IMG/VR virus record: IMGVR_UViG_3300023710_000192
Reading direction: 5' to 3' (one strand)
Length of the DNA stretch: 55,556 nucleotides
DNA from: a virus
Lineage: Duplodnaviria > Heunggongvirae > Uroviricota > Caudoviricetes
Made by a program: the position numbers and the translations under genes. The notes below the pieces were generated by a model. The model was given only the letters and a program-made list of their open reading frames with translations, was not told where the DNA came from and ran no database searches. Every line of letters begins with the position of its first letter. Positions within the stretch are counted from its first letter, which is position 1. Below, piece after piece: positions 1 through 55,556 of this stretch.

Positions 1-1038
1 TTAACCAACATACTGTAGATAAGCATTTTTTGTATCAACCTCTGCAACATCTACATATATTCGAGTAGTTTCCAATCGCTCATGCCCTAAAATTTTAGAT
101 ACTTTTTCTATTGGCATTCCTTTTTTTACACAATCAGTTGCAAATTTAGAACGCAATTTATGAGGAAAGATGTTTTCTACGCCACACTCAGATCCTAAAT
201 ATTTTAATCTTGATTCTATTGCGTGAATGCTAAATCTTCTTGGTTGTAAAGTATGTCTATCGTTTAAAAGAGTAACAAATAAAGCCGGGTTATTATCGGT
301 TCGAGTAGAAAGATATTTCTCTAATCTAACTTTAGTCCTACCATCAAAATATACAGTTCGATATTTGTTTCCTTTGCCGTGTACGATAATTGACTTATTA
401 ACAAAATTAACGTCATCTATATTAAGTTCAGTCATTTCACCGACACGAATACCAGACGCATAAAATAAATCAACTAATGCTATATCCCTATCAGTTTTAC
501 AGCACATTCGTATTCGTTCTAATTCTTCGTCTGTAATTATTTGTTTGACTTTCTTTTCACTTTTAATTTTTTGGAGTCCTTCTGCTGGATTTTCGCAGAT
601 ATACTTTTTTATACGACACCACGAAAAGAATGACGACATTATTCTTCTCATTCCATCAAGAGTGCTATTTGATACGTTTCTATTAGTTTTATAATCCCAT
701 AAATATTGTTGTAAATCATCCGTAACTATATCTTGTATGGGTTTATTGATTTCTAATAATACAGGACGTAATATATCCTCATAACGTTGGGTAGTTTTCG
801 TTGATTTACCGTCTAATTCTTTTGAAAGAGTAAAATTCTTTAAAATTTGCATATTAATATTGTCATTGTCAACAATAGTTAACTCATTATCAATTGATTT
901 GAGTTCTATATTAAACCTCATTAATTTCATATATAATACATCTTTTAGCTTAACAAGTTGCTCCCCTGATAATACAGTTGACATACTATTTACAACATCT
1001 AATACTATTTCTTCGTTTAAATTTCTACCAATAATCAT
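1..1038 (-). CDS. Tyrosine recombinase (XerD-like); candidate tail-fibre invertase
   Basis: Complete catalytic set: GIRVGE (R), GKGNKYR (K), HKLR (HxxR), LGHE (H), TRIY (Y). Start moved from 1083 to ATG 1038 behind SD GGAGG. Abuts the invertible cassette. Confidence 0.9.
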   Translation of the reverse strand: MIIGRNLNEEIVLDVVNSMSTVLSGEQLVKLKDVLYMKLMRFNIELKSIDNELTIVDNDNINMQILKNFTLSKELDGKSTKTTQRYEDILRPVLLEINKPIQDIVTDDLQQYLWDYKTNRNVSNSTLDGMRRIMSSFFSWCRIKKYICENPAEGLQKIKSEKKVKQIITDEELERIRMCCKTDRDIALVDLFYASGIRVGEMTELNIDDVNFVNKSIIVHGKGNKYRTVYFDGRTKVRLEKYLSTRTDNNPALFVTLLNDRHTLQPRRFSIHAIESRLKYLGSECGVENIFPHKLRSKFATDCVKKGMPIEKVSKILGHERLETTRIYVDVAEVDTKNAYLQYVG

Positions 1039-1170
1039 ATAAAATCCTCCATATAATTTATTTTTATACTCACAGAATAACATATATAATAATTACATTT
1101 TTACAAATTATATGAAGGATTTTAATTTATTTTTGGTGTTTTCTACGTATGTATTTAATTACAAGACTTA

Positions 1171-1182
1171 ACTAAACAGTAA
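1171..1182 (+). repeat. Inverted repeat, left copy (ACTAAACAGTAA); putative crossover site
   Basis: Exact reverse complement of 2006-2017. Encodes L-N-S in the same frame as the copy in the fibre gene and sits at the very start of the open cassette frame. Confidence 0.75.
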
Positions 1183-1507
1183 GATACCTACTTCCGAAAC
1201 TGAGTATAAGGTTACTGATGGATTAGTTATAAAAAAGTTTGGGAAAATTATAAATGTAGAATGTAACGGAGCTATTGTGTCAAATATTCTCGCACAAACA
1301 CTTCCAGCATCATATAGACCAGTTAGACAGTTATGGATTCCGGCATTTATGATTACTGGTGGAAACGATTACTGTGCTGGTTTGTCAATAAATACAGACG
1401 GAACATTCACGGCAATTTGGTATCCACCCGGAGGCCCGCATATAAATATGAATTCGACATACAATAGTCATATATTATTCTTAAATACCACGTATATAGT
1501 TGATTAA
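1172..1507 (+). other. Silent alternative tail-fibre C-terminal cassette (111 codons, no start or RBS)
   Basis: The frame is open from 1172, right after TAA at 1169-1171: LNSKIPTSETEYKVTDGLVIKKFGKIINVECNGAIVSNILAQTLPASYRP...YIVD. The LPxxYRP motif is typical of fibre-tip domains. Its stop overlaps the fibre stop on the palindrome TTAA at 1504-1507. Confidence 0.8.
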
Positions 1508-3282
1508 ATTTTAGCTAAGATTACGGATACTCCTTGCCCAGCACAATATGTTACACCATCTGCTGTTGCAATAAGTGAAACCGTATTATCATTATTAAGG
1601 TATATTGAACAGAACGCACCGCCAATTACATCTGTATATACATATTGTCCATAGTTTCTTACGATACGAACGGCAACAACAAATGTATTACCAGAAGTAA
1701 AACCAGTTGGGAGAGCTGTTTTGAGTTCCCCGCTTACAGTTGACGGCATTGGGCCTATTTCAAGCGTAGTAAAAGCTAATCCACTTAAACCAGCAACTTT
1801 TTCATTTAAGAAATCAAATTCTCTACATATATCAGTCCATCTACTATTATTAGATGTGATAGTTTCTCCGGTATTAATACTGGTTGTTGTTTTATATAAT
1901 TGAGATGTTGATGTTTCCCAAAAATAATTATATTGATTATAACTATTTTGAGAAGGGGAGTTTAATTTTTCGTTTCTTCCTGAGACAATAGAATGATTAA
2001 TCTTATTACTGTTTAGTGCAGAGTATGCTCTTGCAACACTACCATTAGTTGCAAATGTTGTATTGTCTGGGCAACTGCCAGCATCATAACTTGTGCCGGT
2101 TGTAGTATTTGTGTCTTTGTAGTATGGAATACCACTTATAATAGGGCAAGCAGTATATCCCGAACTTGATGTTACAGTTGAACCATTCTTTATAAGTCCA
2201 GTTGTTCCATTTGCTCCAACTAAAGAATATGTTGTATCTGTAAATAGTGCATCACTAGGCACAGATTTTCCAATTGTATATGAAATTGCAGTTGGAACGC
2301 CATTAGCTGTAAAATAAACTGGTTTATTAGTATCACCAATTTTAGACGTATTTGTTAATTTTTCTGCACTTGTTGCCGCACCACCAGCAGTTGAAGCACC
2401 TGCATATTTTGTGTCACCCGCAAGGGCGGTTGTTGATGTAGTACCTATAGTAAGGTTTGAAGTACCGGCTCCAATATTAGCCCTAGCATTAGATTGTTCT
2501 GTGGTTGTTAATCCCTGTGATGCTACCGTCGATACCGCTTTAAAGTTCCCTACATTACCCAAACCAACATCGGTTTTAGTCGTTCCATGTGGATTTGTAC
2601 CAGAACCCGGATGGGTATAAACCGTTGTTTCAGTTCCGTTTATTTTAATATTACCATTAGTTGAACTAGCTTCTGTTTTAGTTGCATCTGTTCTTGCGTG
2701 AGTAGATTGACTATGATCGTATGCGGTCTTACCTCTATCTCCTCTATAAGCGGTACTTGACGTTTCACCTAATGCGAGAGATGGACTTATTTCTACATAA
2801 GCAGTACCACTCCATCTATAAGTTAAATTAGTAGAAGTGTCTACATATATCTTACCTGTTTCGCCAGTAGTAGGAAAAGATGATTTACTTGAATATTCAA
2901 GTACGTCATCTACGTATGATGGTAATTGTGAGCTTGGAACTTTACCATTTGCATCTAGTTCAGCAAGTCCGCTATTAGCACCTTTTAAATTTGTACTGAG
3001 TTTTCCGTCAAGAGCAGTTTGAGTTGCAGTTGAAATTGGTTTATTAGCATCTGAAGTATTATCTACGTTTCCAAGCCCGACTTGTGACTTTGTTACATTA
3101 TGAGGATTGGACGTATTAGAAGTATGACTAGATATTGTCTGGTCAACAGCATTCATTTTTGTTTGTAAATCTGTCCCATTTGTCATTTCGACAGATTCAG
3201 AAGATGTAGCATATGAAATCGGATCTGACCAACCATCTGATGTTTTAACTCTTCGTTCTGCCTTTTGAAACGTTGTTGGCAT
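1504..3282 (-). CDS. Tail fibre / receptor-binding protein (592 aa) with exchangeable C-terminus
   Basis: Fibre repeats HNVTKSQVGLGNVDNTSD and TKTDVGLGNV, plus the LDANGKVPSSQLPSYVDDV motif. Thr/Ser/Gly-rich. SD AGGAG. Confidence 0.85.
   Translation of the reverse strand: MPTTFQKAERRVKTSDGWSDPISYATSSESVEMTNGTDLQTKMNAVDQTISSHTSNTSNPHNVTKSQVGLGNVDNTSDANKPISTATQTALDGKLSTNLKGANSGLAELDANGKVPSSQLPSYVDDVLEYSSKSSFPTTGETGKIYVDTSTNLTYRWSGTAYVEISPSLALGETSSTAYRGDRGKTAYDHSQSTHARTDATKTEASSTNGNIKINGTETTVYTHPGSGTNPHGTTKTDVGLGNVGNFKAVSTVASQGLTTTEQSNARANIGAGTSNLTIGTTSTTALAGDTKYAGASTAGGAATSAEKLTNTSKIGDTNKPVYFTANGVPTAISYTIGKSVPSDALFTDTTYSLVGANGTTGLIKNGSTVTSSSGYTACPIISGIPYYKDTNTTTGTSYDAGSCPDNTTFATNGSVARAYSALNSNKINHSIVSGRNEKLNSPSQNSYNQYNYFWETSTSQLYKTTTSINTGETITSNNSRWTDICREFDFLNEKVAGLSGLAFTTLEIGPMPSTVSGELKTALPTGFTSGNTFVVAVRIVRNYGQYVYTDVIGGAFCSIYLNNDNTVSLIATADGVTYCAGQGVSVILAKI
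2006..2017 (-). repeat. Inverted repeat, right copy (ACTAAACAGTAA on minus strand), inside the fibre gene at L423
   Basis: Minus strand reads gcACTAAACAGTAAtaag = A-L-N-S-N-K. Confidence 0.75.
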
Positions 3283-3299
3283 AATCTCAACTCCTTTCT

Positions 3300-3470
3300 T
3301 TATTCTGTTGTTATTATTTTAGTCCAAAAATCACCTGCTACTGCAGTGGAAGGAGCAGTAGTAGACATAGTTTCTTGAACAATACCAGTTGTTTTTGTGT
3401 CTATATAATCTTTGATATTTTCATCGTAAACACCTAAACCGTGTTCATCGAGATATTGTTTAGCTGCCAT
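3300..3470 (-). CDS. Small protein (56 aa), paralogous N-terminus to the two upstream genes; absent from the ORF track
   Basis: Translated by hand: MAAKQYLDEHGLGVYDENIKDYIDTKTTGIVQETMSTTAPSTAVAGDFWTKIITTE. SD AAGGAGG. Confidence 0.8.
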   Translation of the reverse strand: MAAKQYLDEHGLGVYDENIKDYIDTKTTGIVQETMSTTAPSTAVAGDFWTKIITTE

Positions 3471-3544
3471 ATTAATTTCCTCCTTTTGTTTATTTTCTTG
3501 TCAAGATGATTAATCTATGCGCTATCTTGACAAACTAATAAACT

Positions 3545-3574
3545 AAAAAAGGAGAGGTCGTTAAACCTCTCCTT
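3545..3574 (-). terminator. Rho-independent terminator
   Basis: AAGGAGAGG/CCTCTCCTT stem followed by a T run on the minus strand, just after the 445-aa gene. Confidence 0.75.
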
Positions 3575-3588
3575 GTGATTAGTAAATA

Positions 3589-4926
3589 TTATGAGAAGAG
3601 TGCATTAATTGAAGCGTCTGGGATAGCTTCAGTTGCAGCATCTGCATAAGCCTTTGCTCCGTAGATTGTTGAAGCAGAAGCAGCGTCTGAACTCGTACCA
3701 ATAACTTCTGACTTAGCAGTTGCGGCAGCACCTGAAGCATCATAGTCTGTTGAAGCAGTAAATGCTGCACTACCAAGACCATGTACTGATACATCTGTAC
3801 CATTAACAGCTACAGTACCGTCAGTAGAACCTTCTGCAACTGTTACGTTAACTGCTTTGTTAGCATCTGGTGTAAGTGCAGAACCATTAACCTTAACAGT
3901 TTCAATAGTATTTACATTTGCTCCATCATCAACATTTAATGCTGTAAGCAACTCAGACTTTGTAATATTATCTTCGAGATCTACACCAGCGATAGTAGTA
4001 GTCTTCTTAACGAATGATGTCTCATCGCCAACTTCTCTCCAACCTACAGTAGAGTTAACATAGATATACTCTTTTGCGTTGTCTGACATTACAACAGTGT
4101 CACCAGCCTCTGGACTAGTTATAACTCTAGCAATAGCCTCGGCATCTGTCTCACCTGTCTGACGAGTGATAACACCAACAAAGTGCATTGCACCTTCAAG
4201 GCCAGCGATTTCGCTTGCAACGAATGTAGCAACCTGAGCTGCACTTACAAGACCATCATCGGTAGATGACTCTGTAATTGCAGAAGTAGCAACGTCTGCA
4301 TTTGCAGCAGTTCCTAATGTGTCAAGAGTAGTATCAATCTCATCAATTGCATCCTGAACATTAGTAGCAGTAAAAGCAGAAGAAGTATTGTCGTATGATA
4401 CATCTGTAGCACTTCCTGTTGTTGCAAGTTTAGCAAGAGTAATATCAGAATCAGAGTTATTATCAACAACACCATCAGCCTCTGTAATACCAGCCTTAAG
4501 TGTTACTACACCGCTTGATACACTTGCGATAGTAGCTGAACCATCAAGCGCCTCAATGGCTTCTGTAATCTGCTCTGAAACCGAACCGCCTGCACCAATC
4601 TGACTATAGATGTCATCAAGTGCATCCTCTACGGATACTGCTGGATCCTGACCAGATGCTGCCTTATACTGTACATCTTCTGAAAGACCTGTTGCAGCCA
4701 CTTTAGCAAGTACAACGTCAGTGCCTGCTCCTTTTGCGATCACACCGTCTTCTTCTTTCATTGAACCAGTAAGTGTGATAATATCATTTGTCTTTGAGGC
4801 AAGAGTTACATCAGATGATGTGTCAAGTGTTCCTACCTTTGTGTTAATCTGGCTTCCAACCCATTCCTTAATTTTTCCATCATATGTTGTTAAGCCCGTG
4901 AGATTTAAATATTGTTTTGCTGCCAT
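3589..4926 (-). CDS. Acidic structural/fibre-like protein (445 aa) with internal repeat
   Basis: Two copies of a TLxxxxxExDGV...xxLAKxAxTGxxxDVxY repeat. Lies in the tail distal module. SD AGGAG. Confidence 0.6.
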   Translation of the reverse strand: MAAKQYLNLTGLTTYDGKIKEWVGSQINTKVGTLDTSSDVTLASKTNDIITLTGSMKEEDGVIAKGAGTDVVLAKVAATGLSEDVQYKAASGQDPAVSVEDALDDIYSQIGAGGSVSEQITEAIEALDGSATIASVSSGVVTLKAGITEADGVVDNNSDSDITLAKLATTGSATDVSYDNTSSAFTATNVQDAIDEIDTTLDTLGTAANADVATSAITESSTDDGLVSAAQVATFVASEIAGLEGAMHFVGVITRQTGETDAEAIARVITSPEAGDTVVMSDNAKEYIYVNSTVGWREVGDETSFVKKTTTIAGVDLEDNITKSELLTALNVDDGANVNTIETVKVNGSALTPDANKAVNVTVAEGSTDGTVAVNGTDVSVHGLGSAAFTASTDYDASGAAATAKSEVIGTSSDAASASTIYGAKAYADAATEAIPDASINALFS

Positions 4927-4989
4927 AATTATGACTCCTTTCTAAATAAAAATTTTTATTTTTTCATGCAGATATTTATTCTGCAAATT

Positions 4990-6021
4990 TTAACTAAATA
5001 AATTTTCAATATCTTCATCTGCAACTGAATCAATATCTGTTTCTTGTAATGCAGAATCTGCCAAATCTAAACTATTTTGAACCGCTTGTACAAGTTTAGC
5101 CTTAGTTACTGTGCCATCAACAAGTTTAGAACCATTTACCGCTACAATTGATGCTGAAATTACATTATTATTATCAATTACAAGTTGTATTTCCGTGGCT
5201 CCTTGAGCAGCAGTGTAAACATCAACCAAACTATTAGCTGGAATATAAATATGATCACTTGACGAATTAGCCAGAATTAAATCAATATATTTATCGCCAA
5301 CTTTTGCTCCAGCATATGGAACATCTGGAGTTGTAACTGTCTCAACGGTTCCGCTTTCCAAAAACATATCTTTTGGAATATCAATATCTGCCAATTTTTC
5401 AGCCGGAACTGGACTCTGTGCAGAGCCATTATCTCCCTGATATATTCCATAACGTTTACTATATACATCACCACTACCACCAGCAGTTTCGGTAATGTAT
5501 ACTGTCTTATCAGCAGAACTAATGGCAGTAATATCACCTTTTGTAGCAATTTCATCGTCAGCAGTAAAAGCTGAAGAATCAGCATTACTCGTATAATAGA
5601 AACCATCAAGCGTCATATTGATACGAGCGCCAACATACTTATCGCCAACTTTCTTTACCGTGTAAATCTGACCAGTTATACCGTTTTCACCACCATCGTT
5701 TACACCAGCAAAACTCATAGTGCCATCATTATGTTCAAACTTTGCACCGCCACCATCTGCCTCATTAAACACAAGTGCCTTGCCATTAGGCCCATTAACT
5801 ATCTTCTCAACATAATTGCTTAAATCTTGCTGAGGAATGTCAATTGAATATGCTGGTTGTGTAGAACTAGTAGGATTTTCTTCACGATAGAATTTCAAAA
5901 CAGTACCAGAAATACTAACTGTTTTTAACGCTTTGGCATCTTCTTCTGACATTACATTTTTTAAGAGACCATCATACAACGCAAGATTGTCTAGGTCTAT
6001 AAAATGTTTTGTTTCTGCCAT
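4990..6021 (-). CDS. Structural/fibre-like protein (343 aa)
   Basis: N-terminal HFIDLDNLALYD and C-terminal DEDIENLFS motifs shared with neighbours. SD AGGAGG. Confidence 0.55.
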   Translation of the reverse strand: MAETKHFIDLDNLALYDGLLKNVMSEEDAKALKTVSISGTVLKFYREENPTSSTQPAYSIDIPQQDLSNYVEKIVNGPNGKALVFNEADGGGAKFEHNDGTMSFAGVNDGGENGITGQIYTVKKVGDKYVGARINMTLDGFYYTSNADSSAFTADDEIATKGDITAISSADKTVYITETAGGSGDVYSKRYGIYQGDNGSAQSPVPAEKLADIDIPKDMFLESGTVETVTTPDVPYAGAKVGDKYIDLILANSSSDHIYIPANSLVDVYTAAQGATEIQLVIDNNNVISASIVAVNGSKLVDGTVTKAKLVQAVQNSLDLADSALQETDIDSVADEDIENLFS

Positions 6022-6055
6022 TTTCTTTCCTCCTTTTTAATAAATTTAAAAAAGA

Positions 6056-6547
6056 TTACCCATTGGTAATCTCTGTTTCAAAAAGTTTCTCAATATTCTC
6101 ATCGTCTTCAGGTTGAACATTTTCATCAATTGCATTTTCTACATCTTGCTGAGTAGCAATAGTGTCAACGACAACAGGTTTATCCGGTTCGAGACTATAT
6201 ACAGTAGACTCATCAGCAGTAATTCTTCGTATCTTTTTTATACCATCAATTGTCTGCACAATTGCAAGTATATAAGAAGAAGTAACAAACGTTGTTGAAT
6301 CTTCTGTGATTTGATGTTCGCCTTTAACCTGATAAATTCCGTCTTCCAAAGAACTAAGAATGACCTTTTCATCGAGTGTTCCTACTAATGTTGGTATACC
6401 GACAGTTTCCAATTCATTCTCTTTATTAACAAAGCCATACTGTGAAACATCTTGCATAAACACATAAGCAGGGTACTTAATTTTTCCAGATTCAATGGCG
6501 GCTATGGCATTCGCCTTTTTACCATGTGCAAAAGTAGGATTCTTCAT
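6056..6547 (-). CDS. Hypothetical tail-region protein (163 aa)
   Basis: ORF with SD AGGAG. Ends DENIEKLF, like its neighbours. Confidence 0.6.
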   Translation of the reverse strand: MKNPTFAHGKKANAIAAIESGKIKYPAYVFMQDVSQYGFVNKENELETVGIPTLVGTLDEKVILSSLEDGIYQVKGEHQITEDSTTFVTSSYILAIVQTIDGIKKIRRITADESTVYSLEPDKPVVVDTIATQQDVENAIDENVQPEDDENIEKLFETEITNG

Positions 6548-6568
6548 ACATCTTCTCCTTTCTTTGCA

Positions 6569-7336
6569 TTATAGTTCGGTAAACTCATAATTACTTTCGT
6601 TATCAGGAGTTTGCTCTAATTCATTATTTCCTTCTGATTCATTATTATTTTCAGAGGTATTTGATTCTTCAGAATTATTAGATTCCCCGGAACCGTTTCC
6701 CTCTTCATTGCTAGGAGTATAATCCAAGTCCACTATTCCATCATGATTATCGTCATCTAAATCCATATCTGTTGGAACAATTATTTCAACACCTTCTCCA
6801 AGTAGCGTATCTTCATGAACAATATATAATTTTTCAGTGTCTTCATCTATCTTTAAGTCGGTAGGGATTGTGTTCTCAAGATCAGAAATATCCATGCTAT
6901 TTCTTTTGATTATTTCTTCCATTGCTTGCATCTTTTCGTAGTCTGCAAAATCAACATATTCATTGGGTTTACTAATAGTGATATATGTAGAATTTGTACG
7001 TAACATATTTAATTCGTCATCGTCATCTGGATTTGGATTAACTAAAACCAACCACACTTTTACATTTCCGGCCACAGAAACGAAATTCCGGTCAATATCG
7101 AACTCGCAACGCAAAAAATCTTTGTAAAGCTCGTCCTCGACGGCTAGAGTGCGGCTATGTGAATTTTGGTTTGGATCGACATACCAAAGGGTAACAATGA
7201 ACTCTGAAAGCCCCATTCCTTCGTACTCTTTTGGCAATAAAAATTGTATTTTATCAACGAAATTTTCTTTCTGCATGATGGTCTTTTTAACAGTAGTGAT
7301 TAAGTTCTTATTTTCATCCATCATTATTGTGTACAT
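6569..7336 (-). CDS. Baseplate-associated hypothetical protein (255 aa) with acidic low-complexity tail
   Basis: SD AGGAGGAG. N-terminus looks like a beta-sandwich (BppU-like by eye); C-terminus is E/N/S-rich. Confidence 0.5.
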   Translation of the reverse strand: MYTIMMDENKNLITTVKKTIMQKENFVDKIQFLLPKEYEGMGLSEFIVTLWYVDPNQNSHSRTLAVEDELYKDFLRCEFDIDRNFVSVAGNVKVWLVLVNPNPDDDDELNMLRTNSTYITISKPNEYVDFADYEKMQAMEEIIKRNSMDISDLENTIPTDLKIDEDTEKLYIVHEDTLLGEGVEIIVPTDMDLDDDNHDGIVDLDYTPSNEEGNGSGESNNSEESNTSENNNESEGNNELEQTPDNESNYEFTEL

Positions 7337-7359
7337 GAAATTTCTCCTCCTTTCATTAA

Positions 7360-7911
7360 TTAATAAAATCTTGTCCAGAAATCATTTTGGTCTGCACTTC
7401 CGGGCGGGTTAGTAGTGGTTGTTACCCACTCATTTGCAAGTTCTCTTATTTGCTCCTGTGTTTCTAAATACTTCTGGTCAATATCTTCAAATTCATCAGA
7501 TTGTCTCTCGTAGTCTTGTTGCACAGGATTTTTATAAACTCGCATATAAAAGTTAGTGGTGTTTTTAATATCACCATCTTTTTCTAATTCAAAATTACAT
7601 TCATTTCTTCCATACATCATTGTCATTGTATTCTTAATAGGAAATGTAATTGTATTACCAGAAACACTTCCTCCAATAGCTGAAACTAATGTTGTATAGA
7701 AAGTCTTAGACGCTCGACTCATTTTTAGAGTTATTTTGTTAGCAGGATAATCAGATAAATTAAATGGTTCTCCTTGGTTATAAATATGAACATTTATAAC
7801 ACTAGGAAAACCATTGCTTTCATCGTCATCATATTGATTAGAATAAACTACTATAAGTCTTGAGTCTACGAGATCTAAGTTTATATCTTGTTCAGAAGGT
7901 GTATCGTACAT
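7360..7911 (-). CDS. BppU N-terminal-like baseplate upper protein
   Basis: Pattern VHIYNQGEPFNL...ITFPI..TMT...G...CNFEL......TTNF...V..NPV resembles BppU_N. Confidence 0.6.
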   Translation of the reverse strand: MYDTPSEQDINLDLVDSRLIVVYSNQYDDDESNGFPSVINVHIYNQGEPFNLSDYPANKITLKMSRASKTFYTTLVSAIGGSVSGNTITFPIKNTMTMMYGRNECNFELEKDGDIKNTTNFYMRVYKNPVQQDYERQSDEFEDIDQKYLETQEQIRELANEWVTTTTNPPGSADQNDFWTRFY

Positions 7912-7927
7912 GAGTACCTCCTTTCTG

Positions 7928-8368
7928 TTATTCTGTTATTACTTCTACCTCTGTTTCTTCAGGTTTTTCAATCATAAACTTAACACTCTGTAAGTCTTTA
8001 CCAGAGATTTCGTAATTAACCAAATCATTATAATTAATAGTTGAAACTGAAATCTCGTTAGTAATATTATTTAATTCCGTCAATTCTTTCTGAAAATCCT
8101 TTATATATTCGTCTTTAACCTGTCTATCAGTATTGCCATTTTCTAAAGTAATTTCAAAAGAATGCTCGTCGTCAGAATATTTATCTCTGATCTTCTTATC
8201 TGCTTCATCAATACGAACCGCAATATCATAAAGTTTATGGCGGTTTTCATCTATTACCCAAAGTATTGATAGCGGATAAGGCTTATCCGAATTTAAAATT
8301 CCGTCCTGTCGTTGTAATAAACCTAAAATTGCTCGTATTTCGTAGTTTGTTAATTTAATATTTTTCAT
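7928..8368 (-). CDS. Hypothetical protein (146 aa) downstream of the tail spike
   Basis: ORF with SD. Helical acidic protein of the kind often found after S74-bearing spikes. Confidence 0.55.
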   Translation of the reverse strand: MKNIKLTNYEIRAILGLLQRQDGILNSDKPYPLSILWVIDENRHKLYDIAVRIDEADKKIRDKYSDDEHSFEITLENGNTDRQVKDEYIKDFQKELTELNNITNEISVSTINYNDLVNYEISGKDLQSVKFMIEKPEETEVEVITE

Positions 8369-8397
8369 AATCCTTTTTTCTCCTTTTTATTAAAATA

Positions 8398-8425
8398 AAA
8401 TAGGAGAGTAGTTATTTACTCTCCT
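8398..8425 (-). terminator. Terminator hairpin, near-identical to 40981-41007
   Basis: GGAGAGTA/TACTCTCC stem followed by an A/T-rich tail. Overlaps the spike stop codon. Confidence 0.6.
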
Positions 8426-11400
8426 CAAGTTCTTTAATACGTTGTTCAAGTTTTTCAATTATCTCTTGCTGTTCTTGAATAGCTTTAAGTGCATATGTTG
8501 TCATTACACCGGTATCTATATTTTTTAGATATTTATATTTACTATTTTCTGGCTGATCAACTTTGAATACTGCTTCAGGGATATAGTTTTCCACTTGGTC
8601 TGCAACAACACCAAGATTAACATGCCCACCATTTTTCCAATCAAACTCAACAAAATCTATGTTATTAATTTTTTTAATTGCATTTTGCTTTGTTGCTAAA
8701 ATATTTTTCTTTAATCTTATATCTGATTTCCATACATTTACACCAACTGCACTAGATTCACTAAAATTTGCAATGTTAAAATGAATATAATTAAAGCTAG
8801 TATTGTTAGCATCCGCATTCCATAATCCTTTATCTACAAATGTTATACCTGTAACAGGCGTATTACCAAATCCGTAAATAAACGGGCCTTGCCCATCAAG
8901 AGTTATTGTACCAGTAGTTATTGTATTTCCGATTACACTTAACGTATATCCAGCGTAACCAGCTCCACCTACACCTAAACAACCATTAGTATATATTCCT
9001 TGATTGGTATTGTTAATAATATAATCATTAGAAAGATATAAACTACCGGAGATTCTTAAGTCTTCGCTAATATATCCGCTACCTGTTACACTTAACGTAT
9101 ATCCAGCGTAACCAGCTCCGCCAACGCCTAAACAACCGTTTGTAAAAACTCCATTTGTATAATCTGATATATAATAACTATCATTAAAATATAAATTATG
9201 ACTATTTAAATACGTGTTTGCACCTAAATAGTTAAATGCAGAACCATTTTTTAAAAAAGTACCCAAATAAAAATTATGATCATTGCTTGTGTTATCAAAA
9301 GAAAGCACAACTCCTCTTAAATAAGAATCGGTTAAACAATTACGAATAGATACTCCAGAATAGGTTTCATTTTTATATACAATATTAGCGACAGAAATTT
9401 TAGACGTTGTAACATTATTATTATTTGTTATATTTAATAAATTTCCTTTAATATTCCCACTAAAATCACCGTCTGTAGCATATATAGTACCATATATTTC
9501 CGCATTACTAGCCTTAAGTAATCCACTTGAATCAACGGTAAAACCAGTGGTACTATCACTTGGAGTGTCACCTACGGTTATGCTTCCACTAAACGTAGCG
9601 TTACCATTAGAATCAGCACCTATTGTAACGACACCGCTTGTATTAGTTATCTTAAATATATCATCATTGGATTTACTTAATGTTTCTTGATATACCCAAC
9701 CATAAGAAGTAGCAGATACCCTTGAATTTCTATATATTTTTCCATTAGAAATATCTAATGCATATGTATTACTACCTTGCTGGTTAGGATCATATGTATC
9801 AGCAGGATCTCCATAACACTTCAATACAGTTCTACTCGCATATGCACCCAAATCCCACATATTATGCTGCGGATCAATAGTAACTGAACGTCCGTCATTT
9901 GGATTCTTGATATATAAATATCCACCACCAATCATAGGAGATATAACATAATCACTACCTATTTCTGTTACGGGATTACCAGTTAAAGCACCTTGAACTT
10001 GTTTCTGAAATGTTGTGAAATTAGTATTATAAGTTGAGAGTGTTGTATTAATGTTGGATAAATCAGTAGTTAAATTTGTTACGTCGCTTTCTTGTAATTT
10101 ATGCCCATCTTTCCATGTAATTGTTCCACCATCTAACACAATACCATCCCCAGTAATTTCAACACTATTAGAATTATTAATAATGCTTAAATTCTGACCG
10201 ACAATAAATTTACCAATAACATAATCAGCATTGATACCATATACCCAATTGTTATTATATTTAAACTTACCGATAGCAGTATTAACACTATCGAAAGCGT
10301 CTGTTGTAAAATACACACCATTAGCAGTATAAATAGCCTGTTCATCGGCATAAACACCCTCGTCTAACATACTTCTACCAAGTAATCCCTTTTTGTCAAA
10401 AGTCATTACTTGTTCAGGAGAGTTTTTAATAAGGTATAATGCCGAATCCAAACCTTCTTGCTGCAATGAGTCAAATGTATTCATCGCTTTAACACCTTGC
10501 TGTGATTGTTTAACAGTGGAAGTATAAGAAGTCGCCATTGATTTGCTTTGACTTATTACGCTCTTTAAGTCGCTTACAACTCCACTAACATCAACAACTT
10601 GGTCACTAAATGTTACGTCTATATTATCTGGGGATTGATAATTAAATCGTATTTCCACCAAACGCAATTTATATATTTTATCATCAACACGGCAACGCAC
10701 ATAATTAAATAATGCAAACTTGTCATGCAATGTCTCTAACTCATTAAGAGTAAATATATTATTTAGACTACCATTAATCTTATATTGAATATTACAAGCC
10801 TTTGATAATTCTCGATATGCAACATTATACAATTCTTTACATGTATATAATATTTCACTATCAGTTAATCCATCGGATATGTAATTAGGATTATTATAAC
10901 TATCTTCACGAATATATGAATTATATTGTAACCAATATTCTTCGCCTAAAGTTTCTCCATAATTAGTAATTAACCAAGTATGAATCTGCCAAGATTTTTG
11001 ATAGTTTGCCAACTTACCCTCGTCACCTTCGTAAGAGTCTTCTAATCCCTTAAGATTAGTCACAGTTTGCAATAATTCATCATAAACTTTAGAAGCTACA
11101 TTAGATCGCTCTACCCATTTATCTCTTGAAATTAATGCAGAATCACTTACTTCGGAGGCGCTTGAGTCAATACGTAAATTACTATACCAATCATCTAATG
11201 AACTACGACAAGCTTCAAATGAATCCCTAAATGATTTGAGTGAAGTTAGATTATATTGTCTCAAATAGTTTTCGAGTTGTGCTGAAGTTTCAAATCTAGT
11301 TATATCCAACTCGGCAATGTCATTTTTTGTAATCGCAATTTTCATTTTCTGTTCGCAATAAGCAATGTTTTCACTATCCAACGTTTGCATAACAGGAACA

Positions 11401-13085
11401 GTTAAATGAAATGTTATATCTTTAGTAGGATCATTTACATCATATGATTTTGAAGTACGAGTAACCTTAATATCGGCTTCCCAACCACCCATAGTTTCTT
11501 TATTTACATTAGTACAAGTAATTGAATGGTCGTCATCGTTCAATATTTTAAAGTCAAATCTATAATCAATAACTACTCGAATTACAGACTCGATAGTTCT
11601 TGTTATTGTGTCAAAACTTGAATCGGTTGAACTATTGTAACCCATCATTACCATAACTTTGTGTGCGTTAGAACTAAAATAAGCTATTGTATTATTTTTA
11701 ACTTGTTCAAGCGTGGGTACTGCAGGATAAAAATTTGGAAACTTGTCATGTTCAAGATAATTTATTCGGTCTAGTAATTGACAGAATTCAGTATACAATC
11801 CCGGTTGAATATAAAATGCATCTGAAGAAGAGTATTGAACACCATCTTTAGAATAACATTTATTGTTCTCGTAATATGCCAATGAATCAATACAATAAAC
11901 CTTGTCACCAATTGCTTTAGCAGTAGGCAGCACCTTACCATCGGCATCATAACAAGTATCATATTCGGAATTATATGTACAAGTAGAATCATAAACATAG
12001 ACTCCACCATCGGCCACATAATTCGCCTGTGCAACACTTAATTGTTCTTCATATGTTTTTATTGCATTAGTAAGGTCTGCTCCCATATCTTCATACTGGA
12101 AATTACCGAATAATGTAATATAAGAAGTACCGGTTGCACATACAGACGGAAATATACCCGTTATTATATCGTCTCCACCCGACACCTTGAATGTATTCTT
12201 GATTGAACCATCATCGGAATCTCTGGTGAAAGATTTTGCCAATTTGTTTTTAGATACAAAAATAGTCGTATCAGTACCTATTCCCGGACAGTAACCATAC
12301 AGGTTTTGGTCTGGCAATAAATTATTATTTTCATCATAAAAATGTCCATTAACATATGAATATCCGTCTAATACGGTCATATTGCTTTTAAGGAATACAC
12401 AATCCTCAAGATTGTAACAATTAACTACACGCTTATAACCTTCAGAATCATAATCTCCAAAAGTAAATACACAACAAAATTCTTCTGCAATATCTCCAGT
12501 TAAAAAGTCGTATATTGCAGTTCCGTCAGCAGATAATTCTCGTTGGACATTATTACATTCATATACATGACCACTAATGTTAAACAGACTACTAACTGTA
12601 CCGATTGTCCAATGTGGTGTATCAGATAACACCCTATGTAACAAACTATGTTTTGTATCATCAGGATTATATAAAACAGTAGGAATAAACTTAGGTTCTT
12701 CGGATAACAAAATTGCATCTTCATCATTTACATGAAAATCATATAGGTTTCTTTGTGCAAGTTCATTTTCCAATGCCTTACAAACACAACTTTTCTTTAT
12801 TTCAGTATCTTCATTGAGTGTTGGATGCATTTCAAACCACCCATACCCAACATAATCTACTATAGCTAAATCTATAAGTTTATCCCAGTATTCATATTCT
12901 ACGCCATCAATAACCTTATGGACATCAAATGACAATTCATCTATTCCAATACCAACAAAAGATAAATTTAGATTCTCATATGGAATCTTGCCAATAATAT
13001 GTCCAGTTCTAGTTCGAAGTAGGAGAGTAGGTGTTTTAAGACTTCCAGTACGTGAGTCGAATTTAATAACTTTACTTGGTGTCAA
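8412..13085 (-). CDS. Tail spike / tail-associated protein with C-terminal intramolecular chaperone (peptidase S74-like)
   Basis: C-terminal WKSDIRLKKNI...GVVADQVE...ALKAIQE + coiled coil. Follows Dit. Likely TTG start at 13085 overlapping the Dit TGA, behind SD AGGAGG. Confidence 0.85.
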   Translation of the reverse strand: MTPSKVIKFDSRTGSLKTPTLLLRTRTGHIIGKIPYENLNLSFVGIGIDELSFDVHKVIDGVEYEYWDKLIDLAIVDYVGYGWFEMHPTLNEDTEIKKSCVCKALENELAQRNLYDFHVNDEDAILLSEEPKFIPTVLYNPDDTKHSLLHRVLSDTPHWTIGTVSSLFNISGHVYECNNVQRELSADGTAIYDFLTGDIAEEFCCVFTFGDYDSEGYKRVVNCYNLEDCVFLKSNMTVLDGYSYVNGHFYDENNNLLPDQNLYGYCPGIGTDTTIFVSKNKLAKSFTRDSDDGSIKNTFKVSGGDDIITGIFPSVCATGTSYITLFGNFQYEDMGADLTNAIKTYEEQLSVAQANYVADGGVYVYDSTCTYNSEYDTCYDADGKVLPTAKAIGDKVYCIDSLAYYENNKCYSKDGVQYSSSDAFYIQPGLYTEFCQLLDRINYLEHDKFPNFYPAVPTLEQVKNNTIAYFSSNAHKVMVMMGYNSSTDSSFDTITRTIESVIRVVIDYRFDFKILNDDDHSITCTNVNKETMGGWEADIKVTRTSKSYDVNDPTKDITFHLTVPVMQTLDSENIAYCEQKMKIAITKNDIAELDITRFETSAQLENYLRQYNLTSLKSFRDSFEACRSSLDDWYSNLRIDSSASEVSDSALISRDKWVERSNVASKVYDELLQTVTNLKGLEDSYEGDEGKLANYQKSWQIHTWLITNYGETLGEEYWLQYNSYIREDSYNNPNYISDGLTDSEILYTCKELYNVAYRELSKACNIQYKINGSLNNIFTLNELETLHDKFALFNYVRCRVDDKIYKLRLVEIRFNYQSPDNIDVTFSDQVVDVSGVVSDLKSVISQSKSMATSYTSTVKQSQQGVKAMNTFDSLQQEGLDSALYLIKNSPEQVMTFDKKGLLGRSMLDEGVYADEQAIYTANGVYFTTDAFDSVNTAIGKFKYNNNWVYGINADYVIGKFIVGQNLSIINNSNSVEITGDGIVLDGGTITWKDGHKLQESDVTNLTTDLSNINTTLSTYNTNFTTFQKQVQGALTGNPVTEIGSDYVISPMIGGGYLYIKNPNDGRSVTIDPQHNMWDLGAYASRTVLKCYGDPADTYDPNQQGSNTYALDISNGKIYRNSRVSATSYGWVYQETLSKSNDDIFKITNTSGVVTIGADSNGNATFSGSITVGDTPSDSTTGFTVDSSGLLKASNAEIYGTIYATDGDFSGNIKGNLLNITNNNNVTTSKISVANIVYKNETYSGVSIRNCLTDSYLRGVVLSFDNTSNDHNFYLGTFLKNGSAFNYLGANTYLNSHNLYFNDSYYISDYTNGVFTNGCLGVGGAGYAGYTLSVTGSGYISEDLRISGSLYLSNDYIINNTNQGIYTNGCLGVGGAGYAGYTLSVIGNTITTGTITLDGQGPFIYGFGNTPVTGITFVDKGLWNADANNTSFNYIHFNIANFSESSAVGVNVWKSDIRLKKNILATKQNAIKKINNIDFVEFDWKNGGHVNLGVVADQVENYIPEAVFKVDQPENSKYKYLKNIDTGVMTTYALKAIQEQQEIIEKLEQRIKELEESK
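8933..9119 (-). repeat. Intragenic direct repeat: 34-bp identical cores at 8933-8966 and 9086-9119 (period 153 bp)
   Basis: ttacacttaacgtatatccagcgtaaccagctcc occurs twice, giving TNGCLGVGGAGYAGYTLSV twice in the protein. Confidence 0.9.
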
Positions 13086-13885
13086 ATCGCACACCTCCTC
13101 ACAAATCTATATATAATTTTAATATCTAAACTAATATCTCCGGTGTTAGTAAAACAAGTATTTATATCGTCAAAAGAATTACCCATTACTGGAAACACAT
13201 AGTTGAATAAATCAGCATGTTTAACTCCTGAATAATAATCATCTTTTCCGTCCAAAATTATAGTGTCGGAACTAACAACTTGCGAAACCTTTGTTGTTTT
13301 CTTATAACCAGTACAACCAGTTTCAAGTATAATGTCGCCACTTGCTTTAGGATTGATTATTACTCTTGGAAATATATCTCCCGGAATATCACTATAATTT
13401 TTCAATGTATGAGTTTCCGATGCAGCAAGAGTAAACTCTTTCTCATGTTCTTGACTATATGCATATGGTGAGTCCGTAGTAACCGTAACATCATAACCAG
13501 CAACTTGACCAGCAACGAAGATTTCTTGTAAATTAATTTGAGAATTAAACCATACGTCTTCAAAACCTTCCTCGTCAAATCCCAACCAATGATATCCATC
13601 TCGTCTGACTAACCAACGATATATAAACGATTGTTCTTCTTGGGTAAAATATAGATTATCCTCTTCGACAAACATGCAAGGATTTTTACCAATACTAAAT
13701 GTCATAGTAATAGGTGTTTCTTGTTGTGAACCATAGAAGGAATATCTATCGGTTCCGGGAGGTTTACTTGTGATGAATGTTACGTCTCCGCCAGATTTAG
13801 TGGCAGTCGAACCATCGAAATTACATATCATCAACCCAAGATCAGAAAGCCACTTATCTGCAAAAATGAAGTCGCTACAAAACAT
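13082..13885 (-). CDS. Distal tail protein (Dit-like)
   Basis: Position between TMP and spike. Motifs WLVRRDGYHWLGF, TTDSPYAYS and YSDIPG.IFP. Confidence 0.7.
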   Translation of the reverse strand: MFCSDFIFADKWLSDLGLMICNFDGSTATKSGGDVTFITSKPPGTDRYSFYGSQQETPITMTFSIGKNPCMFVEEDNLYFTQEEQSFIYRWLVRRDGYHWLGFDEEGFEDVWFNSQINLQEIFVAGQVAGYDVTVTTDSPYAYSQEHEKEFTLAASETHTLKNYSDIPGDIFPRVIINPKASGDIILETGCTGYKKTTKVSQVVSSDTIILDGKDDYYSGVKHADLFNYVFPVMGNSFDDINTCFTNTGDISLDIKIIYRFVRRCAI

Positions 13886-13900
13886 TTAATCACCACCAAT

Positions 13901-14140
13901 CTATAAATTATTTTTTATTTCCTCGATTTCCTTAATTAAAGTTTTTGTTTGTTTAATTAGTCTATCTTGTTCTTTTCTATGTTCTTCATATTCATTACGA
14001 AGTTGTTCGTAATCTTCTTTGTATTTCATTGCTAATTCGTATTTTTTAGTTAAGTCATCACGTTCCCGTTCTAACTCTTTAATACGTTTTTCATATAGTT
14101 TTCTTTCAATATCACTAACTGACTTTTTAAACATTTCCAT
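13901..14140 (-). CDS. Small coiled-coil hypothetical protein (79 aa)
   Basis: SD AGGAGG; heptad-rich E/K/L sequence. Confidence 0.65.
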   Translation of the reverse strand: MEMFKKSVSDIERKLYEKRIKELERERDDLTKKYELAMKYKEDYEQLRNEYEEHRKEQDRLIKQTKTLIKEIEEIKNNL

Positions 14141-14148
14141 TTCCTCCT

Positions 14149-14180
14149 AAAAAAGAGGAGGGTGCCGAAGCACCCTGCCT
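14149..14180 (-). terminator. Rho-independent terminator after the tape measure gene
   Basis: AGGGTGC-TTCG-GCACCCT followed by a T run on the minus strand. Confidence 0.8.
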
Positions 14181-14190
14181 ATATTTCTAA

Positions 14191-17100
14191 CTAAAATCTA
14201 TTTACACTTAATCGACTACCTGAGCCATTAAGCTGATTGATTGTTACATCTTCTAAAGCCTGTCTAACACTACGATCTGTTTTAATACAGTTGATAATAT
14301 CAGTTGCATTACTACAGTTTTCAAGTGTAAAGTTGTACTCGGCATTAATCTGAGAGTTCGCAAGATTAGATAGATTACTATTCGGTATTGCAAGTGGTTT
14401 AAGAATACCATTGACTTGCGGAACAATATTCAACAAATCTTTGATAGCTGAAACATCTTCCGGTGCAACAAATCCTTCACCATTACGTACCCATGCTAAT
14501 CCATCTTCGCCAATCGGTGTTAACTTGCCAATGCCACCGTGAGAGAAGCCACCGACATTTTTGATATTACCTACTGCTTTATGTAAAGCAACAAGTTCAT
14601 CGTACAAACCTGCATTATCAGTATTCAATACCTTACGTAATGCGGTTAAACCGCTTTCTGTTAATACTTTCTTATTCTTTTTGAATAACTCCTGATTAAT
14701 TTTAGTCTTGTAATCAGTTGCTTTACTCTTTTTGCCAGCAGCATAATAATTACTGTTACCAAATATAGCTTCAACTTCAGACTTAATCTTTTGCGTTTCA
14801 CTTTTAGAAATAGAATCTTTTAAAGCTTGAGTTTGAGTATTTAATGCTGATAAGTCTCCCGTTCCTATAGGCGGTACGGTTTTATTTTTATCATCGGTAT
14901 TATCAGAGCCAGTTTGACCACCGTTTTCGCCATTTCCGTCATTTCCACCATTTCCGTCATTTCCACCATTGGTCTTATCGGTTTTGTCTGAATTATCAAA
15001 TGCCTGAATAATACTATCAAGTTTATTTTCTACATTGGTAAGTAATCCGTCTGGAACAGTTATTGCCATTTTGCCATCAACAACAGCACCACTCATAGCC
15101 TTAATACCAGTTTCAAGATGACCTAATGCATCAACGTAATTATACTTTTCGGCATATTCTGTAATTGTTGAATTAATACCATTGATGTTTTCGTTGGTTA
15201 TTGTAAGACTTCTTTCAAGTAACTTATCACGATCTTTCATTTCTTTCTGAAGGTCTTGATAATACTCGTCATACATCTTATCAAGCATTGACTCCATATC
15301 AGAGAAATACTTTTCACGTTCAAGGTCATCACGACTCTCATTAGCATCTTCTAATTGCTGACGTAATCTCTGAGTCTTCATACGACCAGCTTCTGAAGTA
15401 TCACCAACAGAAGCATTAAGTTGTTTCTGAATATTAGAAATATTCGTACTTGCATCCTTTATTTGCTTCTGGTAATCGTAGAGTGATTTTTCCTCGCTTA
15501 AAGATTGTTTCTTGAGATCGACAATCTTTTGCAAAGATTTTGCTTCGGCCTCATACTTTTGAATCATCATGTCAATAGCATTATTTTGAGCATTGGTAAG
15601 TTCAATAATATCACTATTGAGTTCCGATTCAAGTTCCATCATCTTATTATAAAGTTCTTCTTTAGAATGAATTATTCTACCTGCTATGTCTATACCGTCT
15701 TCACTTGAAAAATCATCCTTCATGTCATCAAATGCGTCTTTCATTTTAATAAGAACGGATAAATCTTTCTGCTGCTTTGCAACGGCTACATTCATAGCAG
15801 TAACATAAGTACCCATAGTAGCACGACCTTCACGAGTGAAAGCCCCAGTGTCTTCATCGAACTTGTCAAACTTATCCCAAGTTTGAGAAATTGTGTCCAT
15901 AGTACTTACTATTGCACTTAATTCATCTTTGACTAACTTATGCAAAGATTCAGTAACAGTTGTAATTTGAGTGCCTAATTCTGCAACAGACTTAGTACAT
16001 TCGTCAATAGATGCATTTACGTCGGATAATGCATTCTTTGCATCGTACCATTCGGCAGTACCTACCGGTATTGTAGCAAGTTGTTCTTCAAGCTCTGCCT
16101 TAGACTGTTGATATAATTTACGTTTTTCTTTTTCGTATTTTATCTGGTCTTTATACAATTTACGGTCAACAGTCATACCCTTTGCTTCGGATAATTCTGC
16201 TCTACGATTAATTGCATCTTCTTCGGCTTGTTGAAGTTCTACTTGTCGTTCATAGTGTAATTTAATATTATCGAATTTTTCTTTTTCGAGTTGTATTAAC
16301 TCTTTCTGACGTTCAGCTTCTAGTTGATCAATTTTAGTTTGGTCTTCTGTAAGAGCAGCAATCTTTTTCTCGTATTCATATTTTGTTTCAATATATTCTT
16401 TCTGTTGTTTAAGATAATCGTTACTCTTAAGATAATTGTCACTAATGTCTCCAAAGGCTTTAAGTCTGTTTATATTAGCTTCGGCATCATCAACATAAAG
16501 CTGATACTGTTCTTCTCTAAGTTGACGTACTTGTGTAGTTAATTCGTCAACTTGCTGTTTTGCTTCTTGGGATTTGTCATACCACTCTTTATACTTGTTG
16601 ATAGCTTCAGCAGTGGTTTGACCATATTCCTTGATAAGAGTTTTAATATCGCCATCAATCTTACCCTCTTGAATTTTCTTAATAAGACCACTTGTAAGAA
16701 TTTTTTCTTTCTTGGCAACTTTTTTACCCTTTTTATTTTTAACATAAACTACATTGCCTTTTTTGTCTTTAACTTTCCTAGTAGAAGTCTTGGCAACATT
16801 ATCAGCCTTCTTTTGGTACTTTTCGGCAGCTTTAGCATTATTATTTAATAACTTTGTAGTTTTAGTTATTTGTTGTTCAAGATTTGAAACTTTAGTGTCA
16901 ACAGTAAATAAGTTTTCAAGCTTAGCCCTTGTTTGATCAATAACTTTTTGTAAACGTTCAAGATTACGAGCAATCCAATCTATTTCGGTCTTGTTTGAGT
17001 CTTTAGAAGATTTGCTATTTCCTCCGCCGTTTCCGCCTGCTTTGCCAGATGTATTACCAGCAGTAGCGCCAATTTTTGCATCTTTCTTATTGCTATTAAC

Positions 17101-19304
17101 GGCGTTATCGTATGCTTTTTTTGCACCACGTTCCATGTTTTGAGTTGCTTCAGCATAACCACCCTTACCAGCATTAACACCAGCCGATTGTTTTGCCTTT
17201 GCTAATCTTGTAAGTGCAGTAACAGCATCATCGCTATATGACACTAATTGCGCCAATGCTAAACAATCAGCAGCAGTAGCAATTGATAAATTATTAACAT
17301 GTAATTTTTCTGCTGTAAGATTAAATAAACTACCAGAAGTTATGTTTGCTTGAGATGCTTCAGTTGCTAAAGCGGCAGCTTCTTGGCTAGTCATATTGGC
17401 CAAATCAATACCGGCTAATTTAGCTTGTACTTTCGAATCAGTACAATTATTCATTACATTTGTTAAGTCAGTTTCGGCTTTTTGTAAATCAAATTGCGTT
17501 AAAGCCAATCTTGATTCAACAACCTCGTCAGCATTTATTACACCGATCTTTTCTAATTCAGATTTAGTATATTCTGCATTGCTTTCAGTTAAATTTTGAA
17601 GCAATGTTCCATGATCAATATAAAAAGTCGCTAATTTATTAAGAGCATTTTGCTGTGCCTCAACATCGTTTGGCATTTCAGTAACAACTTTTCTAAAATC
17701 ATTAAGAGCTTTTTTAGCACCGGGCATTTTAGCCTCAGTGTCCTCAAGATTTTTCATCAATCCTTCAACACTGTCGGCTGAAACCGTTGTGCCTGAACTA
17801 AAATCACTTATAATATTACCAAAACCACTAAATGCATCTTTAAGTTCATTGAGTGAATCTGTTACATTAACGTCTGGCAGAGAAATAGTTAATGAATCTT
17901 CAACTTCATTTAGTCCTTTTTTAGCTAAACGTTGTAATTCCTTTACCCAAGACTCATAATTTCTACTAGACCTATTAGTAATACTATCGAATATATTATC
18001 AATATTTGCCAAAATACTTTCGGCTTGTTCGGGGGTTGTTTTTAAGAGATAATCAAGTACTAATTCTTTTTCATTACTGGTTAAATTTCCAAAACGTTCA
18101 TTATTATTTAAAGTATTATATATTTTAGAAATTGTATCAGCCATCGAATCATCGTCAACACTTGCCTTAATTTTAACATCTATGTACTCGCCAGATGTAT
18201 ATATTTGATGTTGGAGCCAGTCTATATCAGATTTAATTCGATTATAAAGCTCTTGTTGACTTTTGGTAAGATTATCATAACCAACCTCATCCATAGTTGC
18301 CATCATATCTTCAAGGTCTAATATTCTATCAGCAAATAATGACATTTGATTATCATATTCGGTTATAAATACACCATTTTTTTGTTGTAATTCCTCTAAT
18401 GACCATTTCAAATTATCAAATGTATCAAAACCTTCTTCTTTAATAGCAGACATAACAGCTTCTTTGGTTTCATCATTAGCGGTTTCATAAGCATATACCA
18501 AATCTTGCCATTCTTGGATTTGTTTTTCATTTTCAGCTATTGCTTTATTAACATCTTGCAAATTATCGAACCTAGTAGAATTATTTTCAAATCCATCGTA
18601 TCCACCAACAATTGATATTGGGCCGCCAATATCAATGTCGCTATTTGCATTTTCGTAATCCGATTCGACGGTGCGGACTGCTTTTCTTGCATCAATTTCA
18701 GCTTCTTTTTGTTTTAATCTGATTCGTTCTTCTAATTGTTTATTTTCAGCTTGTAATCTATCTAATTCATCTTGTTCAGTAAGAGTAAGGGTTCCTTTGC
18801 TTTTAAGCTCGTTAATTCTATCTTTAGTTATTTCAAGTTCAGAATTTAAAGACTCAACCTCATCTTTAGTTTTTTGATATTCTTCGGCAGTCTCTTTAAT
18901 CTCGTCTCTAGCTATTTCAGCACGATGAATATAATTATCAATTGCTTCAATGGCTTTAGTAGCAAGAAATGAAACAAGTGTAACTATTGCAGCATTTAAT
19001 AATCCGATTCCAATATTTTTTACTACATTTCCTAATTGTGAAAAACCGGATGCTGCAGTTTTAGCATAAGTATCAGCTAAACTTTCACCTTCTTTTAATG
19101 CCAAATTACCAGATTGATAATCTTTTGCTAATTGTATTGCTTTATCATCTATAACACCTAATTCTTTTGCTAATTCTTCGACATTTGAGGTTTTATCAGA
19201 TTGTATTTGTTCAAATAATGAACCGGCATTGGAATCAAGTGGTGTTTTTTTAAATGTTCCCAATAGAGGAGACGACCATCCATTTTCTTTATTGTAATTT
19301 ACAA
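14191..19304 (-). CDS. Tape measure protein, exon 2 (spliced product 3356 aa)
   Basis: Long helical coiled-coil with C-terminal GGFSHGG..GEDGLAWVRNGE motif. The ORF-track start has no SD. Joins exon 1 in frame as GGG T|TT GTA AAT. Confidence 0.85.
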
Positions 19305-19321
19305 CACATAAAACATACATA

Positions 19322-19350
19322 TTGCTTCCAACAATTATGCATGATATAAT
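19322..19350 (+). promoter_or_regulatory. sigmaA-type promoter driving the antisense intron cargo
   Basis: TTGCTT-17 bp-TATAAT with extended -10 TG. SD AGGAGGT precedes ATG 19373. Confidence 0.75.
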
Positions 19351-19372
19351 TAAAAAAATAGGAGGTGGTTAT

Positions 19373-19831
19373 ATGGAAACAATGAAAATGTGCATAAAAT
19401 GTGCAAAAGCCTATGAATCTCAAGTGCTTCCTAATACTACTTTTAATAGAGGAATTTTAGATTTTTATAACGAAGGACATATCAAAAATAATTGTCCTAT
19501 TTGTAATGGTAATTTATTTGAATTAGCACTCGACAAAAATGAACTCGAAATAGTTAAAAAAACATCAATGTCAATAGATTTTATTTTAGCAATGAATGAC
19601 TTAAAAAATAGAGATATAATTGAATTTAATCTCAAAATGTCTCAATTCAAACAAAATATTTTAACACAACAGAATAATAATGTAAATTGCCCTAAATGCC
19701 CAACTTGTGGTTCTACTAATGTAAGAAAAATATCAAGTACAAAACGTTGGTTAAGTACCGGCATTTTTGGTTTAGCAAGTTCAAATGTTGGTAAAAATAT
19801 GGAGTGTTTATCATGTCATAGTAAATGGTAA
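19373..19831 (+). CDS. Intron-encoded antisense Zn-ribbon protein (152 aa), function unknown
   Basis: Four CxxC pairs (CIKC, CPIC, CPTC, CLSC) and the segment WLSTGIFGLASS. No HNH, GIY-YIG or LAGLIDADG motif. The only well-supported plus-strand gene in the morphogenesis region. Confidence 0.85.
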   Translation: METMKMCIKCAKAYESQVLPNTTFNRGILDFYNEGHIKNNCPICNGNLFELALDKNELEIVKKTSMSIDFILAMNDLKNRDIIEFNLKMSQFKQNILTQQNNNVNCPKCPTCGSTNVRKISSTKRWLSTGIFGLASSNVGKNMECLSCHSKW

Positions 19832-20253
19832 AATAATAATCATTAGTAATTATTTGATGTTTTAATTTAATACCATTGTGTTTTTGGAAGTCACCAATGG
19901 TTATAGCTTTTTCGAATTAAAGCACTCAACCTTAATTCAGTGGACTCTACCTTCGTGTATAAATTATTATCCACGCCCACTTGGGAGCCTCTGGGGGCAA
20001 CACTTACTATAAAGCAGTACGTTTCCCTGCTGATTAGAACACTATTCTACATTACGAGTCAAATAGGTCTTTCCAGTCCTTGTACGAGTCTTACGAACAT
20101 CGTAAACTACCCAGCTACGGATAGTTATATCAGTGGTACATATATATAATATGTTTGTTTTTACTTGTGCGCCCTACTGTTAAAACAGGTCTTTGTGTTT
20201 TATCTATGGGTTTTAGCCATAGCACGGGTATACGCACCTGAGCTTGTAAATTA

Positions 20254-23200
20254 ACCCAGCACCTGTTGCACCTTTAAAACCAGCAAATCCAACCAATGCA
20301 GTATTAATTAATCCAAAATTATCAATAATACTTGTTGTTGCCGGTAATATTTTGTTTAATATATCAAGTAAAGTCTTAAGACTATCACTATTAATTGTTA
20401 CATTAGCAAGTTCTTGTAAATGATTCTTTGATTGAGTTATTTTGCCGTCTACAGATTCCAAATATTTATCCAACTCAACCTGCGCCGAACCTTCACTTTT
20501 CTGAGAAGATTTATATACTTCTTCTAATAAATCTGGAGCATTTAAAATTGAAGCAGCTATATTTGCACGGTTTTTACCTGCTATAAATTCAACTAATGCA
20601 TTAGCACGATTAGTTCCGTATTTTTTATCTTCTTCCTGTATTTCTTTATATATTTTTGAAATATCTAATAATATTTCATATGTATTTCTAAGATTGCCAT
20701 TTTCATCTAATACATCAACACCTTTACCCATATTGGAAGCAACAGCGGTAAAGTTTTTAATAGTCTGTTGAGTTTTTGAGTTTGTTTGAACTACAAAATC
20801 TTCTACGTCTTCACCTAAATCTTCAAGTTGTGCTTTTGCTTCTTCCGTTGATGCTATTCTTAAAGAAATAGTTCGAACACCCATAGAAGCCTTAGAAATA
20901 TCTTGTACTTGAGAGTTTGCGGCAGTAAGTAATGCGACAGCCTCATCAATATCGTTACCTTGAGTCTGTAATACGGCTGCTGTATTTTGAAGACCTTGTG
21001 CTAATTTATCCGTAGAAATACTGAAATTGTTACCAATATTGTTAAGTTTATCAACAATTTCAATTTTATCAAGATTTTTATACGCCTGACTTGCAGACAC
21101 TAACGCTTCAGTTGCTTCATTTATATTTTCAAATTCGGATACATTAAGAAGTATATTGGAAACCTTTGCAGATTCGGATGCATCTTCCATTGCCTCTCCT
21201 AGTCTTAACCAATCGGCCGTAGAATTTTGAATGGTAAGAGCTGTGGCACCAACAGAATCTCCAACTTCGAAAGTAGTAGAAGCGTAATCTTTTAAAGAGG
21301 AAACGGACTCGTCGCTAACTTTACGCATTTCAGTAAGTGCAGTATCGTATTCACGAACTGTATCAGCGGCCTCTCTTACATATCTAATTATGTCATAGAA
21401 ACTTGCAAATGTTGATACATATGCAGCTAAAGACTGAAACCTTTGCTTAAGAGTATCACCAAAAGATTTACCTAATTTATCAGCGTCTGCGACTCTAGCT
21501 TTAAGACCGCTAATTTTATTTTGTAAATTGTCTAATGCCTCTGAAGTTAAATTGCTACTATTCTTTAACTCAGACATAATAGATCTAATTTCTTCACCGA
21601 ATTGTCTTTCGGCTTTACTATTTTGATTTACCCATGTCGCAAAACGAGCATACATATCTTTTTGACGAGTAAGATTTGTTTGTGTTTGTTTCGCAACATT
21701 TTGTTCTGCTTTAGCTTGTTTCTCCGTAGCTTTTGTAACAGCAGTGATATTCCTTAAAGATTCTTGAGCTGCTTTTTTGTCTACGTTACCCTTGTTTTCA
21801 ATGGTTTCTATTTCTTTGTTGAGAGCATTAATACGTTCAGTAGAACCTTTAATTGCTGCAGCGTTGCCTGAGACAATTGCAGAATTTAAGTTTCCGGCTT
21901 CCGTAGATCTCTTTGCTAATAAAGATTCATATTCACGTTGAGCCTGTGCAGCTTCTTTAGTGGCTTTTGCTTCAGCATTTTTCTGTGCAGTATATTCTTC
22001 AGAAGTTTTAATATTTCTATCGAGAAGATCACCATTAGCACCAACCCATGCATAACCATTCTTACCTACTAAACGATAAGATGCTTTATAAGTATCATCA
22101 GAGTCTTTTCGTATTCTTTGATATACATCAACAACGCCGCCAAGTTGTTCTTTTAGATCATCGGATATTTTTATCATATCCTCGAATTGAGAAATGTCTA
22201 TTTTATTCTCCGAAACAACTTCGCCTTCTTCTTTAATGGCTTCTGCAGCTTTTTCTATGCTTTCAGCCGTATCAAAGCCGGATTCTGCAACCTTTTGGTT
22301 AGCAATTACAAATTGCTCTTTCTGTACTGCAGATTTCTCAGCAACTTTACCTTCTTCTTCAATAGCTGCAGTAGCATTCTCTATGTTATCAACATTTGAA
22401 TATGTATCTGTGGCTTGATTGAGTGAGTCATATCCTTTTTTAAGATATTCCTCTAAAATTTCTTCCCCACCATATGCCTTTAACATATTTTTATAATCAC
22501 TAGATGCATCAGGTGGATTATTCACAAAATCATATAAGAGTCGAATAGCTTCGGCTGTACCATTGGCCTCATCTATTACATATCCAAAATGTTCCCTTAA
22601 TTCATCAAGAAAATTTAATGCATCAGAGCCAGAATTTCTTAATTGAAGTTTTTTCTGAACATGATTCCACTCGTCTTCTCCAATGTTAGCCCTATCATCG
22701 CTAGAAATTTTTATATGCCCTTTTGTAATAAATTTCTTTATTTCTTCCCATTCGGCATATTCTCCACCAAGTTGTTCCCTGACTCCCTTAGAATTTGACA
22801 AGGCACCAATTACGCCGTTAATATTCATGTCATTGCCAGATGACATTAATTGGAAAAGTTCTTTAATTTCTTCTTTTAAATTTCTAACTTTTTCCCCGGT
22901 GCCAAGAAATTCATTGGCAATTTGTTGAGCAACTTCTTCTGAAACTTGATCAAGACGTTTTTCATCAGTAATTAAAGTTTCAACGGCTTCTCGTGTTTTA
23001 TCCACGGAAGTTTCAACATCTTTATCATATGTTTTAACAGGTTCTTCATTGACTATTTTAACACTGGCAATAATATTATCGAATTTGTCAATGATTTCAT
23101 CTAACTGTTGAGAAAAATGACTAAACGATTCTCCAAATAAATCCTTCTGAGATATTTCTGTTAAAAGAGTGCATATTTTTTCAAGTTGGCCTATAACTTC

Positions 23201-25210
23201 AGATAAATCAACGCTATCCATTTCGTGCATCTTTTGAATAAATTCTTTTTCGGATTCATTCGCAGAGTCAAGTTTTTTATTTAAGTAAGCATTTGTGCTA
23301 CTTGGCGTACTTAATTTATCTACCATTTGAGATAATTCAGATGTAGATCTTACTTGTCGCTTTATATTCTTGATATTATTTTTAATATCATTTTTCTCAT
23401 CTTTATTAGATGTATTTTTTAATTTATCCTGCGCATAATCTAAATCTTTATTAAGTAACTCAACTTCTTCTCTTAATTCGCTTCTTACTTCTTTAAACCT
23501 AACTAAAAATTCACGTATGCGATTTATCTGCTCCATAGGATTATTTATAGATGCAACAGCGTCTTTTGAGAATAAAGAAAATAAATCGTCCGAAGAACTA
23601 CCAAGACCAGATGATTTATTTAATACATTACCCATAGTAGAAAATAATTTTTCTTCATCGCCAAAGGCTTTTACAATCTTATTGTAAGATTGCATTAGCT
23701 TATCACGCTCACTGGATATCAATAAATCAGAAGCACTACCAAAATTTTCACCCTGTTTAATCTCAATATTGTAAATTCCAGTTCCTATTTTTTCACGCAT
23801 TTTATCAAGTTTGTAAAACAATTTATCCAAACTTTCCATCAAATTAGAGAAACTAGATTTCTCATCAACCGTGCCTAAAGTAGTAGCAATATTTTTAAGT
23901 TGTTGCTCAATCCTTTCAAGAACATTTAAAAAAGAGGTTAATTCTTCAGAATTAAACCCCTTTGACATTTTTTCTGATAAACCTTCTCCACCAGTACCGC
24001 CAGTAGATTTGAGTTTATTTTTTAGTTCGTCAATTTCTTTTTCTAATCTTTCAACCTCTGCAACTTTTTGATCCCAACTCCAAGAGTCAATAGAATAATA
24101 TATCTCTGTATCTAATTCATAAATTCTATCTTTAAGAGCTACAATTTTTATTCGGGCTTCTTCATAATCTTTAGCAAGTTCATCATATGCCTCATTAGTA
24201 GGGGCGTTATCTATAATATTCTGTAATCGTAATATTTCATCATATAACTCATTAACCTTTTGTTGTGTCTTATCTATTTCAGAAACATCACCAATTACGT
24301 TTTCAGTAATAGAACCTTGTTTTAAATTGGTAAATTGATCTTTTGGTATATATATTTTTTTACTTAAAGATTCAAATATATCTTCGAGATCTCTAACTTC
24401 AACACCCATTTCTGAGAGTGTTTGAATCATATCACCAGCACTCTTTTGAAATCTTGCCCACTGTTCGTCATCGACTTCTAAGAATTTATTATCAGCAGAC
24501 ATATCTTTGATTTGCTGCAATTGCGTTTTAGTTTCTTCAAGAATCTTGTCTCTTGTGTTCATTAAGGCTTCTTGTTTTTCACGTTCCGCTTGTTTAACAG
24601 CATTAGCGGTTTCTTTTGCTATCTGCGTTTGTTGTTTATATACTTTATATTGTTCGTTTGCCCAATTTTCATTGGCCTCATATTTGACATCAAAAGATCC
24701 TTTTTTTACGTTTGATAAAGCTGCATTAATATTCTTCTGAAATAAAGCTTGCAAATAATCTTGCTTAAAAACATCGGATTTATTAAATATAGCATCAAAC
24801 ATATTTTGATACTCAGAAGTTATTTCTTGACCATATTTTTCAGAGTATGTTTTAATAGTAGCAAATGCTTTTAAAAATTCTTTTTCAAAACCACTTATGT
24901 TTTCTGTACTAATTTTTGAAATGTCAAAACTTTTTAATGAATCATCAAGTATTTTTTTTGCTTCACCAATCTGTTTTTTTAGTGCTTTGGTGTTCCATAA
25001 TTCAATATTAGTTCTTGATGTGTTTTTTGCTTCATTTCTTATTTCTTCAAGAGTTTTAGCAATCGGTTTTAATTCTTTATCATCCGCCTTTGGAGATACT
25101 CTTGTACTATTTATTTCATTTTGTTTTTCCAATATATTATTTAATTGACTTATTAATCCATCTAATGAAGACGTATCGACACCGCCACTACCACTGATTC
25201 CTTTAGGCAT
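20254..25210 (-). CDS. Tape measure protein, exon 1
   Basis: TP901-like TMP core (VREYDTALTEMRKVS...WLRLG...GLQNTAAVL...GVRTISLRI). The ORF runs 13 codons into the intron before stopping. SD AGGAGG. Confidence 0.88.
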
Positions 25211-25224
25211 ACATAAGCACCTCC

Positions 25225-25749
25225 TTATCTTAATCTATTTATTGATTTTTGAACCTTATTAATAATTTGGTCAAATTCATCTTGCTTTTGCTTGTCGATT
25301 TCTTTTATCTTTTTATTCATTTCAGACACCATTCTTGAATATGGACTGAACGATCTTAATGCTGGTCTTCCCCATTCAGTAAAATCTGGATATGGAGTTC
25401 TCCAATATGGTATTCCATTATGAAAAGAACCACCATGATAACCATCCATAAAAGCATTGTTAAATATAATTTCAGTGCTTTGGTGATAAGATGAATCCAT
25501 TAATTCAGGGCCAAATTCTACGCTATAATTAGTACCATTAAGAGAAACCTTCCAAGCATGTTTTAAACCCATTTGCCTATTATGATAGTAAATTGGATCA
25601 TATGTTGCATACCATTCAGATATTACTGAACGTCCTATTTCTTCTAATTCATCTCTATATTTTTTAGGATATTTTTCATTCATCTTATCTATTTTCTTTT
25701 TAGCATTTTCAACAACATGAATGACCTCTATAATATCTCTAGTTCGCAT
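25225..25749 (-). CDS. Hypothetical tail-assembly protein (174 aa)
   Basis: ORF with SD GGAGG directly upstream of TMP. Confidence 0.5.
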   Translation of the reverse strand: MRTRDIIEVIHVVENAKKKIDKMNEKYPKKYRDELEEIGRSVISEWYATYDPIYYHNRQMGLKHAWKVSLNGTNYSVEFGPELMDSSYHQSTEIIFNNAFMDGYHGGSFHNGIPYWRTPYPDFTEWGRPALRSFSPYSRMVSEMNKKIKEIDKQKQDEFDQIINKVQKSINRLR

Positions 25750-25876
25750 CTTTCACACACCTCCAATGGTGCATGAAAGCACCGTTTTATTTATCTAAAC
25801 TTGTTTGTATAATCTGGACAAACAACTTGTTTTCAAATTTAAAATACCCCACAAGTCTTAACTTATGGGGTATATG

Positions 25877-26383
25877 TTAATCGTTCTGTTTTAACAATGC
25901 CGAAAAATCAACATTGTCCAATACAGAACCCAATACTTCAGAACCCATTGAAAAAGTATCTCTAATAGAATATAGTAATGCAGAAACACTGTATTCGTTC
26001 TGATATAAGTCATCAGTTTCCATTTTTAAAATATTTTGAAACTCATTGTATTCTTTTTTAATTACATTAACAAATTCGTCGATTAATCCAACTTTATTTA
26101 GCTTGTCATAATATTCGGCTACATTAAAGTTAGAATCTTCCGGAAAATCTATATCTGTATATAACTCAACTAACTTCATTATGAAGAAAATATATGTATT
26201 GAAAGTGTTTTGCTTATAGACTTGTTTTTCGTCAATCTTAATATGATTACAAGCATTAGCGATACTTTTAGCATATACTTGTTTTGTTTCAATACCAATA
26301 TATTTTGTTTTGATATGTTTCTTCCAGAAGTTATCATTATTATTTGTATCTTTATATTCTTTTACAAAATTATCTATTTTCAT
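25877..26383 (-). CDS. Hypothetical protein (168 aa), possible tail chaperone
   Basis: ORF with SD. Function inferred from position only. Confidence 0.45.
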   Translation of the reverse strand: MKIDNFVKEYKDTNNNDNFWKKHIKTKYIGIETKQVYAKSIANACNHIKIDEKQVYKQNTFNTYIFFIMKLVELYTDIDFPEDSNFNVAEYYDKLNKVGLIDEFVNVIKKEYNEFQNILKMETDDLYQNEYSVSALLYSIRDTFSMGSEVLGSVLDNVDFSALLKQND

Positions 26384-26388
26384 TCCTT

Positions 26389-26577
26389 TTACCTCGCCAC
26401 TCTAAATTTGAAATAATAGTCATCCTCTGTAGACATTTCATATGTGTCATCATAACTATTATATTTAATTGTTATAATCTGTGGATTTTCTTTAGTATCA
26501 GTTATCATCCAAAAGTCTGATTTACTAATAGTATTGTCTCGTTCACCGAGAAATCTGAAAATCTCATGTGAAAACAT
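26389..26577 (-). CDS. Small hypothetical protein (62 aa)
   Basis: Co-oriented ORF tightly packed in the operon. Confidence 0.55.
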   Translation of the reverse strand: MFSHEIFRFLGERDNTISKSDFWMITDTKENPQIITIKYNSYDDTYEMSTEDDYYFKFRVAR

Positions 26578-26581
26578 GTTA

Positions 26582-27058
26582 TCACCTGTTATACTTTCTT
26601 ACTGTGGCAATACCTATAAGTATAGCCTCGGCTTCATCATTATTGACATCTAAATCATAATTTTCCTTTACATAATCAATTGCTAACTGTTTACACTCTG
26701 CTCGTTTCTTACCATCAAATATACCATCAAACTCTTTACGCCAAGAAGACGGAAGATATATATTAAAGTCAGCACCATTAAGTAAACACCAACCATATAT
26801 TGCACCTTGAATCCTACAAAGTTTTTTCATGACATCCGCATTGTTACCGCAATATGTATCTTCAATAGATACAATAATTGGTTTGTATTTATTAAGATGT
26901 GTAATTATATCCCTTGTCATTTCCATACTTCTTGTAATTGTGTCACTATTATTACTATGATCTAACAAGTGACTTTTCTTATAATCCCCATTACAAAAAA
27001 CTGCAATACCAGTTTTTTTTGTGCTCACATCTAAACTACACATAATAGTTTTATTCAT
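26582..27058 (-). CDS. RuvC-like Holliday junction resolvase
   Basis: RNase H-fold acidic motifs SLDVSTKKTGIAVF, SIEDTY and NDEAEAILI. Confidence 0.75.
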   Translation of the reverse strand: MNKTIMCSLDVSTKKTGIAVFCNGDYKKSHLLDHSNNSDTITRSMEMTRDIITHLNKYKPIIVSIEDTYCGNNADVMKKLCRIQGAIYGWCLLNGADFNIYLPSSWRKEFDGIFDGKKRAECKQLAIDYVKENYDLDVNNDEAEAILIGIATVRKYNR

Positions 27059-27480
27059 AGAAAAGTATTACCCAACAAATGTTCTTTATATTTAGTTTCA
27101 ATTATTTGTGACGTAAGCACTGTTTTGTCATTTTCAAATTTTGGGTGTTCTATACAATATTGATTATATCTTTTTATATCATCTAAAATTTGATCATAAC
27201 TTTCTTTTGAATGGGGTATTTTTATTCGGAGTTCATCACCGAACCTAAGAATCCGTGCTCTTGAAGTTATAGCTTGCCCCTCGTCAACCTTGTTTTCAAG
27301 ATTATCTAATTTCTTCTCGATTATTTCTGTACCATTAAGTTTACGAATGCCTTTAATGAGCCAACTCCAAGGATTTAGTTTGATTGGTAATATCTCAATA
27401 GAAGAGAGTATTACTATTATAATAACAGTAAGTATAGCTTTGTGTGAAATAAGCAATTGTACTATTCCAAGTAACGTCAT
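27055..27480 (-). CDS. Membrane-anchored protein (holin-associated type)
   Basis: Hydrophobic N-terminus, IEILPIKLNPWSW and RARILRFGDE motifs. Confidence 0.55.
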   Translation of the reverse strand: MTLLGIVQLLISHKAILTVIIIVILSSIEILPIKLNPWSWLIKGIRKLNGTEIIEKKLDNLENKVDEGQAITSRARILRFGDELRIKIPHSKESYDQILDDIKRYNQYCIEHPKFENDKTVLTSQIIETKYKEHLLGNTFL

Positions 27481-27494
27481 TTAGTCAATCTCCT

Positions 27495-27848
27495 TTATGC
27501 CTTATCTGTTCCGACGTATTCTTGAACACGTTTATTTGATTTAATCATTTCCTTAAATTTGTCTAATGCTTCATCTACATAAGTACTAAATTGTTCAAAT
27601 GATATAAATATTGTTAAATTAGGAAATTGTTTAAGTGCAAGATCATATACATATCTTAATTTAAGTTGACCGGTTCCACTACCAAGTTCCTTTTCCGCTT
27701 CCATTACTGCGAAAAGTAACCACTCTTTAAACTTTGCAACCTTCTCTTCATTTGGTTTATCACAAAATGTTAAAATAGTAATAACAACATTTACTACTAC
27801 AACAACGAGCAATAATATTAATACCCAATTACTAGCTATCCATGCCAT
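27495..27848 (-). CDS. Holin (LL-H-like)
   Basis: Single N-terminal TM segment then AVMEAEKELGSGTGQLKLRYVYD. Start adjusted to MAWIAS. Confidence 0.7.
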   Translation of the reverse strand: MAWIASNWVLILLLVVVVVNVVITILTFCDKPNEEKVAKFKEWLLFAVMEAEKELGSGTGQLKLRYVYDLALKQFPNLTIFISFEQFSTYVDEALDKFKEMIKSNKRVQEYVGTDKA

Positions 27849-28140
27849 TGTTATCATCCTCACTTTCTAATTCATGTTTTGTCGCAAGATATGTAACTCC
27901 ACCTTCTCTGTTTTCTATTGTTGACTTTGTTGCATATACTCCAAAACCTATTACCTCGCCAATAACAGTTCCAACAAGAGTGTTAAGTGGTGTATAGTCA
28001 GGTGCAATACCAGTAGAAGAGGAGAGTATTAAACTCCACGCCAAAACAAACATTGTAAAAAATTCAACAACTATGGAGTTCGCAAACAAGAAGATTATTA
28101 ATTTCTTAGTTGTTGTGAGTTTTTGTTTTTTCTTCTTCAT
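27832..28140 (-). CDS. Two-TM membrane protein (holin-like)
   Basis: Basic N-terminus, two hydrophobic segments, KSTIENREGG. Confidence 0.55.
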   Translation of the reverse strand: MKKKKQKLTTTKKLIIFLFANSIVVEFFTMFVLAWSLILSSSTGIAPDYTPLNTLVGTVIGEVIGFGVYATKSTIENREGGVTYLATKHELESEDDNNGMDS

Positions 28141-28153
28141 GTTAAACTCCTTT

Positions 28154-29185
28154 CTATATTTCTGATAAAGATTTTTGTTCTACTTGTTTAATCCCGTTTT
28201 CATCAAAATATTTCCCAATGTTTTCATCCGCAGATATATCAGTATAAAGATTCACCATATCTGCCGACTCCCAATTTACAATATCTTGAATAACATTGGT
28301 TGGGATATTGTTTTTAACTAACATGGTCGTGAAATAATGACGTAAACTATGCCAGTAAAAATCTTTACCAAGAAATCTACTAAAACTATCTTTCCAACCA
28401 TCCATAGTTTCGGTACTCATTTGTTTTGTTGGATCGTTTTTATCAGGGAATAACCATTCACTTTCAATACCTTCTTCTTTTCTTTGTTTCATCCATAGTT
28501 CAAGATAAGGATCAAATGGTTTCTTCAATACATATAAATAGATTTTTTTACCTTGACTTCCACGACCTTTTGTAACAACCTTTTCGTTTGTTTTATAAAG
28601 AGAACCAAATATAACATTCTCATCATTAAAATATTCAACTTTAAATCTAGGAATTTCAGCTTTTCGTCTACCAGAATTGCAACATAAACTTACAACTGCA
28701 GCTTGCTTATATTTTTCTTTTTCTACTAAGTGATCGAGTAAAGATTGTATTTCCTCATCGGAGAAAATAGTTTTTTCTCTAACCGGTTGATTAACTGGAG
28801 ACTCTATTTTTTTAATAACGCTTTTATAACCACTGTATTCTTCCTCTTCATCAAGAATATTTTCTATATAATTTGAAAGAGAAGATATAACTGATTTTAC
28901 ACGTCTTGTTCTTTTAGGACTCCAACCCCACGTATCAATTGCATGACTTTGAAATCTGGCAAACTCACGTTTTGTTATTTCAGTAAATCTTTTATTATTA
29001 TTATTTTCTAAATTATATACAAAGAATATTCTTAAATCCGCTTTATATTGTTCTATTGTTCTTGGAGATCTATCTATTGATTTTAGATAGTCCAAAAAAT
29101 CATTCATTAGTTCCTTATTTTCAGGAAGAATCTGTGATATGGACTCTTCGTTAGTTATATTATTATAGACAGTAGTTCTACCCAT
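28154..29185 (-). CDS. Tyrosine recombinase in the tail region (SPbeta YomM-like position)
   Basis: SGRRKAE (R), TKGRG (K), HSLRH (HxxR), NW.S..MV.LY (W/Y). Confidence 0.85.
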   Translation of the reverse strand: MGRTTVYNNITNEESISQILPENKELMNDFLDYLKSIDRSPRTIEQYKADLRIFFVYNLENNNNKRFTEITKREFARFQSHAIDTWGWSPKRTRRVKSVISSLSNYIENILDEEEEYSGYKSVIKKIESPVNQPVREKTIFSDEEIQSLLDHLVEKEKYKQAAVVSLCCNSGRRKAEIPRFKVEYFNDENVIFGSLYKTNEKVVTKGRGSQGKKIYLYVLKKPFDPYLELWMKQRKEEGIESEWLFPDKNDPTKQMSTETMDGWKDSFSRFLGKDFYWHSLRHYFTTMLVKNNIPTNVIQDIVNWESADMVNLYTDISADENIGKYFDENGIKQVEQKSLSEI

Positions 29186-29204
29186 AATTCTTCCTCCTTT
29201 CTTG

Positions 29205-30305
29205 TTATCTCAATGTTTGAATTAACCCCTTAACTACCTGCGCAACATAGTTAAGTTCATCATAAGTTGTTTCATGTCCTAAACTAAACCTTATACACTC
29301 AAGAGCTTCTTCTGATGTTAATCCATATGCGAGAGCAACATGACTAGGTTTATCAGATTCCGTTGAACATGCAGAGCCTGTACCAACACATATATCATAA
29401 TCATCTAATAAGTTCATAAGTGTCATTCCGTTTATTCCCGGAAAACGAATATAAATATTATTAGGCAACCTATGTTCTCTTGAGCCAATTAAAATTCCTC
29501 CAATGTCTTCTAACTTGGATAATAAAAAATCTCTTTTATTTTTTAATTCTTCTATGTCATAATCTATTAACTGAAAAGCCTCTCCTAAACTCGCTATAAG
29601 CGGAGTAGAAGGAGTACCCCCAATTAATCCTTGTTCGCCATATATTGTCGGCTTTATTTTTTCTTGAAGTTCCTTGCTAATATAGAGTATTCCACTTCCT
29701 TTTATCCCACCAATTTTTTGACCTGACATTGACAATGCATCAATATTCATATCTTTAACATCAATAGGATAGTAGGGGATATATTGAGTAGCATCCACAT
29801 GTAAATAACAATCCAATCCATAAGTTTTGATAAATGAACCTATTCTTTTTATTGGTTGTATTACACCAGTTTCTGAATTAGCCATTTGAATACTAAAAAG
29901 AGAATCATTTTTTTCACACGCAAACATTAATTTTGCGTTAATAATTCCGTCGTTATGTACTTTAAATATTGGTTTATCAACTTCAATGTCTTCGCACAAC
30001 ATTTGTATATCATTATGCTCAATAGTAGAAGTATATAGATGGCCATTAGGATTAGCATTTTTATATCCTTGTATTAAAATACTATTACTCATAGTTGCTC
30101 CACTTGTAAAAAATATTTCCTCTGGGAGACAATTAATTTTATTAGCAATGATTTTTTTAGTATTATCTATAATACGTTTTGCTTTGCGTCCTTCTTGATG
30201 CATAGAAGAAGGGTTTCCATAGACTGTAAGTGCTTTATTAAAGACATTTATAACTTGAGGTTTAACAGGTGTTGACGCAGCATAATCCAAATATATTACT
30301 GACAT
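29205..30305 (-). CDS. iscS: Cysteine desulfurase (IscS/NifS group, PLP-dependent class V aminotransferase)
   Basis: YLDYAASTP, GNPSS.H..G, FTSGAT, STIEH, HVDATQ, SGQKIGG.KG.G (PLP Lys), catalytic GSACS...PSHV. Confidence 0.9.
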   Translation of the reverse strand: MSVIYLDYAASTPVKPQVINVFNKALTVYGNPSSMHQEGRKAKRIIDNTKKIIANKINCLPEEIFFTSGATMSNSILIQGYKNANPNGHLYTSTIEHNDIQMLCEDIEVDKPIFKVHNDGIINAKLMFACEKNDSLFSIQMANSETGVIQPIKRIGSFIKTYGLDCYLHVDATQYIPYYPIDVKDMNIDALSMSGQKIGGIKGSGILYISKELQEKIKPTIYGEQGLIGGTPSTPLIASLGEAFQLIDYDIEELKNKRDFLLSKLEDIGGILIGSREHRLPNNIYIRFPGINGMTLMNLLDDYDICVGTGSACSTESDKPSHVALAYGLTSEEALECIRFSLGHETTYDELNYVAQVVKGLIQTLR

Positions 30306-30313
30306 TTAATCAC

Positions 30314-30541
30314 CTACCTACGATTTATCCAGTCTTTATAAGCAATTTGTGTTTCACTTCTTTTGAATACAAACACAACAATAGAATCACCCGTTTTTAC
30401 ATCTTTTGATGGATATATATGAACAGGTGTTATACCGTAACCATCCCAGTAAAAAGCTGCTTGCTTTGGATTGATAATAACAATATTATCTTCCATATCA
30501 ATGTCTTTACCGGTTAAGTATGATTTTATTTTATCTGACAT
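30314..30541 (-). CDS. Small hypothetical protein (75 aa)
   Basis: Start moved to ATG 30541 behind SD AGGAGG. The longer track ORF overlaps the upstream gene. Confidence 0.65.
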   Translation of the reverse strand: MSDKIKSYLTGKDIDMEDNIVIINPKQAAFYWDGYGITPVHIYPSKDVKTGDSIVVFVFKRSETQIAYKDWINRR

Positions 30542-30602
30542 AATCCTTTTTCCTCCTAGAGCAAAAAAAGGGAATAACTCGTGTCGAGCTATTCCCTTAA
30601 AA

Positions 30603-31010
30603 TCACTCAACATCTTTATTTCTATTTCTAAGTCTTCTCTTTGGCTTGGGAGCATCTTTAATTTCGATGTCGTCTTCAGCCGTTTCAACAACTGGAATAT
30701 CCAATGTTGATACTACTTTATCTTCGAGTTTTTCTTCGACAACGACAGGAACAGATGCACGAATATCAGCCAAGTCTTTCTTAATGCCCTTAGCAAACTT
30801 ATCCTCTTTAGACAAGTCACACTTATCTAAACGATTAAGAGCTTCTTTGGCATCAATATGTTTAAAAACGAATGCACTACATACATCGAATATCTTTTTA
30901 CAATTTTCTGTATCATAGATAGCTTTCCATGAAGGTGCATCACTATTATTGCAATGTGGACAAAATTGATACTTTGTTCCACATACTACGCATTCTCTAT
31001 TTTGTGCCAT
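30603..31010 (-). CDS. Hypothetical protein with N-terminal Zn-finger (CVVC...CPHC)
   Basis: SD AAGGA; two CxxC pairs. Confidence 0.65.
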   Translation of the reverse strand: MAQNRECVVCGTKYQFCPHCNNSDAPSWKAIYDTENCKKIFDVCSAFVFKHIDAKEALNRLDKCDLSKEDKFAKGIKKDLADIRASVPVVVEEKLEDKVVSTLDIPVVETAEDDIEIKDAPKPKRRLRNRNKDVE

Positions 31011-31022
31011 AATTATTCCTTT

Positions 31023-31050
31023 CTAAAAAGGCGGTTATTAAACCGCCTTA
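31023..31050 (-). terminator. Terminator after the major tail gene
   Basis: AAGGCGGT/ACCGCCTT stem plus T run. Confidence 0.7.
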
Positions 31051-31062
31051 ATGTTGTCAAAA

Positions 31063-31887
31063 TTACTCTCCGTCTTCGTCTGTAGCTGTACCAGTTACAA
31101 CAACGTTGTTGTCTGGATAGTAAATAACGTAAAGCAACTTCTGTGAACCACAGTAATCCAACTGAAGTGTACCATTGAACTCCATCTCCTGATTCTCTGA
31201 ATCGAAGTTAAGAGTCATAGATGGATCTGGCATGAAACTTGGAATATAAATGTAAGCAGCCTTAAGTGTATCTGAACAAGGATCCACATAAGAAGCCTTA
31301 ATTCTCAATCTCTGAGCATTAGGGAACTTGTCTGCCTCATTAACAAGCTTAATACCAGCAGTAATACTTCTTGTATACTGAACAACATAGTTAACAGGGA
31401 GGTCTGTACCGCCTGCTGGAACTGTAACTGTCTTCTCTGTAGAGTCATAAGCATATGTCTCACCAGCTACTGCAGTAGTACCTGCAGCTAAAACAGCACC
31501 ATTAGCGCCATTACTATAAATACCAATTACCTGAATAGATCCAGCATCAGCATCGCTAACATCAAGCGTTCCACCTGCAGCAACAACCTCAATTCTAGGC
31601 ACTCCAGTAATTGGTGTAGTTGTAGAAGCTACTGTAATATCAGAACCTGAACCAGCATTCATTAATGCTGGGTGAAGGAAAGCAGAAGTTGAGTTAAACT
31701 CACCATTCTTTGTTCTATAAATACGTCTTACGACATTACCTTTCTTATCTGTGATGTCAATTGAATCGGCTGTGACTGCGATAGAAGCGTTTTTGAACTG
31801 GTCAGCAGTATACAAAAGCTGATCGTTGAAGTTAGTAGACGTCAACTGTAAAATCTCATCAAAACTATGATTTCCTAAAGTAAACAT
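31063..31887 (-). CDS. Major tail tube protein (putative)
   Basis: Highly expressed-type composition, own terminator, position after head-tail genes. Start adjusted to ATG 31887 (SD AAGGAG). Confidence 0.65.
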   Translation of the reverse strand: MFTLGNHSFDEILQLTSTNFNDQLLYTADQFKNASIAVTADSIDITDKKGNVVRRIYRTKNGEFNSTSAFLHPALMNAGSGSDITVASTTTPITGVPRIEVVAAGGTLDVSDADAGSIQVIGIYSNGANGAVLAAGTTAVAGETYAYDSTEKTVTVPAGGTDLPVNYVVQYTRSITAGIKLVNEADKFPNAQRLRIKASYVDPCSDTLKAAYIYIPSFMPDPSMTLNFDSENQEMEFNGTLQLDYCGSQKLLYVIYYPDNNVVVTGTATDEDGE

Positions 31888-31933
31888 GTAAATTATCTCC
31901 TTTCGATATAATAAAAAAAACACCCAATGGGTG

Positions 31934-32704
31934 TTAAATTGGTTTCATGAAGTTGTATTGTTCAGGCTTTATTTTTTTACCATCAACCATACCAGAGTAT
32001 AATCCTTTCATAACGGCAGTAGCAGATTCATAAACTTGTAATCTGTTAACGCTATCATAAAACTCACATACTCCAACTTCTTTTAGTTCTTTTAATTTAT
32101 ATTTAAACCCCGGATGATTAACACATGCAGAGATAATAGGTCTTATAGAAGAACGGTCATTTTTGGCTTGGTCATTATTGGCAATGGCCCTATCTTTTTC
32201 AATATACCAATCCTTAAGAGTATTATCTAGTGTTATTTTTTCTTCGGGTTCGGCTGCAAAAACAGCACGTAAATATTGCGAAATGTGAAAATATACTTCC
32301 TCATTTATTTCTATTTTGTTTTCAAAGTCATAGAGTACCGGACGTTTATCATCTTCTGAATACTCTCTGATATATAATTTGAAATTTGAAAAATTAATAT
32401 CAGGAAACATTATTTCGGTGACAACAGGATCTGCCGAACCTATTAACATACAGAATAAATTAAAATCAGAAATTACGTTCCAGTCGTAACCATTTTCCCA
32501 TAGAAATAATCTATACTGAGTAGTATTAGTTATGAAAATATTCAGAGTTGAATAAAACCTCTTTTCTCCTATATCTAAAATTTGACCTATTGTTGGTTGA
32601 TGAATAGTTATACTTCCATCGGCATTATCTAAGTCTATTACGTAAGGTTCTCCAAAATATAGTTGAAGTTCATCAAACTCTATTTTAGGATTTCTTGATT
32701 TCAA
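31934..32704 (-). CDS. Conserved tail-region hypothetical protein (256 aa)
   Basis: TTG start overlapping the upstream TGA. Long co-oriented ORF. Confidence 0.55.
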   Translation of the reverse strand: MKSRNPKIEFDELQLYFGEPYVIDLDNADGSITIHQPTIGQILDIGEKRFYSTLNIFITNTTQYRLFLWENGYDWNVISDFNLFCMLIGSADPVVTEIMFPDINFSNFKLYIREYSEDDKRPVLYDFENKIEINEEVYFHISQYLRAVFAAEPEEKITLDNTLKDWYIEKDRAIANNDQAKNDRSSIRPIISACVNHPGFKYKLKELKEVGVCEFYDSVNRLQVYESATAVMKGLYSGMVDGKKIKPEQYNFMKPI

Positions 32705-33273
32705 GTATGAATTTCCTTATTAATAAACTTGGAAACACCGTCAGAATTTTTAATAACATTATTATCTGTAATCTGCTGAAATATAATAGTTCTACAATTA
32801 TACTTGCTATCAACTACAGACTCTTCATCACTGATTACCATAATCTTACGACCAAAATAATTTGTGAAATTAAATTGGTGTTTTATTAAAGCACCTAATA
32901 AGTCATGTCTTGAAATACCTGCATCTTTCTCTTTAATATTTTTGTTCTCACAAAGTATATTAAAAGTGATATATAGATATTTAACAAGTTTATTGTCACG
33001 GTTAAGATTACGATACCCAACAGTAAAACAAATGAAATTATCACTCTTATATTGAGTAGGAGAGATGAGATAATACGGGAATATATTAACCCCTATATAC
33101 TCATCAGGTTCGGAATTTAACTCTTCTAATTCTTTGTTATTTAATACATGAATAATATCTTTATTTTTTATTAACAATTCAGATATTTTTTCTTTTATTT
33201 TAATATTGTCGTCCTCGACAACATATTTATATTGTTTGAGGCGGTCACGGTCTTCACTAGTCCATTTTTCCAT
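32701..33273 (-). CDS. Tail completion/terminator-like protein
   Basis: SD AGGAGGT. Function inferred from position between head-tail and tail genes. Confidence 0.5.
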   Translation of the reverse strand: MEKWTSEDRDRLKQYKYVVEDDNIKIKEKISELLIKNKDIIHVLNNKELEELNSEPDEYIGVNIFPYYLISPTQYKSDNFICFTVGYRNLNRDNKLVKYLYITFNILCENKNIKEKDAGISRHDLLGALIKHQFNFTNYFGRKIMVISDEESVVDSKYNCRTIIFQQITDNNVIKNSDGVSKFINKEIHT

Positions 33274-33288
33274 TAAACACACCTCCTA

Positions 33289-33929
33289 TTATAGACTCAC
33301 AATTTCAAACTTAAGTTCTGCAACAATACTATCCTTAGTATTACGAATTATAAGTATCTTACCAAGATAATCCTCGTCTCCAAGGAATTTGATTTTGATC
33401 TTGTTTTCGTCATCAGTTGTTAATGTCTGAATTAATTCTCCTACATTAACATCATCAATCCAATACGACCATTCTCCCGGCATTTGATTTGTAATTATTT
33501 CGTCGGAATTATAGTATGTAATAGTTATTGTTTTATAAGAACCATTTACTTTGAGTTGCGGCTTTGCACCTGAATAGGTTATTATTGCATAGTCCTCGGC
33601 TTCTGCCGGATTAATTGGTTCGTCTTGTTGAACATTACCTTCTTTCTTAAGGTCTGCCCATGCAGCAATCCAATTACCATCTTTATCAACTTCAATTACA
33701 TCAGTGTCAGGATTAAACAAATCTTGCACACATGTATAGTGTATAACTCCTAATGGATTTATACCTTCAACCTTACTGATTTTCCATGTAATTGGAACAA
33801 CTAAAGGTGGCGATATAATTAGTCGTTGATTATAGTATACTGTTTTAGAAATATCGTTGTACGGAAGAATAAACTTACGTTGATTCTCTATACTGGATAT
33901 TTTGTAATCCGTCCAAATTCCAGAATTAT
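33289..33929 (-). CDS. Head-tail joining/structural protein, exon 2 (spliced product 393 aa)
   Basis: Frame is open from 33929 (AT AAT TCT GGA ATT TGG...) and runs through the track ORF 33289-33729. The splice gives ...GRSQNS-Y-NSGIWTDYK... Confidence 0.8.
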
Positions 33930-35210
33930 CAAATATGTTACTTTATCAGTTCGTTAAGCTGATAAAGAATTATTTATATTATAGTAATTACAATAACATT
34001 TATATTTTCTTTGTAAAAACAGGTTAGCATCTTTATATATCCAGTCTAAAAAAGTTTTAACAACATTTCTTCCACTTAATGTAAATACTTTTGTGACTCC
34101 GTTATGACACGAAGCATCATAAATACTAGCATTTATATTAAGTGTATTTTTACAAGTATCCTTTAATTCATTACAAAAGTCTTCGGTGGCAGTGATAGTA
34201 ATATTTATATGGGTATTATTTTCATTTATATAATAATTAGAAATACTACCATCTCCATCAAAAACACCACGTACATAATGTGATATTAAATCTTTATCTA
34301 ACCAAGTAGGAAAACCTATTGTAAGACTCTTATTAGGTATAATTCCTTTGTCATTGAGTTGATTACACATGTGAGTACTAAACATTAATAAACGATATTG
34401 ATTTTTATATGTATACCCAAAATCATGTTTGTTTGAATAATCAATGAATTCCAAAGGTTTTTCACTCCCAATTTCTAGTCTCATTTTTTCAAGTATGTCT
34501 TTATCATCTTCTTGTAATGAAATAGAAATTGTTGCTTTATCTAAATTATTACATCCATCGGAATGTAAAAAACCCAAAATATAGGCTTTATTAGGAGTGT
34601 CAATAATATCAAAATAATGCTCATTTAATTTATATTTCCTAACAAAACGTTTTTGATCTACTTCGACTTCCATTTTGTGTAAAGCTTTTAATATTATTTT
34701 ATGACTACAACCATATTTTTTCCCAATTTTTACCGATGATTCTCCGTTAAGATATGAATATTTAATATCAATTAACTGTTCTTGTGAAAATATTATTTTG
34801 TTATATACTTCTTTACCATTTTTATACATTGTTATTTCCTCCTAAAATAAGCAATAAAAAAGACCATAATCGTTATATAGGAGGTATAACGAAACGGGAG
34901 CTACCCGCTGTCTGGTCTGTTTATTAATATAATATAAATAATTTTTCTCTACCTTTCAGTAGAAGTTCAGAGTACATCAACACCATATCCATAAAGACTT
35001 AGGTGGTTCCCGTTAAGGTCACTTGACCGTATACTCGTTGAACACATTCCTATTCGGAACTTCGCTGCGTCGATTATCCAATCCAATAACTTTTTAAAGC
35101 ATTCACGTTTGAGTTTGTTTCATCTCTACGTTGTAGCATATTGGCTCTAAGGAATTTCCCGCAATTAGAGAACTTTCGACATATGGTTTCCCATATGAAG
35201 CGCATAATCT
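33930..35210 (-). ncRNA. Group I intron (1281 nt) with LAGLIDADG homing endonuclease
   Basis: AAUUGCGGGAA (35156-66), UUCAACGAGUA, P7 GAGUA (35032-36) / UACUC (34970-74), GAAA-capped P9. 5' site after U35211; P10 GAUUAU/AUAAUU; terminal G at 33930. Confidence 0.88.
33954..34829 (-). CDS. LAGLIDADG homing endonuclease (two motifs)
   Basis: AYILGFLHSDG and YVRGVFDGDGSI; SD AGGAGG. Confidence 0.9.
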   Translation of the reverse strand: MYKNGKEVYNKIIFSQEQLIDIKYSYLNGESSVKIGKKYGCSHKIILKALHKMEVEVDQKRFVRKYKLNEHYFDIIDTPNKAYILGFLHSDGCNNLDKATISISLQEDDKDILEKMRLEIGSEKPLEFIDYSNKHDFGYTYKNQYRLLMFSTHMCNQLNDKGIIPNKSLTIGFPTWLDKDLISHYVRGVFDGDGSISNYYINENNTHINITITATEDFCNELKDTCKNTLNINASIYDASCHNGVTKVFTLSGRNVVKTFLDWIYKDANLFLQRKYKCYCNYYNINNSLSA

Positions 35211-35751
35211 ACGAATTCTGGCTTCTTCCAACACCCCAACAATGATATTTCTTACCGTTATATATCCATTTAAAGTCGTAATCACAGAATAATATTGACC
35301 AATTCGGGAAATCTCCGTTGTCGGTATTAGCACCAGCAACAATCATCCACCTACGATAGATACCCTTTTCATCTGGCAAATCGAGATAAAGACCAATCGG
35401 GAATTCACTCCCACACTTCTTTTCAAAAAGTTCATTGTAGTATGGTACATTACACCTATAGCTTGGTTTAAACATTATTCTGTAATCTACATTATCTTTA
35501 TCCAAAGTTTGATATGTATTGATTATAAACTTTACATCAACCGGTATCTTAGTTTTAGACTTTTCTGGGTTAAGACCAATATTCTTATCTGGTTCATCAT
35601 CATATTCATAAGAGTAGAGATAACCAACATAAGATGTCGGATCGTCATACCATGTATATTCAACAATATCTTGTGATTCATGAGTATGAACTTTACCGAC
35701 AGTATTACCCTTACTAAGCATTAGTTTTTGATAATCTGAAAAACTAGGCAT
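35211..35751 (-). CDS. Head-tail joining/structural protein, exon 1
   Basis: ORF ends at a TAG whose T is the last exon base (541 nt, phase 1), matching the phase of exon 2. Confidence 0.8.
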
Positions 35752-35754
35752 ATA

Positions 35755-36090
35755 TTACACCTCGCTTTCTGGTATACTTAAAACCTTTGCTCCTGCATCT
35801 AAGATAAATTTGCGATATGTCGCAAAATCAAACTCGGTTTGTATTAATTTTAAGGCTTCTTCTAACAAACAAAGCACAGTAACAATTTGTTGTGGTTTAC
35901 CTAATAACTCATTAAAACCTGAGATCTTATACATTAAACCTACATGCGCTTCGTATAAATCCACTTCTGGAAATCTTGTTTTGGTTTCTAAATCTTCTGC
36001 AACAAGAAGTAAGAAAAATATTCTCTTGCGAATCAATTCTTTTGTTTCTGAAATTTGTTTTGCGTCAAATGAACCATATTTATGCTTCAC
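35755..36090 (-). CDS. Hypothetical head-tail region protein (111 aa)
   Basis: Co-oriented, overlapping start/stop with its neighbour. Confidence 0.55.
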   Translation of the reverse strand: MKHKYGSFDAKQISETKELIRKRIFFLLLVAEDLETKTRFPEVDLYEAHVGLMYKISGFNELLGKPQQIVTVLCLLEEALKLIQTEFDFATYRKFILDAGAKVLSIPESEV

Positions 36091-36557
36091 GATGAAACGT
36101 TTCCTAAATATGAGTTATATATGAATCCATGATCGGTCAACATTCTAGTAACTTCATTTTTTGAGTCAGCAAGTAAAGCCTGCATTTGAGAAAGCTGAGC
36201 CTGCTGCGAGTAGAATTTACTTTCCTTAGAATTTACAACCATCTGATTCAAAAGAGTAGTGGTTTTAACACGGGGTTGTAGCCATTCCACTATGATTTGA
36301 GTCGCTAACAATTCTTCAACAAAATCCTTATCCGCTTCTTCGTCTGAAGTAGGAGAGGTCATATCATACGACATTTGACCAATTTCCTCATCACATACGA
36401 GATTTGTCATTATTCTTCTTACTTGAGGCTTACTGAGCGATGAACGAAGCCACTCTTGCATCATCTCATTAGCATTAGCCTCAGTTAAATTTGCAAATTC
36501 GTAGTCACGAATTTTAATTAGAAACCTAGAAAATATATCCTGATAATTAGAGGTCAT
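36087..36557 (-). CDS. Head-tail adaptor/connector-like protein
   Basis: Position two genes after capsid; helical; SD AGGAGG. Confidence 0.55.
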   Translation of the reverse strand: MTSNYQDIFSRFLIKIRDYEFANLTEANANEMMQEWLRSSLSKPQVRRIMTNLVCDEEIGQMSYDMTSPTSDEEADKDFVEELLATQIIVEWLQPRVKTTTLLNQMVVNSKESKFYSQQAQLSQMQALLADSKNEVTRMLTDHGFIYNSYLGNVSS

Positions 36558-36568
36558 GGTACGCCTCC

Positions 36569-37132
36569 TTAATCTTCAGAAAGAAATTCACCCAAGAAAT
36601 TAAGGTCTGTGCCAAAAGCTATATCCAAAGATTTAATTTTACGAACCGAATCAATTTCTCCACTCATTACACGCTCTGCTGCAATAGATCTAAGAGCTTC
36701 AAAAGCACCTTTTGGAAGGTTCTTTATTTTCTCAATCATTTCTGTGTTATCAAGTTCTAATATATCTGTTATATTTCTAACAGAGTATTCGTTATCGTAA
36801 AACTTTTTTACGTTTGGAAACTCGCCTAAGAAATCATCATTAATAACAACAAAACGAGGTGAGAATACAGAAACATCTTTAGTTCTTACCAAAGCAACTA
36901 AATCTCTATACTCAATTTCAGTTTCATCGCCAAAATGGGAAAAGTTATAAATCATCTTTGTCTTCGGGCCTTCAACATTTAATCTGCCTTGAACAAGAGA
37001 TTTGCACATAATTCCATCATTCTGCTCAAAAACTTTCTTTTTAGGTTCAATCTTTTCTTCAATATTTTTATTTTCAACAACCACATTATTTGAAGTACTC
37101 GTGGTTTGTTTTTCCATTTTTCTTTGTGCCAT
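36569..37132 (-). CDS. Hypothetical protein following the capsid gene
   Basis: Start adjusted to ATG 37132 behind SD AAGGAG. Confidence 0.6.
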   Translation of the reverse strand: MAQRKMEKQTTSTSNNVVVENKNIEEKIEPKKKVFEQNDGIMCKSLVQGRLNVEGPKTKMIYNFSHFGDETEIEYRDLVALVRTKDVSVFSPRFVVINDDFLGEFPNVKKFYDNEYSVRNITDILELDNTEMIEKIKNLPKGAFEALRSIAAERVMSGEIDSVRKIKSLDIAFGTDLNFLGEFLSED

Positions 37133-37186
37133 TTTTAATCTCCTTTTCTTCATATTAAGGCGGGGTACTTCCCCGCCCATTAATTA

Positions 37187-38284
37187 TTATATTGTCCACT
37201 CACCAAAGTAACGTCCAAGAACACAACCTACACCAAGATTTCTCTGTGCTTCGTATGTCTGAAGATCGCTTGTGTATGCACCCTTCTCGGTAACTTCGAG
37301 AATTTCTGTATCACCCTGATCAACAACCTTAATAAACTTACCAGCGTCACCAATTACAGGCATGATAAGTAACTGATTTACAGGGAATGTGTAATCAGAC
37401 ATAGCCTTATCCTTGAATCTTGTAGGAATAGTAACAAGTCTTGTACCCTCGTAAATACCAATGTTGCCAGTATTCATTACAGAATTCTTCTGATCAACGG
37501 CTGCCCACTGTACGTCAGCGATTGCACTAATCTTAGAAAGTGCAGCTTTAGTACCCATGATAACTACATCAGAACCATTGTAAGCAGCAACATCCTGAAT
37601 AATATCATCAAGGTCAGCCTTTACTAGAGTACCATTACCCTTGAATCTTGCTGGAAGCTTGTTGATTGCAACACCAACCTCTGCGTATACCTGATTCTGA
37701 ATCTCGTTTGCGTATGCCTTTGTAATAGCCTCAATAAGCTTATTCCAATCAACATCACCAACAATATACTTATTGATGTCAGCACCAACCTTAACTACAT
37801 AACGCTCAGTAGGAATAGTGATCTTCTCACCAGCTCTGAGACGCTGTAAAATGTGATCGTGATGTGAAGTTCCAGCCTTAGCTACTGAAAGAATAGTATC
37901 CTGATCCTCAATGTCAAAATCCTGTCTGTCATCGAGACCAATTGTTTTATACTCAACTAACTCGTTGAACCAATCGGACTCCTTGAGACCAACGGGAACA
38001 GAAACGTCGATTGTATCCTCTATAATATCAAACCACTCACGGCTGTTATCACGAATTGCTCTACGTACAGCTTTTCTATCAGAAGTATCTGTGATACCCA
38101 TAACCTTACGAGAGAACTCAAGAATCTTAGCATTAGCCTCTGCCTTTGAGATTATCTTATCTTCCTCGGCATCGTATAATTCCTTACCCAATGCCAAATC
38201 CTGCATGAGATTATTCATTGACTCATAATCAGTCTTCATCTCAGCAAATACACTATTAACATGATTAGAAAATGTCTTTCTCAT
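37187..38284 (-). CDS. Major capsid protein (putative)
   Basis: 365 aa, strong codon bias (many -AG/-C endings, as in other high-copy virion genes), canonical position portal-protease-decoration-capsid. Confidence 0.75.
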   Translation of the reverse strand: MRKTFSNHVNSVFAEMKTDYESMNNLMQDLALGKELYDAEEDKIISKAEANAKILEFSRKVMGITDTSDRKAVRRAIRDNSREWFDIIEDTIDVSVPVGLKESDWFNELVEYKTIGLDDRQDFDIEDQDTILSVAKAGTSHHDHILQRLRAGEKITIPTERYVVKVGADINKYIVGDVDWNKLIEAITKAYANEIQNQVYAEVGVAINKLPARFKGNGTLVKADLDDIIQDVAAYNGSDVVIMGTKAALSKISAIADVQWAAVDQKNSVMNTGNIGIYEGTRLVTIPTRFKDKAMSDYTFPVNQLLIMPVIGDAGKFIKVVDQGDTEILEVTEKGAYTSDLQTYEAQRNLGVGCVLGRYFGEWTI

Positions 38285-38308
38285 TATTTGTCTTCTCCTT
38301 TCGTAAAA

Positions 38309-38782
38309 TTACTGTACAATATACTTACCAGCAGAATACTTAACTGTCTTACCTGCTTGTGCTGTACCTGTGAAAGCATCATCACTAAGAGATATAACAT
38401 CTCCAAGATGAAGCTCCATACCCTGAGTTACATCGCCCTTAGCATTGTAGAAAAGTGCTTCGTCACGAAGTTCCTTCTCTGGATAAGGACTAATAGGAGA
38501 GTTGTATACAAGGAAATACTGTCCATCGAGCTTTGTAAACTCAACATACCAGCCACCCTCAGCACTAGCCTCTCTAATTACTCCTTCTACTTTGTTATCT
38601 GCAACAGCAGCCATCTTGTACTGCTCAAATGATACATAGTCGCCCTTAGCTGCAAGCACACCATTATCCTGATTAGCCTGCATAACTAAATTAATTATGT
38701 GTCCATACTGTCCCATAGCAGAAGCTACAAACGATGGAAACATAACAATATGATCTGCTTTTTTATTTACGTCTATTGCCAT
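38309..38782 (-). CDS. Head decoration/cement-like protein
   Basis: 157 aa between scaffold and capsid; same codon bias as the capsid gene. Confidence 0.55.
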   Translation of the reverse strand: MAIDVNKKADHIVMFPSFVASAMGQYGHIINLVMQANQDNGVLAAKGDYVSFEQYKMAAVADNKVEGVIREASAEGGWYVEFTKLDGQYFLVYNSPISPYPEKELRDEALFYNAKGDVTQGMELHLGDVISLSDDAFTGTAQAGKTVKYSAGKYIVQ

Positions 38783-38810
38783 TTTTAAAATCTCCTTTCA
38801 ATTTTTGTAA

Positions 38811-38836
38811 AAAAAATAACGCCATATATATGGCGC
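38811..38836 (-). terminator. Terminator-like hairpin
   Basis: CGCCATAT/ATATGGCG followed by TTATTTTTTT on the minus strand. Confidence 0.55.
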
Positions 38837-38857
38837 ATTGATAAAATAAATTATTTA

Positions 38858-40651
38858 TTAATCTTCACTTCTTGAAAACGTTCCACCATAACGTGACTTA
38901 CCTTTACTTGCCTTAGTCTTGTTAATTGGGAGAACTTTCATTGGTGATGTTTTAGTAGAAAACTCTACCTTATTACCTTTAGCATATGCCAAAAGTAATT
39001 CATCAGCTTTAGTTTGAACATCTTCAACACTCATACTAAAATGATTTTCTTGTTTAGCAAGTTCCTTGAAAGCATCTAAATTAGAAATCTGAGCATAACA
39101 ATCAGATTCAAGAATTTCCATTTTCTGTGGTTCTGCCTCGTAAGATGCTAATTTAGACTGAATGAGAGAGTAGTTACTACGCATTTCATTAAGCGCAACA
39201 AGCTCTGAGTCGGTAAGATACTCTCTATTAAGATGAACACGTTCACCTTCGAACTTGATATTGTCGCCATCTTTACTATACTTCTGGTCGAAAATCTTAT
39301 CATCTGACCAACCTTCGTATACAAAATGATCATCATATACTGCAGTAATCCAATACCACTCATTATCTTCGACCTCATAAGGCTCAAGTAAAGCATAAAG
39401 ACCACTACGAATATCACTATGACTTAACTCAAATGTTTTAGTGAAGTTCTCATTAGTTTCTGGATTTTCCTCGCCATTTTCACCAGAGTTATTTTCTCCG
39501 GTTTCTTCGCCATTGTTTTCTCCATTAGTATTTTCAGTAGATTCTCCACTTGTATTTTCGCCACTTGGATTAGTATTTTCGCCAGAGTTGTCACTACCAG
39601 TATTAACTTCACCAGAATTATCATCGGTATTAACACTTGTGTTAGTATTAGTATCATCCTGACCTTGATTCTCTCCGGAAGAATCACCTTCTCCCTCAGA
39701 TACTACTGTTGAATCGTCATCATCAGAACTCTTCTTCTTTTTCTTTGTTTCAAAATGATCCTTAAACAAAGTTTCGAGTTCTTCATCAGAAAGTCCTTCA
39801 TGCTCAAACGTGATATCTGCTTCAGTTTTGTTATACTTCTTTAAAAGTTTCTCAAACACTGTAGTCGGTTCCTCCTTCCTTGTAGAATTATTTATATTGA
39901 AACTATCCAATTTATTATTCATTTCAGATAGCAATTCAATTATTTTTGAATTATCGGAAAATAAACTGTTATTTTTCTGACTAAAATCTGCTAATGTAAT
40001 ATTTGCTCCTTCCATACCGGGATATACTTTATTACCTTCTTCGTCAACGCCAAGAATTGTAACTCCGGAAAAGAAGAAATCTTCTATATTTAAAATATCT
40101 GTTTTTGCATTATATGAAAGTTCACGAATTTCAAGTTCTACTGATACGTCACATTTCTGTTCACGTCTCAATATCTCGGCAGCTTTTGTATAACCTTCAT
40201 AGATATATCCATCAACCACACAATACTTTTTATCATCATATTCTTCGAGTCTTGCATTGCATGATTCTGGCACCGTACCAATAGGTATTTCATCATAAAC
40301 CAATTCATTATTTTCATTTAAATGCATATTGTGACTATAAAATTGTGGTTCGCCATCAACTTCATGAATAAAACCAAGAATAGGTCTGTTTGAAAAACTC
40401 GGCATAGCCTTAATCATTACATCTTCAGCAATAGAAGAGTGGTTTACGTTTTCATCTATATGGCAGCTCATAAGAGTTACGGGCAATAATCCTTCAATGT
40501 CTTTATCATTATTTTCATCGAATCTTAATTGTCCGTTAACTTGAACGACTATATTTTGATTTGAATCTTTAGAACTAAAATGAGCAGTTTTGTTAGTTGA
40601 GGCAAAATAATTATGCAAATCATTAAGTGAAAGTAGCTTAACTTTTGCCAT
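38858..40651 (-). CDS. Prohead protease/scaffold protein (597 aa) with low-complexity linker
   Basis: N-terminal NRPILGFIH...VSVELEI...FFFSGVTILG domain, S/G/E/N-rich linker, helical C-terminus; follows portal. Confidence 0.7.
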   Translation of the reverse strand: MAKVKLLSLNDLHNYFASTNKTAHFSSKDSNQNIVVQVNGQLRFDENNDKDIEGLLPVTLMSCHIDENVNHSSIAEDVMIKAMPSFSNRPILGFIHEVDGEPQFYSHNMHLNENNELVYDEIPIGTVPESCNARLEEYDDKKYCVVDGYIYEGYTKAAEILRREQKCDVSVELEIRELSYNAKTDILNIEDFFFSGVTILGVDEEGNKVYPGMEGANITLADFSQKNNSLFSDNSKIIELLSEMNNKLDSFNINNSTRKEEPTTVFEKLLKKYNKTEADITFEHEGLSDEELETLFKDHFETKKKKKSSDDDDSTVVSEGEGDSSGENQGQDDTNTNTSVNTDDNSGEVNTGSDNSGENTNPSGENTSGESTENTNGENNGEETGENNSGENGEENPETNENFTKTFELSHSDIRSGLYALLEPYEVEDNEWYWITAVYDDHFVYEGWSDDKIFDQKYSKDGDNIKFEGERVHLNREYLTDSELVALNEMRSNYSLIQSKLASYEAEPQKMEILESDCYAQISNLDAFKELAKQENHFSMSVEDVQTKADELLLAYAKGNKVEFSTKTSPMKVLPINKTKASKGKSRYGGTFSRSED

Positions 40652-40725
40652 TTAATATTTTCCTCCTTTCTTCAATATTTAAAAACGAACACTGCTAAAT
40701 GCTCGCAAATTGAGATTCTCTCTCA

Positions 40726-40959
40726 TTAATCTTTAACGTACTGCGTTGCATATAACATATCCGCAGGACTATTAACCGCAAATGTAATCTTATTTGTGGT
40801 CGTATATTTTAGCTTTGCAAAACGCTTTTTGTTATCACTTACTAATGATTCATCGTTAAGATAAAACCACTGTTTACCATTTTGCCCAGCTCTTTTAAAT
40901 CCCATTGCAGATAATTCTAAAGCAACACCGGGATCTAATGTCATAATAAATTTATCCAT
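40726..40959 (-). CDS. Small hypothetical protein (77 aa)
   Basis: SD GAGG; co-oriented. Confidence 0.55.
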   Translation of the reverse strand: MDKFIMTLDPGVALELSAMGFKRAGQNGKQWFYLNDESLVSDNKKRFAKLKYTTTNKITFAVNSPADMLYATQYVKD

Positions 40960-40980
40960 ATCTTTTTCCTCATTTCATTA

Positions 40981-41007
40981 AAATAGGAGAGTAGTTAACT
41001 ACTCTCC
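40981..41007 (-). terminator. Terminator hairpin, 25/27 identical to 8398-8424
   Basis: aaataggagagtagtta-ac-tactctcc versus aaataggagagtagtta-tt-tactctcc. Confidence 0.6.
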
Positions 41008-41139
41008 AAATATATCAATACAACCATAATTTATATAGTTGTTTCGTTGTTCCATACGCCACCGGACGGGCTGTTTAGAAACGTGTTCAATATGAACTTC
41101 AAAACGTTCCGATTATTTGGTTATGAAACAGTGTTTTTA

Positions 41140-42705
41140 TTAAGAATTTCTACTTCTTTCCCCTGACGGACTTAACTCATCATCGTCTACCTGTGGTCTT
41201 CCTTTTTCATCGGTACTTCCACTCTGAGTATAACTTGAATTAAGTGGATGATTCATCAATGTAGGTAACTCAAATACTTCATTTTCTAAGTATTCTGAAA
41301 CCAAAGTAGTTCTTTCTGAAATTCCACATAAAGTTTGTAAGGCTAATCTATCACTAAAAGAATGTTGACATTGTTTTAATAAATTTTCATATAGTTCTTG
41401 TTTGGTATAAATAGTACACTTAAAATATTCAACCGTACACGGATCTGATACATCAAACTCAAGCATTCTATTTGTAAATCCTTCTATTTGACCTATTAGT
41501 GTAGTAATAGCAAAAGCAGACTCTGATTTTAACCAAGCATTAAAAGCTGCGGTAGAAGTAATTTTATTAGAATTAATTACCGCACCGCCACCAGAAGTGG
41601 CCAACAATGTGTCTTGATTTTGTTGTAACCTTTGAATATCTTTGTCTGCTGCAGAAGTAGAAAAATCAATAACATTATCATTTGTCAATTCTCCGGGTAT
41701 AGGAGCAGCCGCCGCATAATCTGGCAAAGCTTCGGTAAACTTTTCATAATACTTAATTAACAAATCTGGACTAATAGCAAACTGATCGGCATCTTTTGCT
41801 GAGTTTAACACTGGCATGGGAACCGCTATTAATCTATATACCGCTTGGTCGTCAAGTATTGCCTGAATATCTTCCGCATCGCCTAATGCTGATAATGATT
41901 GAAGAAGTGGAATAAACGGAACAATTATATGATTTAAGTCTTCAATTCTAAATTTAAAACAAGCAGCATATTCATCTGGCATCATGATCCATTTTTCGCC
42001 AGTTCTGTCATATTCATTAACTATATCTATTAAAGGGCTTCCTAATAATTCAGCCTGAGTTCGTCTATTACCCCTTGCCCATTTTGAAGCATCTACGGCA
42101 TATGCTAAATCTCCAGATTCATAACGCCCCATTATTCTACATTCTGAAGGATTTAATATATAAAAGAAAGACGATTTTTCTCCTTTAAAAAATATTGAAT
42201 AACATACATCTTCAAGATAACAATGAATTGCAAGTTCTGGGAAATTGGTGGCAATCCGGTATCTTTCCAATGCATTTAGATTCTCAAAATAACTCTTTTT
42301 GATTTTCTTAACATTGTTATTTTTTGTTAAATCAATATTAGGGGTTACTTTACGACAATCAAGCGACCACATGTCTGCATACCAATTAATCAATCTGAAG
42401 AATATTTGCGACCTATAATAAAAATATCGTGCAGCCTCTTGTAATCTACTTTCATTAGACTGAGGATTTTGTACAATTGTTCGTAAAGTTTCTCTATCAT
42501 ATCTACTTGTATTAGTAGTTGTTGTAGCATTTTTAATATCACTCATTTGTTTTAAAGCAGTACTTGCTTTTTCGAATAAAGCCAATTGTTTTTGTTTATC
42601 TAATTCATATTGTTTCTGAATTGTTTTTATTTCTTCAGAAGTACGACTATTGTGTTTTTCTACATTTGAGACGCTTATTGCGTCAGGTGTTTTTTTTGTC
42701 GCCAT
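41140..42705 (-). CDS. Portal protein (putative)
   Basis: 521 aa directly after TerL; C-terminal GRPQ.DD motif typical of portals. Confidence 0.75.
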   Translation of the reverse strand: MATKKTPDAISVSNVEKHNSRTSEEIKTIQKQYELDKQKQLALFEKASTALKQMSDIKNATTTTNTSRYDRETLRTIVQNPQSNESRLQEAARYFYYRSQIFFRLINWYADMWSLDCRKVTPNIDLTKNNNVKKIKKSYFENLNALERYRIATNFPELAIHCYLEDVCYSIFFKGEKSSFFYILNPSECRIMGRYESGDLAYAVDASKWARGNRRTQAELLGSPLIDIVNEYDRTGEKWIMMPDEYAACFKFRIEDLNHIIVPFIPLLQSLSALGDAEDIQAILDDQAVYRLIAVPMPVLNSAKDADQFAISPDLLIKYYEKFTEALPDYAAAAPIPGELTNDNVIDFSTSAADKDIQRLQQNQDTLLATSGGGAVINSNKITSTAAFNAWLKSESAFAITTLIGQIEGFTNRMLEFDVSDPCTVEYFKCTIYTKQELYENLLKQCQHSFSDRLALQTLCGISERTTLVSEYLENEVFELPTLMNHPLNSSYTQSGSTDEKGRPQVDDDELSPSGERSRNS

Positions 42706-42723
42706 TATAATAGCGTCTCCTTT

Positions 42724-44757
42724 CTATTTTCTTTTACGTATTTGCGATGCAAGTTTTTCAAGTAAGTCGGAAGAATCTTGTTTAGGTCTTTGTAATAATA
42801 ATTTTCTACGTTCTTCCATTAAGGCCCAGCCGAGCATACAACATGTATAAGCTCTATCGTCGTGCATCTTATTTGCTTTTTCTGGGGTTAACTCAAAAGA
42901 GTCCTTGCCGGACTCTCTTTTTTTTCTAACCATATTCACAAGTTCTTCTTTTGTAGCATCAATATTTCCAAGAGCAATTTTGTCTTTCCAATCAAGTTTA
43001 ATTGTTTTTGTATTAACTGATTGTATTTTACTCAATTCTTCTTGTAACTTAACCTCAAATTCTTTTTCATTAAGTTTTAGTTTGCGTAATTCTTCCGAAA
43101 TACGTTCACGTTCTTTTGATAATTTTTTTTGGTCAATATCAAAAACCGTTAAGTAATCTTTGTTATCAAACGTTGCAGTAAATCCTATCTTATCTTGATT
43201 AAGCATTTCTATTAAAGCTTCATACATCATGGATTTAAATTTTGCCGGCTCCATTAAATGGATTTTGTCAACTGCATTTGGAAACTGTGCCACATAATCA
43301 GAGGAATATTCTTTATCAATTAATCCTCTGTGTACTATTCCATCGGCTGTTTCCCAATCAGGCATTAAGTAATCAGCTATATTTACGCCACCACCACCAG
43401 TACCAGCATCAATCCAAATTCCAACAATGTTTTCATATCCATCAGCACCTGCATTATAATCTAATATCATTTGCTTTAAATATTCAATCTGGTCTGGTGT
43501 ACGCATAGGGCTTTTTATTTTTTTACCTACATCAAGAAGATTTACTCCGTTTACAATTTTTGCACGTTTATCAATACTCCCATCTACTTGAATATAATCA
43601 TAAAATTCTGCAACCAATATAAATGAATTATCTACTTTACGTGCAGGATCATAAAATAATGCATATTTTTTGTTACCAGTTTCATTACAATGAACCGGTT
43701 TGCGTGTTTCTTCATTTCTTGTGATTACACCACGTTTAACAATTGCATCCGAGCCAGCTTCTGTGGTAAATTGACAATAATATTCACGTCTAGCTTTTTC
43801 TGGATTTGTTCTCATTTCCGATTCAACAGTGGAGCGAGAAAGTAGTGGCGCAATAACCTTACCATGAAGCGTAGGTTTAAAAGCTATTTCACAATCTATA
43901 TGTAGTACACAATAATCGGGATCTCCCATAATCTGTCTTTTAGACCAATCCCTATATAATGCATAATATTTAGTATCAGTTGTTGATGCTGAACTAATTA
44001 AGAATTTTTGATTAGGTATATTTGTAGCAAAAGTTCTTTGACGTATAGGATCAATAGATTTACCACTTGAATCTTTACCGGTTTTAAAACTCTTATTAAC
44101 AATAGCAAAAGCAGAATATACGTTGATCATTTCTTCCGATAAAAACGCCGATTCATCAAAAATTATTGATCCTCTCGCACCTCTTCTTGAATCTATGTTG
44201 CTATTTAAGGTTTTTGTTGTAGAGCCATTATATGTTGTATATGTAAAACCATTTGGGTTATGACTAAAGCCATCACCACTTGCACTAGGAATTACAATTT
44301 CATCTTTAAATAATCTTCCAGTTGAACCCTGAAATTCATCAATATTATCATTTGCTAATTTTTCCAATGTCATAAAAGTTTGTTGTGCTTGATCTCCTGA
44401 TCCACTTGCTATATAACACCAATAATTACAAAACAAACTGTCTTTAGACATTAAAATAACATCAAGTGTTGTAGATTTTCCTATTCCACGACTTGCAGTA
44501 ACAAGAACATTTGGACAATTCCATGCTCGTTGTATAATTAGTGCTTGACAATCTAACATCTCAATGTTATACATTAAATCTATCCATTTTAAAGGATTAC
44601 ATTGAAAGTATTTTTGCATTTTTGATATTTCTATTAATGATTCAATTTTTCTAGTAGACATAGGATAATCTATCGGTTTTACAAAAATACCATAATCTTT
44701 ATAAAAATCTTTATCATATGGTAAATCCATATCATTCGGAAGAAGTATCTTGCTCAT
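42724..44757 (-). CDS. terL: Terminase large subunit
   Basis: Walker A TASRGIGKS, Walker B IIFDES, nuclease acidic motifs FYDPAR.VD, WIDAG and HDDRAY. Start adjusted to ATG 44757. Confidence 0.9.
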   Translation of the reverse strand: MSKILLPNDMDLPYDKDFYKDYGIFVKPIDYPMSTRKIESLIEISKMQKYFQCNPLKWIDLMYNIEMLDCQALIIQRAWNCPNVLVTASRGIGKSTTLDVILMSKDSLFCNYWCYIASGSGDQAQQTFMTLEKLANDNIDEFQGSTGRLFKDEIVIPSASGDGFSHNPNGFTYTTYNGSTTKTLNSNIDSRRGARGSIIFDESAFLSEEMINVYSAFAIVNKSFKTGKDSSGKSIDPIRQRTFATNIPNQKFLISSASTTDTKYYALYRDWSKRQIMGDPDYCVLHIDCEIAFKPTLHGKVIAPLLSRSTVESEMRTNPEKARREYYCQFTTEAGSDAIVKRGVITRNEETRKPVHCNETGNKKYALFYDPARKVDNSFILVAEFYDYIQVDGSIDKRAKIVNGVNLLDVGKKIKSPMRTPDQIEYLKQMILDYNAGADGYENIVGIWIDAGTGGGGVNIADYLMPDWETADGIVHRGLIDKEYSSDYVAQFPNAVDKIHLMEPAKFKSMMYEALIEMLNQDKIGFTATFDNKDYLTVFDIDQKKLSKERERISEELRKLKLNEKEFEVKLQEELSKIQSVNTKTIKLDWKDKIALGNIDATKEELVNMVRKKRESGKDSFELTPEKANKMHDDRAYTCCMLGWALMEERRKLLLQRPKQDSSDLLEKLASQIRKRK

Positions 44758-46075
44758 CAATATCTTCCTCCTCTTCGATATTGCCAAAGATAGAATATAA
44801 TTCTTCTAAGTTTTTATATTCTATATTTGAATTTAATTCATTTTCTTCTAGGAAATCTTTTAAATCCAAGTTTTCTCGTAACAATATTCTATTTATTTCT
44901 TTGTATTGGTCTCTTTCTTGTCTTAGTTCTTGATTAACAACTCTCATTTCAGCAACCATATCCGACCACTCGGATTCATCAAGAGCAAGCTGTTTCATAA
45001 TAGAAGCATCACTAATTTCTTGAACTTGTTGCATTCCACGACAAGTAGCAATATCAAATCCATTAACTTCAGAACCACGTAAATTTAAATCTTTAATTTT
45101 CTTTAATTTACCAGTCCACGTATTTTCCCCTCTAATTGAATTTTTGCTATTTTTTAAAGATATACAACTTTGTTCAGCTAATTTTGTAACATTAACTGTT
45201 ATATTTTTCTTCATTTCTTGAAGTGCCTTAACTGTAGCAATATTCTTTTCAGCATTTCTAGGATCCTGTACCAAATCAGCAATCATATCATCTATTTGAT
45301 TTATTTGTAAAAAACCTCGAACAATACTAATAATAGATGAGGTTCTCATCATATCATCATTTCCACTTTCATCAGAATCTAAAAAACCAATTAATTGAGA
45401 ATATAAAAATGGCTGATCGGCTAATTTTTCTCTTTCAAAAGGAAGGTATCCTAATAAACGCAACACATCGTCTTTATTCTTTTCAAACTGTTCTAATATT
45501 TCCTGATCTTTAGGTAATGAATCTTCAGCCATATCTTCAATGCTAAACATTCCACCAGTATAATTATCTGACTGCCTATATGTGAGAGTATAATATTGTG
45601 GCATTGCTGCATTTTTAATATAACTCGCCCATACATTTGATTTATTTTTCCCATTAGATTGATTTGCTGCTTCTAATAATGACGCATCCCAAATTGAATC
45701 AAGCATTGGTTTATTAAGAAAATAACAAGCATCGTCAACTGTCTTTTTTGTTGGTTGTTGTCTAACACCCTTAACAGTTGGAGTTGCAATTTCATTTGCA
45801 CAATCTTTACAACCATCAGTAATACCTGATTTACAATTTGGAGCAGTAGAAGCGTAGAAACTTTGCTTTTTCTTAGGTTTACCACAATGTTGACAAGTAA
45901 AATATTCACTACCAACACCAAGAATTTCCAAACACTTTAATTGATCTTTTGATTCTAATTTATCAAAATCAACTTTAATGTTATTAATTATTTTATCAAT
46001 TTCTTTTAGAGTAGTGGTTTTGTCGCTACTCGTATTTGTTGTGGCACCTTTTTTTGTTAAACTGCGTGTAGCCAC
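44732..46075 (-). CDS. Terminase-associated protein / large TerS candidate with Zn-finger
   Basis: CQHC...CKDC, overlaps the TerL start; GTG start with SD GAGGTG. Confidence 0.55.
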   Translation of the reverse strand: MATRSLTKKGATTNTSSDKTTTLKEIDKIINNIKVDFDKLESKDQLKCLEILGVGSEYFTCQHCGKPKKKQSFYASTAPNCKSGITDGCKDCANEIATPTVKGVRQQPTKKTVDDACYFLNKPMLDSIWDASLLEAANQSNGKNKSNVWASYIKNAAMPQYYTLTYRQSDNYTGGMFSIEDMAEDSLPKDQEILEQFEKNKDDVLRLLGYLPFEREKLADQPFLYSQLIGFLDSDESGNDDMMRTSSIISIVRGFLQINQIDDMIADLVQDPRNAEKNIATVKALQEMKKNITVNVTKLAEQSCISLKNSKNSIRGENTWTGKLKKIKDLNLRGSEVNGFDIATCRGMQQVQEISDASIMKQLALDESEWSDMVAEMRVVNQELRQERDQYKEINRILLRENLDLKDFLEENELNSNIEYKNLEELYSIFGNIEEEEDIDEQDTSSE

Positions 46076-46106
46076 AATTTCACCTCTTTCCTTTTATTCA
46101 TAATAG

Positions 46107-46147
46107 TGGACGCACCGGATTCGAACCGGACTTTGTTCCTTACGCCC
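46107..46147 (-). ncRNA. tRNA-like minihelix (acceptor stem + T arm only)
   Basis: GGGCGTA-AGGAACAAAGT-CCGG-TTCGAAT-CCGG-TGCGTCC-A. No D or anticodon arm; no encoded CCA. Confidence 0.55.
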
Positions 46148-46155
46148 AATAGACA

Positions 46156-46363
46156 TGATGCCTTATAACATTTTCAACCCTTGATTATTAAATTGCTGTT
46201 AGCATCACAAAAAAAACATGACTCAAAAAAAATCAAGAGCAACAATATCACGTATAGTCGTGATTTTGTTAGTTACTCCTTACAAAAAATAGCAGAAGCT
46301 GTTTTTTCAATCTTTAATGTTGTTAATTTAATTAAATAAATTGCTGTTTGAGTCACAAAAAAA
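46156..46363 (-). repeat. Two tandem stem-AACAGCAAT elements with compensatory changes
   Basis: 27-bp repeats at 46189-46215 and 46337-46363, 24/27 identical. The differing bases are matched by partner strands at 46156-46162 and 46219-46225. Confidence 0.7.
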
Positions 46364-46381
46364 TTACTCCCGGACGGAGTA
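46355..46381 (-). terminator. Rho-independent terminator downstream of the endolysin
   Basis: TACTCC-GTCCG-GGAGTA followed by ATTTTTTT. Confidence 0.65.
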
Positions 46382-46552
46382 TATTCACAAAAATATCCCG
46401 GTGTGCAGTTTCAATCACACGAAGCCTTGTTGGATTGCGTAGGCTTTATTGATTTATCAGGGAACTTCCCCGCTGTGTTCACCACACAGACGTTCCAACG
46501 TACAGGTCACTATTGTCTTATCAACTTTTAATGCTTGTTTACAGGATATTAA

Positions 46553-47362
46553 TTATTTCTTATATGTTTTAGCTTTGGCTAAACAATCTTTGCCAAATAA
46601 TCCATCTTGTGTTAGCTTAACAAGTTTCTGAAATGACTTAACTGCTGCAATAGTTTTATCACCAGCTTCGCCGTCCACTGTAAGTTTTGTATTAACTGCC
46701 CAATTCAAAAACTTCTGTAAGTTTTTAACCTGAGCGCCAGTGTCACCCTTTTTAAAATATCCACGAGATGGGAGAGTAGGGAATGTTCCGGAATAAGTTT
46801 TCTTAACCGTAGTTGTACTTGATGTTGTGTTTCCGCCATAAGCCTTTACTACTTTATCTTTAAACTTTTTCCAGTCAGCCTCTTTCATTAAATAAGCCGG
46901 GCAATGTTTACCATTAACATCAAAATGTCTATAAACACAATCTGGCTTAAGATTATATTTCTTTAACAAACTTACAATTAAATCAACTGTATTATTCATT
47001 GTAGTTTCAGTTGCCTTAATTGTTCCATCTTTTTTTGTATCGCACATTTCTATACTAATTGAATTACTATTAGTAATCTTGCCATACATTTTGCCGCCAC
47101 CGGTTTGTGGACAATCAGCCCATCTTGAACCACCAACAGACCATGCTACACACGTATCCTTAACGGATCTAGTAATACTGTCGTCATCTACAAAATAATG
47201 TGCCGAAGCATTTCTGTTTGCAGTTTGAAAATATTTAGCATTACTTTCATCATGATCTCCATCATTAGCGGTATAGTGTACAACAATGTATTTAATAGAA
47301 CTTGTGCTTCTTGTAGCACCATAGTTAGAAGAGTGCGCTAATGCTTCTTTTATTGAAACCAT
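46553..47362 (-). CDS. Endolysin: N-acetylmuramoyl-L-alanine amidase (Amidase_2) + peptidoglycan-binding domain
   Basis: IVVHYTAND, ASAHYFVD, SISIEMC, RHFDVNGKHCP; C-terminal KGDTGAQVKNLQ.FLN...DG..G..T..AVK.FQ. Confidence 0.92.
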   Translation of the reverse strand: MVSIKEALAHSSNYGATRSTSSIKYIVVHYTANDGDHDESNAKYFQTANRNASAHYFVDDDSITRSVKDTCVAWSVGGSRWADCPQTGGGKMYGKITNSNSISIEMCDTKKDGTIKATETTMNNTVDLIVSLLKKYNLKPDCVYRHFDVNGKHCPAYLMKEADWKKFKDKVVKAYGGNTTSSTTTVKKTYSGTFPTLPSRGYFKKGDTGAQVKNLQKFLNWAVNTKLTVDGEAGDKTIAAVKSFQKLVKLTQDGLFGKDCLAKAKTYKK

Positions 47363-47371
47363 ATTATCACC

Positions 47372-48595
47372 TCAATTAAGTTTCATTGTGTATTCGCAAA
47401 CCTTTCCTTTATCCTTCTCGAAAATTATTAACTTACCAGAAGCATTGGAGGTCTTTTGCAATTTCAATGAGTAAGGATCAAAACCAATAATTGATCCCAT
47501 GTTTAATACTTCTTTATTAACTCCAATTTCTTCAATTTTATTATGATGTAAATGCCCGGCGATAAGATAGTCAATAGGAGTGCTATATATATCAGAAAAA
47601 TTTTTGATAGCATTTTCCATATTTTTGACTTCACCATGAATACCCATAACATTATATCCGGCCAATTCAGCAAAGTTATAACCAGTAGGATTTTCTATAA
47701 ACTCAAAATTTGGATTGTTAGCAAGTCTAATTTTGATAAACTCGGCTAATATTTTTTCCATATTTTCGTCTTCAAAAGTACCTTTTGGTTGACCTATCAT
47801 ACGCAATTCCGTATGATTACCTGCGGTTTGCTGGTATATAATACGTGTGTATTTAGACAATTCATTCAACCAGTTACTAATAAACTCTGCATACTTAATA
47901 GTTCCGTCAACCACACCGTACTTAAGTTTCATTAACTGACTCACACGAAGTATTCCATCAGAAAAATCCCCCATCGAAAATATATGAAGAACGGAAATCT
48001 TTTCTTTTTTAATAATTTCAATAGTCTGATTTAACAAATCTAACATACGTTCTTCAAAAATCTTTGGATTATAACGATTAAGAATTTCGCCTTTGAGTCC
48101 TTTAATTTCAAACTCCGCACCATAATGTTCGTCACCAAACACTAACAAATAATCTTTTTTATTCTGTTCGGGTTTAATATATTTTGGTATTTTAATTTCA
48201 GACATGTTTTTAATACTGTTGGTTATTTTCTCAAGAATTAGTTCGTCTCTGGCTTCTTGACGCAACCAACGGTTATATTCAACTTTCTCTGTCTGTAATT
48301 TCATACGCTCTTTAGTAAGATCACGAGTCTTTCTGTTTAATTCACGAATGAACTCGTCTGATTCCATTTGACTAAACACATCATCATACATAGCCTTAGC
48401 CATTTGATATCTCTTTCGGTATGCTGAATCACCAAGATAATTTTCTTCATCATCACCATATATACCCTTGTTGAGATAATAGGCTAATTCGCTCCATGTA
48501 AGGTTAATTACGCCAGTATCTTTTGCAAATGCAAGTCGCCAAATAAATTGGTTTTCATTTTCTTGCGGTTCTCTATTAAAATTAATATTAATCAC
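47372..48595 (-). CDS. Calcineurin-like metallophosphoesterase with N-terminal extension
   Basis: GDEH, GDFSDG, GNH, IHG and GHLHH motifs. Confidence 0.85.
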   Translation of the reverse strand: MININFNREPQENENQFIWRLAFAKDTGVINLTWSELAYYLNKGIYGDDEENYLGDSAYRKRYQMAKAMYDDVFSQMESDEFIRELNRKTRDLTKERMKLQTEKVEYNRWLRQEARDELILEKITNSIKNMSEIKIPKYIKPEQNKKDYLLVFGDEHYGAEFEIKGLKGEILNRYNPKIFEERMLDLLNQTIEIIKKEKISVLHIFSMGDFSDGILRVSQLMKLKYGVVDGTIKYAEFISNWLNELSKYTRIIYQQTAGNHTELRMIGQPKGTFEDENMEKILAEFIKIRLANNPNFEFIENPTGYNFAELAGYNVMGIHGEVKNMENAIKNFSDIYSTPIDYLIAGHLHHNKIEEIGVNKEVLNMGSIIGFDPYSLKLQKTSNASGKLIIFEKDKGKVCEYTMKLN

Positions 48596-48768
48596 CGCCC
48601 ATTCGTATATCTTGAAACGTCAATTCCAATTTTCTTTGCAACATTCCAAGTCTTGCTACAATCGGTCACATAGTAGTGCCGCTTGTGATATGTGCAATGA
48701 ACTAAATCAGGTATAATCTGATTAAGTTTTTTACCATCGTTTTTCGTTACTTCGATTATAATAATCAT
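48592..48768 (-). CDS. Small hypothetical protein (about 58 aa), absent from the track
   Basis: Translated by hand: MIIIIEVTKNDGKKLNQIIPDLVHCTYHKRHYYVTDC...NGR. Its TGA overlaps the next GTG (GTGA). The exact start is uncertain. Confidence 0.55.
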   Translation of the reverse strand: MIIIIEVTKNDGKKLNQIIPDLVHCTYHKRHYYVTDCSKTWNVAKKIGIDVSRYTNGR

Positions 48769-48801
48769 TCCTTTCGTTCATAAATTTCTCAAGTTAGAGA
48801 G

Positions 48802-48873
48802 TAGCGGAGACAGGAATTGAACCTGCTACCTTCGGGGCATGAACCCGTTATGCATCCGTTACACTTCTCCGCA
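48802..48873 (-). tRNA. tRNA-Met(CAT), initiator-like
   Basis: Cloverleaf TGCGGAG...CGGG-TTCATGC-CCCG...GCAGG-TTCAATT-CCTGT-CTCCGCTA. 1:72 mismatch and three G-C pairs in the anticodon stem; no CCA. Confidence 0.85.
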
Positions 48874-48936
48874 ATATATATAAAAAAAATACCCCCTGTC
48901 TCACTGCTGAGACAAGAGGTACAATATAGGAAGGTA

Positions 48937-49221
48937 TCATTCGTTAATAAGCATCTTAATACTATTTGAAAACTTTGCCTTAACCCCATTTCTTGCTGGC
49001 ACCTTTATTGTACCACCGGTAGCTGGATTTCGTCTTACACAAGCTTTCTTATGAGTAGGCTCTATTGATAACCAACGGAATAACTTCGTAGCGTTATCAT
49101 TTACTAAATTAGTTTCTACCTCTGTCTGAATAGCACTTAAAACTTCTTTAATATCTTGCTGGCGAAAGCCAGTCTTCTTTGCAACACTCTTAATAAAATC
49201 TGCATTTGAAATCTTATTCAT
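48937..49221 (-). CDS. HU/IHF-like DNA-binding protein
   Basis: FIKSVAKKTGF...RRNPATGGTIKVPA...KAKFS. Confidence 0.85.
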   Translation of the reverse strand: MNKISNADFIKSVAKKTGFRQQDIKEVLSAIQTEVETNLVNDNATKLFRWLSIEPTHKKACVRRNPATGGTIKVPARNGVKAKFSNSIKMLINE

Positions 49222-49399
49222 AACTTATTTGTATCTCCTTTTCTTCATCATTTATAGCATCTATATATGCAAGCTGCGCTGATACACAACATGCCATATC
49301 TACTAATTTTCGTAATTCTTTTGTATCAGATTCATTTATCTCGATTAATCCAGTTAATCTAGTTAGAATCTTTTCCATACATTCTTGATTTTTACTCAT
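49214..49399 (-). CDS. Small hypothetical protein (61 aa)
   Basis: Co-oriented, tightly packed. Confidence 0.55.
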   Translation of the reverse strand: MSKNQECMEKILTRLTGLIEINESDTKELRKLVDMACCVSAQLAYIDAINDEEKEIQISYE

Positions 49400-49401
49400 A
49401 A

Positions 49402-49737
49402 TTACTCATTAAACAAAGTGTCGGCTATAGCAGCACTCTTACCATATAGTAATTTAGTATATGGATCATATGCTACAACCTGTTCGCCTGCTTTGTTATA
49501 AAACTCTTTTTTCTTACCTTTACATTCTTCATTGTTACAAACTAATACATTTGTATTTTCAACATATGTAAGCACTTGATGACAATAAGGGCATGTCCCT
49601 AAGAACTTTTTCTGCTGAGATTTTAATTTCGACTTATCATTAGTTTTTCTTGTAAAAGGCTTTAATCCAATATCTTTGGCAATGTCCTTGAACGAGTGAT
49701 AAGTCTTTCCTTCAGGAATATTTAACAATTTCCTCAC
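49402..49737 (-). CDS. Zn-finger hypothetical protein
   Basis: CPYC...CNNEEC; the true start is probably the TTG a few codons inside. Confidence 0.6.
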   Translation of the reverse strand: MRKLLNIPEGKTYHSFKDIAKDIGLKPFTRKTNDKSKLKSQQKKFLGTCPYCHQVLTYVENTNVLVCNNEECKGKKKEFYNKAGEQVVAYDPYTKLLYGKSAAIADTLFNE

Positions 49738-49743
49738 TCCTTT

Positions 49744-50040
49744 TTATTCATTAATTCGTGTTGTTATCCATTTGTTAGGATTATATTTAACACGTTTTTT
49801 AGCTGGTATTGTACGATACATTCCAGTATTGATGTCTTTTATACTACGTGCTTGATATTCTTTTACCTTGAAAGAGCCAAGTTTTGGTATTGTAACTCTT
49901 TTGCCGTCAATTAAATCCTGAGCAACGCCATCTAAAACATCGTCTACTATTTCTTTAGCCTTATTGGTTGATATATTATATTTAGTTGATACTTCGTCTA
50001 TATAACAACTAAATTGTTTGTCGTAATTTTTGCTATTTAT
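49744..50040 (-). CDS. Second HU/IHF-like protein, probable non-canonical ATA start; absent from the track
   Basis: Translated by hand: INSKNYDKQFSCYIDEVSTKYNISTNKAKEIVDDVLDGVAQDLIDGKRVTIPKLGSFKVKEYQARSIKDINTGMYRTIPAKKRVKYNPNKWITTRINE. In-frame TAA upstream; no ATG, GTG or TTG before the HU fold. Confidence 0.75.
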   Translation of the reverse strand: MNSKNYDKQFSCYIDEVSTKYNISTNKAKEIVDDVLDGVAQDLIDGKRVTIPKLGSFKVKEYQARSIKDINTGMYRTIPAKKRVKYNPNKWITTRINE

Positions 50041-50118
50041 ATTATCGCCTTCTTCCTCATATTATCAGCTTGTGTTTCGGAATCATGCCGCATTTACCGC
50101 ACGATTCCGAAAATATTG

Positions 50119-52725
50119 CTATTGTAGTCTAATTTTAAAGCATTTTTTGAACGTTTTTGGGTTAATATCGTACAATATTTTGAGTAAAATGGAACGATTT
50201 TTACTAAGTCTTGTATCTATTACATCTTTTTTACCCTTGATATTTGGCGTAATTATAAGTGCCCTATTAATTAACCAACTCATCATTCCTATATATTTTT
50301 CAGGCATTGTAATTCTTTTAAGTTCGTTTATTAAATCATCATAATCACTTCTTAATAATAAATACTGAGAATGGTCATTAGGATCTTCCATATTAAAATT
50401 CATTATCTCCAATGAATAGTTTTCAATTAATTTTTCTATCTTATATGATTTATGTTTAGTAAGCTTATTTTCATGCGGTATGAAAAACTCTTTCATTGGT
50501 ATTGTTTCAGTATTTGGCATTCGTTTATTTTTAATGTTATATACATGATTCATAGGGCAATCTATATTAGGATTTATCTTTGAACGCAAGTCTGGTCGTA
50601 TACCGGCAAAAAATGCTGGATAACCAATTGACCTAACATTCATTTCGGTTTTTATACGCTGAATCTCTGAACGTACATCTACGTCGTATGACCTTTTCGC
50701 ATTATCAATTGCACATTGAGCTAAAACAGCTAGTATTGCAATATAGTTGTCATATTTTTTACCGAAGTCATTATATGTATAACTTAATCCTATTTGTGCT
50801 ACATTAGATGATTCTCCAATATCTAATTGAGCAGCCGCAAGGTTATTATCAATTTTTGCAAAACTTATTAATTCATTGGAATAAATATTTTTTTCCATTG
50901 GGATATTATTAACAACAGTAGGGTAGTTAACGTAACAATATTTAGCACGTTCTACTATTAATGGTTGGTTAGTAACGTAAAGTGCATCTGAATCTGCATC
51001 GCTACCATTGTTTCTATCTTGAAATGGTGTGTTAATTCCATTTGTTGCTATGATTTGTGTTCCAAAATTAAAATATTTATCAAAATAATCATGATAATGG
51101 TTATGTAAATATCCTAAATTATTACATGAGTTAAATGGACTCCTGAACTCTGCCAAATATTCTCCGTCATCAAACCTAGCCGTCCAGCATTGAATACAGC
51201 CATCTTCATGCTTGAATGTAGGATCATCTAAAGCGTTTTCTCCCACCGAATGCATTAACATTCCGTAAGGATTGCCTACGATTACCAAATTATCACCATT
51301 CTGAATAATTCTACCCTGTTTAACATTTCTTTGAACGTAATTACCAATTAATTGTTGTCTTCGTTCTACAAAATACTCGCTTCTAACAAAGTCTGGATTT
51401 TGCTCAACTAATGTTAACAATACTTCACAATCATTCATGAAATTTGCATTACGCCTTAAAAACTCAAAATACGTTTCATCATCAGTTTTGAGTTTATATA
51501 TATATTCTCTTGTCTCGGCAATTACATCATCAATAGTGTTTATGTCCAACGAGTTAACCATTTGATAACTCATTCGCTGAACATCCCCTAGTTTACTTTT
51601 GTGTGCAGTTTTAACAATTCCGAATATTGCACCGTTGTCCCATACCTTTTCACACCAATAGTCATATGAGACATCAAACTTAATCCATTTTATAGCATTT
51701 TCGGTAGTTATTAACTTAATATCTTTTGCGTAATGTTCATTACCCCACATATCTGTCACTTTAGCGGTTTCATAATTATCACCGAAGTAGTCTTTAAAAT
51801 ATTTTTGTATCTTAGTATGAAATGCTGCAGCTTTGAAGAAATGTTGACGTAATAATACGTATCCATTGCCCCATTCAGGGAATATACTCTCATCGATAAG
51901 TGCTTGTCCGTCAAATAATACATTCTTAACCTTATAATTTTCACGTAATACTGCGTGACATTGTTTGTTCTCATCTGTTTCAATACTAATAACGTCCGTA
52001 TTGAAAAACGAATCAACGTCTTTTAGTATTAATATATTCTCTGGCTCTATCTTTACACGCCCCTCAATAGTAGAAGTTATGAGAGAAGAGTAGGCCCCGA
52101 TCTCAACAATTGGAGCATTCCTCTTCGGTAATTTTAACCCCATCCATAAAAAGTTATGCGCACGTTTATATAGACTTGATTTAATAAACATACACGTTCC
52201 TTTTTTTGCCTTACCGGGTGTGCGGTACAACATTTTATAATGAATAGTATCATAACCGGTTACTTCTCCGGTTTTATTAAACTTCGGATATTTAATATCC
52301 ACGCCATTAACGTAGAATATCTCTCGTAACTCGGTCTTTGATTTTCTGTCAAACATATCTTTGTTGTTTTCTAATTCACGTTTGCGTCTTGCGATCTCAC
52401 GTTTAGTATATTCAACTTTAGCAATCTGTTCCTTATGACCATGAGATTTTACACGTTTTCTCTCGATTCTGTTTTTCTTAACGGCTTTATTAAGTTTGGT
52501 TAAAGCTTGTTCGTAACTATCCGAACCATAGTCAAACTGGATACAAATAACATCTCGTGTAAACCCATTTTTTGAAACTCGCAAACCATTGTTTTGCAGA
52601 TAATCCAAAAATAAACTATTTGTTAACATAGCGGGGGTAGTATGGTATTTTTCTCTAACACCTAAATTAGTATCCCATATACTACCGGCCTGAAAGTTAG
52701 CAATCTTAACTCCGTATTCAGACAA
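50119..52725 (-). CDS. yonO: YonO-like single-subunit (two-barrel) RNA polymerase
   Basis: FDGQALID, YVLLR, KLGDVQRMSYQMVNSL, RSPFN and catalytic-type NNGSDADSD (DxDxD). 868 aa, upstream of HU and the late module as in SPbeta. Confidence 0.82.
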   Translation of the reverse strand: MSEYGVKIANFQAGSIWDTNLGVREKYHTTPAMLTNSLFLDYLQNNGLRVSKNGFTRDVICIQFDYGSDSYEQALTKLNKAVKKNRIERKRVKSHGHKEQIAKVEYTKREIARRKRELENNKDMFDRKSKTELREIFYVNGVDIKYPKFNKTGEVTGYDTIHYKMLYRTPGKAKKGTCMFIKSSLYKRAHNFLWMGLKLPKRNAPIVEIGAYSSLITSTIEGRVKIEPENILILKDVDSFFNTDVISIETDENKQCHAVLRENYKVKNVLFDGQALIDESIFPEWGNGYVLLRQHFFKAAAFHTKIQKYFKDYFGDNYETAKVTDMWGNEHYAKDIKLITTENAIKWIKFDVSYDYWCEKVWDNGAIFGIVKTAHKSKLGDVQRMSYQMVNSLDINTIDDVIAETREYIYKLKTDDETYFEFLRRNANFMNDCEVLLTLVEQNPDFVRSEYFVERRQQLIGNYVQRNVKQGRIIQNGDNLVIVGNPYGMLMHSVGENALDDPTFKHEDGCIQCWTARFDDGEYLAEFRSPFNSCNNLGYLHNHYHDYFDKYFNFGTQIIATNGINTPFQDRNNGSDADSDALYVTNQPLIVERAKYCYVNYPTVVNNIPMEKNIYSNELISFAKIDNNLAAAQLDIGESSNVAQIGLSYTYNDFGKKYDNYIAILAVLAQCAIDNAKRSYDVDVRSEIQRIKTEMNVRSIGYPAFFAGIRPDLRSKINPNIDCPMNHVYNIKNKRMPNTETIPMKEFFIPHENKLTKHKSYKIEKLIENYSLEIMNFNMEDPNDHSQYLLLRSDYDDLINELKRITMPEKYIGMMSWLINRALIITPNIKGKKDVIDTRLSKNRSILLKILYDINPKTFKKCFKIRLQ

Positions 52726-52760
52726 TTAATAATCATCTCCTTTAGTGTCAATTTTTACTA

Positions 52761-52970
52761 TTATGCTGGACGAATGAAGTTGTCCTCATCACAACATTCA
52801 TAATCATGTTGTGGTTGTGAACATAATAAATCTAATAATACATCTGCTTCGTCATTATGTTTAATAGCGGTAATAATACGTTCAACCCCATAAAAACAAA
52901 TGATTAATAGTGCTGCAAAATAAATCATATTTGCAGTACTTGATAAAATTAGTGTCATAAATGCTGTCAT
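52761..52970 (-). CDS. Small membrane protein (69 aa)
   Basis: Hydrophobic N-terminal half. Confidence 0.5.
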   Translation of the reverse strand: MTAFMTLILSSTANMIYFAALLIICFYGVERIITAIKHNDEADVLLDLLCSQPQHDYECCDEDNFIRPA

Positions 52971-52973
52971 AAT

Positions 52974-53873
52974 TTAGGCCTCCTTAATAATTTTTCTTTT
53001 TTTGTCACATCTATGTTTTGAAATATCAAACTGTTCAATAATTGCATTAAGTTGTGATATATCATTACCTCTATAAAACAATCTAGGATTAATAATATAT
53101 TGGGTTTGACCAACTGATTCAAACCTACATAATACCGGTTCACCCTTAATAAATAATTTTTCCAATTTATTCATGATTTTACGTCCATAATCAGATTTTG
53201 GTCTTAAAATGGCTCTAATTTCATTCATATTTAATGGGATAATTTCATCAGGGTGAACGTCTTCAATATTCCAACACAAAACATTATTGCTGATATTTAT
53301 ATATGGTACGAGTTTTAATATCTCTCCAATAACACTGTGTTCACGAGGATCTGAATTCTTATATAAATCTCTAATAGCTCTATTAAAAGTTCTTATACTA
53401 TTTTTCTTAAATGTAGTAGAATCAAGATTCATAGAATAATATTCAGAATTAATTTTATAAAAATCATTTTGTTTGTATATTAATTTATAGTCTTCCATTG
53501 TTTTTACAAATTTAATTACACTCGATTTAGTTCGATCAAATATAAAAATAAAATCTGAATATTTAGAACATCTTTGATTATTATATGTTAATATGTACCC
53601 ACTTTTATCCCCATATGTACACAAGTATAAAAAACGAAAAGCAGTAGCAGTATCTTCATTCAATAGTTCTAATAATTTATCATAACGGTAGAAATAAAAA
53701 TTCCCAAGTTCTTTACCTATGATATTAAAAAGATCTCTTCTTAAATGGAAAGCTTTGATATCTTCCTCTCTTTTTTTTATATCATCTCCAGTTATAATAC
53801 CTCTTACATCATCTTTGAATTCTCCAGTTGTTTCGTTGAACCATCTGTCGCCTTTAAAATTTTCTTCAGTCAA
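52974..53873 (-). CDS. RepL-like / winged-HTH replication or regulatory protein (299 aa)
   Basis: Two repeats of a winged-helix-like pattern (YKINSEY and YIINPRLFYRG). SD GGAGG. The family assignment is by eye. Confidence 0.45.
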   Translation of the reverse strand: MTEENFKGDRWFNETTGEFKDDVRGIITGDDIKKREEDIKAFHLRRDLFNIIGKELGNFYFYRYDKLLELLNEDTATAFRFLYLCTYGDKSGYILTYNNQRCSKYSDFIFIFDRTKSSVIKFVKTMEDYKLIYKQNDFYKINSEYYSMNLDSTTFKKNSIRTFNRAIRDLYKNSDPREHSVIGEILKLVPYINISNNVLCWNIEDVHPDEIIPLNMNEIRAILRPKSDYGRKIMNKLEKLFIKGEPVLCRFESVGQTQYIINPRLFYRGNDISQLNAIIEQFDISKHRCDKKRKIIKEA

Positions 53874-53925
53874 TTAATTTTACCTCCAATTTTTTTTGCT
53901 ATAAAATAAGGGATTTTTAACACCG

Positions 53926-53973
53926 CTGGACATTCTGTGTACTTTTGACCTTTTTTCTGGACATTCTGTGTAC
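53926..53973. repeat. Two perfect 17-bp direct repeats (CTGGACATTCTGTGTAC), period 31 bp
   Basis: Copies at 53926-53942 and 53957-53973, just upstream of the RepL-like gene. Confidence 0.9.
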
Positions 53974-54283
53974 CTATTTCATCTCCGATTTTCGCCATAA
54001 ACTATGGCTTTTTTGGCGATTTGAGCGAAAGTACCCTATGTATATATATGTGGGAATGCGGGTTTGCGGGCTTGATGTCAATTTTTATTACTTTCTAAAA
54101 CAATAACTGATTTCCCTAATGTAATATTATCACATAATATACATTAAGTCAACAATTTTCACTATTATGTATACACGAAACCTTTAGGTTGAGTGTAAAT
54201 TTGGTATGTATAATATAATAATAGGAGAAACAGTAAATTACTGTCTCTCCTAATGTTGAGATCTTTATTCCGTCAGTAATAAA

Positions 54284-54532
54284 TTACTTCCGGAATATTT
54301 GTAAACTTAAATATGAATTATCTCTTTCGTATTCGTATATATCTTCGAGTTCATTGTAGGTTAAGTCTTTAATACTTAATACGATCTCTGTATTTCCCGT
54401 CATAATCTGTAGTTTATCGTTATTCTCTAATATTCTAATGTTATTCAAGCTAATTACGTCAGTTAGAGTAAATAGATTATCCAATGTAATAGTTATTATT
54501 ACATATTCACTATCTTGAAGTTTATTGATCAA
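54284..54532 (-). CDS. Small hypothetical protein (82 aa)
   Basis: Start adjusted to TTG 54532 behind SD GAGGAGG. Confidence 0.6.
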   Translation of the reverse strand: MINKLQDSEYVIITITLDNLFTLTDVISLNNIRILENNDKLQIMTGNTEIVLSIKDLTYNELEDIYEYERDNSYLSLQIFRK

Positions 54533-54562
54533 ATAAATACGCCTCCTCATTAGCTGTTCAAC

Positions 54563-54576
54563 AAAACACTTGTTCG
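54563..54576 (-). promoter_or_regulatory. LexA (Firmicutes SOS) box-like site
   Basis: CGAACAAGTGTTTT versus consensus CGAACRNRYGTTYC, in the leader of the 82-aa gene. Confidence 0.4.
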
Positions 54577-54755
54577 AAATTCCTTAATGATATAATACAA
54601 CTAATAAAGGTCAAAATCAACAATCAAAATTTAACATTTTTACGTTGATTAAACCCTGTGTTCTTTATATATTAAGGGTGTTGAACAATGTTTACAAATT
54701 TGTTTAAGGGGTTACGTTTACGATTTGTAGATTATCCCAGTTAGAAAAGAATATA

Positions 54756-54784
54756 TTGCACAACCAGAACGATTGTGATATAAT
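54756..54784 (+). promoter_or_regulatory. sigmaA promoter for a short plus-strand RNA
   Basis: TTGCAC-17 bp-TATAAT with extended -10 TG. Confidence 0.7.
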
Positions 54785-54790
54785 GCCATA

Positions 54791-54865
54791 CAAAAGAAGA
54801 ATTCTTTCTTCTTGGGATCGGGTGAGTGTGTTGGTCGCCAAACTTAACACATTCACTCTTTTTTT
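54791..54865 (+). ncRNA. Candidate small antisense RNA (about 75 nt)
   Basis: Promoter upstream, 13-bp terminator stem (54820-54858) plus T7, no ORF inside. Overlaps the stop of the convergent RHH gene. Confidence 0.5.
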
Positions 54866-55104
54866 ATCTTTAGAATTATCTCGTCTGTATTGTTCGACAT
54901 CTGAACGTTAATTCCGAGATTTCTATTAGTAATATCTTCTTTAGTAGTAGCTTCAATATTGTTAAAAAGAATATCATGTGGTGTCATACCGGTAATGTTA
55001 CAAGCTTCTTTTAACAATTTCTTTTCGGTTGGTGTAATTCTTATGCCTATCGTGAGAGTTCTAGGCTCGTCTAATGGTGGACGGCCTCTCTTATTGGCAG
55101 ACAT
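54853..55104 (-). CDS. Ribbon-helix-helix (CopG/Arc-like) DNA-binding protein
   Basis: KRGRPP..EPRTLTIGIRITPTEKKLLKEAC..TGMT..DIL. Start adjusted to ATG 55104. Confidence 0.65.
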   Translation of the reverse strand: MSANKRGRPPLDEPRTLTIGIRITPTEKKLLKEACNITGMTPHDILFNNIEATTKEDITNRNLGINVQMSNNTDEIILKIKKE

Positions 55105-55136
55105 TTTAATCATCTCCCTTCTTAAGTTCTAAATTG

Positions 55137-55165
55137 AGTATACGATTCATCAAATCAAAAGTCAA
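55137..55165 (-). promoter_or_regulatory. sigmaA promoter of the RHH gene
   Basis: TTGACT-17 bp-TATACT on the minus strand. Confidence 0.65.
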
Positions 55166-55556
55166 CTGTTTTTTGTTAAACAATGAAAATTTGACCATAA
55201 TTCGTTATTTTTTTATATATAGTATATCAAAATAGGTAATTACTGTTAACAATAATTGCCTATTTTTTTGTGTTTTACGATAGATGTGACGATTACGGAG
55301 AGAATGAGTGGAAATCTTTAAAAATGCTTGTTTTATGGGGTGAAATTTTGGTTAGTGTGTGGGTGAAGTAGCTAAAGACCTGAGCCGGTTATAATCGTTG
55401 TTTTTTGCGGAAACCACCCCCGTAAACCCTTATAAAATGGGTATTTCTAAAGGTTTTAGTAACTTGTATCCAGTGTGGTATTCTATGTATAGCAACAACA
55501 AAATATCGTTGTTGTGCCTAGTATGTAGGGCGGTTATACATACTGTCAGTTGTTAC

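Follow-up and report, generated by a model that had tools for sequence, protein, structure and literature searches.

The phage represented by the window (the whole stretch of 55,556 nucleotides that was analysed) most probably carries a shufflon that works by multiple inversions and exchanges the receptor-binding tip of one tail fibre, a reading to which we assign a probability of roughly 0.87. A sequence-only reading of the same DNA had proposed an inversion switch of the fibre tip worked by a tyrosine recombinase; the switch has proved larger than proposed, with extra sites and cassettes and with a flipped junction in a metagenome from another study. The whole device comprises six crossover sites and three tail-to-tail cassette pairs, with the recombinase gene lying between pairs 1 and 2; six tips in total, five of them silent, belong to one constant fibre body.

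In the one expressed gene, the constant fibre body ends in Leu-Asn-Ser, the codons of which carry the crossover site with its core AAACAGTAA; each of the five other copies of the site stands at the head of a tip cassette having neither promoter nor start codon. Under the proposed mechanism, the XerC/D-like recombinase would exchange strands at any two inverted sites, flipping the DNA between them: one flip could join cassette 1, 3 or 5 to the end of the fibre body, cassettes 2 and 4 could be reached in two, and the outcome would be six unrelated tips on fibres ranging from ~503 to 592 aa. The flips are presumably performed by the phage’s own recombinase, and a change of tip probably alters host range, i.e. 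which cells the phage attaches to. Since site A is repeated in direct orientation at C and E, such an enzyme would have to be biased against deletion; by analogy with Rci, it may avoid deletion between direct sites.

Crossover sites and tip cassettes

The 12-mer ACTAAACAGTAA on which the sequence-only reading was built is present where that reading placed it, at site B and, reverse-complemented, at site A (Table 1), and the 55.5-kb window has no other exact copy of it. Codon phase is equal at both sites, as had been noted: in the fibre frame and in the plus-strand frame alike, CTA-AAC-AGT (preceded by A and followed by AA) reads L-N-S. The whole fibre has 592 aa (1504-3282, minus strand). At site B, the start-less plus-strand frame of 111 codons described earlier occupies 1172-1504, between a TAA at 1169-1171, which it follows directly, and its own stop, the TAA at 1505-1507; that stop overlaps the one of the fibre (1504-1506) in the shared TTAA at 1504-1507, a tetranucleotide found at the stops of two of the three tail-to-tail pairs. 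A swap at the sites would yield a fibre of 423 + 110 = 533 aa, the length that had been computed. The suggestion that more cassettes be sought beyond position 1 was productive: contig L081, which extends the window, adds four sites and as many start-less cassettes. The window alone contains one third of the device.

Table 1. Positions in the window of the fibre gene, its putative crossover sites and the adjoining recombinase gene
Feature	Position	Strand	Remarks
Putative shufflon recombinase gene, 345 aa	1..1038	-	Stop at 1-3; XerA/C/D-like tyrosine recombinase without arm-binding domain
Recombinase mRNA leader hairpin	1027..1137	-	Pairs with Shine-Dalgarno sequence and start region
Crossover site B	1171-1182	+	12-mer; 9-mer core AAACAGTAA at 1174-1182; X6 joint here; X7 contig diverges right after
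Silent cassette 1	1172..1507	+	Start-less 111-codon tip and stop; predicted receptor-binding head fold
Tip 0, presently joined to fibre body	1504..2016	-	L-N-S and 167 further residues, with stop
Crossover site A	2006-2017	-	Within fibre gene; X6 joint; X7 contig diverges here
Tail-fibre constant body, residues 1-422	2017..3282	-	PHROG tail-fibre families

The six-site pattern is far beyond chance. Copies of the 9-mer AAACAGTAA number six within 3.3 kb versus one in the remaining 55 kb, and four was the maximum for any 9-mer in shuffled sequences (n = 300). The six sites alternate strictly between the plus and minus strands, and the frame headed by each stays open for 80-169 codons in the N-S phase, with stop codons expected at ~7.5% in random sequence of equal composition. 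An eighth occurrence, AACAGTAA at position 9817 of L081, was counted as chance: it does not have the A with which the 9-mer core begins, and its N-S phase agrees with no stop-to-stop frame of at least 40 codons. The middle codon of the site is AGT, AGC, ACT or ACC depending on the phage and is uniform within each phage, a pattern that marks the probable place of strand exchange and is easily testable.

No similarity was detected among the six tips (all z scores <1). Cassette 1 is confidently predicted to fold as a lactococcal-type receptor-binding head: its AF2 model has a pLDDT of 93, its best PDB matches are the receptor-binding protein (RBP) heads of TP901-1 and p2, and its homologues form the C-termini of fibre-like proteins of full length. 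It is the only one of the six tips with support as a folded tip. For tip 0, a homologue search was without result, the single-sequence fold was unusable (pLDDT 30), and Atlas matches gave weak leads only. Genes around the fibre have BppU_N, Peptidase_S74 and tape-measure matches.

Recombinase, host and relatives

An intact tyrosine recombinase does adjoin the fibre tip region, as the letters alone had suggested. Its Pfam matches are Phage_integrase (2.5e-29) and SAM_4, with no others; the NCBIfam XerA-type match scores 215 bits, and alignment to XerA 4a8e places the catalytic R, K, HxxR, H and Y positions. Translation most likely begins with the ATG at 1036-1038, which has GGAGG 7 nt ahead of it. 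The arms of the leader hairpin (33 nt, 85% complementary) fold at -30.3 kcal/mol (z -5.2), and resembling hairpins occur in relatives L086 and L087; the structure may brake translation and so hold the enzyme at a low level. A clear promoter was not found in the 130-nt leader, nor were inverted repeats found around the second recombinase-like gene (28154-29185).

The phage is temperate and its host is a Lachnospiraceae bacterium of the gut. Its earlier designation as a Clostridia-type phage holds, given that the prophage form lies in a bacterial contig with an SSB closest to Lachnospiraceae and Clostridiales genomes. The prophage is located at a tRNA-Thr gene, and a second, longer recombinase, the lysogeny integrase, adjoins the att site there (L081) and is separate from the shufflon enzyme. 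A crAss-like identity was considered, as there are DNA matches to cr* phages; these are limited to fibre repeats, and the identity was rejected because the tape measure, BppU_N, integrase, tRNA att site and Lachnospiraceae flank point elsewhere.

Recombinases 52-78% identical to this one are found in the same layout, where alternating sites number 2, 4 or 8, so that the arrangement is seen to recur across related phages of the gut and rumen (2 to 8 sites). The fibres of relatives have a common ...ARAYSALNSN and diverge thereafter, and in L179 and L180 a homologue of cassette 5 (92.5% aa identity) occupies another slot, adjoining the recombinase. Recombinase searches of viral contigs and genome contigs gave no match, and a fibre search of viral contigs returned shared N-terminal repeats only.

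A further reading, which we regard as unlikely, would place the device in a separate, widespread shufflon lineage of Firmicutes phages, with an enzyme akin to those recombinases by which hsdS genes in Type I restriction systems are rearranged. The recombinase gene lies inside invertible DNA, with no clear promoter and a hairpin hiding its ribosome-binding site; on this reading, configurations that face it away from the late tail transcript could lock the tip, and the switch would limit itself.

Flipped junction and alternative explanations

The inverted junction predicted by the sequence-only reading exists in an independent cattle-gut metagenome (run X6, from a different study). There, in a contig of 361 nt, the sequence from 2018 onward is linked to the opposite strand at 1171, the two parts having 12 nt in common, and the fibre body is thereby joined to cassette 1 exactly at the 12-mer. 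The X6 strain is ~91% identical, and the contig records a flip between strains rather than switching in real time. Contigs from runs X7-X10 contain no inversion joint and just diverge at sites A and B; their loose ends matched none of this phage’s cassettes. Mixed orientations within one population were not seen in the assemblies and contigs compared.

The arrangement could instead be a fossil, i.e. leftover cassettes and sites in a phage that no longer switches. Consistent with this, a single arrangement without permutation is common to the five assemblies of this phage, whose samples are probably related; Logan contigs are unbroken across the region at depths of 51 and 119; and in two related phages (L090-L092 and L088/L089) no permutation was found between samples. 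Unbroken contigs at such depths may also mean that switching is rare or is off in the lysogen, and consensus assemblies hide rare variants. Against decay, all six cores are identical, the five silent frames are all open despite the ~7.5% stop-codon frequency in random sequence, the catalytic residues of the recombinase are kept, and a close relative is in the flipped state; we therefore consider a fossil improbable.

Less probable still is an exchange of tips through ordinary recombination between phages, with the repeats being conserved linker codons and the recombinase serving dimer resolution or a second integration system. Fibre modules do move in other ways: the fibre of P0125 is identical to ~residue 397 and then different, and that switch point is not a site. 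Moreover, the cultured Clostridia phages TPELB_ph1 and phiCp-D encode 28-33% identical ‘integrases’ after their tail genes, and a quick look revealed no cassette sites in either. However, homologous recombination needs more than 12 bp; linker codons explain neither start-less cassettes on alternating strands nor a nucleotide core that stays the same throughout a phage across synonymous choices (AGT/AGC, ACT/ACC); and the phage already has a separate integrase, whose own att site is at tRNA-Thr. As for an accidental inverted repeat beside an unrelated recombinase, a single 12-bp inverted repeat is common in AT-rich DNA, the first 4 kb alone having 82 inverted pairs of at least 10 nt, and a lone pair would be unremarkable. 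Six copies, their alternation, frame and open cassettes, the layout in relatives and the X6 junction speak against it; the 9-mer statistics refute it, and its probability is negligible.

Comparison with known inversion systems

The sequence-only reading compared the switch with Gin, Cin and Rci only, and the novelty thereby implied was too high: RBP shufflons of phages that use a tyrosine recombinase were described in 2018 as the Rin shufflon of Bifidobacterium breve and Bifidobacterium longum prophages (Mavrich et al. 2018; PMC6109161), and a Rin-type shufflon is also known in Eggerthella lenta prophages (PMC8778435). Like Rin, the present phage has a phage-encoded armless tyrosine recombinase separate from the integrase, one RBP gene with a constant N-terminal part, and several variable C-terminal cassettes without similarity to one another; those of Rin resemble the TP901-1 RBP head, as does cassette 1 here in its predicted fold, and a short asymmetric site (11 bp in Rin, 9-12 bp here), differing in sequence, stands at the head of every cassette (PMC6109161). 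Among the features that mark the Rin type, a constant 5' part with start-less 3' cassettes, a rare in-frame site and a separate armless recombinase were found. The hosts differ (Actinobacteria for Rin, Lachnospiraceae here), and the Rin recombinase flanks its array, whereas here the gene has cassette pairs on either side and would itself be turned over by some inversions. Unlike in Rin, the cassettes form convergent pairs. No Bifidobacterium phages were among the recombinase tblastn matches at E 1e-20 or better.

A tail-fibre shufflon has also been reported for BV01-like phages of Phocaeicola vulgatus in a 2026 preprint (PMC13596623). With three invertible segments and six fibre isoforms, it equals the present phage in its number of tips; in both, there is an adjacent recombinase and the system overlaps the tail-fibre gene at its distal end. 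Its sites are 10-bp directional motifs unlike ours in sequence, its host belongs to Bacteroidota, and the recombinase of the present phage lies inside the array. Activity there was established by read counts of all configurations (PMC13596623); here, a single flipped junction was seen, in a relative.

The Rci/sfx/pilV shufflon of R64 and other IncI plasmids shares with this phage a tyrosine recombinase, multiple inversions, convergent alternative C-terminal exons of one adhesin-type gene, a short core with poorly conserved flanks and the necessity that inversion be favoured over deletion. Its target is a plasmid conjugative pilus adhesin and rci stands at the end of the array, whereas here a phage fibre is the target and the recombinase lies between pairs; neither a pilV target nor an array-end rci, which characterize the R64 type, was found. 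Min of p15B, Gin of Mu and Cin of P1 swap phage tail-fibre C-termini via site-specific inversion, as proposed here, and Min likewise has six crossover sites. These three are serine invertases; the Pfam matches of the present enzyme place it among the tyrosine recombinases.

Annotation pipelines label such enzymes ‘integrase’ and miss start-less cassettes, so that fibre diversity and predicted host range of gut phages are undercounted. As comparable devices are known in other phages, we present this one as a well-supported new example rather than a new principle: with it, host-range switches of a class so far published for phages of Actinobacteria and Bacteroidota gain a clear six-tip case in a Lachnospiraceae phage.

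Architecture of the locus and its recombinase

The inversion device is well supported and larger than the sequence-only reading had seen. The window begins (position 1) at the recombinase stop codon. L081, a Logan contig of 11,758 nt found by looking up the recombinase protein, reproduces window 1-8962 exactly in reverse complement and runs on for another 2,796 nt, and the additional DNA holds four further start-less frames, each starting at a copy of AAACAGTAA read Asn-Ser; the earlier question of whether more cassettes lie past position 1 is thereby answered. We refer to the tip now joined to the fibre body as tip 0, to the silent start-less tips as cassettes 1-5, and to the crossover sites as A, B and, beyond position 1, C-F. 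The six sites alternate strictly in strand, and the six tips form three tail-to-tail pairs, with TTAA common to the stops in pairs 1 and 3.

Features of the tail-fibre locus and of other genes discussed
Feature	Sequence	Position	Strand	Remarks
Site A	window	2006-2017	-	in fibre gene
Site B	window	1171-1182	+	
Fibre gene	window	1504-3282	-	592 aa
Cassette 1 frame	window	1172-1504, TAA 1505-1507	+	111 codons
Tyrosine recombinase gene	window	1-1038	-	Pfam Phage_integrase (2.5e-29), SAM_4
Same gene	L081	7925-8962		between pair 1 and pair 2
Recombinase leader hairpin	window	1027-1137	-	-30 kcal/mol, z -5.2
Six sites	L081	6949, 7781, 8985, 9562, 9647, 10212	+, -, +, -, +, -	
Cassette 2	L081, additional DNA		fibre strand	92 aa
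Cassette 3	L081, additional DNA		opposite to fibre	99 aa
Cassette 4	L081, additional DNA		fibre strand	110 aa
Cassette 5	L081, additional DNA		opposite to fibre	80 aa
Second, longer integrase	L081	10384-11559		391 aa; SAM_3, Phage_integrase; just past shufflon
Second tyrosine-recombinase-like gene	window	28154-29185	-	343 aa; PHROG integrase 9e-38; weak XerA-type NCBIfam match
tRNA-Thr(CGU) gene	L094	16061-16133		

The 12-mer ACTAAACAGTAA has no exact copy in the window other than those at site B and, reverse-complemented, at site A, where it is read in the phase A-CTA-AAC-AGT-AA (Leu-Asn-Ser). Cassette 1 opens immediately past TAA 1169-1171 with the 12-mer in the phase used by the fibre, the stops of both overlap inside TTAA (1504-1507), and a fibre body of 423 residues, ending with Leu, followed by cassette 1 from Asn-Ser onward amounts to 533 aa. 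The inverted in-frame copies, the start-less 111-codon frame with its shared TTAA, and the 533-aa flipped fibre proposed from the sequence alone therefore all stand, and the Pfam matches bear out the adjacent tyrosine recombinase.

Under the mechanism that we propose, the recombinase would pair two inverted sites and flip the intervening DNA. A single step between site A and site B, D or F would bring cassette 1, 3 or 5, respectively, behind the fibre body; cassettes 2 and 4 would require two steps, and some flips would turn around the recombinase gene itself. Because site A forms direct repeats with C and E, the enzyme would have to favour inversion over deletion, a preference known for Rci. 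For the phage invertase Rin, the same bias was posed as an open question (PMC6109161).

The recombinase is closest to the XerA/XerC/XerD type, keeps the catalytic Arg, Lys, His-x-x-Arg, His and Tyr positions when aligned to XerA, and lacks an arm-binding domain. Some relatives about 41% identical to it (P0083 and P0096) carry a fused HsdS domain of Type I restriction systems (Methylase_S, PF01420), a hint of kinship with the recombinases of hsdS shufflons, which shuffle restriction specificity genes. Translation likely starts at ATG 1036-1038, behind GGAGG. The leader hairpin of the mRNA pairs with the Shine-Dalgarno sequence and is probably a brake on translation; similar hairpins occur in the related contigs L086 and L087 and, weakly, in L090. 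In a simple scan, the gene strand of the 130-nt leader showed no promoter.

Chance expectation and related loci

A lone 12-bp inverted repeat means little here, since 82 inverted pairs 10 nt or longer occur in the first 4 kb. The recurring 9-mer is present in six copies in the 3.3-kb locus vs one in the other 55 kb, and across 300 shuffles the locus never had more than four copies of any 9-mer. Stop codons make up ~7.5% of random sequence of this composition, so about two frames in a thousand would stay open for 80 codons; the phase set by the site is open in all five silent frames. Comparison of the six tips with one another found no similarity.

Loci whose recombinases are 52-78% identical repeat the plan: a long fibre gene is followed by a short frame on the opposite strand, the recombinase and further short frames. 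The sites seen number two in L087 (CTAAACAGTAAT), three in L082 (ACAGCAA) and L181 (AACACTAAT), four in L086 and L088/L089, and eight in L090-L092 (AACACCAATT), again alternating in strand; L087 has two inverted sites and one cassette, followed by an endolysin gene. At its middle codon the site has AGT, AGC, ACT or ACC (Ser or Thr) depending on the phage, and all copies within one phage agree. Conservation of a linker peptide would not by itself suffice for this, because synonymous codons would vary freely; the uniformity fits a crossover region that has to match between partner sites. A homologue of cassette 5 (92.5% aa identity) is found in L179 and L180, whose recombinase is 78% identical; there it adjoins the recombinase in the slot held by cassette 1 in this phage, an arrangement that fits shuffling or cassette exchange and proves neither.

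Inversion and the encoded tips

The predicted inversion product was recovered from X6, a cattle-gut metagenome of a separate study. A 361-nt contig aligns with 2018-2274 and then with the opposite strand from 1171, with 12 letters common at the joint, so reading on the gene strand from fibre body through L-N-S into cassette 1. It differs from the window at ~9% of positions and thus comes from a related strain. Tip 0 and the tail-to-tail junction are found on further X6 contigs, so this segment occurs there and is flipped. In run X7, one contig matches 986-1182 without a difference and stops at the final base of site B, and a second starts at 2005, the edge of site A, with a loose end of unlike sequence below 2004, indicating other tips at the same boundaries. 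In relatives, the fibres P0123 and P0130 have ...ARAYSALNSN in common and then diverge. All five assemblies with exactly this fibre, probably from related samples, show the identical arrangement; contigs at depth 51 and 119 span the locus unbroken, and no mixed orientations within one sample were seen among assembled contigs.

In an exhaustive profile search, cassette 1 coincided exactly with the C-terminal end of two full-length proteins, P0242 (457 aa, with fibre-type repeat motifs; 45% identity, E 4e-23) and P0251 (561 aa). Its AlphaFold model (small alignment; mean pLDDT 93) best matches, among solved structures, the RBP head domains of lactococcal phages TP901-1 and p2 and Listeria phage PSA. 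For tip 0, no homologues were detected and the single-sequence model was unusable. Judging from the modelled head fold and from known systems, the tips would change adsorption specificity.

The phage and its place among known systems

The locus neighbours tail genes (BppU_N, Peptidase_S74 fibre, tape measure). Past the second, longer integrase, which is the lysogeny integrase, phage genes continue in L093, and bacterial rpsR, ssb and rpsF follow in L094 and L095; free and integrated forms part within a tRNA-Thr(CGU) gene, with ~43 bp of common att core. The bacterial SSB is closest to those of Lachnospiraceae and uncultured Clostridiales genomes. From the integrated form and this affinity, the virus is a temperate siphophage of a Lachnospiraceae bacterium of the herbivore gut.

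The second tyrosine-recombinase-like gene of the window lies among structural genes, with neither inverted repeats nor opposite-strand cassettes found nearby. The cultured Clostridia phages TPELB_ph1 (Terrisporobacter; L097) and phiCp-D (Clostridium; L098) carry an 'integrase' (28-33% identical) immediately behind the last tail gene and ahead of the holin, TPELB_ph1 having an additional separate gene annotated integrase; in neither did a quick search reveal cassette sites. P0125, a 619-aa fibre on a 128-kb contig, matches the fibre identically as far as about residue 397 (window 2092-2600) and is wholly different from there; this swap point is upstream of the shufflon site, and fibres therefore diversify by another route too.

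Min, Gin and Cin are serine enzymes, whereas the present locus has a tyrosine recombinase, and Rci of R64 acts on pilV rather than on a tail fibre. The literature searched yielded no report of a comparable shufflon in Firmicutes phages. The same logic is found in Bifidobacterium prophages, whose Rin shufflon was reported to be the first tyrosine invertase encoded by a phage (PMC6109161); Rin is present in Eggerthella prophages too (PMC8778435). In a BV01-like Phocaeicola phage, there are three segments and six fibre isoforms, and read data showed activity (PMC13596623). This kind of system is thus already described in other phages, and the present locus is a further example.

What the first reader, a model, noticed from the sequence alone, without database searches (positions are those of the whole stretch)
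14191..25210. The two tape-measure ORFs are one gene split by a group I intron with precisely predictable splice sites
Seen: exon 1 ends GCUGGGU (20254), which pairs with GCUCAG to give the canonical U.G. The first ten intron bases UAAUUUACAA are the exact reverse complement of UUGUAAAUUA, which follows a G at 19305 (P10). Joining gives GGG T|TT GTA AAT = ...GATGAG-F-VNYNKENGW..., and 4957+5114 = 10071 nt, a 3356-aa TMP. P5, P6, P7 and P8 and a Q-like motif are present. Known: phage group I introns are best known from nucleotide-metabolism, polymerase, lysin and terminase genes. Since TMP length sets tail length, splicing would be essential here.
Basis: partly seen in the sequence, partly recalled or inferred. 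Interest (0 to 1): 0.8.

Follow-up and report, generated by a model that had tools for sequence, protein, structure and literature searches.

The report
Self-splicing intron splits phage tail ruler gene
The two big tail "tape-measure" reading frames of this uncultured gut phage are one 3356-codon gene interrupted by a 949-base group I intron. RNA libraries contain the exact predicted spliced junction. This kind of split is already known in other phages, but this intron family is new and always carries a small backward-facing zinc-finger gene.

Summary
The observation and the interpretation both hold.

- **One gene:** ORF 25210-20213 and ORF 19320-14191 (minus strand) match successive parts of one tape-measure family. 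They align end to end with uninterrupted 3600-3770-aa TMPs of three relatives.
- **Group I core:** the 949 nt between them (20253-19305) has P1 with U.G, a 10-bp P10, omega-G, P3-P9, and P7 with a bulged A.
- **A family:** I found at least 13 homologous introns at the same TMP site in other metagenomic phages. Compensatory changes support P1, P2, P3, P5, P6, P7, P8, P9 and P10.
- **RNA evidence:** contigs of three metatranscriptome runs join 19304 to 20254, skipping exactly 949 nt. A 79-kb contig of a run the index guesses to be DNA runs unbroken through the intron.
- **What is unusual:** Rfam's Intron_gpI model misses the family. It has two extra hairpins between P3 and P4. It carries a conserved antisense zinc-ribbon gene instead of a homing endonuclease.
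- **Precedent:** group I introns in TMP genes are published for Bacillus cereus prophages and Vibrio phage ICP1.

Verdict: a correct prediction, a new variant of a known kind, and of moderate interest.

The parts
20254..25210 (-). TMP exon 1 (4957 nt, 1652 codons plus 1 nt). Contains the PhageMin_Tail domain.
   Evidence: PF10145 at aa 1315-1529. phrog_4211 positions 374-941 of 2625. 29% identity to Sundance TMP aa 680-1072.
19305..20253 (-). Group I intron, 949 nt, phase 1, ending in omega-G at 19305.
   Evidence: Core defined. Contigs of three RNA libraries skip exactly these 949 nt.
20238..20259 (-). P1: exon CUGGGU (20259-20254) pairs with IGS GCUCAG (20243-20238), with U.G at the splice site. 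The P1 loop (20253-20244) is the P10 guide.
   Evidence: Invariant in 10 members. The divergent member L053 has CUGGAU/GUUCAG, a G-C to A-U change.
19295..19304 (-). P10 3' strand: the first 10 nt of exon 2, complementary to intron nt 1-10.
   Evidence: A 6-12 bp P10 in the same register, each after a G and each giving an open frame, in 10 of 12 members with different sequences.
20167..20237 (-). P2 three-way domain (P2, P2a, P2b).
   Evidence: Compensatory changes in all three stems.
20132..20136 (-). P3 5' strand CCACU. It pairs with AGUGG at 19977-19981, which makes the pseudoknot with P7.
   Evidence: A-U becomes G-C in L040/L046 and in L053.
20083..20124 (-). Two extra hairpins between P3 and P4. 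hpA (20107-20124) has loop GUAGCU. hpB (20083-20104) has a GNRA-type loop.
   Evidence: Both stems covary strongly. The hpA loop covaries with AAGCU at 19905-19909, switching to GUGACU/AAGUC in L039 and L053.
19995..20076 (-). P4-P5-P6 domain. P4 is CUGG/UCAG, J4/5 is AAA, J5/4 is AA, followed by P5/P5a and P6/P6a.
   Evidence: P5, P5a and P6 have compensatory changes; P4 is invariant.
19942..19991 (-). P7 (G, bulged A, GGCUC / GAGUC-C) enclosing P3', P8 (CGUG/CACG) and J8/7 AAGGUA.
   Evidence: Four covarying P7 variants, including the pair flanking the bulged A. P8 covaries.
19872..19938 (-). P9 hairpin (19914-19938), conserved AAAAAGCU (19905-19912), and P9.1 (19872-19901).
   Evidence: P9 has compensatory changes at 6 pairs.
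19373..19831 (+). Antisense 152-aa zinc-ribbon ORF inside the intron 3' region, with SD 19361-19365 and an extended -10 TGATATAAT at 19342-19350.
   Evidence: 48 homologs. Seven homologs looked up; in five the gene lies between two TMP pieces, and in the other two beside a large minus-strand ORF at a contig end or next to further plus-strand genes. No Pfam or PHROG family.
14191..19304 (-). TMP exon 2 (5114 nt including the stop).
   Evidence: phrog_4211 positions 2225-2608 of 2625. Aligns to the C-terminal halves of the intronless TMPs in L004, L005 and L021.

Best explanation
The tape-measure gene (25210-14191, minus strand) is one gene interrupted by a 949-nt group I intron (20253-19305). 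In the late transcript the intron folds into a group I core. It pairs its guide GCUCAG with the exon end CUGGGU (P1, U.G wobble) and is cut after U 20254. It then uses its first ten bases to hold the start of exon 2 (a 10-bp P10), and ligates the exons after the terminal G 19305. The mRNA then encodes a 3356-aa TMP. Shown here: gene continuity, the conserved and covarying RNA structure, and the exact spliced joint in RNA libraries. Inferred: autocatalysis with guanosine, that the spliced product is the one built into tails, and a tail of roughly 0.5 um (about 1.5 A per TMP residue, from established phage lambda work). The intron belongs to a family fixed at this TMP site in related gut and rumen phages. 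The family carries an antisense zinc-ribbon gene that probably has its own promoter, and no homing endonuclease.
For: (1) phrog_4211 matches ORF1 at positions 374-941 and ORF2 at 2225-2608 of one TMP profile.
(2) L004, L005 and L021 have single TMP ORFs of 3768, 3624 and 3627 aa that align over 2575-2828 residues with exon 1 + exon 2. L021 reads VK-F-ITY where the window's spliced product reads AG-F-VNY.
(3) At least 13 homologous introns lie at the same site, exon ...GCTGGGT|TA...GGCTCAG.
(4) RNAalifold on 13 sequences gives 88 pairs, 55 of them with compensatory changes, and recovers P1, P2, P4, P5, P6, P7 and P9. P3 and P8 covary. P1 changes G-C to A-U in L053.
(5) P10 of 6-12 bp follows a G in 10 of 12 members, and guide and exon co-vary.
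(6) Spliced products of five members are open and homologous across the joint, G-[LF]-[FV]-N-Y-x-K. The window has +1 nt in exon 1 and -1 nt in exon 2 relative to them.
(7) Contigs from three metatranscriptome runs join 19303/4 to 20253/4 and skip 949 nt. In two of those runs nothing covers 19305-19367.
(8) The Logan contig L027 (79 kb, listed for 4 samples, from a run the index guesses to be DNA) runs through the intron without a break.
Against: Rfam RF00028 gives no hit to this intron or to four relatives even at E<=10. The single-sequence fold is not exceptional (z = -1.8). The RNA evidence is assembled contigs, not reads. It shows neither strand nor chemistry, and the libraries may contain DNA, so the joined form could in principle be an intron-less DNA allele. 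I could not lay the DNA runs of the same samples. In run X5 an unspliced or DNA form (depth 30) coexists with the joined form (depth 19). ORF2 has its own in-frame ATG at 19320 with a weak GGAAG upstream, and in L031 a good SD plus TTG, so separate translation of the second half is not excluded. Two hairpins between P3 and P4 are not part of the textbook group I core.
Confidence: 0.9

Rival explanations
1. The joined sequence in the RNA libraries is DNA, or a transcript, of an intron-less allele of the same phage. In intron-bearing genomes the two halves would then be made as separate proteins, with ORF2 starting at ATG 19320.
For: The tool warns that RNA libraries can hold DNA. X5 has 10-45 kb contigs at even depth. 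ORF2 has an in-frame ATG 16 nt upstream of the joint. L031 has AAGGAG plus an in-frame TTG right at the joint.
Against: In X6 and X7 the exon 2 contig goes straight into exon 1 while 19305-19367 has no cover, and in X9 exon 2 has no cover although the intron does. Both patterns are unlike DNA. The 79-kb Logan contig (kind guessed as DNA) has no bubble at the site. No intron-less DNA form is in IMG/VR, though the phage itself is not there either. Conservation and covariation of a complete ribozyme core, P1 and P10 across diverged phages would be unexplained. The +1/-1 indels only make sense if the exons are joined.
Confidence: 0.05
2. The insert is a non-ribozyme mobile cassette (a moron or small transposon with 10-bp inverted ends) carrying the zinc-ribbon gene, and the TMP is permanently split.
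For: TAATTTACAA and TTGTAAATTA form an inverted repeat at the two ends. The cargo gene appears to have its own promoter. There is no Rfam hit.
Against: One repeat arm lies outside the excised segment, as expected for P10 and not for terminal inverted repeats. About 430 nt of non-coding sequence carries covarying helices with group I topology. The exact 949-nt skip appears in RNA contigs.
Confidence: 0.02
3. It is a group I intron that no longer splices on its own and needs a protein helper. The conserved antisense zinc-ribbon protein or a host factor would act as a maturase.
For: The zinc-ribbon gene accompanies the intron in nearly all members. P4 is only 4 bp. The 3' splice site lies about 560 nt from P9.1.
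Against: The protein has no recognisable RNA-binding or maturase family. The very long P10 and the extra tertiary pairing could themselves compensate.
Confidence: 0.12

Closest known systems
Group I introns TMP-IVS1, IVS2 and IVS3 in tape-measure genes of Bacillus cereus-group prophages (Tourasse and Kolsto 2008, PMC2504315)
   Same: Group I introns interrupt the TMP gene of temperate Firmicutes siphophages. P1 and P10 adapt to the target site. Several lack a functional homing endonuclease. Different phages share one site.
   Different: Those are IA1 or IA2 introns related to known phage introns. This family is not found by Rfam RF00028, shows no P7.1/P7.2, has two hairpins between P3 and P4, and carries a conserved antisense zinc-ribbon gene. 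The host gene here is almost three times longer.
Split tape-measure gene of Vibrio phage ICP1, with intronic HNH homing endonuclease and spliced transcripts (Barth et al. 2023, PMC10448857)
   Same: TMP in two fragments, rejoined at the RNA level and shown by RNA sequencing. That paper calls TMP a frequently interrupted gene.
   Different: The ICP1 insert carries a sense-oriented homing endonuclease. Here the ORF is antisense and has no nuclease signature.
Group I introns in capsid and tail genes of Cluster J mycobacteriophages (Pope et al. 2013, PMC3706429)
   Same: Introns in late virion genes that are efficiently spliced during late expression. The tail-gene introns have no endonuclease.
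   Different: Different host phylum, different genes (minor tail, not TMP), and no antisense cargo.
Canonical LAGLIDADG-bearing group I intron in the TMP of relative L036 (Rfam RF00028, E 2e-4)
   Same: Same gene and same phage group. It lies about 500 nt upstream of the family intron.
   Different: It is recognised by the Rfam model, and its endonuclease ORF is on the sense strand in a loop of the core.

Membership tests
Group I intron | P1 helix between the 5' exon end and an internal guide, with a U.G wobble at the cleavage site | tested here: met
   CUGGGU/GCUCAG with U20254.G20243. Kept in 10 members. CUGGAU/GUUCAG in L053, a compensatory change.
Group I intron | Intron ends in a G (omega-G), and P10 pairs the guide with the start of the 3' exon | tested here: met
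   G19305. 10-bp P10 in the window. 6-12 bp in 10 of 12 members with co-varying sequences, always after a G.
Group I intron | P3-P7 pseudoknot in the order P3, P4-P6, P7, P3', P8, P7' | tested here: met
   P3 CCACU/AGUGG becomes CCGCU/AGCGG in L040 and L046, and CGCU/AGCG in L053. P7 has four compensatory variants. P8 covaries.
Group I intron | Guanosine-binding P7 with a bulged nucleotide next to a G-C pair, and a conserved J8/7 | tested here: met
   G/C - bulged A - GGCUC pairs with GAGUC - C/G. The pair next to the bulge switches G-C to C-G in L039 and L043. J8/7 AAGGUA is invariant apart from AAUGUA in the divergent member L053. The likeness to the consensus R and S elements is from my memory of the literature.
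Group I intron | P4-P6 domain with A-rich J4/5 and J5/4 | tested here: met
   P4 CUGG/UCAG (invariant, only 4 bp), J4/5 AAA, J5/4 AA. P5, P5a and P6 covary.
Group I intron | Short (about 3 nt) J3/4 joining P3 directly to P4 | tested here: not met
   Two covarying hairpins (20083-20124) lie between P3 and P4 in all members. This is a peripheral deviation; the core pairings are kept.
Group I intron | Match to the curated covariance model Rfam RF00028 | tested here: not met
   No hit at E<=10 in the window or in L030, L036, L041, L043 and L046 for this family. The same search does find another intron in L036.
Group I intron | Precise excision and exon ligation at the RNA level | tested here: met
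   Contigs of three metatranscriptome runs skip exactly 949 nt. The caveat is that these are contigs, and DNA carry-over is not formally excluded.
Group I intron | Self-splicing started by exogenous guanosine | not testable with these tools
   Needs in vitro transcription and GTP labelling.
Mobile (homing) group I intron | Encodes a homing endonuclease (LAGLIDADG, GIY-YIG, HNH, His-Cys box, PD-(D/E)xK) | tested here: not met
   The only ORF is an antisense zinc-ribbon protein with no Pfam or PHROG nuclease family.
Tape-measure protein (PhageMin_Tail / phrog_4211) | Single long, largely helical protein with a PF10145 domain, encoded between the tail chaperone and distal tail genes | tested here: met
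   PF10145 E 8e-14. phrog_4211 matches both halves colinearly. Tail fibre genes lie downstream. Intronless homologs are single ORFs.

The most novel reading that the evidence does not exclude
This intron family would be more than a parasite of the TMP gene. It would be a carrier that lets accessory genes with their own promoters sit inside an essential late gene without harming it. Here the accessory gene is a conserved antisense zinc-ribbon gene that may be expressed when the tail genes are silent. In IMG/VR relatives the same TMP junction region holds inserts with ToxN, PemK/MazF-like, GmrSD-like or Bro/ANT genes. The extra P3-P4 hairpins, the hpA-loop/J9 pairing and the 10-12-bp P10 would be adaptations that keep splicing efficient despite a large 3' cargo.
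Probability: 0.3. Interest if true: 0.7.

Novelty: new variant of a known kind. Interest (0 to 1): 0.5.

Why it matters
It corrects the annotation: there is one 3356-aa tape measure, among the longest known, implying a tail of about half a micrometre, and not two orphan ORFs. It shows that a sequence-only prediction of splice sites can be exact. It adds a well-supported intron family, with more than a dozen members and covariation in every helix, that the standard Rfam model misses. Similar introns are therefore probably under-counted in metagenomic phages, where their host genes get mis-called as split. The constant antisense non-nuclease passenger, and the defence-type genes at the same spot in relatives, make the idea that introns serve as safe harbours for accessory genes directly testable.

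Tried and rejected
- **Rfam:** gathering and E<=10 scans gave no Intron_gpI hit for this family, none in eight IMG/VR relatives, none in L019 3700-10300 and none in window 33200-35800.
- **Searches against phage records:** megablast and blastn of the locus or intron core found nothing. tblastn of the exon 2 N-terminus found nothing.
- **Other look-ups:** The search for related loci with the exon 2 N-terminus in IMG/VR found no relative. No whole genome is held for this window.
- **Single-sequence fold:** MFE z = -1.8, not informative.
- **Motif scans:** the R+S motif pattern in IMG/VR gave 0, and the P+Q pattern in genome contigs gave 0. A regex for the S motif in relatives' inserts gave no convincing match.
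- **Intron-less DNA alleles in IMG/VR:** 0 matches for both patterns. This is uninformative for the window's phage, which is not in that collection.
- **Other family copies:** nhmmer with the family profile found none elsewhere in the window or in L003-L026.
- **Zinc-ribbon ORF:** Pfam, PHROGs and the ESM Atlas gave only generic zinc-ribbon neighbours.
- **3' splice site of L040 and L046:** not located.
- **Promoter scan:** the consensus scan does not list the antisense promoter because its -35 has only 3 of 6 matches. The extended -10 was read by eye.
- **My own first guess:** a P4 pairing of GCUGG/UCAGC was wrong. That GCU lies in the hpA loop.
- **Not done:** no covariance model was built, because a core of about 250 positions exceeds the calibration limit. 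No structure string was sent to the count of structure pairs, so the P3 and P8 counts come from my own script.
Full report
**Observation**

On the minus strand, ORF 25210-20213 (1665 aa) and ORF 19320-14191 (1709 aa) are separated by about 0.9 kb. That gap holds one plus-strand ORF.
- Exon 1 ends GCTGGGT at 20254.
- The next ten bases are TAATTTACAA, followed by GCTCAG.
- G 19305 is followed by TTGTAAATTA.
- 4957 + 5114 nt gives a 3356-aa product reading ...GATGAG-F-VNYNKENGW.

Among all in-frame, G-preceded candidate sites downstream in the window, this one gives a 10-bp P10. The next best give 8 and 7 bp.

**One gene**

Exon 1 carries the PhageMin_Tail domain. The PHROG tape-measure profile phrog_4211 matches exon 1 at positions 374-941 and exon 2 at 2225-2608 of 2625, which is colinear. 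The 2528-aa TMP of Brevibacillus phage Sundance aligns in the same order.

IMG/VR holds 24 relatives with 48-63% identity in the conserved domain. Three of them (L004, L005, L021) have one uninterrupted ORF of 3768, 3624 and 3627 codons. These align over about 2600-2800 residues with exon 1 + exon 2. At the junction L021 reads VK-F-ITY where the spliced window product reads AG-F-VNY.

**The intervening sequence is a group I intron of a family that Rfam misses**

Rfam RF00028 gives no hit, even at E<=10. I therefore looked for relatives through the intron's plus-strand ORF.
- The ORF has 48 homologs.
- I looked up seven of them. In five the gene lies between two TMP pieces, with a PhageMin_Tail-bearing or TMP-sized ORF on the far side.
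- In the other two it lies beside a large minus-strand ORF, at a contig end in one case and next to further plus-strand genes in the other.

The flanking non-coding DNA aligns with the window's intron. A pattern built from two invariant blocks found ten more loci in metagenomes and IMG/VR. A profile search found a more divergent member (L052-54). All have the exon end GCTGGGT (CTGGAT in L053), followed by TA, a variable stretch, and GGCTCAG.

RNAalifold on 13 sequences predicts 88 pairs, 55 of them with compensatory changes. It recovers P1, a three-way P2, P4, P5/P5a, P6/P6a, P7 and P9. The pseudoknotted helices also covary:

| Helix | Window form | Variant form | Where |
|---|---|---|---|
| P3 | CCACU/AGUGG | CCGCU/AGCGG | L040, L046 |
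| P3 | CCACU/AGUGG | CGCU/AGCG | L053 |
| P7 | (G)A-GGCUC/GAGUC(C) | GGUCA/UGAUC | L031, L036 |
| P7 | (G)A-GGCUC/GAGUC(C) | (C)A-GGCUC/GAGUC(G) | L039 |
| P7 | (G)A-GGCUC/GAGUC(C) | GGCUU/AAGUC | L043 |
| P8 | CGUG/CACG | CUUG/CAAG, AGUG/CACU | L038, L035 |
| P1 | CUGGGU/GCUCAG | CUGGAU/GUUCAG | L053 |

The bulged A beside a G-C pair in P7, the A-rich J4/5 and J5/4, and the J8/7 AAGGUA (invariant except AAUGUA in L053) are the usual catalytic-core features. The comparison with the consensus is from my own knowledge of the literature.

P10 is the most telling helix. In 10 of 12 members the bases next to the guide are complementary to the first 6-12 bases after a G that lies just upstream of the second TMP piece. 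The sequences differ between members:

| Member | Guide | Start of exon 2 |
|---|---|---|
| window | UAAUUUACAA | UUGUAAAUUA |
| L038 | UAAUUAAAUAG | CUAUUUAAUUA |
| L035 | UAAUCAAAUAG | CUAUUUGAUU |
| L039 | ..UCCAAAUAG | CUGUUUGGA |

Splicing at these sites gives open, homologous peptides (G-L-F-N-Y-S-K-D-Q-G and the like) in five members. The window has one extra base in exon 1 and one base fewer in exon 2 than the others. Its frame is therefore restored only if the exons are joined exactly there.

**RNA evidence**

Ten of the twenty runs that hold this stretch, or part of it, are faecal metatranscriptomes. I laid four of them.
- Three (X5, X6, X7) contain a contig that joins 19303/19304 to 20253/20254 and skips 949 nt. 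The one-base ambiguity arises because both flanking bases are the same letter.
- In X6 and X7 the exon 2 contig runs straight into exon 1, and nothing covers 19305-19367.
- In X9 the intron is covered but the adjacent exon 2 is not. This uneven cover is what RNA would give and genomic DNA would not.
- In X5 an unspliced or DNA form (depth 30) and the joined form (depth 19) add up to the exon depth.
- A 79-kb Logan contig, listed for four samples and from a run whose kind the index only guesses as DNA, passes through the intron without a break.

Caveats: these are contigs, not reads. They show neither strand nor chemistry. The three runs may come from one campaign. I could not lay DNA runs from the same samples.

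**Unusual features**

1. Two covarying hairpins lie between P3 and P4 (20083-20124). The first has the loop GUAGCU, which switches to GUGACU together with a change of the conserved AAGCU after P9 to AAGUC, in L039 and L053. This argues for a tertiary pairing. The second has a GNRA-type loop. I could not check whether such a P3-P4 insertion has been described.
2. No P7.1/P7.2 is seen.
3. P10 is very long.
4. The intron has no homing endonuclease. Instead there is a conserved antisense 152-aa protein. It has a variable N-terminal CxxC...CxxC, a conserved helical middle and a conserved C-terminal zinc ribbon. It has no recognisable family.
5. That ORF has a strong SD and an extended -10 (TGATATAAT, 19342-19350). 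RNA contigs of three runs begin at 19368 or 19383. This is a weak hint of its own transcript.

**Comparison with what is known**

Group I introns in TMP genes are published for B. cereus-group prophages, at three sites, of subgroups IA1 and IA2, several without a functional endonuclease (PMC2504315). ICP1's TMP is split by an intronic HNH gene with spliced transcripts, and TMP is called a frequently interrupted gene (PMC10448857). Cluster J mycobacteriophages splice introns in capsid and tail genes (PMC3706429). The kind is therefore known. The family, its peripheral architecture and its antisense passenger are new, as far as these searches show.

**Verdict**

The result is a new variant of a known kind, of moderate interest.

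Noticed in passing
L006-L023 (IMG/VR relatives), e.g. L019:6606-10422 and L010:6681-10051: Near the TMP position of the window's intron, these relatives carry 1-3.4 kb inserts with sense-strand genes for ToxN (E 1e-34), PemK/MazF-like toxin, GmrSD_N or Bro-N/ANT. No Rfam intron hit was found there, so how the TMP is rejoined is unknown.
   Followed up: partly
L006-L025, e.g. L010:3757-6000, L019:3757-6000 and L024:6628-7903: A second, precise interruption of the TMP inside the PhageMin_Tail region, at about aa 1440 of window exon 1. It is 1.3-2.2 kb and holds a 524-, 347- or 311-aa ORF with weak CapR, treble-clef zinc finger or DUF723 matches. The frames before and after differ in some loci, so it is not an intein.
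   Followed up: partly
L036:1925-2959 (minus strand): A canonical group I intron with a LAGLIDADG ORF (Rfam RF00028, two halves, E 2e-4 each) lies about 500 nt upstream of the family intron in the same TMP gene. These two introns are almost back to back.
   Followed up: partly
L003:5866-7233: The closest IMG/VR TMP relative (57% identity) has in-frame stop codons under table 11. Only one ORF of 200 aa or more appears on that strand of a 13-kb locus. This could mean a reassigned stop codon.
   Followed up: no
window 19342-19373 (+) and 19368-20720: An extended -10 (TGATATAAT), an SD and an ATG of the antisense zinc-ribbon ORF. RNA-library contigs start at 19368 (X6, X9) or 19383 (X7). In X9 one contig runs on to 20720, antisense to TMP exon 1, while exon 2 next door is uncovered.
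   Followed up: partly
L041:340-700 (+) and L052-L054:3442-3984 (+): Some family members carry other or additional cargo. L041 has a sense-strand ORF with its own SD straight after P9.1. L052-54 have a 180-aa ORF behind the zinc-ribbon gene.
   Followed up: no
window 48802-48873 (-): A tRNA gene, the only Rfam gathering-level hit in the window (45.5 bits).
   Followed up: no
window 33200-35800: The region that another note calls a second group I intron with a LAGLIDADG gene also gives no Rfam hit at E<=1. It has no similarity to the TMP intron family.
   Followed up: partly

Follow-up and report, generated by a model that had tools for sequence, protein, structure and literature searches.

A predicted group I intron spliced from a phage tape measure gene houses a conserved zinc-ribbon gene on the opposite strand

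In a temperate, SPbeta/Sundance-like phage of gut Bacillota, the tape measure gene harbours a 949-nt intron on the minus strand, located at positions 19305 to 20253 of the window, which is the whole stretch of 55,556 nt that was analysed. The intron is removed at exactly the predicted junction in natural samples, and it houses a conserved gene for a 152-aa zinc-ribbon protein on the opposite strand. As a whole, the element is probably a working group I intron, with an independently promoted, conserved antisense gene located between the ribozyme core and a tethered 3′ tail.

Two large minus-strand ORFs, joined across the intron, form a single tape measure gene of 3356 aa. Exon 1 (20254 to 25210), which possesses a match to the PhageMin_Tail domain, ends in GCUGGGU in phase 1, and exon 2 (14191 to 19304) begins with UUGUAAAUUA, the 3′ strand of P10. 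With 20254 joined to 19304, the 3356-aa frame reads ..GATGAG followed by FVNYNKENG.. at the junction and contains zero internal stops. As annotated, the ORF of exon 1 continues into the intron until a stop at 20213-20215, and the exon 2 ORF takes its ATG, at 19320, from intron sequence; exon 2 lacks a ribosome-binding site and, outside the intron, a start codon. The predicted spliced product aligned with P0051, an uninterrupted homologue of 3821 aa, in one HSP spanning the junction (..IGSQKLG followed by LLNYNRNSGG..).

This junction is predicted to be set by P1 with its U.G pair, a perfect P10 and the terminal G of the intron (19305). Within P1, CUGGGU at 20259-20254 pairs with the guide GCUCAG at 20243-20238, and U20254, the last base of the exon, forms the U.G pair with G20243. 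P10 comprises 10 bp, formed by UAAUUUACAA (5′ strand, 20253-20244) with UUGUAAAUUA. The related locus L136 carries a compensatory change in P1 (CUGGAU/GUUCAG), and P1 of L140 is GGGU/GCCC. A terminal G and a P10 of 6-12 bp, differing in sequence, were found in L003, L124, L126, L130, L131, L136 and L140, and in six relatives P10 varies in step with the exon 2 sequence.

Contigs from the RNA libraries X5, X6 and X7 possess a joint that omits exactly 949 nt, 19303/4 being joined to 20253/4, as predicted. The DNA libraries X1-X3 (52-144x) gave one unbranched contig of 79,014 nt in the intron-bearing form only, with no joint; the two sets of libraries come from different samples and are compared as contigs only, from which strand, exact transcript ends and DNA carry-over are unreadable. 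In X6, X7 and X9 the unspliced 3′ junction was absent and the 5′ junction was present, a pattern that a mixture with DNA would not give. An earlier note on this DNA, made from the letters alone, had proposed that a group I intron interrupts the tape measure gene and that its flanks splice, and both the joint in the RNA-library contigs and the alignment of P0051 across it agree with that proposal.

The ribozyme core, from P1 to P9.1, occupies the first 380 nt or so of the intron (19872 to 20253, minus strand). Besides the 5′ strand of P10 and the guide, it contains P3 (20136-20132 with 19981-19977), P4 (20076-20073 with 20033-20030), P7 (19989-19985 with 19947-19942) and P9.1 (19901-19872), and its elements presumably correspond to the P/Q/R/S consensus. 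Across an alignment of six sequences (A3), 108 pairs were counted by script, 96% of them canonical, and fifty-eight showed compensatory changes, against 7-16 in control pairings with slid partners. RNAalifold and our own pair count recovered P3, P4, P5, P6, P7, P8 and P9, with compensatory changes in P5, P6, P7 and P9; P7 is GGCUC/GAG(U)CC in the window and GGUCA/UGA(U)CC in L003. These counts show that the fold of the intron is maintained by compensatory changes. P1 within A3, P3 and P4 are invariant, so that the alignment puts no test on these three helices.

The core is atypical in having two additional hairpins between P3 and P4, with which we could assign it to no named subgroup. The Rfam model RF00028 gave no match at its gathering score, nor at E = 10, with the whole window or with pieces of 1351 and 391 nt, and it was also without a match on the second putative intron of the window. 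Under-sampled subgroups and phage variants are reportedly overlooked by RF00028 (PMC11878797). A group II intron was weighed for the GUGCG just inside the intron and was rejected, as no domain V/VI and no Rfam match was found. Judged by its predicted fold and splice signals, the element in the tape measure gene is a group I intron and would be self-splicing.

A covarying loop-to-tail pairing appears to tether the far-off 3′ splice site. The loop of P9.1 contains CUUCCAA (19884 to 19890, minus strand), which is complementary to UUGGAAG at 19331-19325 in the 3′ tail. This tail, the last 65 nt or so of the intron (19305 to 19372), finishes with the terminal G and overlaps the promoter of the cargo gene on the opposite strand. 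The same loop/tail pair is found in L136, and in L140 the loop reads CUUGGAA and the tail UUCCAAG, so that both strands are exchanged relative to the window and L136; this is the one compensatory case for this pairing. The L003/L124 subgroup seems to have another, local pairing. Together, P10 and the 7-bp loop-to-tail pairing would bring the distant 3′ splice site back to the core. With the tether in place the length of the looped-out segment may be irrelevant, which would account for the one to six genes (0.9 to 5.7 kb) held in relatives.

The earlier note had described a 152-aa gene with four CxxC pairs and a strong Shine-Dalgarno sequence on the opposite strand, between P7 and the terminal G, and it was recovered here as an ORF on the plus strand from 19373 (ATG) to 19831 (stop at 19829-19831), preceded by AGGAGG. 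The gene sits after P9 and P9.1 (the core ends at about 19872), and before the 3′ tail. The cysteine pairs are CIKC, CPIC, the overlapping CPKC/CPTC, and CLSC, and the protein is composed of an N-terminal zinc ribbon, a three-helix middle and a C-terminal zinc ribbon (AlphaFold mean pLDDT 73.5). Forty-eight homologous protein clusters were found, with 35-60% identity. In the alignment A1, C109, C112, C145 and C148 are invariant and a helical block is conserved; beyond these four cysteines, several Lys and a single Asp stand in the conserved columns, which contain neither His nor a cluster of acidic residues. The 152-aa gene is conserved and genuine, not a chance ORF.

No family in Pfam, PHROG, NCBIfam or PADLOC matched the 152-aa protein at or above threshold; sub-threshold matches were to zinc ribbons only, none of them in PADLOC. 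Its fold was compared by Foldseek and VIA-align with the PDB, the AlphaFold DB clusters and BFVD, where zinc ribbons and a generic three-helix bundle were the only likenesses (Z <= 5.7), and the search of the ESM Atlas likewise gave generic zinc-ribbon or helical-bundle likenesses only. Thus, no nuclease, defence or other family or fold was matched in these databases, and no transposase family was matched in Pfam, PHROGs or NCBIfam. The structure and HMM searches bear out the earlier view that the product has no nuclease motif and is not a recognisable homing endonuclease. The protein would most likely be a small nucleic-acid-binding factor, of no known nuclease kind.

On the plus strand, the gene possesses a putative promoter of its own (19322 to 19350), composed of TTGCTT at 19322-19327, a spacer of 17 nt and TGaTATAAT at 19342-19350. 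A ribosome-binding site, AGGAGG, was read from the sequence at 19360 to 19365, 7 nt ahead of the ATG. What had been called a consensus promoter holds as to its elements and its position, since the -35 starts 17 nt from the splice site. Its -35 agrees with TTGACA at only three out of six positions, so the promoter is rather of the extended -10 type with a weak -35, and for the same reason it was not listed by the consensus scan. Boxes similar to a -10 were found 28-49 nt ahead of the start codon in eight out of the eleven loci examined, five of them with TG. No SPbeta-type operator 13-mer was detected near the cargo promoter.

RNA contigs in X6, X7 and X9 start at 19368 or 19383, which is 10-25 nt downstream of the predicted start site. 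The 64 nt upstream of the contig starts are uncovered in these three libraries, and the adjoining intron is covered at 10-20x. X9 covers 19368-20720 at 15.7x, with no cover in the exon 2 sequence adjoining the intron. RNA over the cargo gene starts just downstream of the promoter whatever the level of tape measure RNA, as would be expected if the gene is transcribed from its own promoter, which had been proposed beforehand. The zinc-ribbon protein would be made from transcripts of the host RNA polymerase, outside the late programme. No intrinsic terminator after the cargo ORF passed the scan in the window, and the cover in X9 runs to 20720; the cargo transcript seems to be antisense through the ribozyme core and approximately 470 nt of exon 1. 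This makes doubtful the suggestion of the earlier note that the gene sits silently inside the tape measure gene. In relatives, AGCUUUUUC comes after GC-rich P9.1 hairpins on the cargo strand.

The same arrangement is found in nine loci (L003, L009, L124, L126, L129, L130, L131, L136 and L140). Every intron relative found has a member of the zinc-ribbon family directly next to the 3′ splice site, and the family adjoins a tape measure gene or a fragment of it in every context examined. Additional genes vary around this constant gene, and the space between core and tail holds one to six genes. L136 is about 1.8 kb long and possesses one extra gene of 180 aa. The intervening sequence of L140 has 5,745 nt, a P10 of 12 bp and an in-frame junction, with one HSP across the junction to the tape measure protein of the window. 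Its cargo includes a defence-like gene for NsnA (PADLOC E = 2.5e-33) and genes for GmrSD_N, YARHG and DUF6338. The 5′ block of L140 showed no homology to the core of the window by blastn and nhmmer, and no Rfam match; the P9.1-like hairpin alone is alike.

BLAST of the region, with the 20 kb around it, gave no DNA match among 50,697 phage records, in which tblastn of the exon 2 start gave no match either, and no related locus was found in viral contigs with the exon 2 start or with the cargo protein. A scan of viral contigs with the 14-mer CAAGGACTGGAAAG gave 111 loci, essentially all of which were chance matches on a BLAST check. With a longer core pattern, one true locus was found in viral contigs, and five out of eleven loci in metagenome contigs were true, the other six being GC-rich chance matches.

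The idea that the cargo is swappable among relatives can be kept for the extra genes, an NsnA-like gene included, and not for the zinc-ribbon gene, which stays beside the 3′ splice site. Its constancy among the intron relatives found is more in keeping with a resident gene linked to the intron than with free cargo. Since the same spot holds extra genes in relatives, the intron seems to be a carrier for accessory genes. A broader reading, which we advance tentatively, is that this family of introns would serve the phages of gut Bacillota as a dedicated platform for carrying genes. Its ribozyme would act as a clip, by which kilobases of accessory or defence genes could be held cost-free in an essential virion gene; the platform would spread by recombination at the tape measure site, with the zinc-ribbon protein as its DNA-targeting or mobility factor of an undescribed class.

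A narrower alternative, which we consider somewhat unlikely, makes the zinc-ribbon protein the factor for mobility or maintenance of the intron, either as a new kind of homing endonuclease or as a DNA-targeting protein, itself no nuclease, that would provoke recombination at the tape measure site without the intron, so that intron, gene and exon 2 start would spread together. Such a role would suit the fixed position of the family at the 3′ splice site in every intron relative, and its place adjoining a tape measure gene, whole or in part, in all contexts examined. Moreover, L121, L122 and L005 contain three or four tandem units, each composed of a 5′ fragment of exon 2 and a zinc-ribbon paralogue, with no exon 1 or ribozyme core within 11 kb, and these arrays look like leftovers of repeated conversion events. 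The C-terminal ribbon is also weakly similar to the zinc-binding, DNA-binding heads of IS1595, IS1 and IS256 transposases. Nevertheless, no nuclease family or fold was matched, and the conserved columns lack His and an acidic cluster. Furthermore, the family members P0013 and P0016 lack the N-terminal ribbon and one paralogue in L130 lacks the C-terminal one, and an antisense gene with a housekeeping-type promoter is an unusual arrangement for the endonucleases of phage introns.

It is much less probable that the antisense transcript itself is what acts, by convergent transcription or by pairing of the cargo RNA with the intron, and gates splicing or tape measure expression, the late gene being held down until transcription of the cargo stops. 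Such gating is in line with the X9 cover from 19368 through the core to at least 20720, with the overlap of promoter and tether motif, and with the lack of a strong terminator in the window. However, the 35-60% identity and the invariant columns point to selection on the protein. All exon 2 contigs of X6 and X7 are in the spliced form, although the cover of the cargo region equals or exceeds theirs, so that no block of splicing is visible, and in relatives the GC-rich P9.1 hairpins with AGCUUUUUC would halt the read-through. Finally, that there is no splicing at all, the two ORFs being separate genes parted by an inserted moron and the junction contigs an intron-less DNA variant in the samples, is hardly credible: the RNA libraries may include DNA, they differ in sample from the DNA libraries and Rfam recognises no intron, but exon 2 lacks a start codon outside the intron and a ribosome-binding site, the contig junction equals the P1/P10 prediction to the base, X6, X7 and X9 have the 5′ and not the 3′ unspliced junction, the fold covaries strongly, P7 included, and P10 follows the exon 2 sequence in seven loci.

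Our preferred reading, a working intron with its own antisense gene, was compared with known systems. Phage group I introns are regarded as selfish ribozymes whose only cargo, if any, is a sense-strand homing endonuclease. We found no paper describing the present layout. The introns TMP-IVS1, IVS2 and IVS3 of Bacillus cereus-group prophages are also group I introns of tape measure genes, with P1 and P10 adapted to the site, at which different phages share related introns (Tourasse and Kolsto 2008, PMC2504315). However, they are of the IA1/IA2 type, without a complete endonuclease gene or with remnants of one, and neither an antisense gene with a promoter of its own nor a cargo of several genes is reported for them; the present core differs by the two additional hairpins that separate P3 from P4, and is unseen by RF00028. 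IStrons, such as CdISt1 of Clostridioides difficile and BcISt1, similarly combine a 5′ ribozyme with a long coding insert before the 3′ splice site, and splicing neutralises the insertion (PMC3984707, PMC4227781). Their cargo is an IS200/IS605 transposon (TnpA/TnpB) that mobilises the element, whereas the present intron has no transposase match, one fixed site in one gene, and a cargo on the opposite strand with its own promoter.

Genes on the strand opposite to the ribozyme are known from nuclear rDNA introns, such as those at position L2066, which carry antisense His-Cys box homing endonuclease genes (PMC9548176). In contrast to those recognisable homing endonucleases of eukaryotic rDNA, the gene described here lies in a phage protein-coding gene, with a bacterial promoter and no nuclease motif. 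The genes housed by the hexacoral mitochondrial giant intron ND5-717 are core mitochondrial genes on the sense strand, not accessory or defence genes, and no resident signature gene is known to us from it. This intron is organellar, unlike ours, and similar in that a peripheral loop houses several unrelated functional genes and the splice sites are kilobases apart (PMC6545197). Phage morons, promoter-gene-terminator units in late operons (PMC3594210), are a further parallel, as the present gene may likewise be a self-contained unit in the late structural block of a temperate phage, with orientation and promoter independent of late transcription. Morons lie between genes and vary among relatives, whereas here the unit is within a gene, neutralised by splicing; none of the intron relatives found lacks the zinc-ribbon gene, and variation in presence is confined to the additional genes. 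Shown here is a phage intron that is spliced in natural samples, with a conserved gene of no recognisable nuclease kind on its other strand that is probably transcribed on its own.

This work brings to light an intron-linked family of zinc-ribbon proteins, with forty-eight clusters in this search. For annotation it holds two warnings, as RF00028 is blind to the present type of intron and gene callers break such tape measure genes in two. The loop-to-tail tether, together with a long P10, is a candidate RNA device for holding splice sites together over kilobases. If the reading as a carrier is true, temperate phages would have in introns a third means of carrying accessory genes, next to morons and intergenic hotspots, and one that would let the cargo sit within an essential structural gene.

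The tape measure gene of this phage is split by a minus-strand group I intron (20253..19305, 949 nt), which carries a 152-aa zinc-ribbon gene on the opposite strand. This cargo gene is flanked by two large minus-strand ORFs, 14191..19320 and 20213..25210 (the latter has a PhageMin_Tail domain), which are one gene. Exon 1 (20254..25210) ends in GCUGGGU at 20254 on the minus strand, and in helix P1 the guide GCUCAG (20243-20238) pairs with CUGGGU, a U.G pair included. P10 joins two perfectly complementary stretches: the ten bases with which the intron begins, UAAUUUACAA (20253-20244), and UUGUAAAUUA (19304-19295), which follows directly after G19305 and opens exon 2 (14191..19304). Joining 20254 to 19304 keeps the frame (..GATGAG/FVNYNKENG.., the slash marking the junction) and the resulting reading frame of 3356 aa is free of stops. 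The beginning of exon 2, used as query against 1.8 billion representative proteins, retrieved P0051, an uninterrupted homologue of 3821 aa which reads ..IGSQKLG/LLNYNRNSGG.. at the junction; a single HSP between P0051 and the joined window protein (residues 1196-2099) spans the junction at residue 1652. The window also encodes a portal, a tail fibre, an endolysin and two tyrosine-recombinase genes, nearly all genes lying on the minus strand, and by tape measure similarity the closest named phage is Brevibacillus phage Sundance. The tyrosine-recombinase ('integrase') genes are located at 1-1083 and 28154-29185, both on the minus strand, and one lies amid the tail gene block, as in Sundance.

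Public runs containing this stretch all come from animal faeces and include DNA libraries, the probable source, as well as libraries labelled as metatranscriptomes. Contigs of three RNA libraries (X5, X6 and X7) contain a joint between 19303/4 and 20253/4 that skips 949 nt and is the predicted junction, which bears out the splicing of the flanks proposed in the earlier note. In X5, the depths of the joined form (19.4) and the intron form (30) are together close to that of exon 2 (46.4). For X6 and X7, exon 2 continues without a break into exon 1 in the same contig; no contig contains the unspliced 3' junction. The joint was absent from three deep DNA libraries (52-144x), in which the whole stretch forms one unbranched 79,014-nt contig. 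This evidence consists of contigs rather than reads, with RNA and DNA libraries from different samples; nevertheless, only the unspliced 3' junction is lost, a pattern that a DNA mixture would not produce. The intron is spliced in nature. New in the present analysis are the junction, seen in RNA libraries and missing from DNA libraries, and a transcript boundary at the cargo promoter.

Contigs encoding the cargo protein and a search with a core pattern led to homologous introns in this tape measure site, in the relatives' loci L003, L124 (identical to L132), L126, L130 and L131, and partially in L009 and L129. For the alignment of the six full intron sequences, RNAalifold predicted 107 pairs, with compensatory changes in 55. 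A curated count, with P7 added as a pseudoknot, gave 108 pairs, 96.3% canonical and 58 with compensatory changes; with slid partners as control, 35-41% were canonical and 7-16 pairs compensatory. P7 is formed by GGCUC and GAG(U)CC in five of the sequences and by GGUCA and UGA(U)CC in L003. P1 is constant within the alignment and shows a compensatory change in the more distant L136, and P10 differs in sequence at every locus, each time matching its own exon 2. P3 and P4 are invariant, so the alignment is no test of them. An unusual feature of the core is a pair of hairpins between P3 and P4; no P7.1/P7.2 was seen. The intron gave no match to the Rfam group I model RF00028, a model reported to overlook phage variants as well as subgroups with sparse sampling (PMC11878797). 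The only match in the window at the Rfam gathering score is a tRNA gene at 48802-48873 (minus strand). A second split structural gene (33289-35751, minus strand), assigned a putative group I intron with a LAGLIDADG gene in the earlier note, likewise gave no Rfam group I match; its ORF 33954..34829 matches phrog_4645 'endonuclease' (E = 3e-52).

The cargo ORF was found as first described, running on the plus strand from ATG 19373 to a stop at 19829-19831 and preceded by a strong Shine-Dalgarno sequence, AGGAGG (19360-19365). The consensus promoter attributed to it holds in part: the extended -10 box, TGaTATAAT (19342-19350), is perfect, but the -35 box, TTGCTT (19322-19327; 17-nt spacer), matches consensus at 3/6 positions, and for this reason the site is absent from a consensus promoter scan. 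Of 11 loci examined, 8 have a box similar to -10 at 28-49 nt upstream of the start codon, and five of these boxes carry TG. No SPbeta-type operator 13-mer was found near the promoter. RNA contigs covering the intron start at 19368 (X6 and the RNA library X9) or 19383 (X7), 10-25 nt past the transcription start that the -10 box predicts. In these three libraries the 64 nt from the 3' splice site to the contig start are uncovered, while the neighbouring intron is covered 10-20x; in X9 the exon 2 beside the intron is also uncovered, and 19368-20720 is covered at 15.7x. Since excised intron or pre-mRNA would cover 19305-19367, the simplest reading is a plus-strand RNA from the predicted promoter, reading through the core into exon 1; as contigs carry no strand information, this reading is suggestive rather than proven. 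The stretch covered in X9 includes the cargo gene, the ribozyme core and approximately 470 nt of exon 1, and would be a long transcript running antisense to the tape measure gene.

Below E = 0.01, 48 clusters are homologous to the cargo protein, none of them named. The family alignment shows a variable N-terminal zinc ribbon, missing from some members, a conserved helical block (..FI.AMD.LK..DIIEFNLKMSQFK..) and a C-terminal ribbon that hardly varies (PKCPTCGST..I...FG..S..C..C..W). AlphaFold (mean pLDDT 73.5) models the three-helix middle with confidence. No family was found at threshold in Pfam, PHROG or NCBIfam, PADLOC gave no match, and fold searches returned zinc ribbons and a generic helical bundle only. 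These searches contained no nuclease match, and the alignment has no conserved His or nuclease-type acidic cluster, in agreement with the original description of a product lacking nuclease motifs. Between the C-terminal ribbon and the zinc-binding heads of IS1595/IS1/IS256 transposases there is a weak likeness, which makes nucleic-acid binding a reasonable guess for this protein.

Every intron relative found possesses at least one member of the zinc-ribbon family, antisense and beside the 3' splice site. L003, L124, L129 and L131 carry one cargo gene each, and L126 and L130 two; the two in L130 (558-1356, on the strand opposite the tape measure gene) are paralogues arranged in tandem within one intron, the 84-aa copy having the N-terminal ribbon and helical block but no C-terminal ribbon. 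L136, at the same site with a diverged core (nhmmer E = 5e-28), has an intron of approximately 1.8 kb with an additional 180-aa gene. In L140 (5916-11662; also L141, two samples), 5,745 nt separate the tape measure halves; with an intact P1 (GGGU/UAAC.. and the guide GCCC), a P10 of 12 bp without mismatch and a terminal G, this is a putative intron. Its junction is in frame (..AKGLG/FVNYDTNG..), with one HSP across it to the window's protein. The interval holds six ORFs on both strands, the zinc-ribbon gene and five others, including an NsnA-like/GmrSD_N defence-type gene (PADLOC E = 2.5e-33), a YARHG-domain protein and a DUF6338 membrane protein. In the human-gut phage scaffold MT837120.1 (L001, 5060-7667), the tape measure ORF runs past a P1-like 5' splice site, where GCCCAG lies 27 nt beyond CUGGGU. 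A structured block comes next, then a number of small ORFs in both orientations; the contig ends with a zinc-ribbon homologue. This survey shows that the slot is real and of free size, and that the zinc-ribbon gene is its resident. Swappable cargo, as proposed earlier, applies to the added genes, which vary between relatives, and not to the zinc-ribbon family, kept in every intron relative found.

The 3' splice site may be brought to the core by a tether between the P9.1 loop and the 3' tail. In the window the loop reads CUUCCAA (19890-19884) and the tail UUGGAAG (19331-19325), 19 nt ahead of the terminal G; the pair is identical in L136, and in L140 the corresponding loop reads CUUGGAA and the tail UUCCAAG, a compensatory swap. 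UUGGAAG is also present in the tails of L005 and L121. P10 is unusually long, 9-12 bp in most loci, and together with the loop-tail pairing would clamp the tail to the core, whatever intervenes. In the L003/L124 subgroup the loop seems to pair locally instead, with a conserved GAGUAG just downstream, so the tether is proposed from few cases.

Four loci, L005 (1-10400), L121 (4260-12800), L122 (188-8400) and L123, contain three or four tandem units upstream of a full-length exon 2-like gene, each unit consisting of a 5' fragment of exon 2 (minus strand) and a zinc-ribbon paralogue (plus strand). The exon 2-like gene has no start codon and encodes choline-binding repeats, an S24/HTH-type repressor gene is close to the arrays, and no exon 1 or ribozyme core was found within 11 kb of them. 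The arrays look like the residue of repeated recombination that moved gene, tail and exon 2 start together. They are the main argument for the rival reading, in which the zinc-ribbon protein serves intron mobility, a role we regard as unlikely. In L138 (5600-9700), a zinc-ribbon homologue adjoins a short 560-aa PhageMin_Tail gene in an element that also has Bro-N/ANT, PemK and integrase genes, and may represent the zinc-ribbon/tape measure arrangement in decayed or satellite-like form.

Tape measure genes of Bacillus cereus-group prophages are known to contain group I introns (PMC2504315). Introns with inserted genes include IStrons, group I introns whose 3' end contains a transposon (PMC3984707), nuclear rDNA introns, which can hold antisense homing endonuclease genes (PMC9548176), and a hexacoral mitochondrial intron that houses ordinary genes (PMC6545197). 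A full-text literature search returned no report of phage introns with antisense, independently promoted non-nuclease genes or defence genes. The antisense gene in a tape measure group I intron is confirmed by the junction, the covariation of the fold and the conserved ORF; of its first interpretation, the carrier slot is supported and the zinc-ribbon gene as a swappable item is not. The group I intron and the kind of site are known, whereas the conserved antisense gene and the cargo loop of free size are unusual, and the intron probably acts as a carrier with a resident gene.
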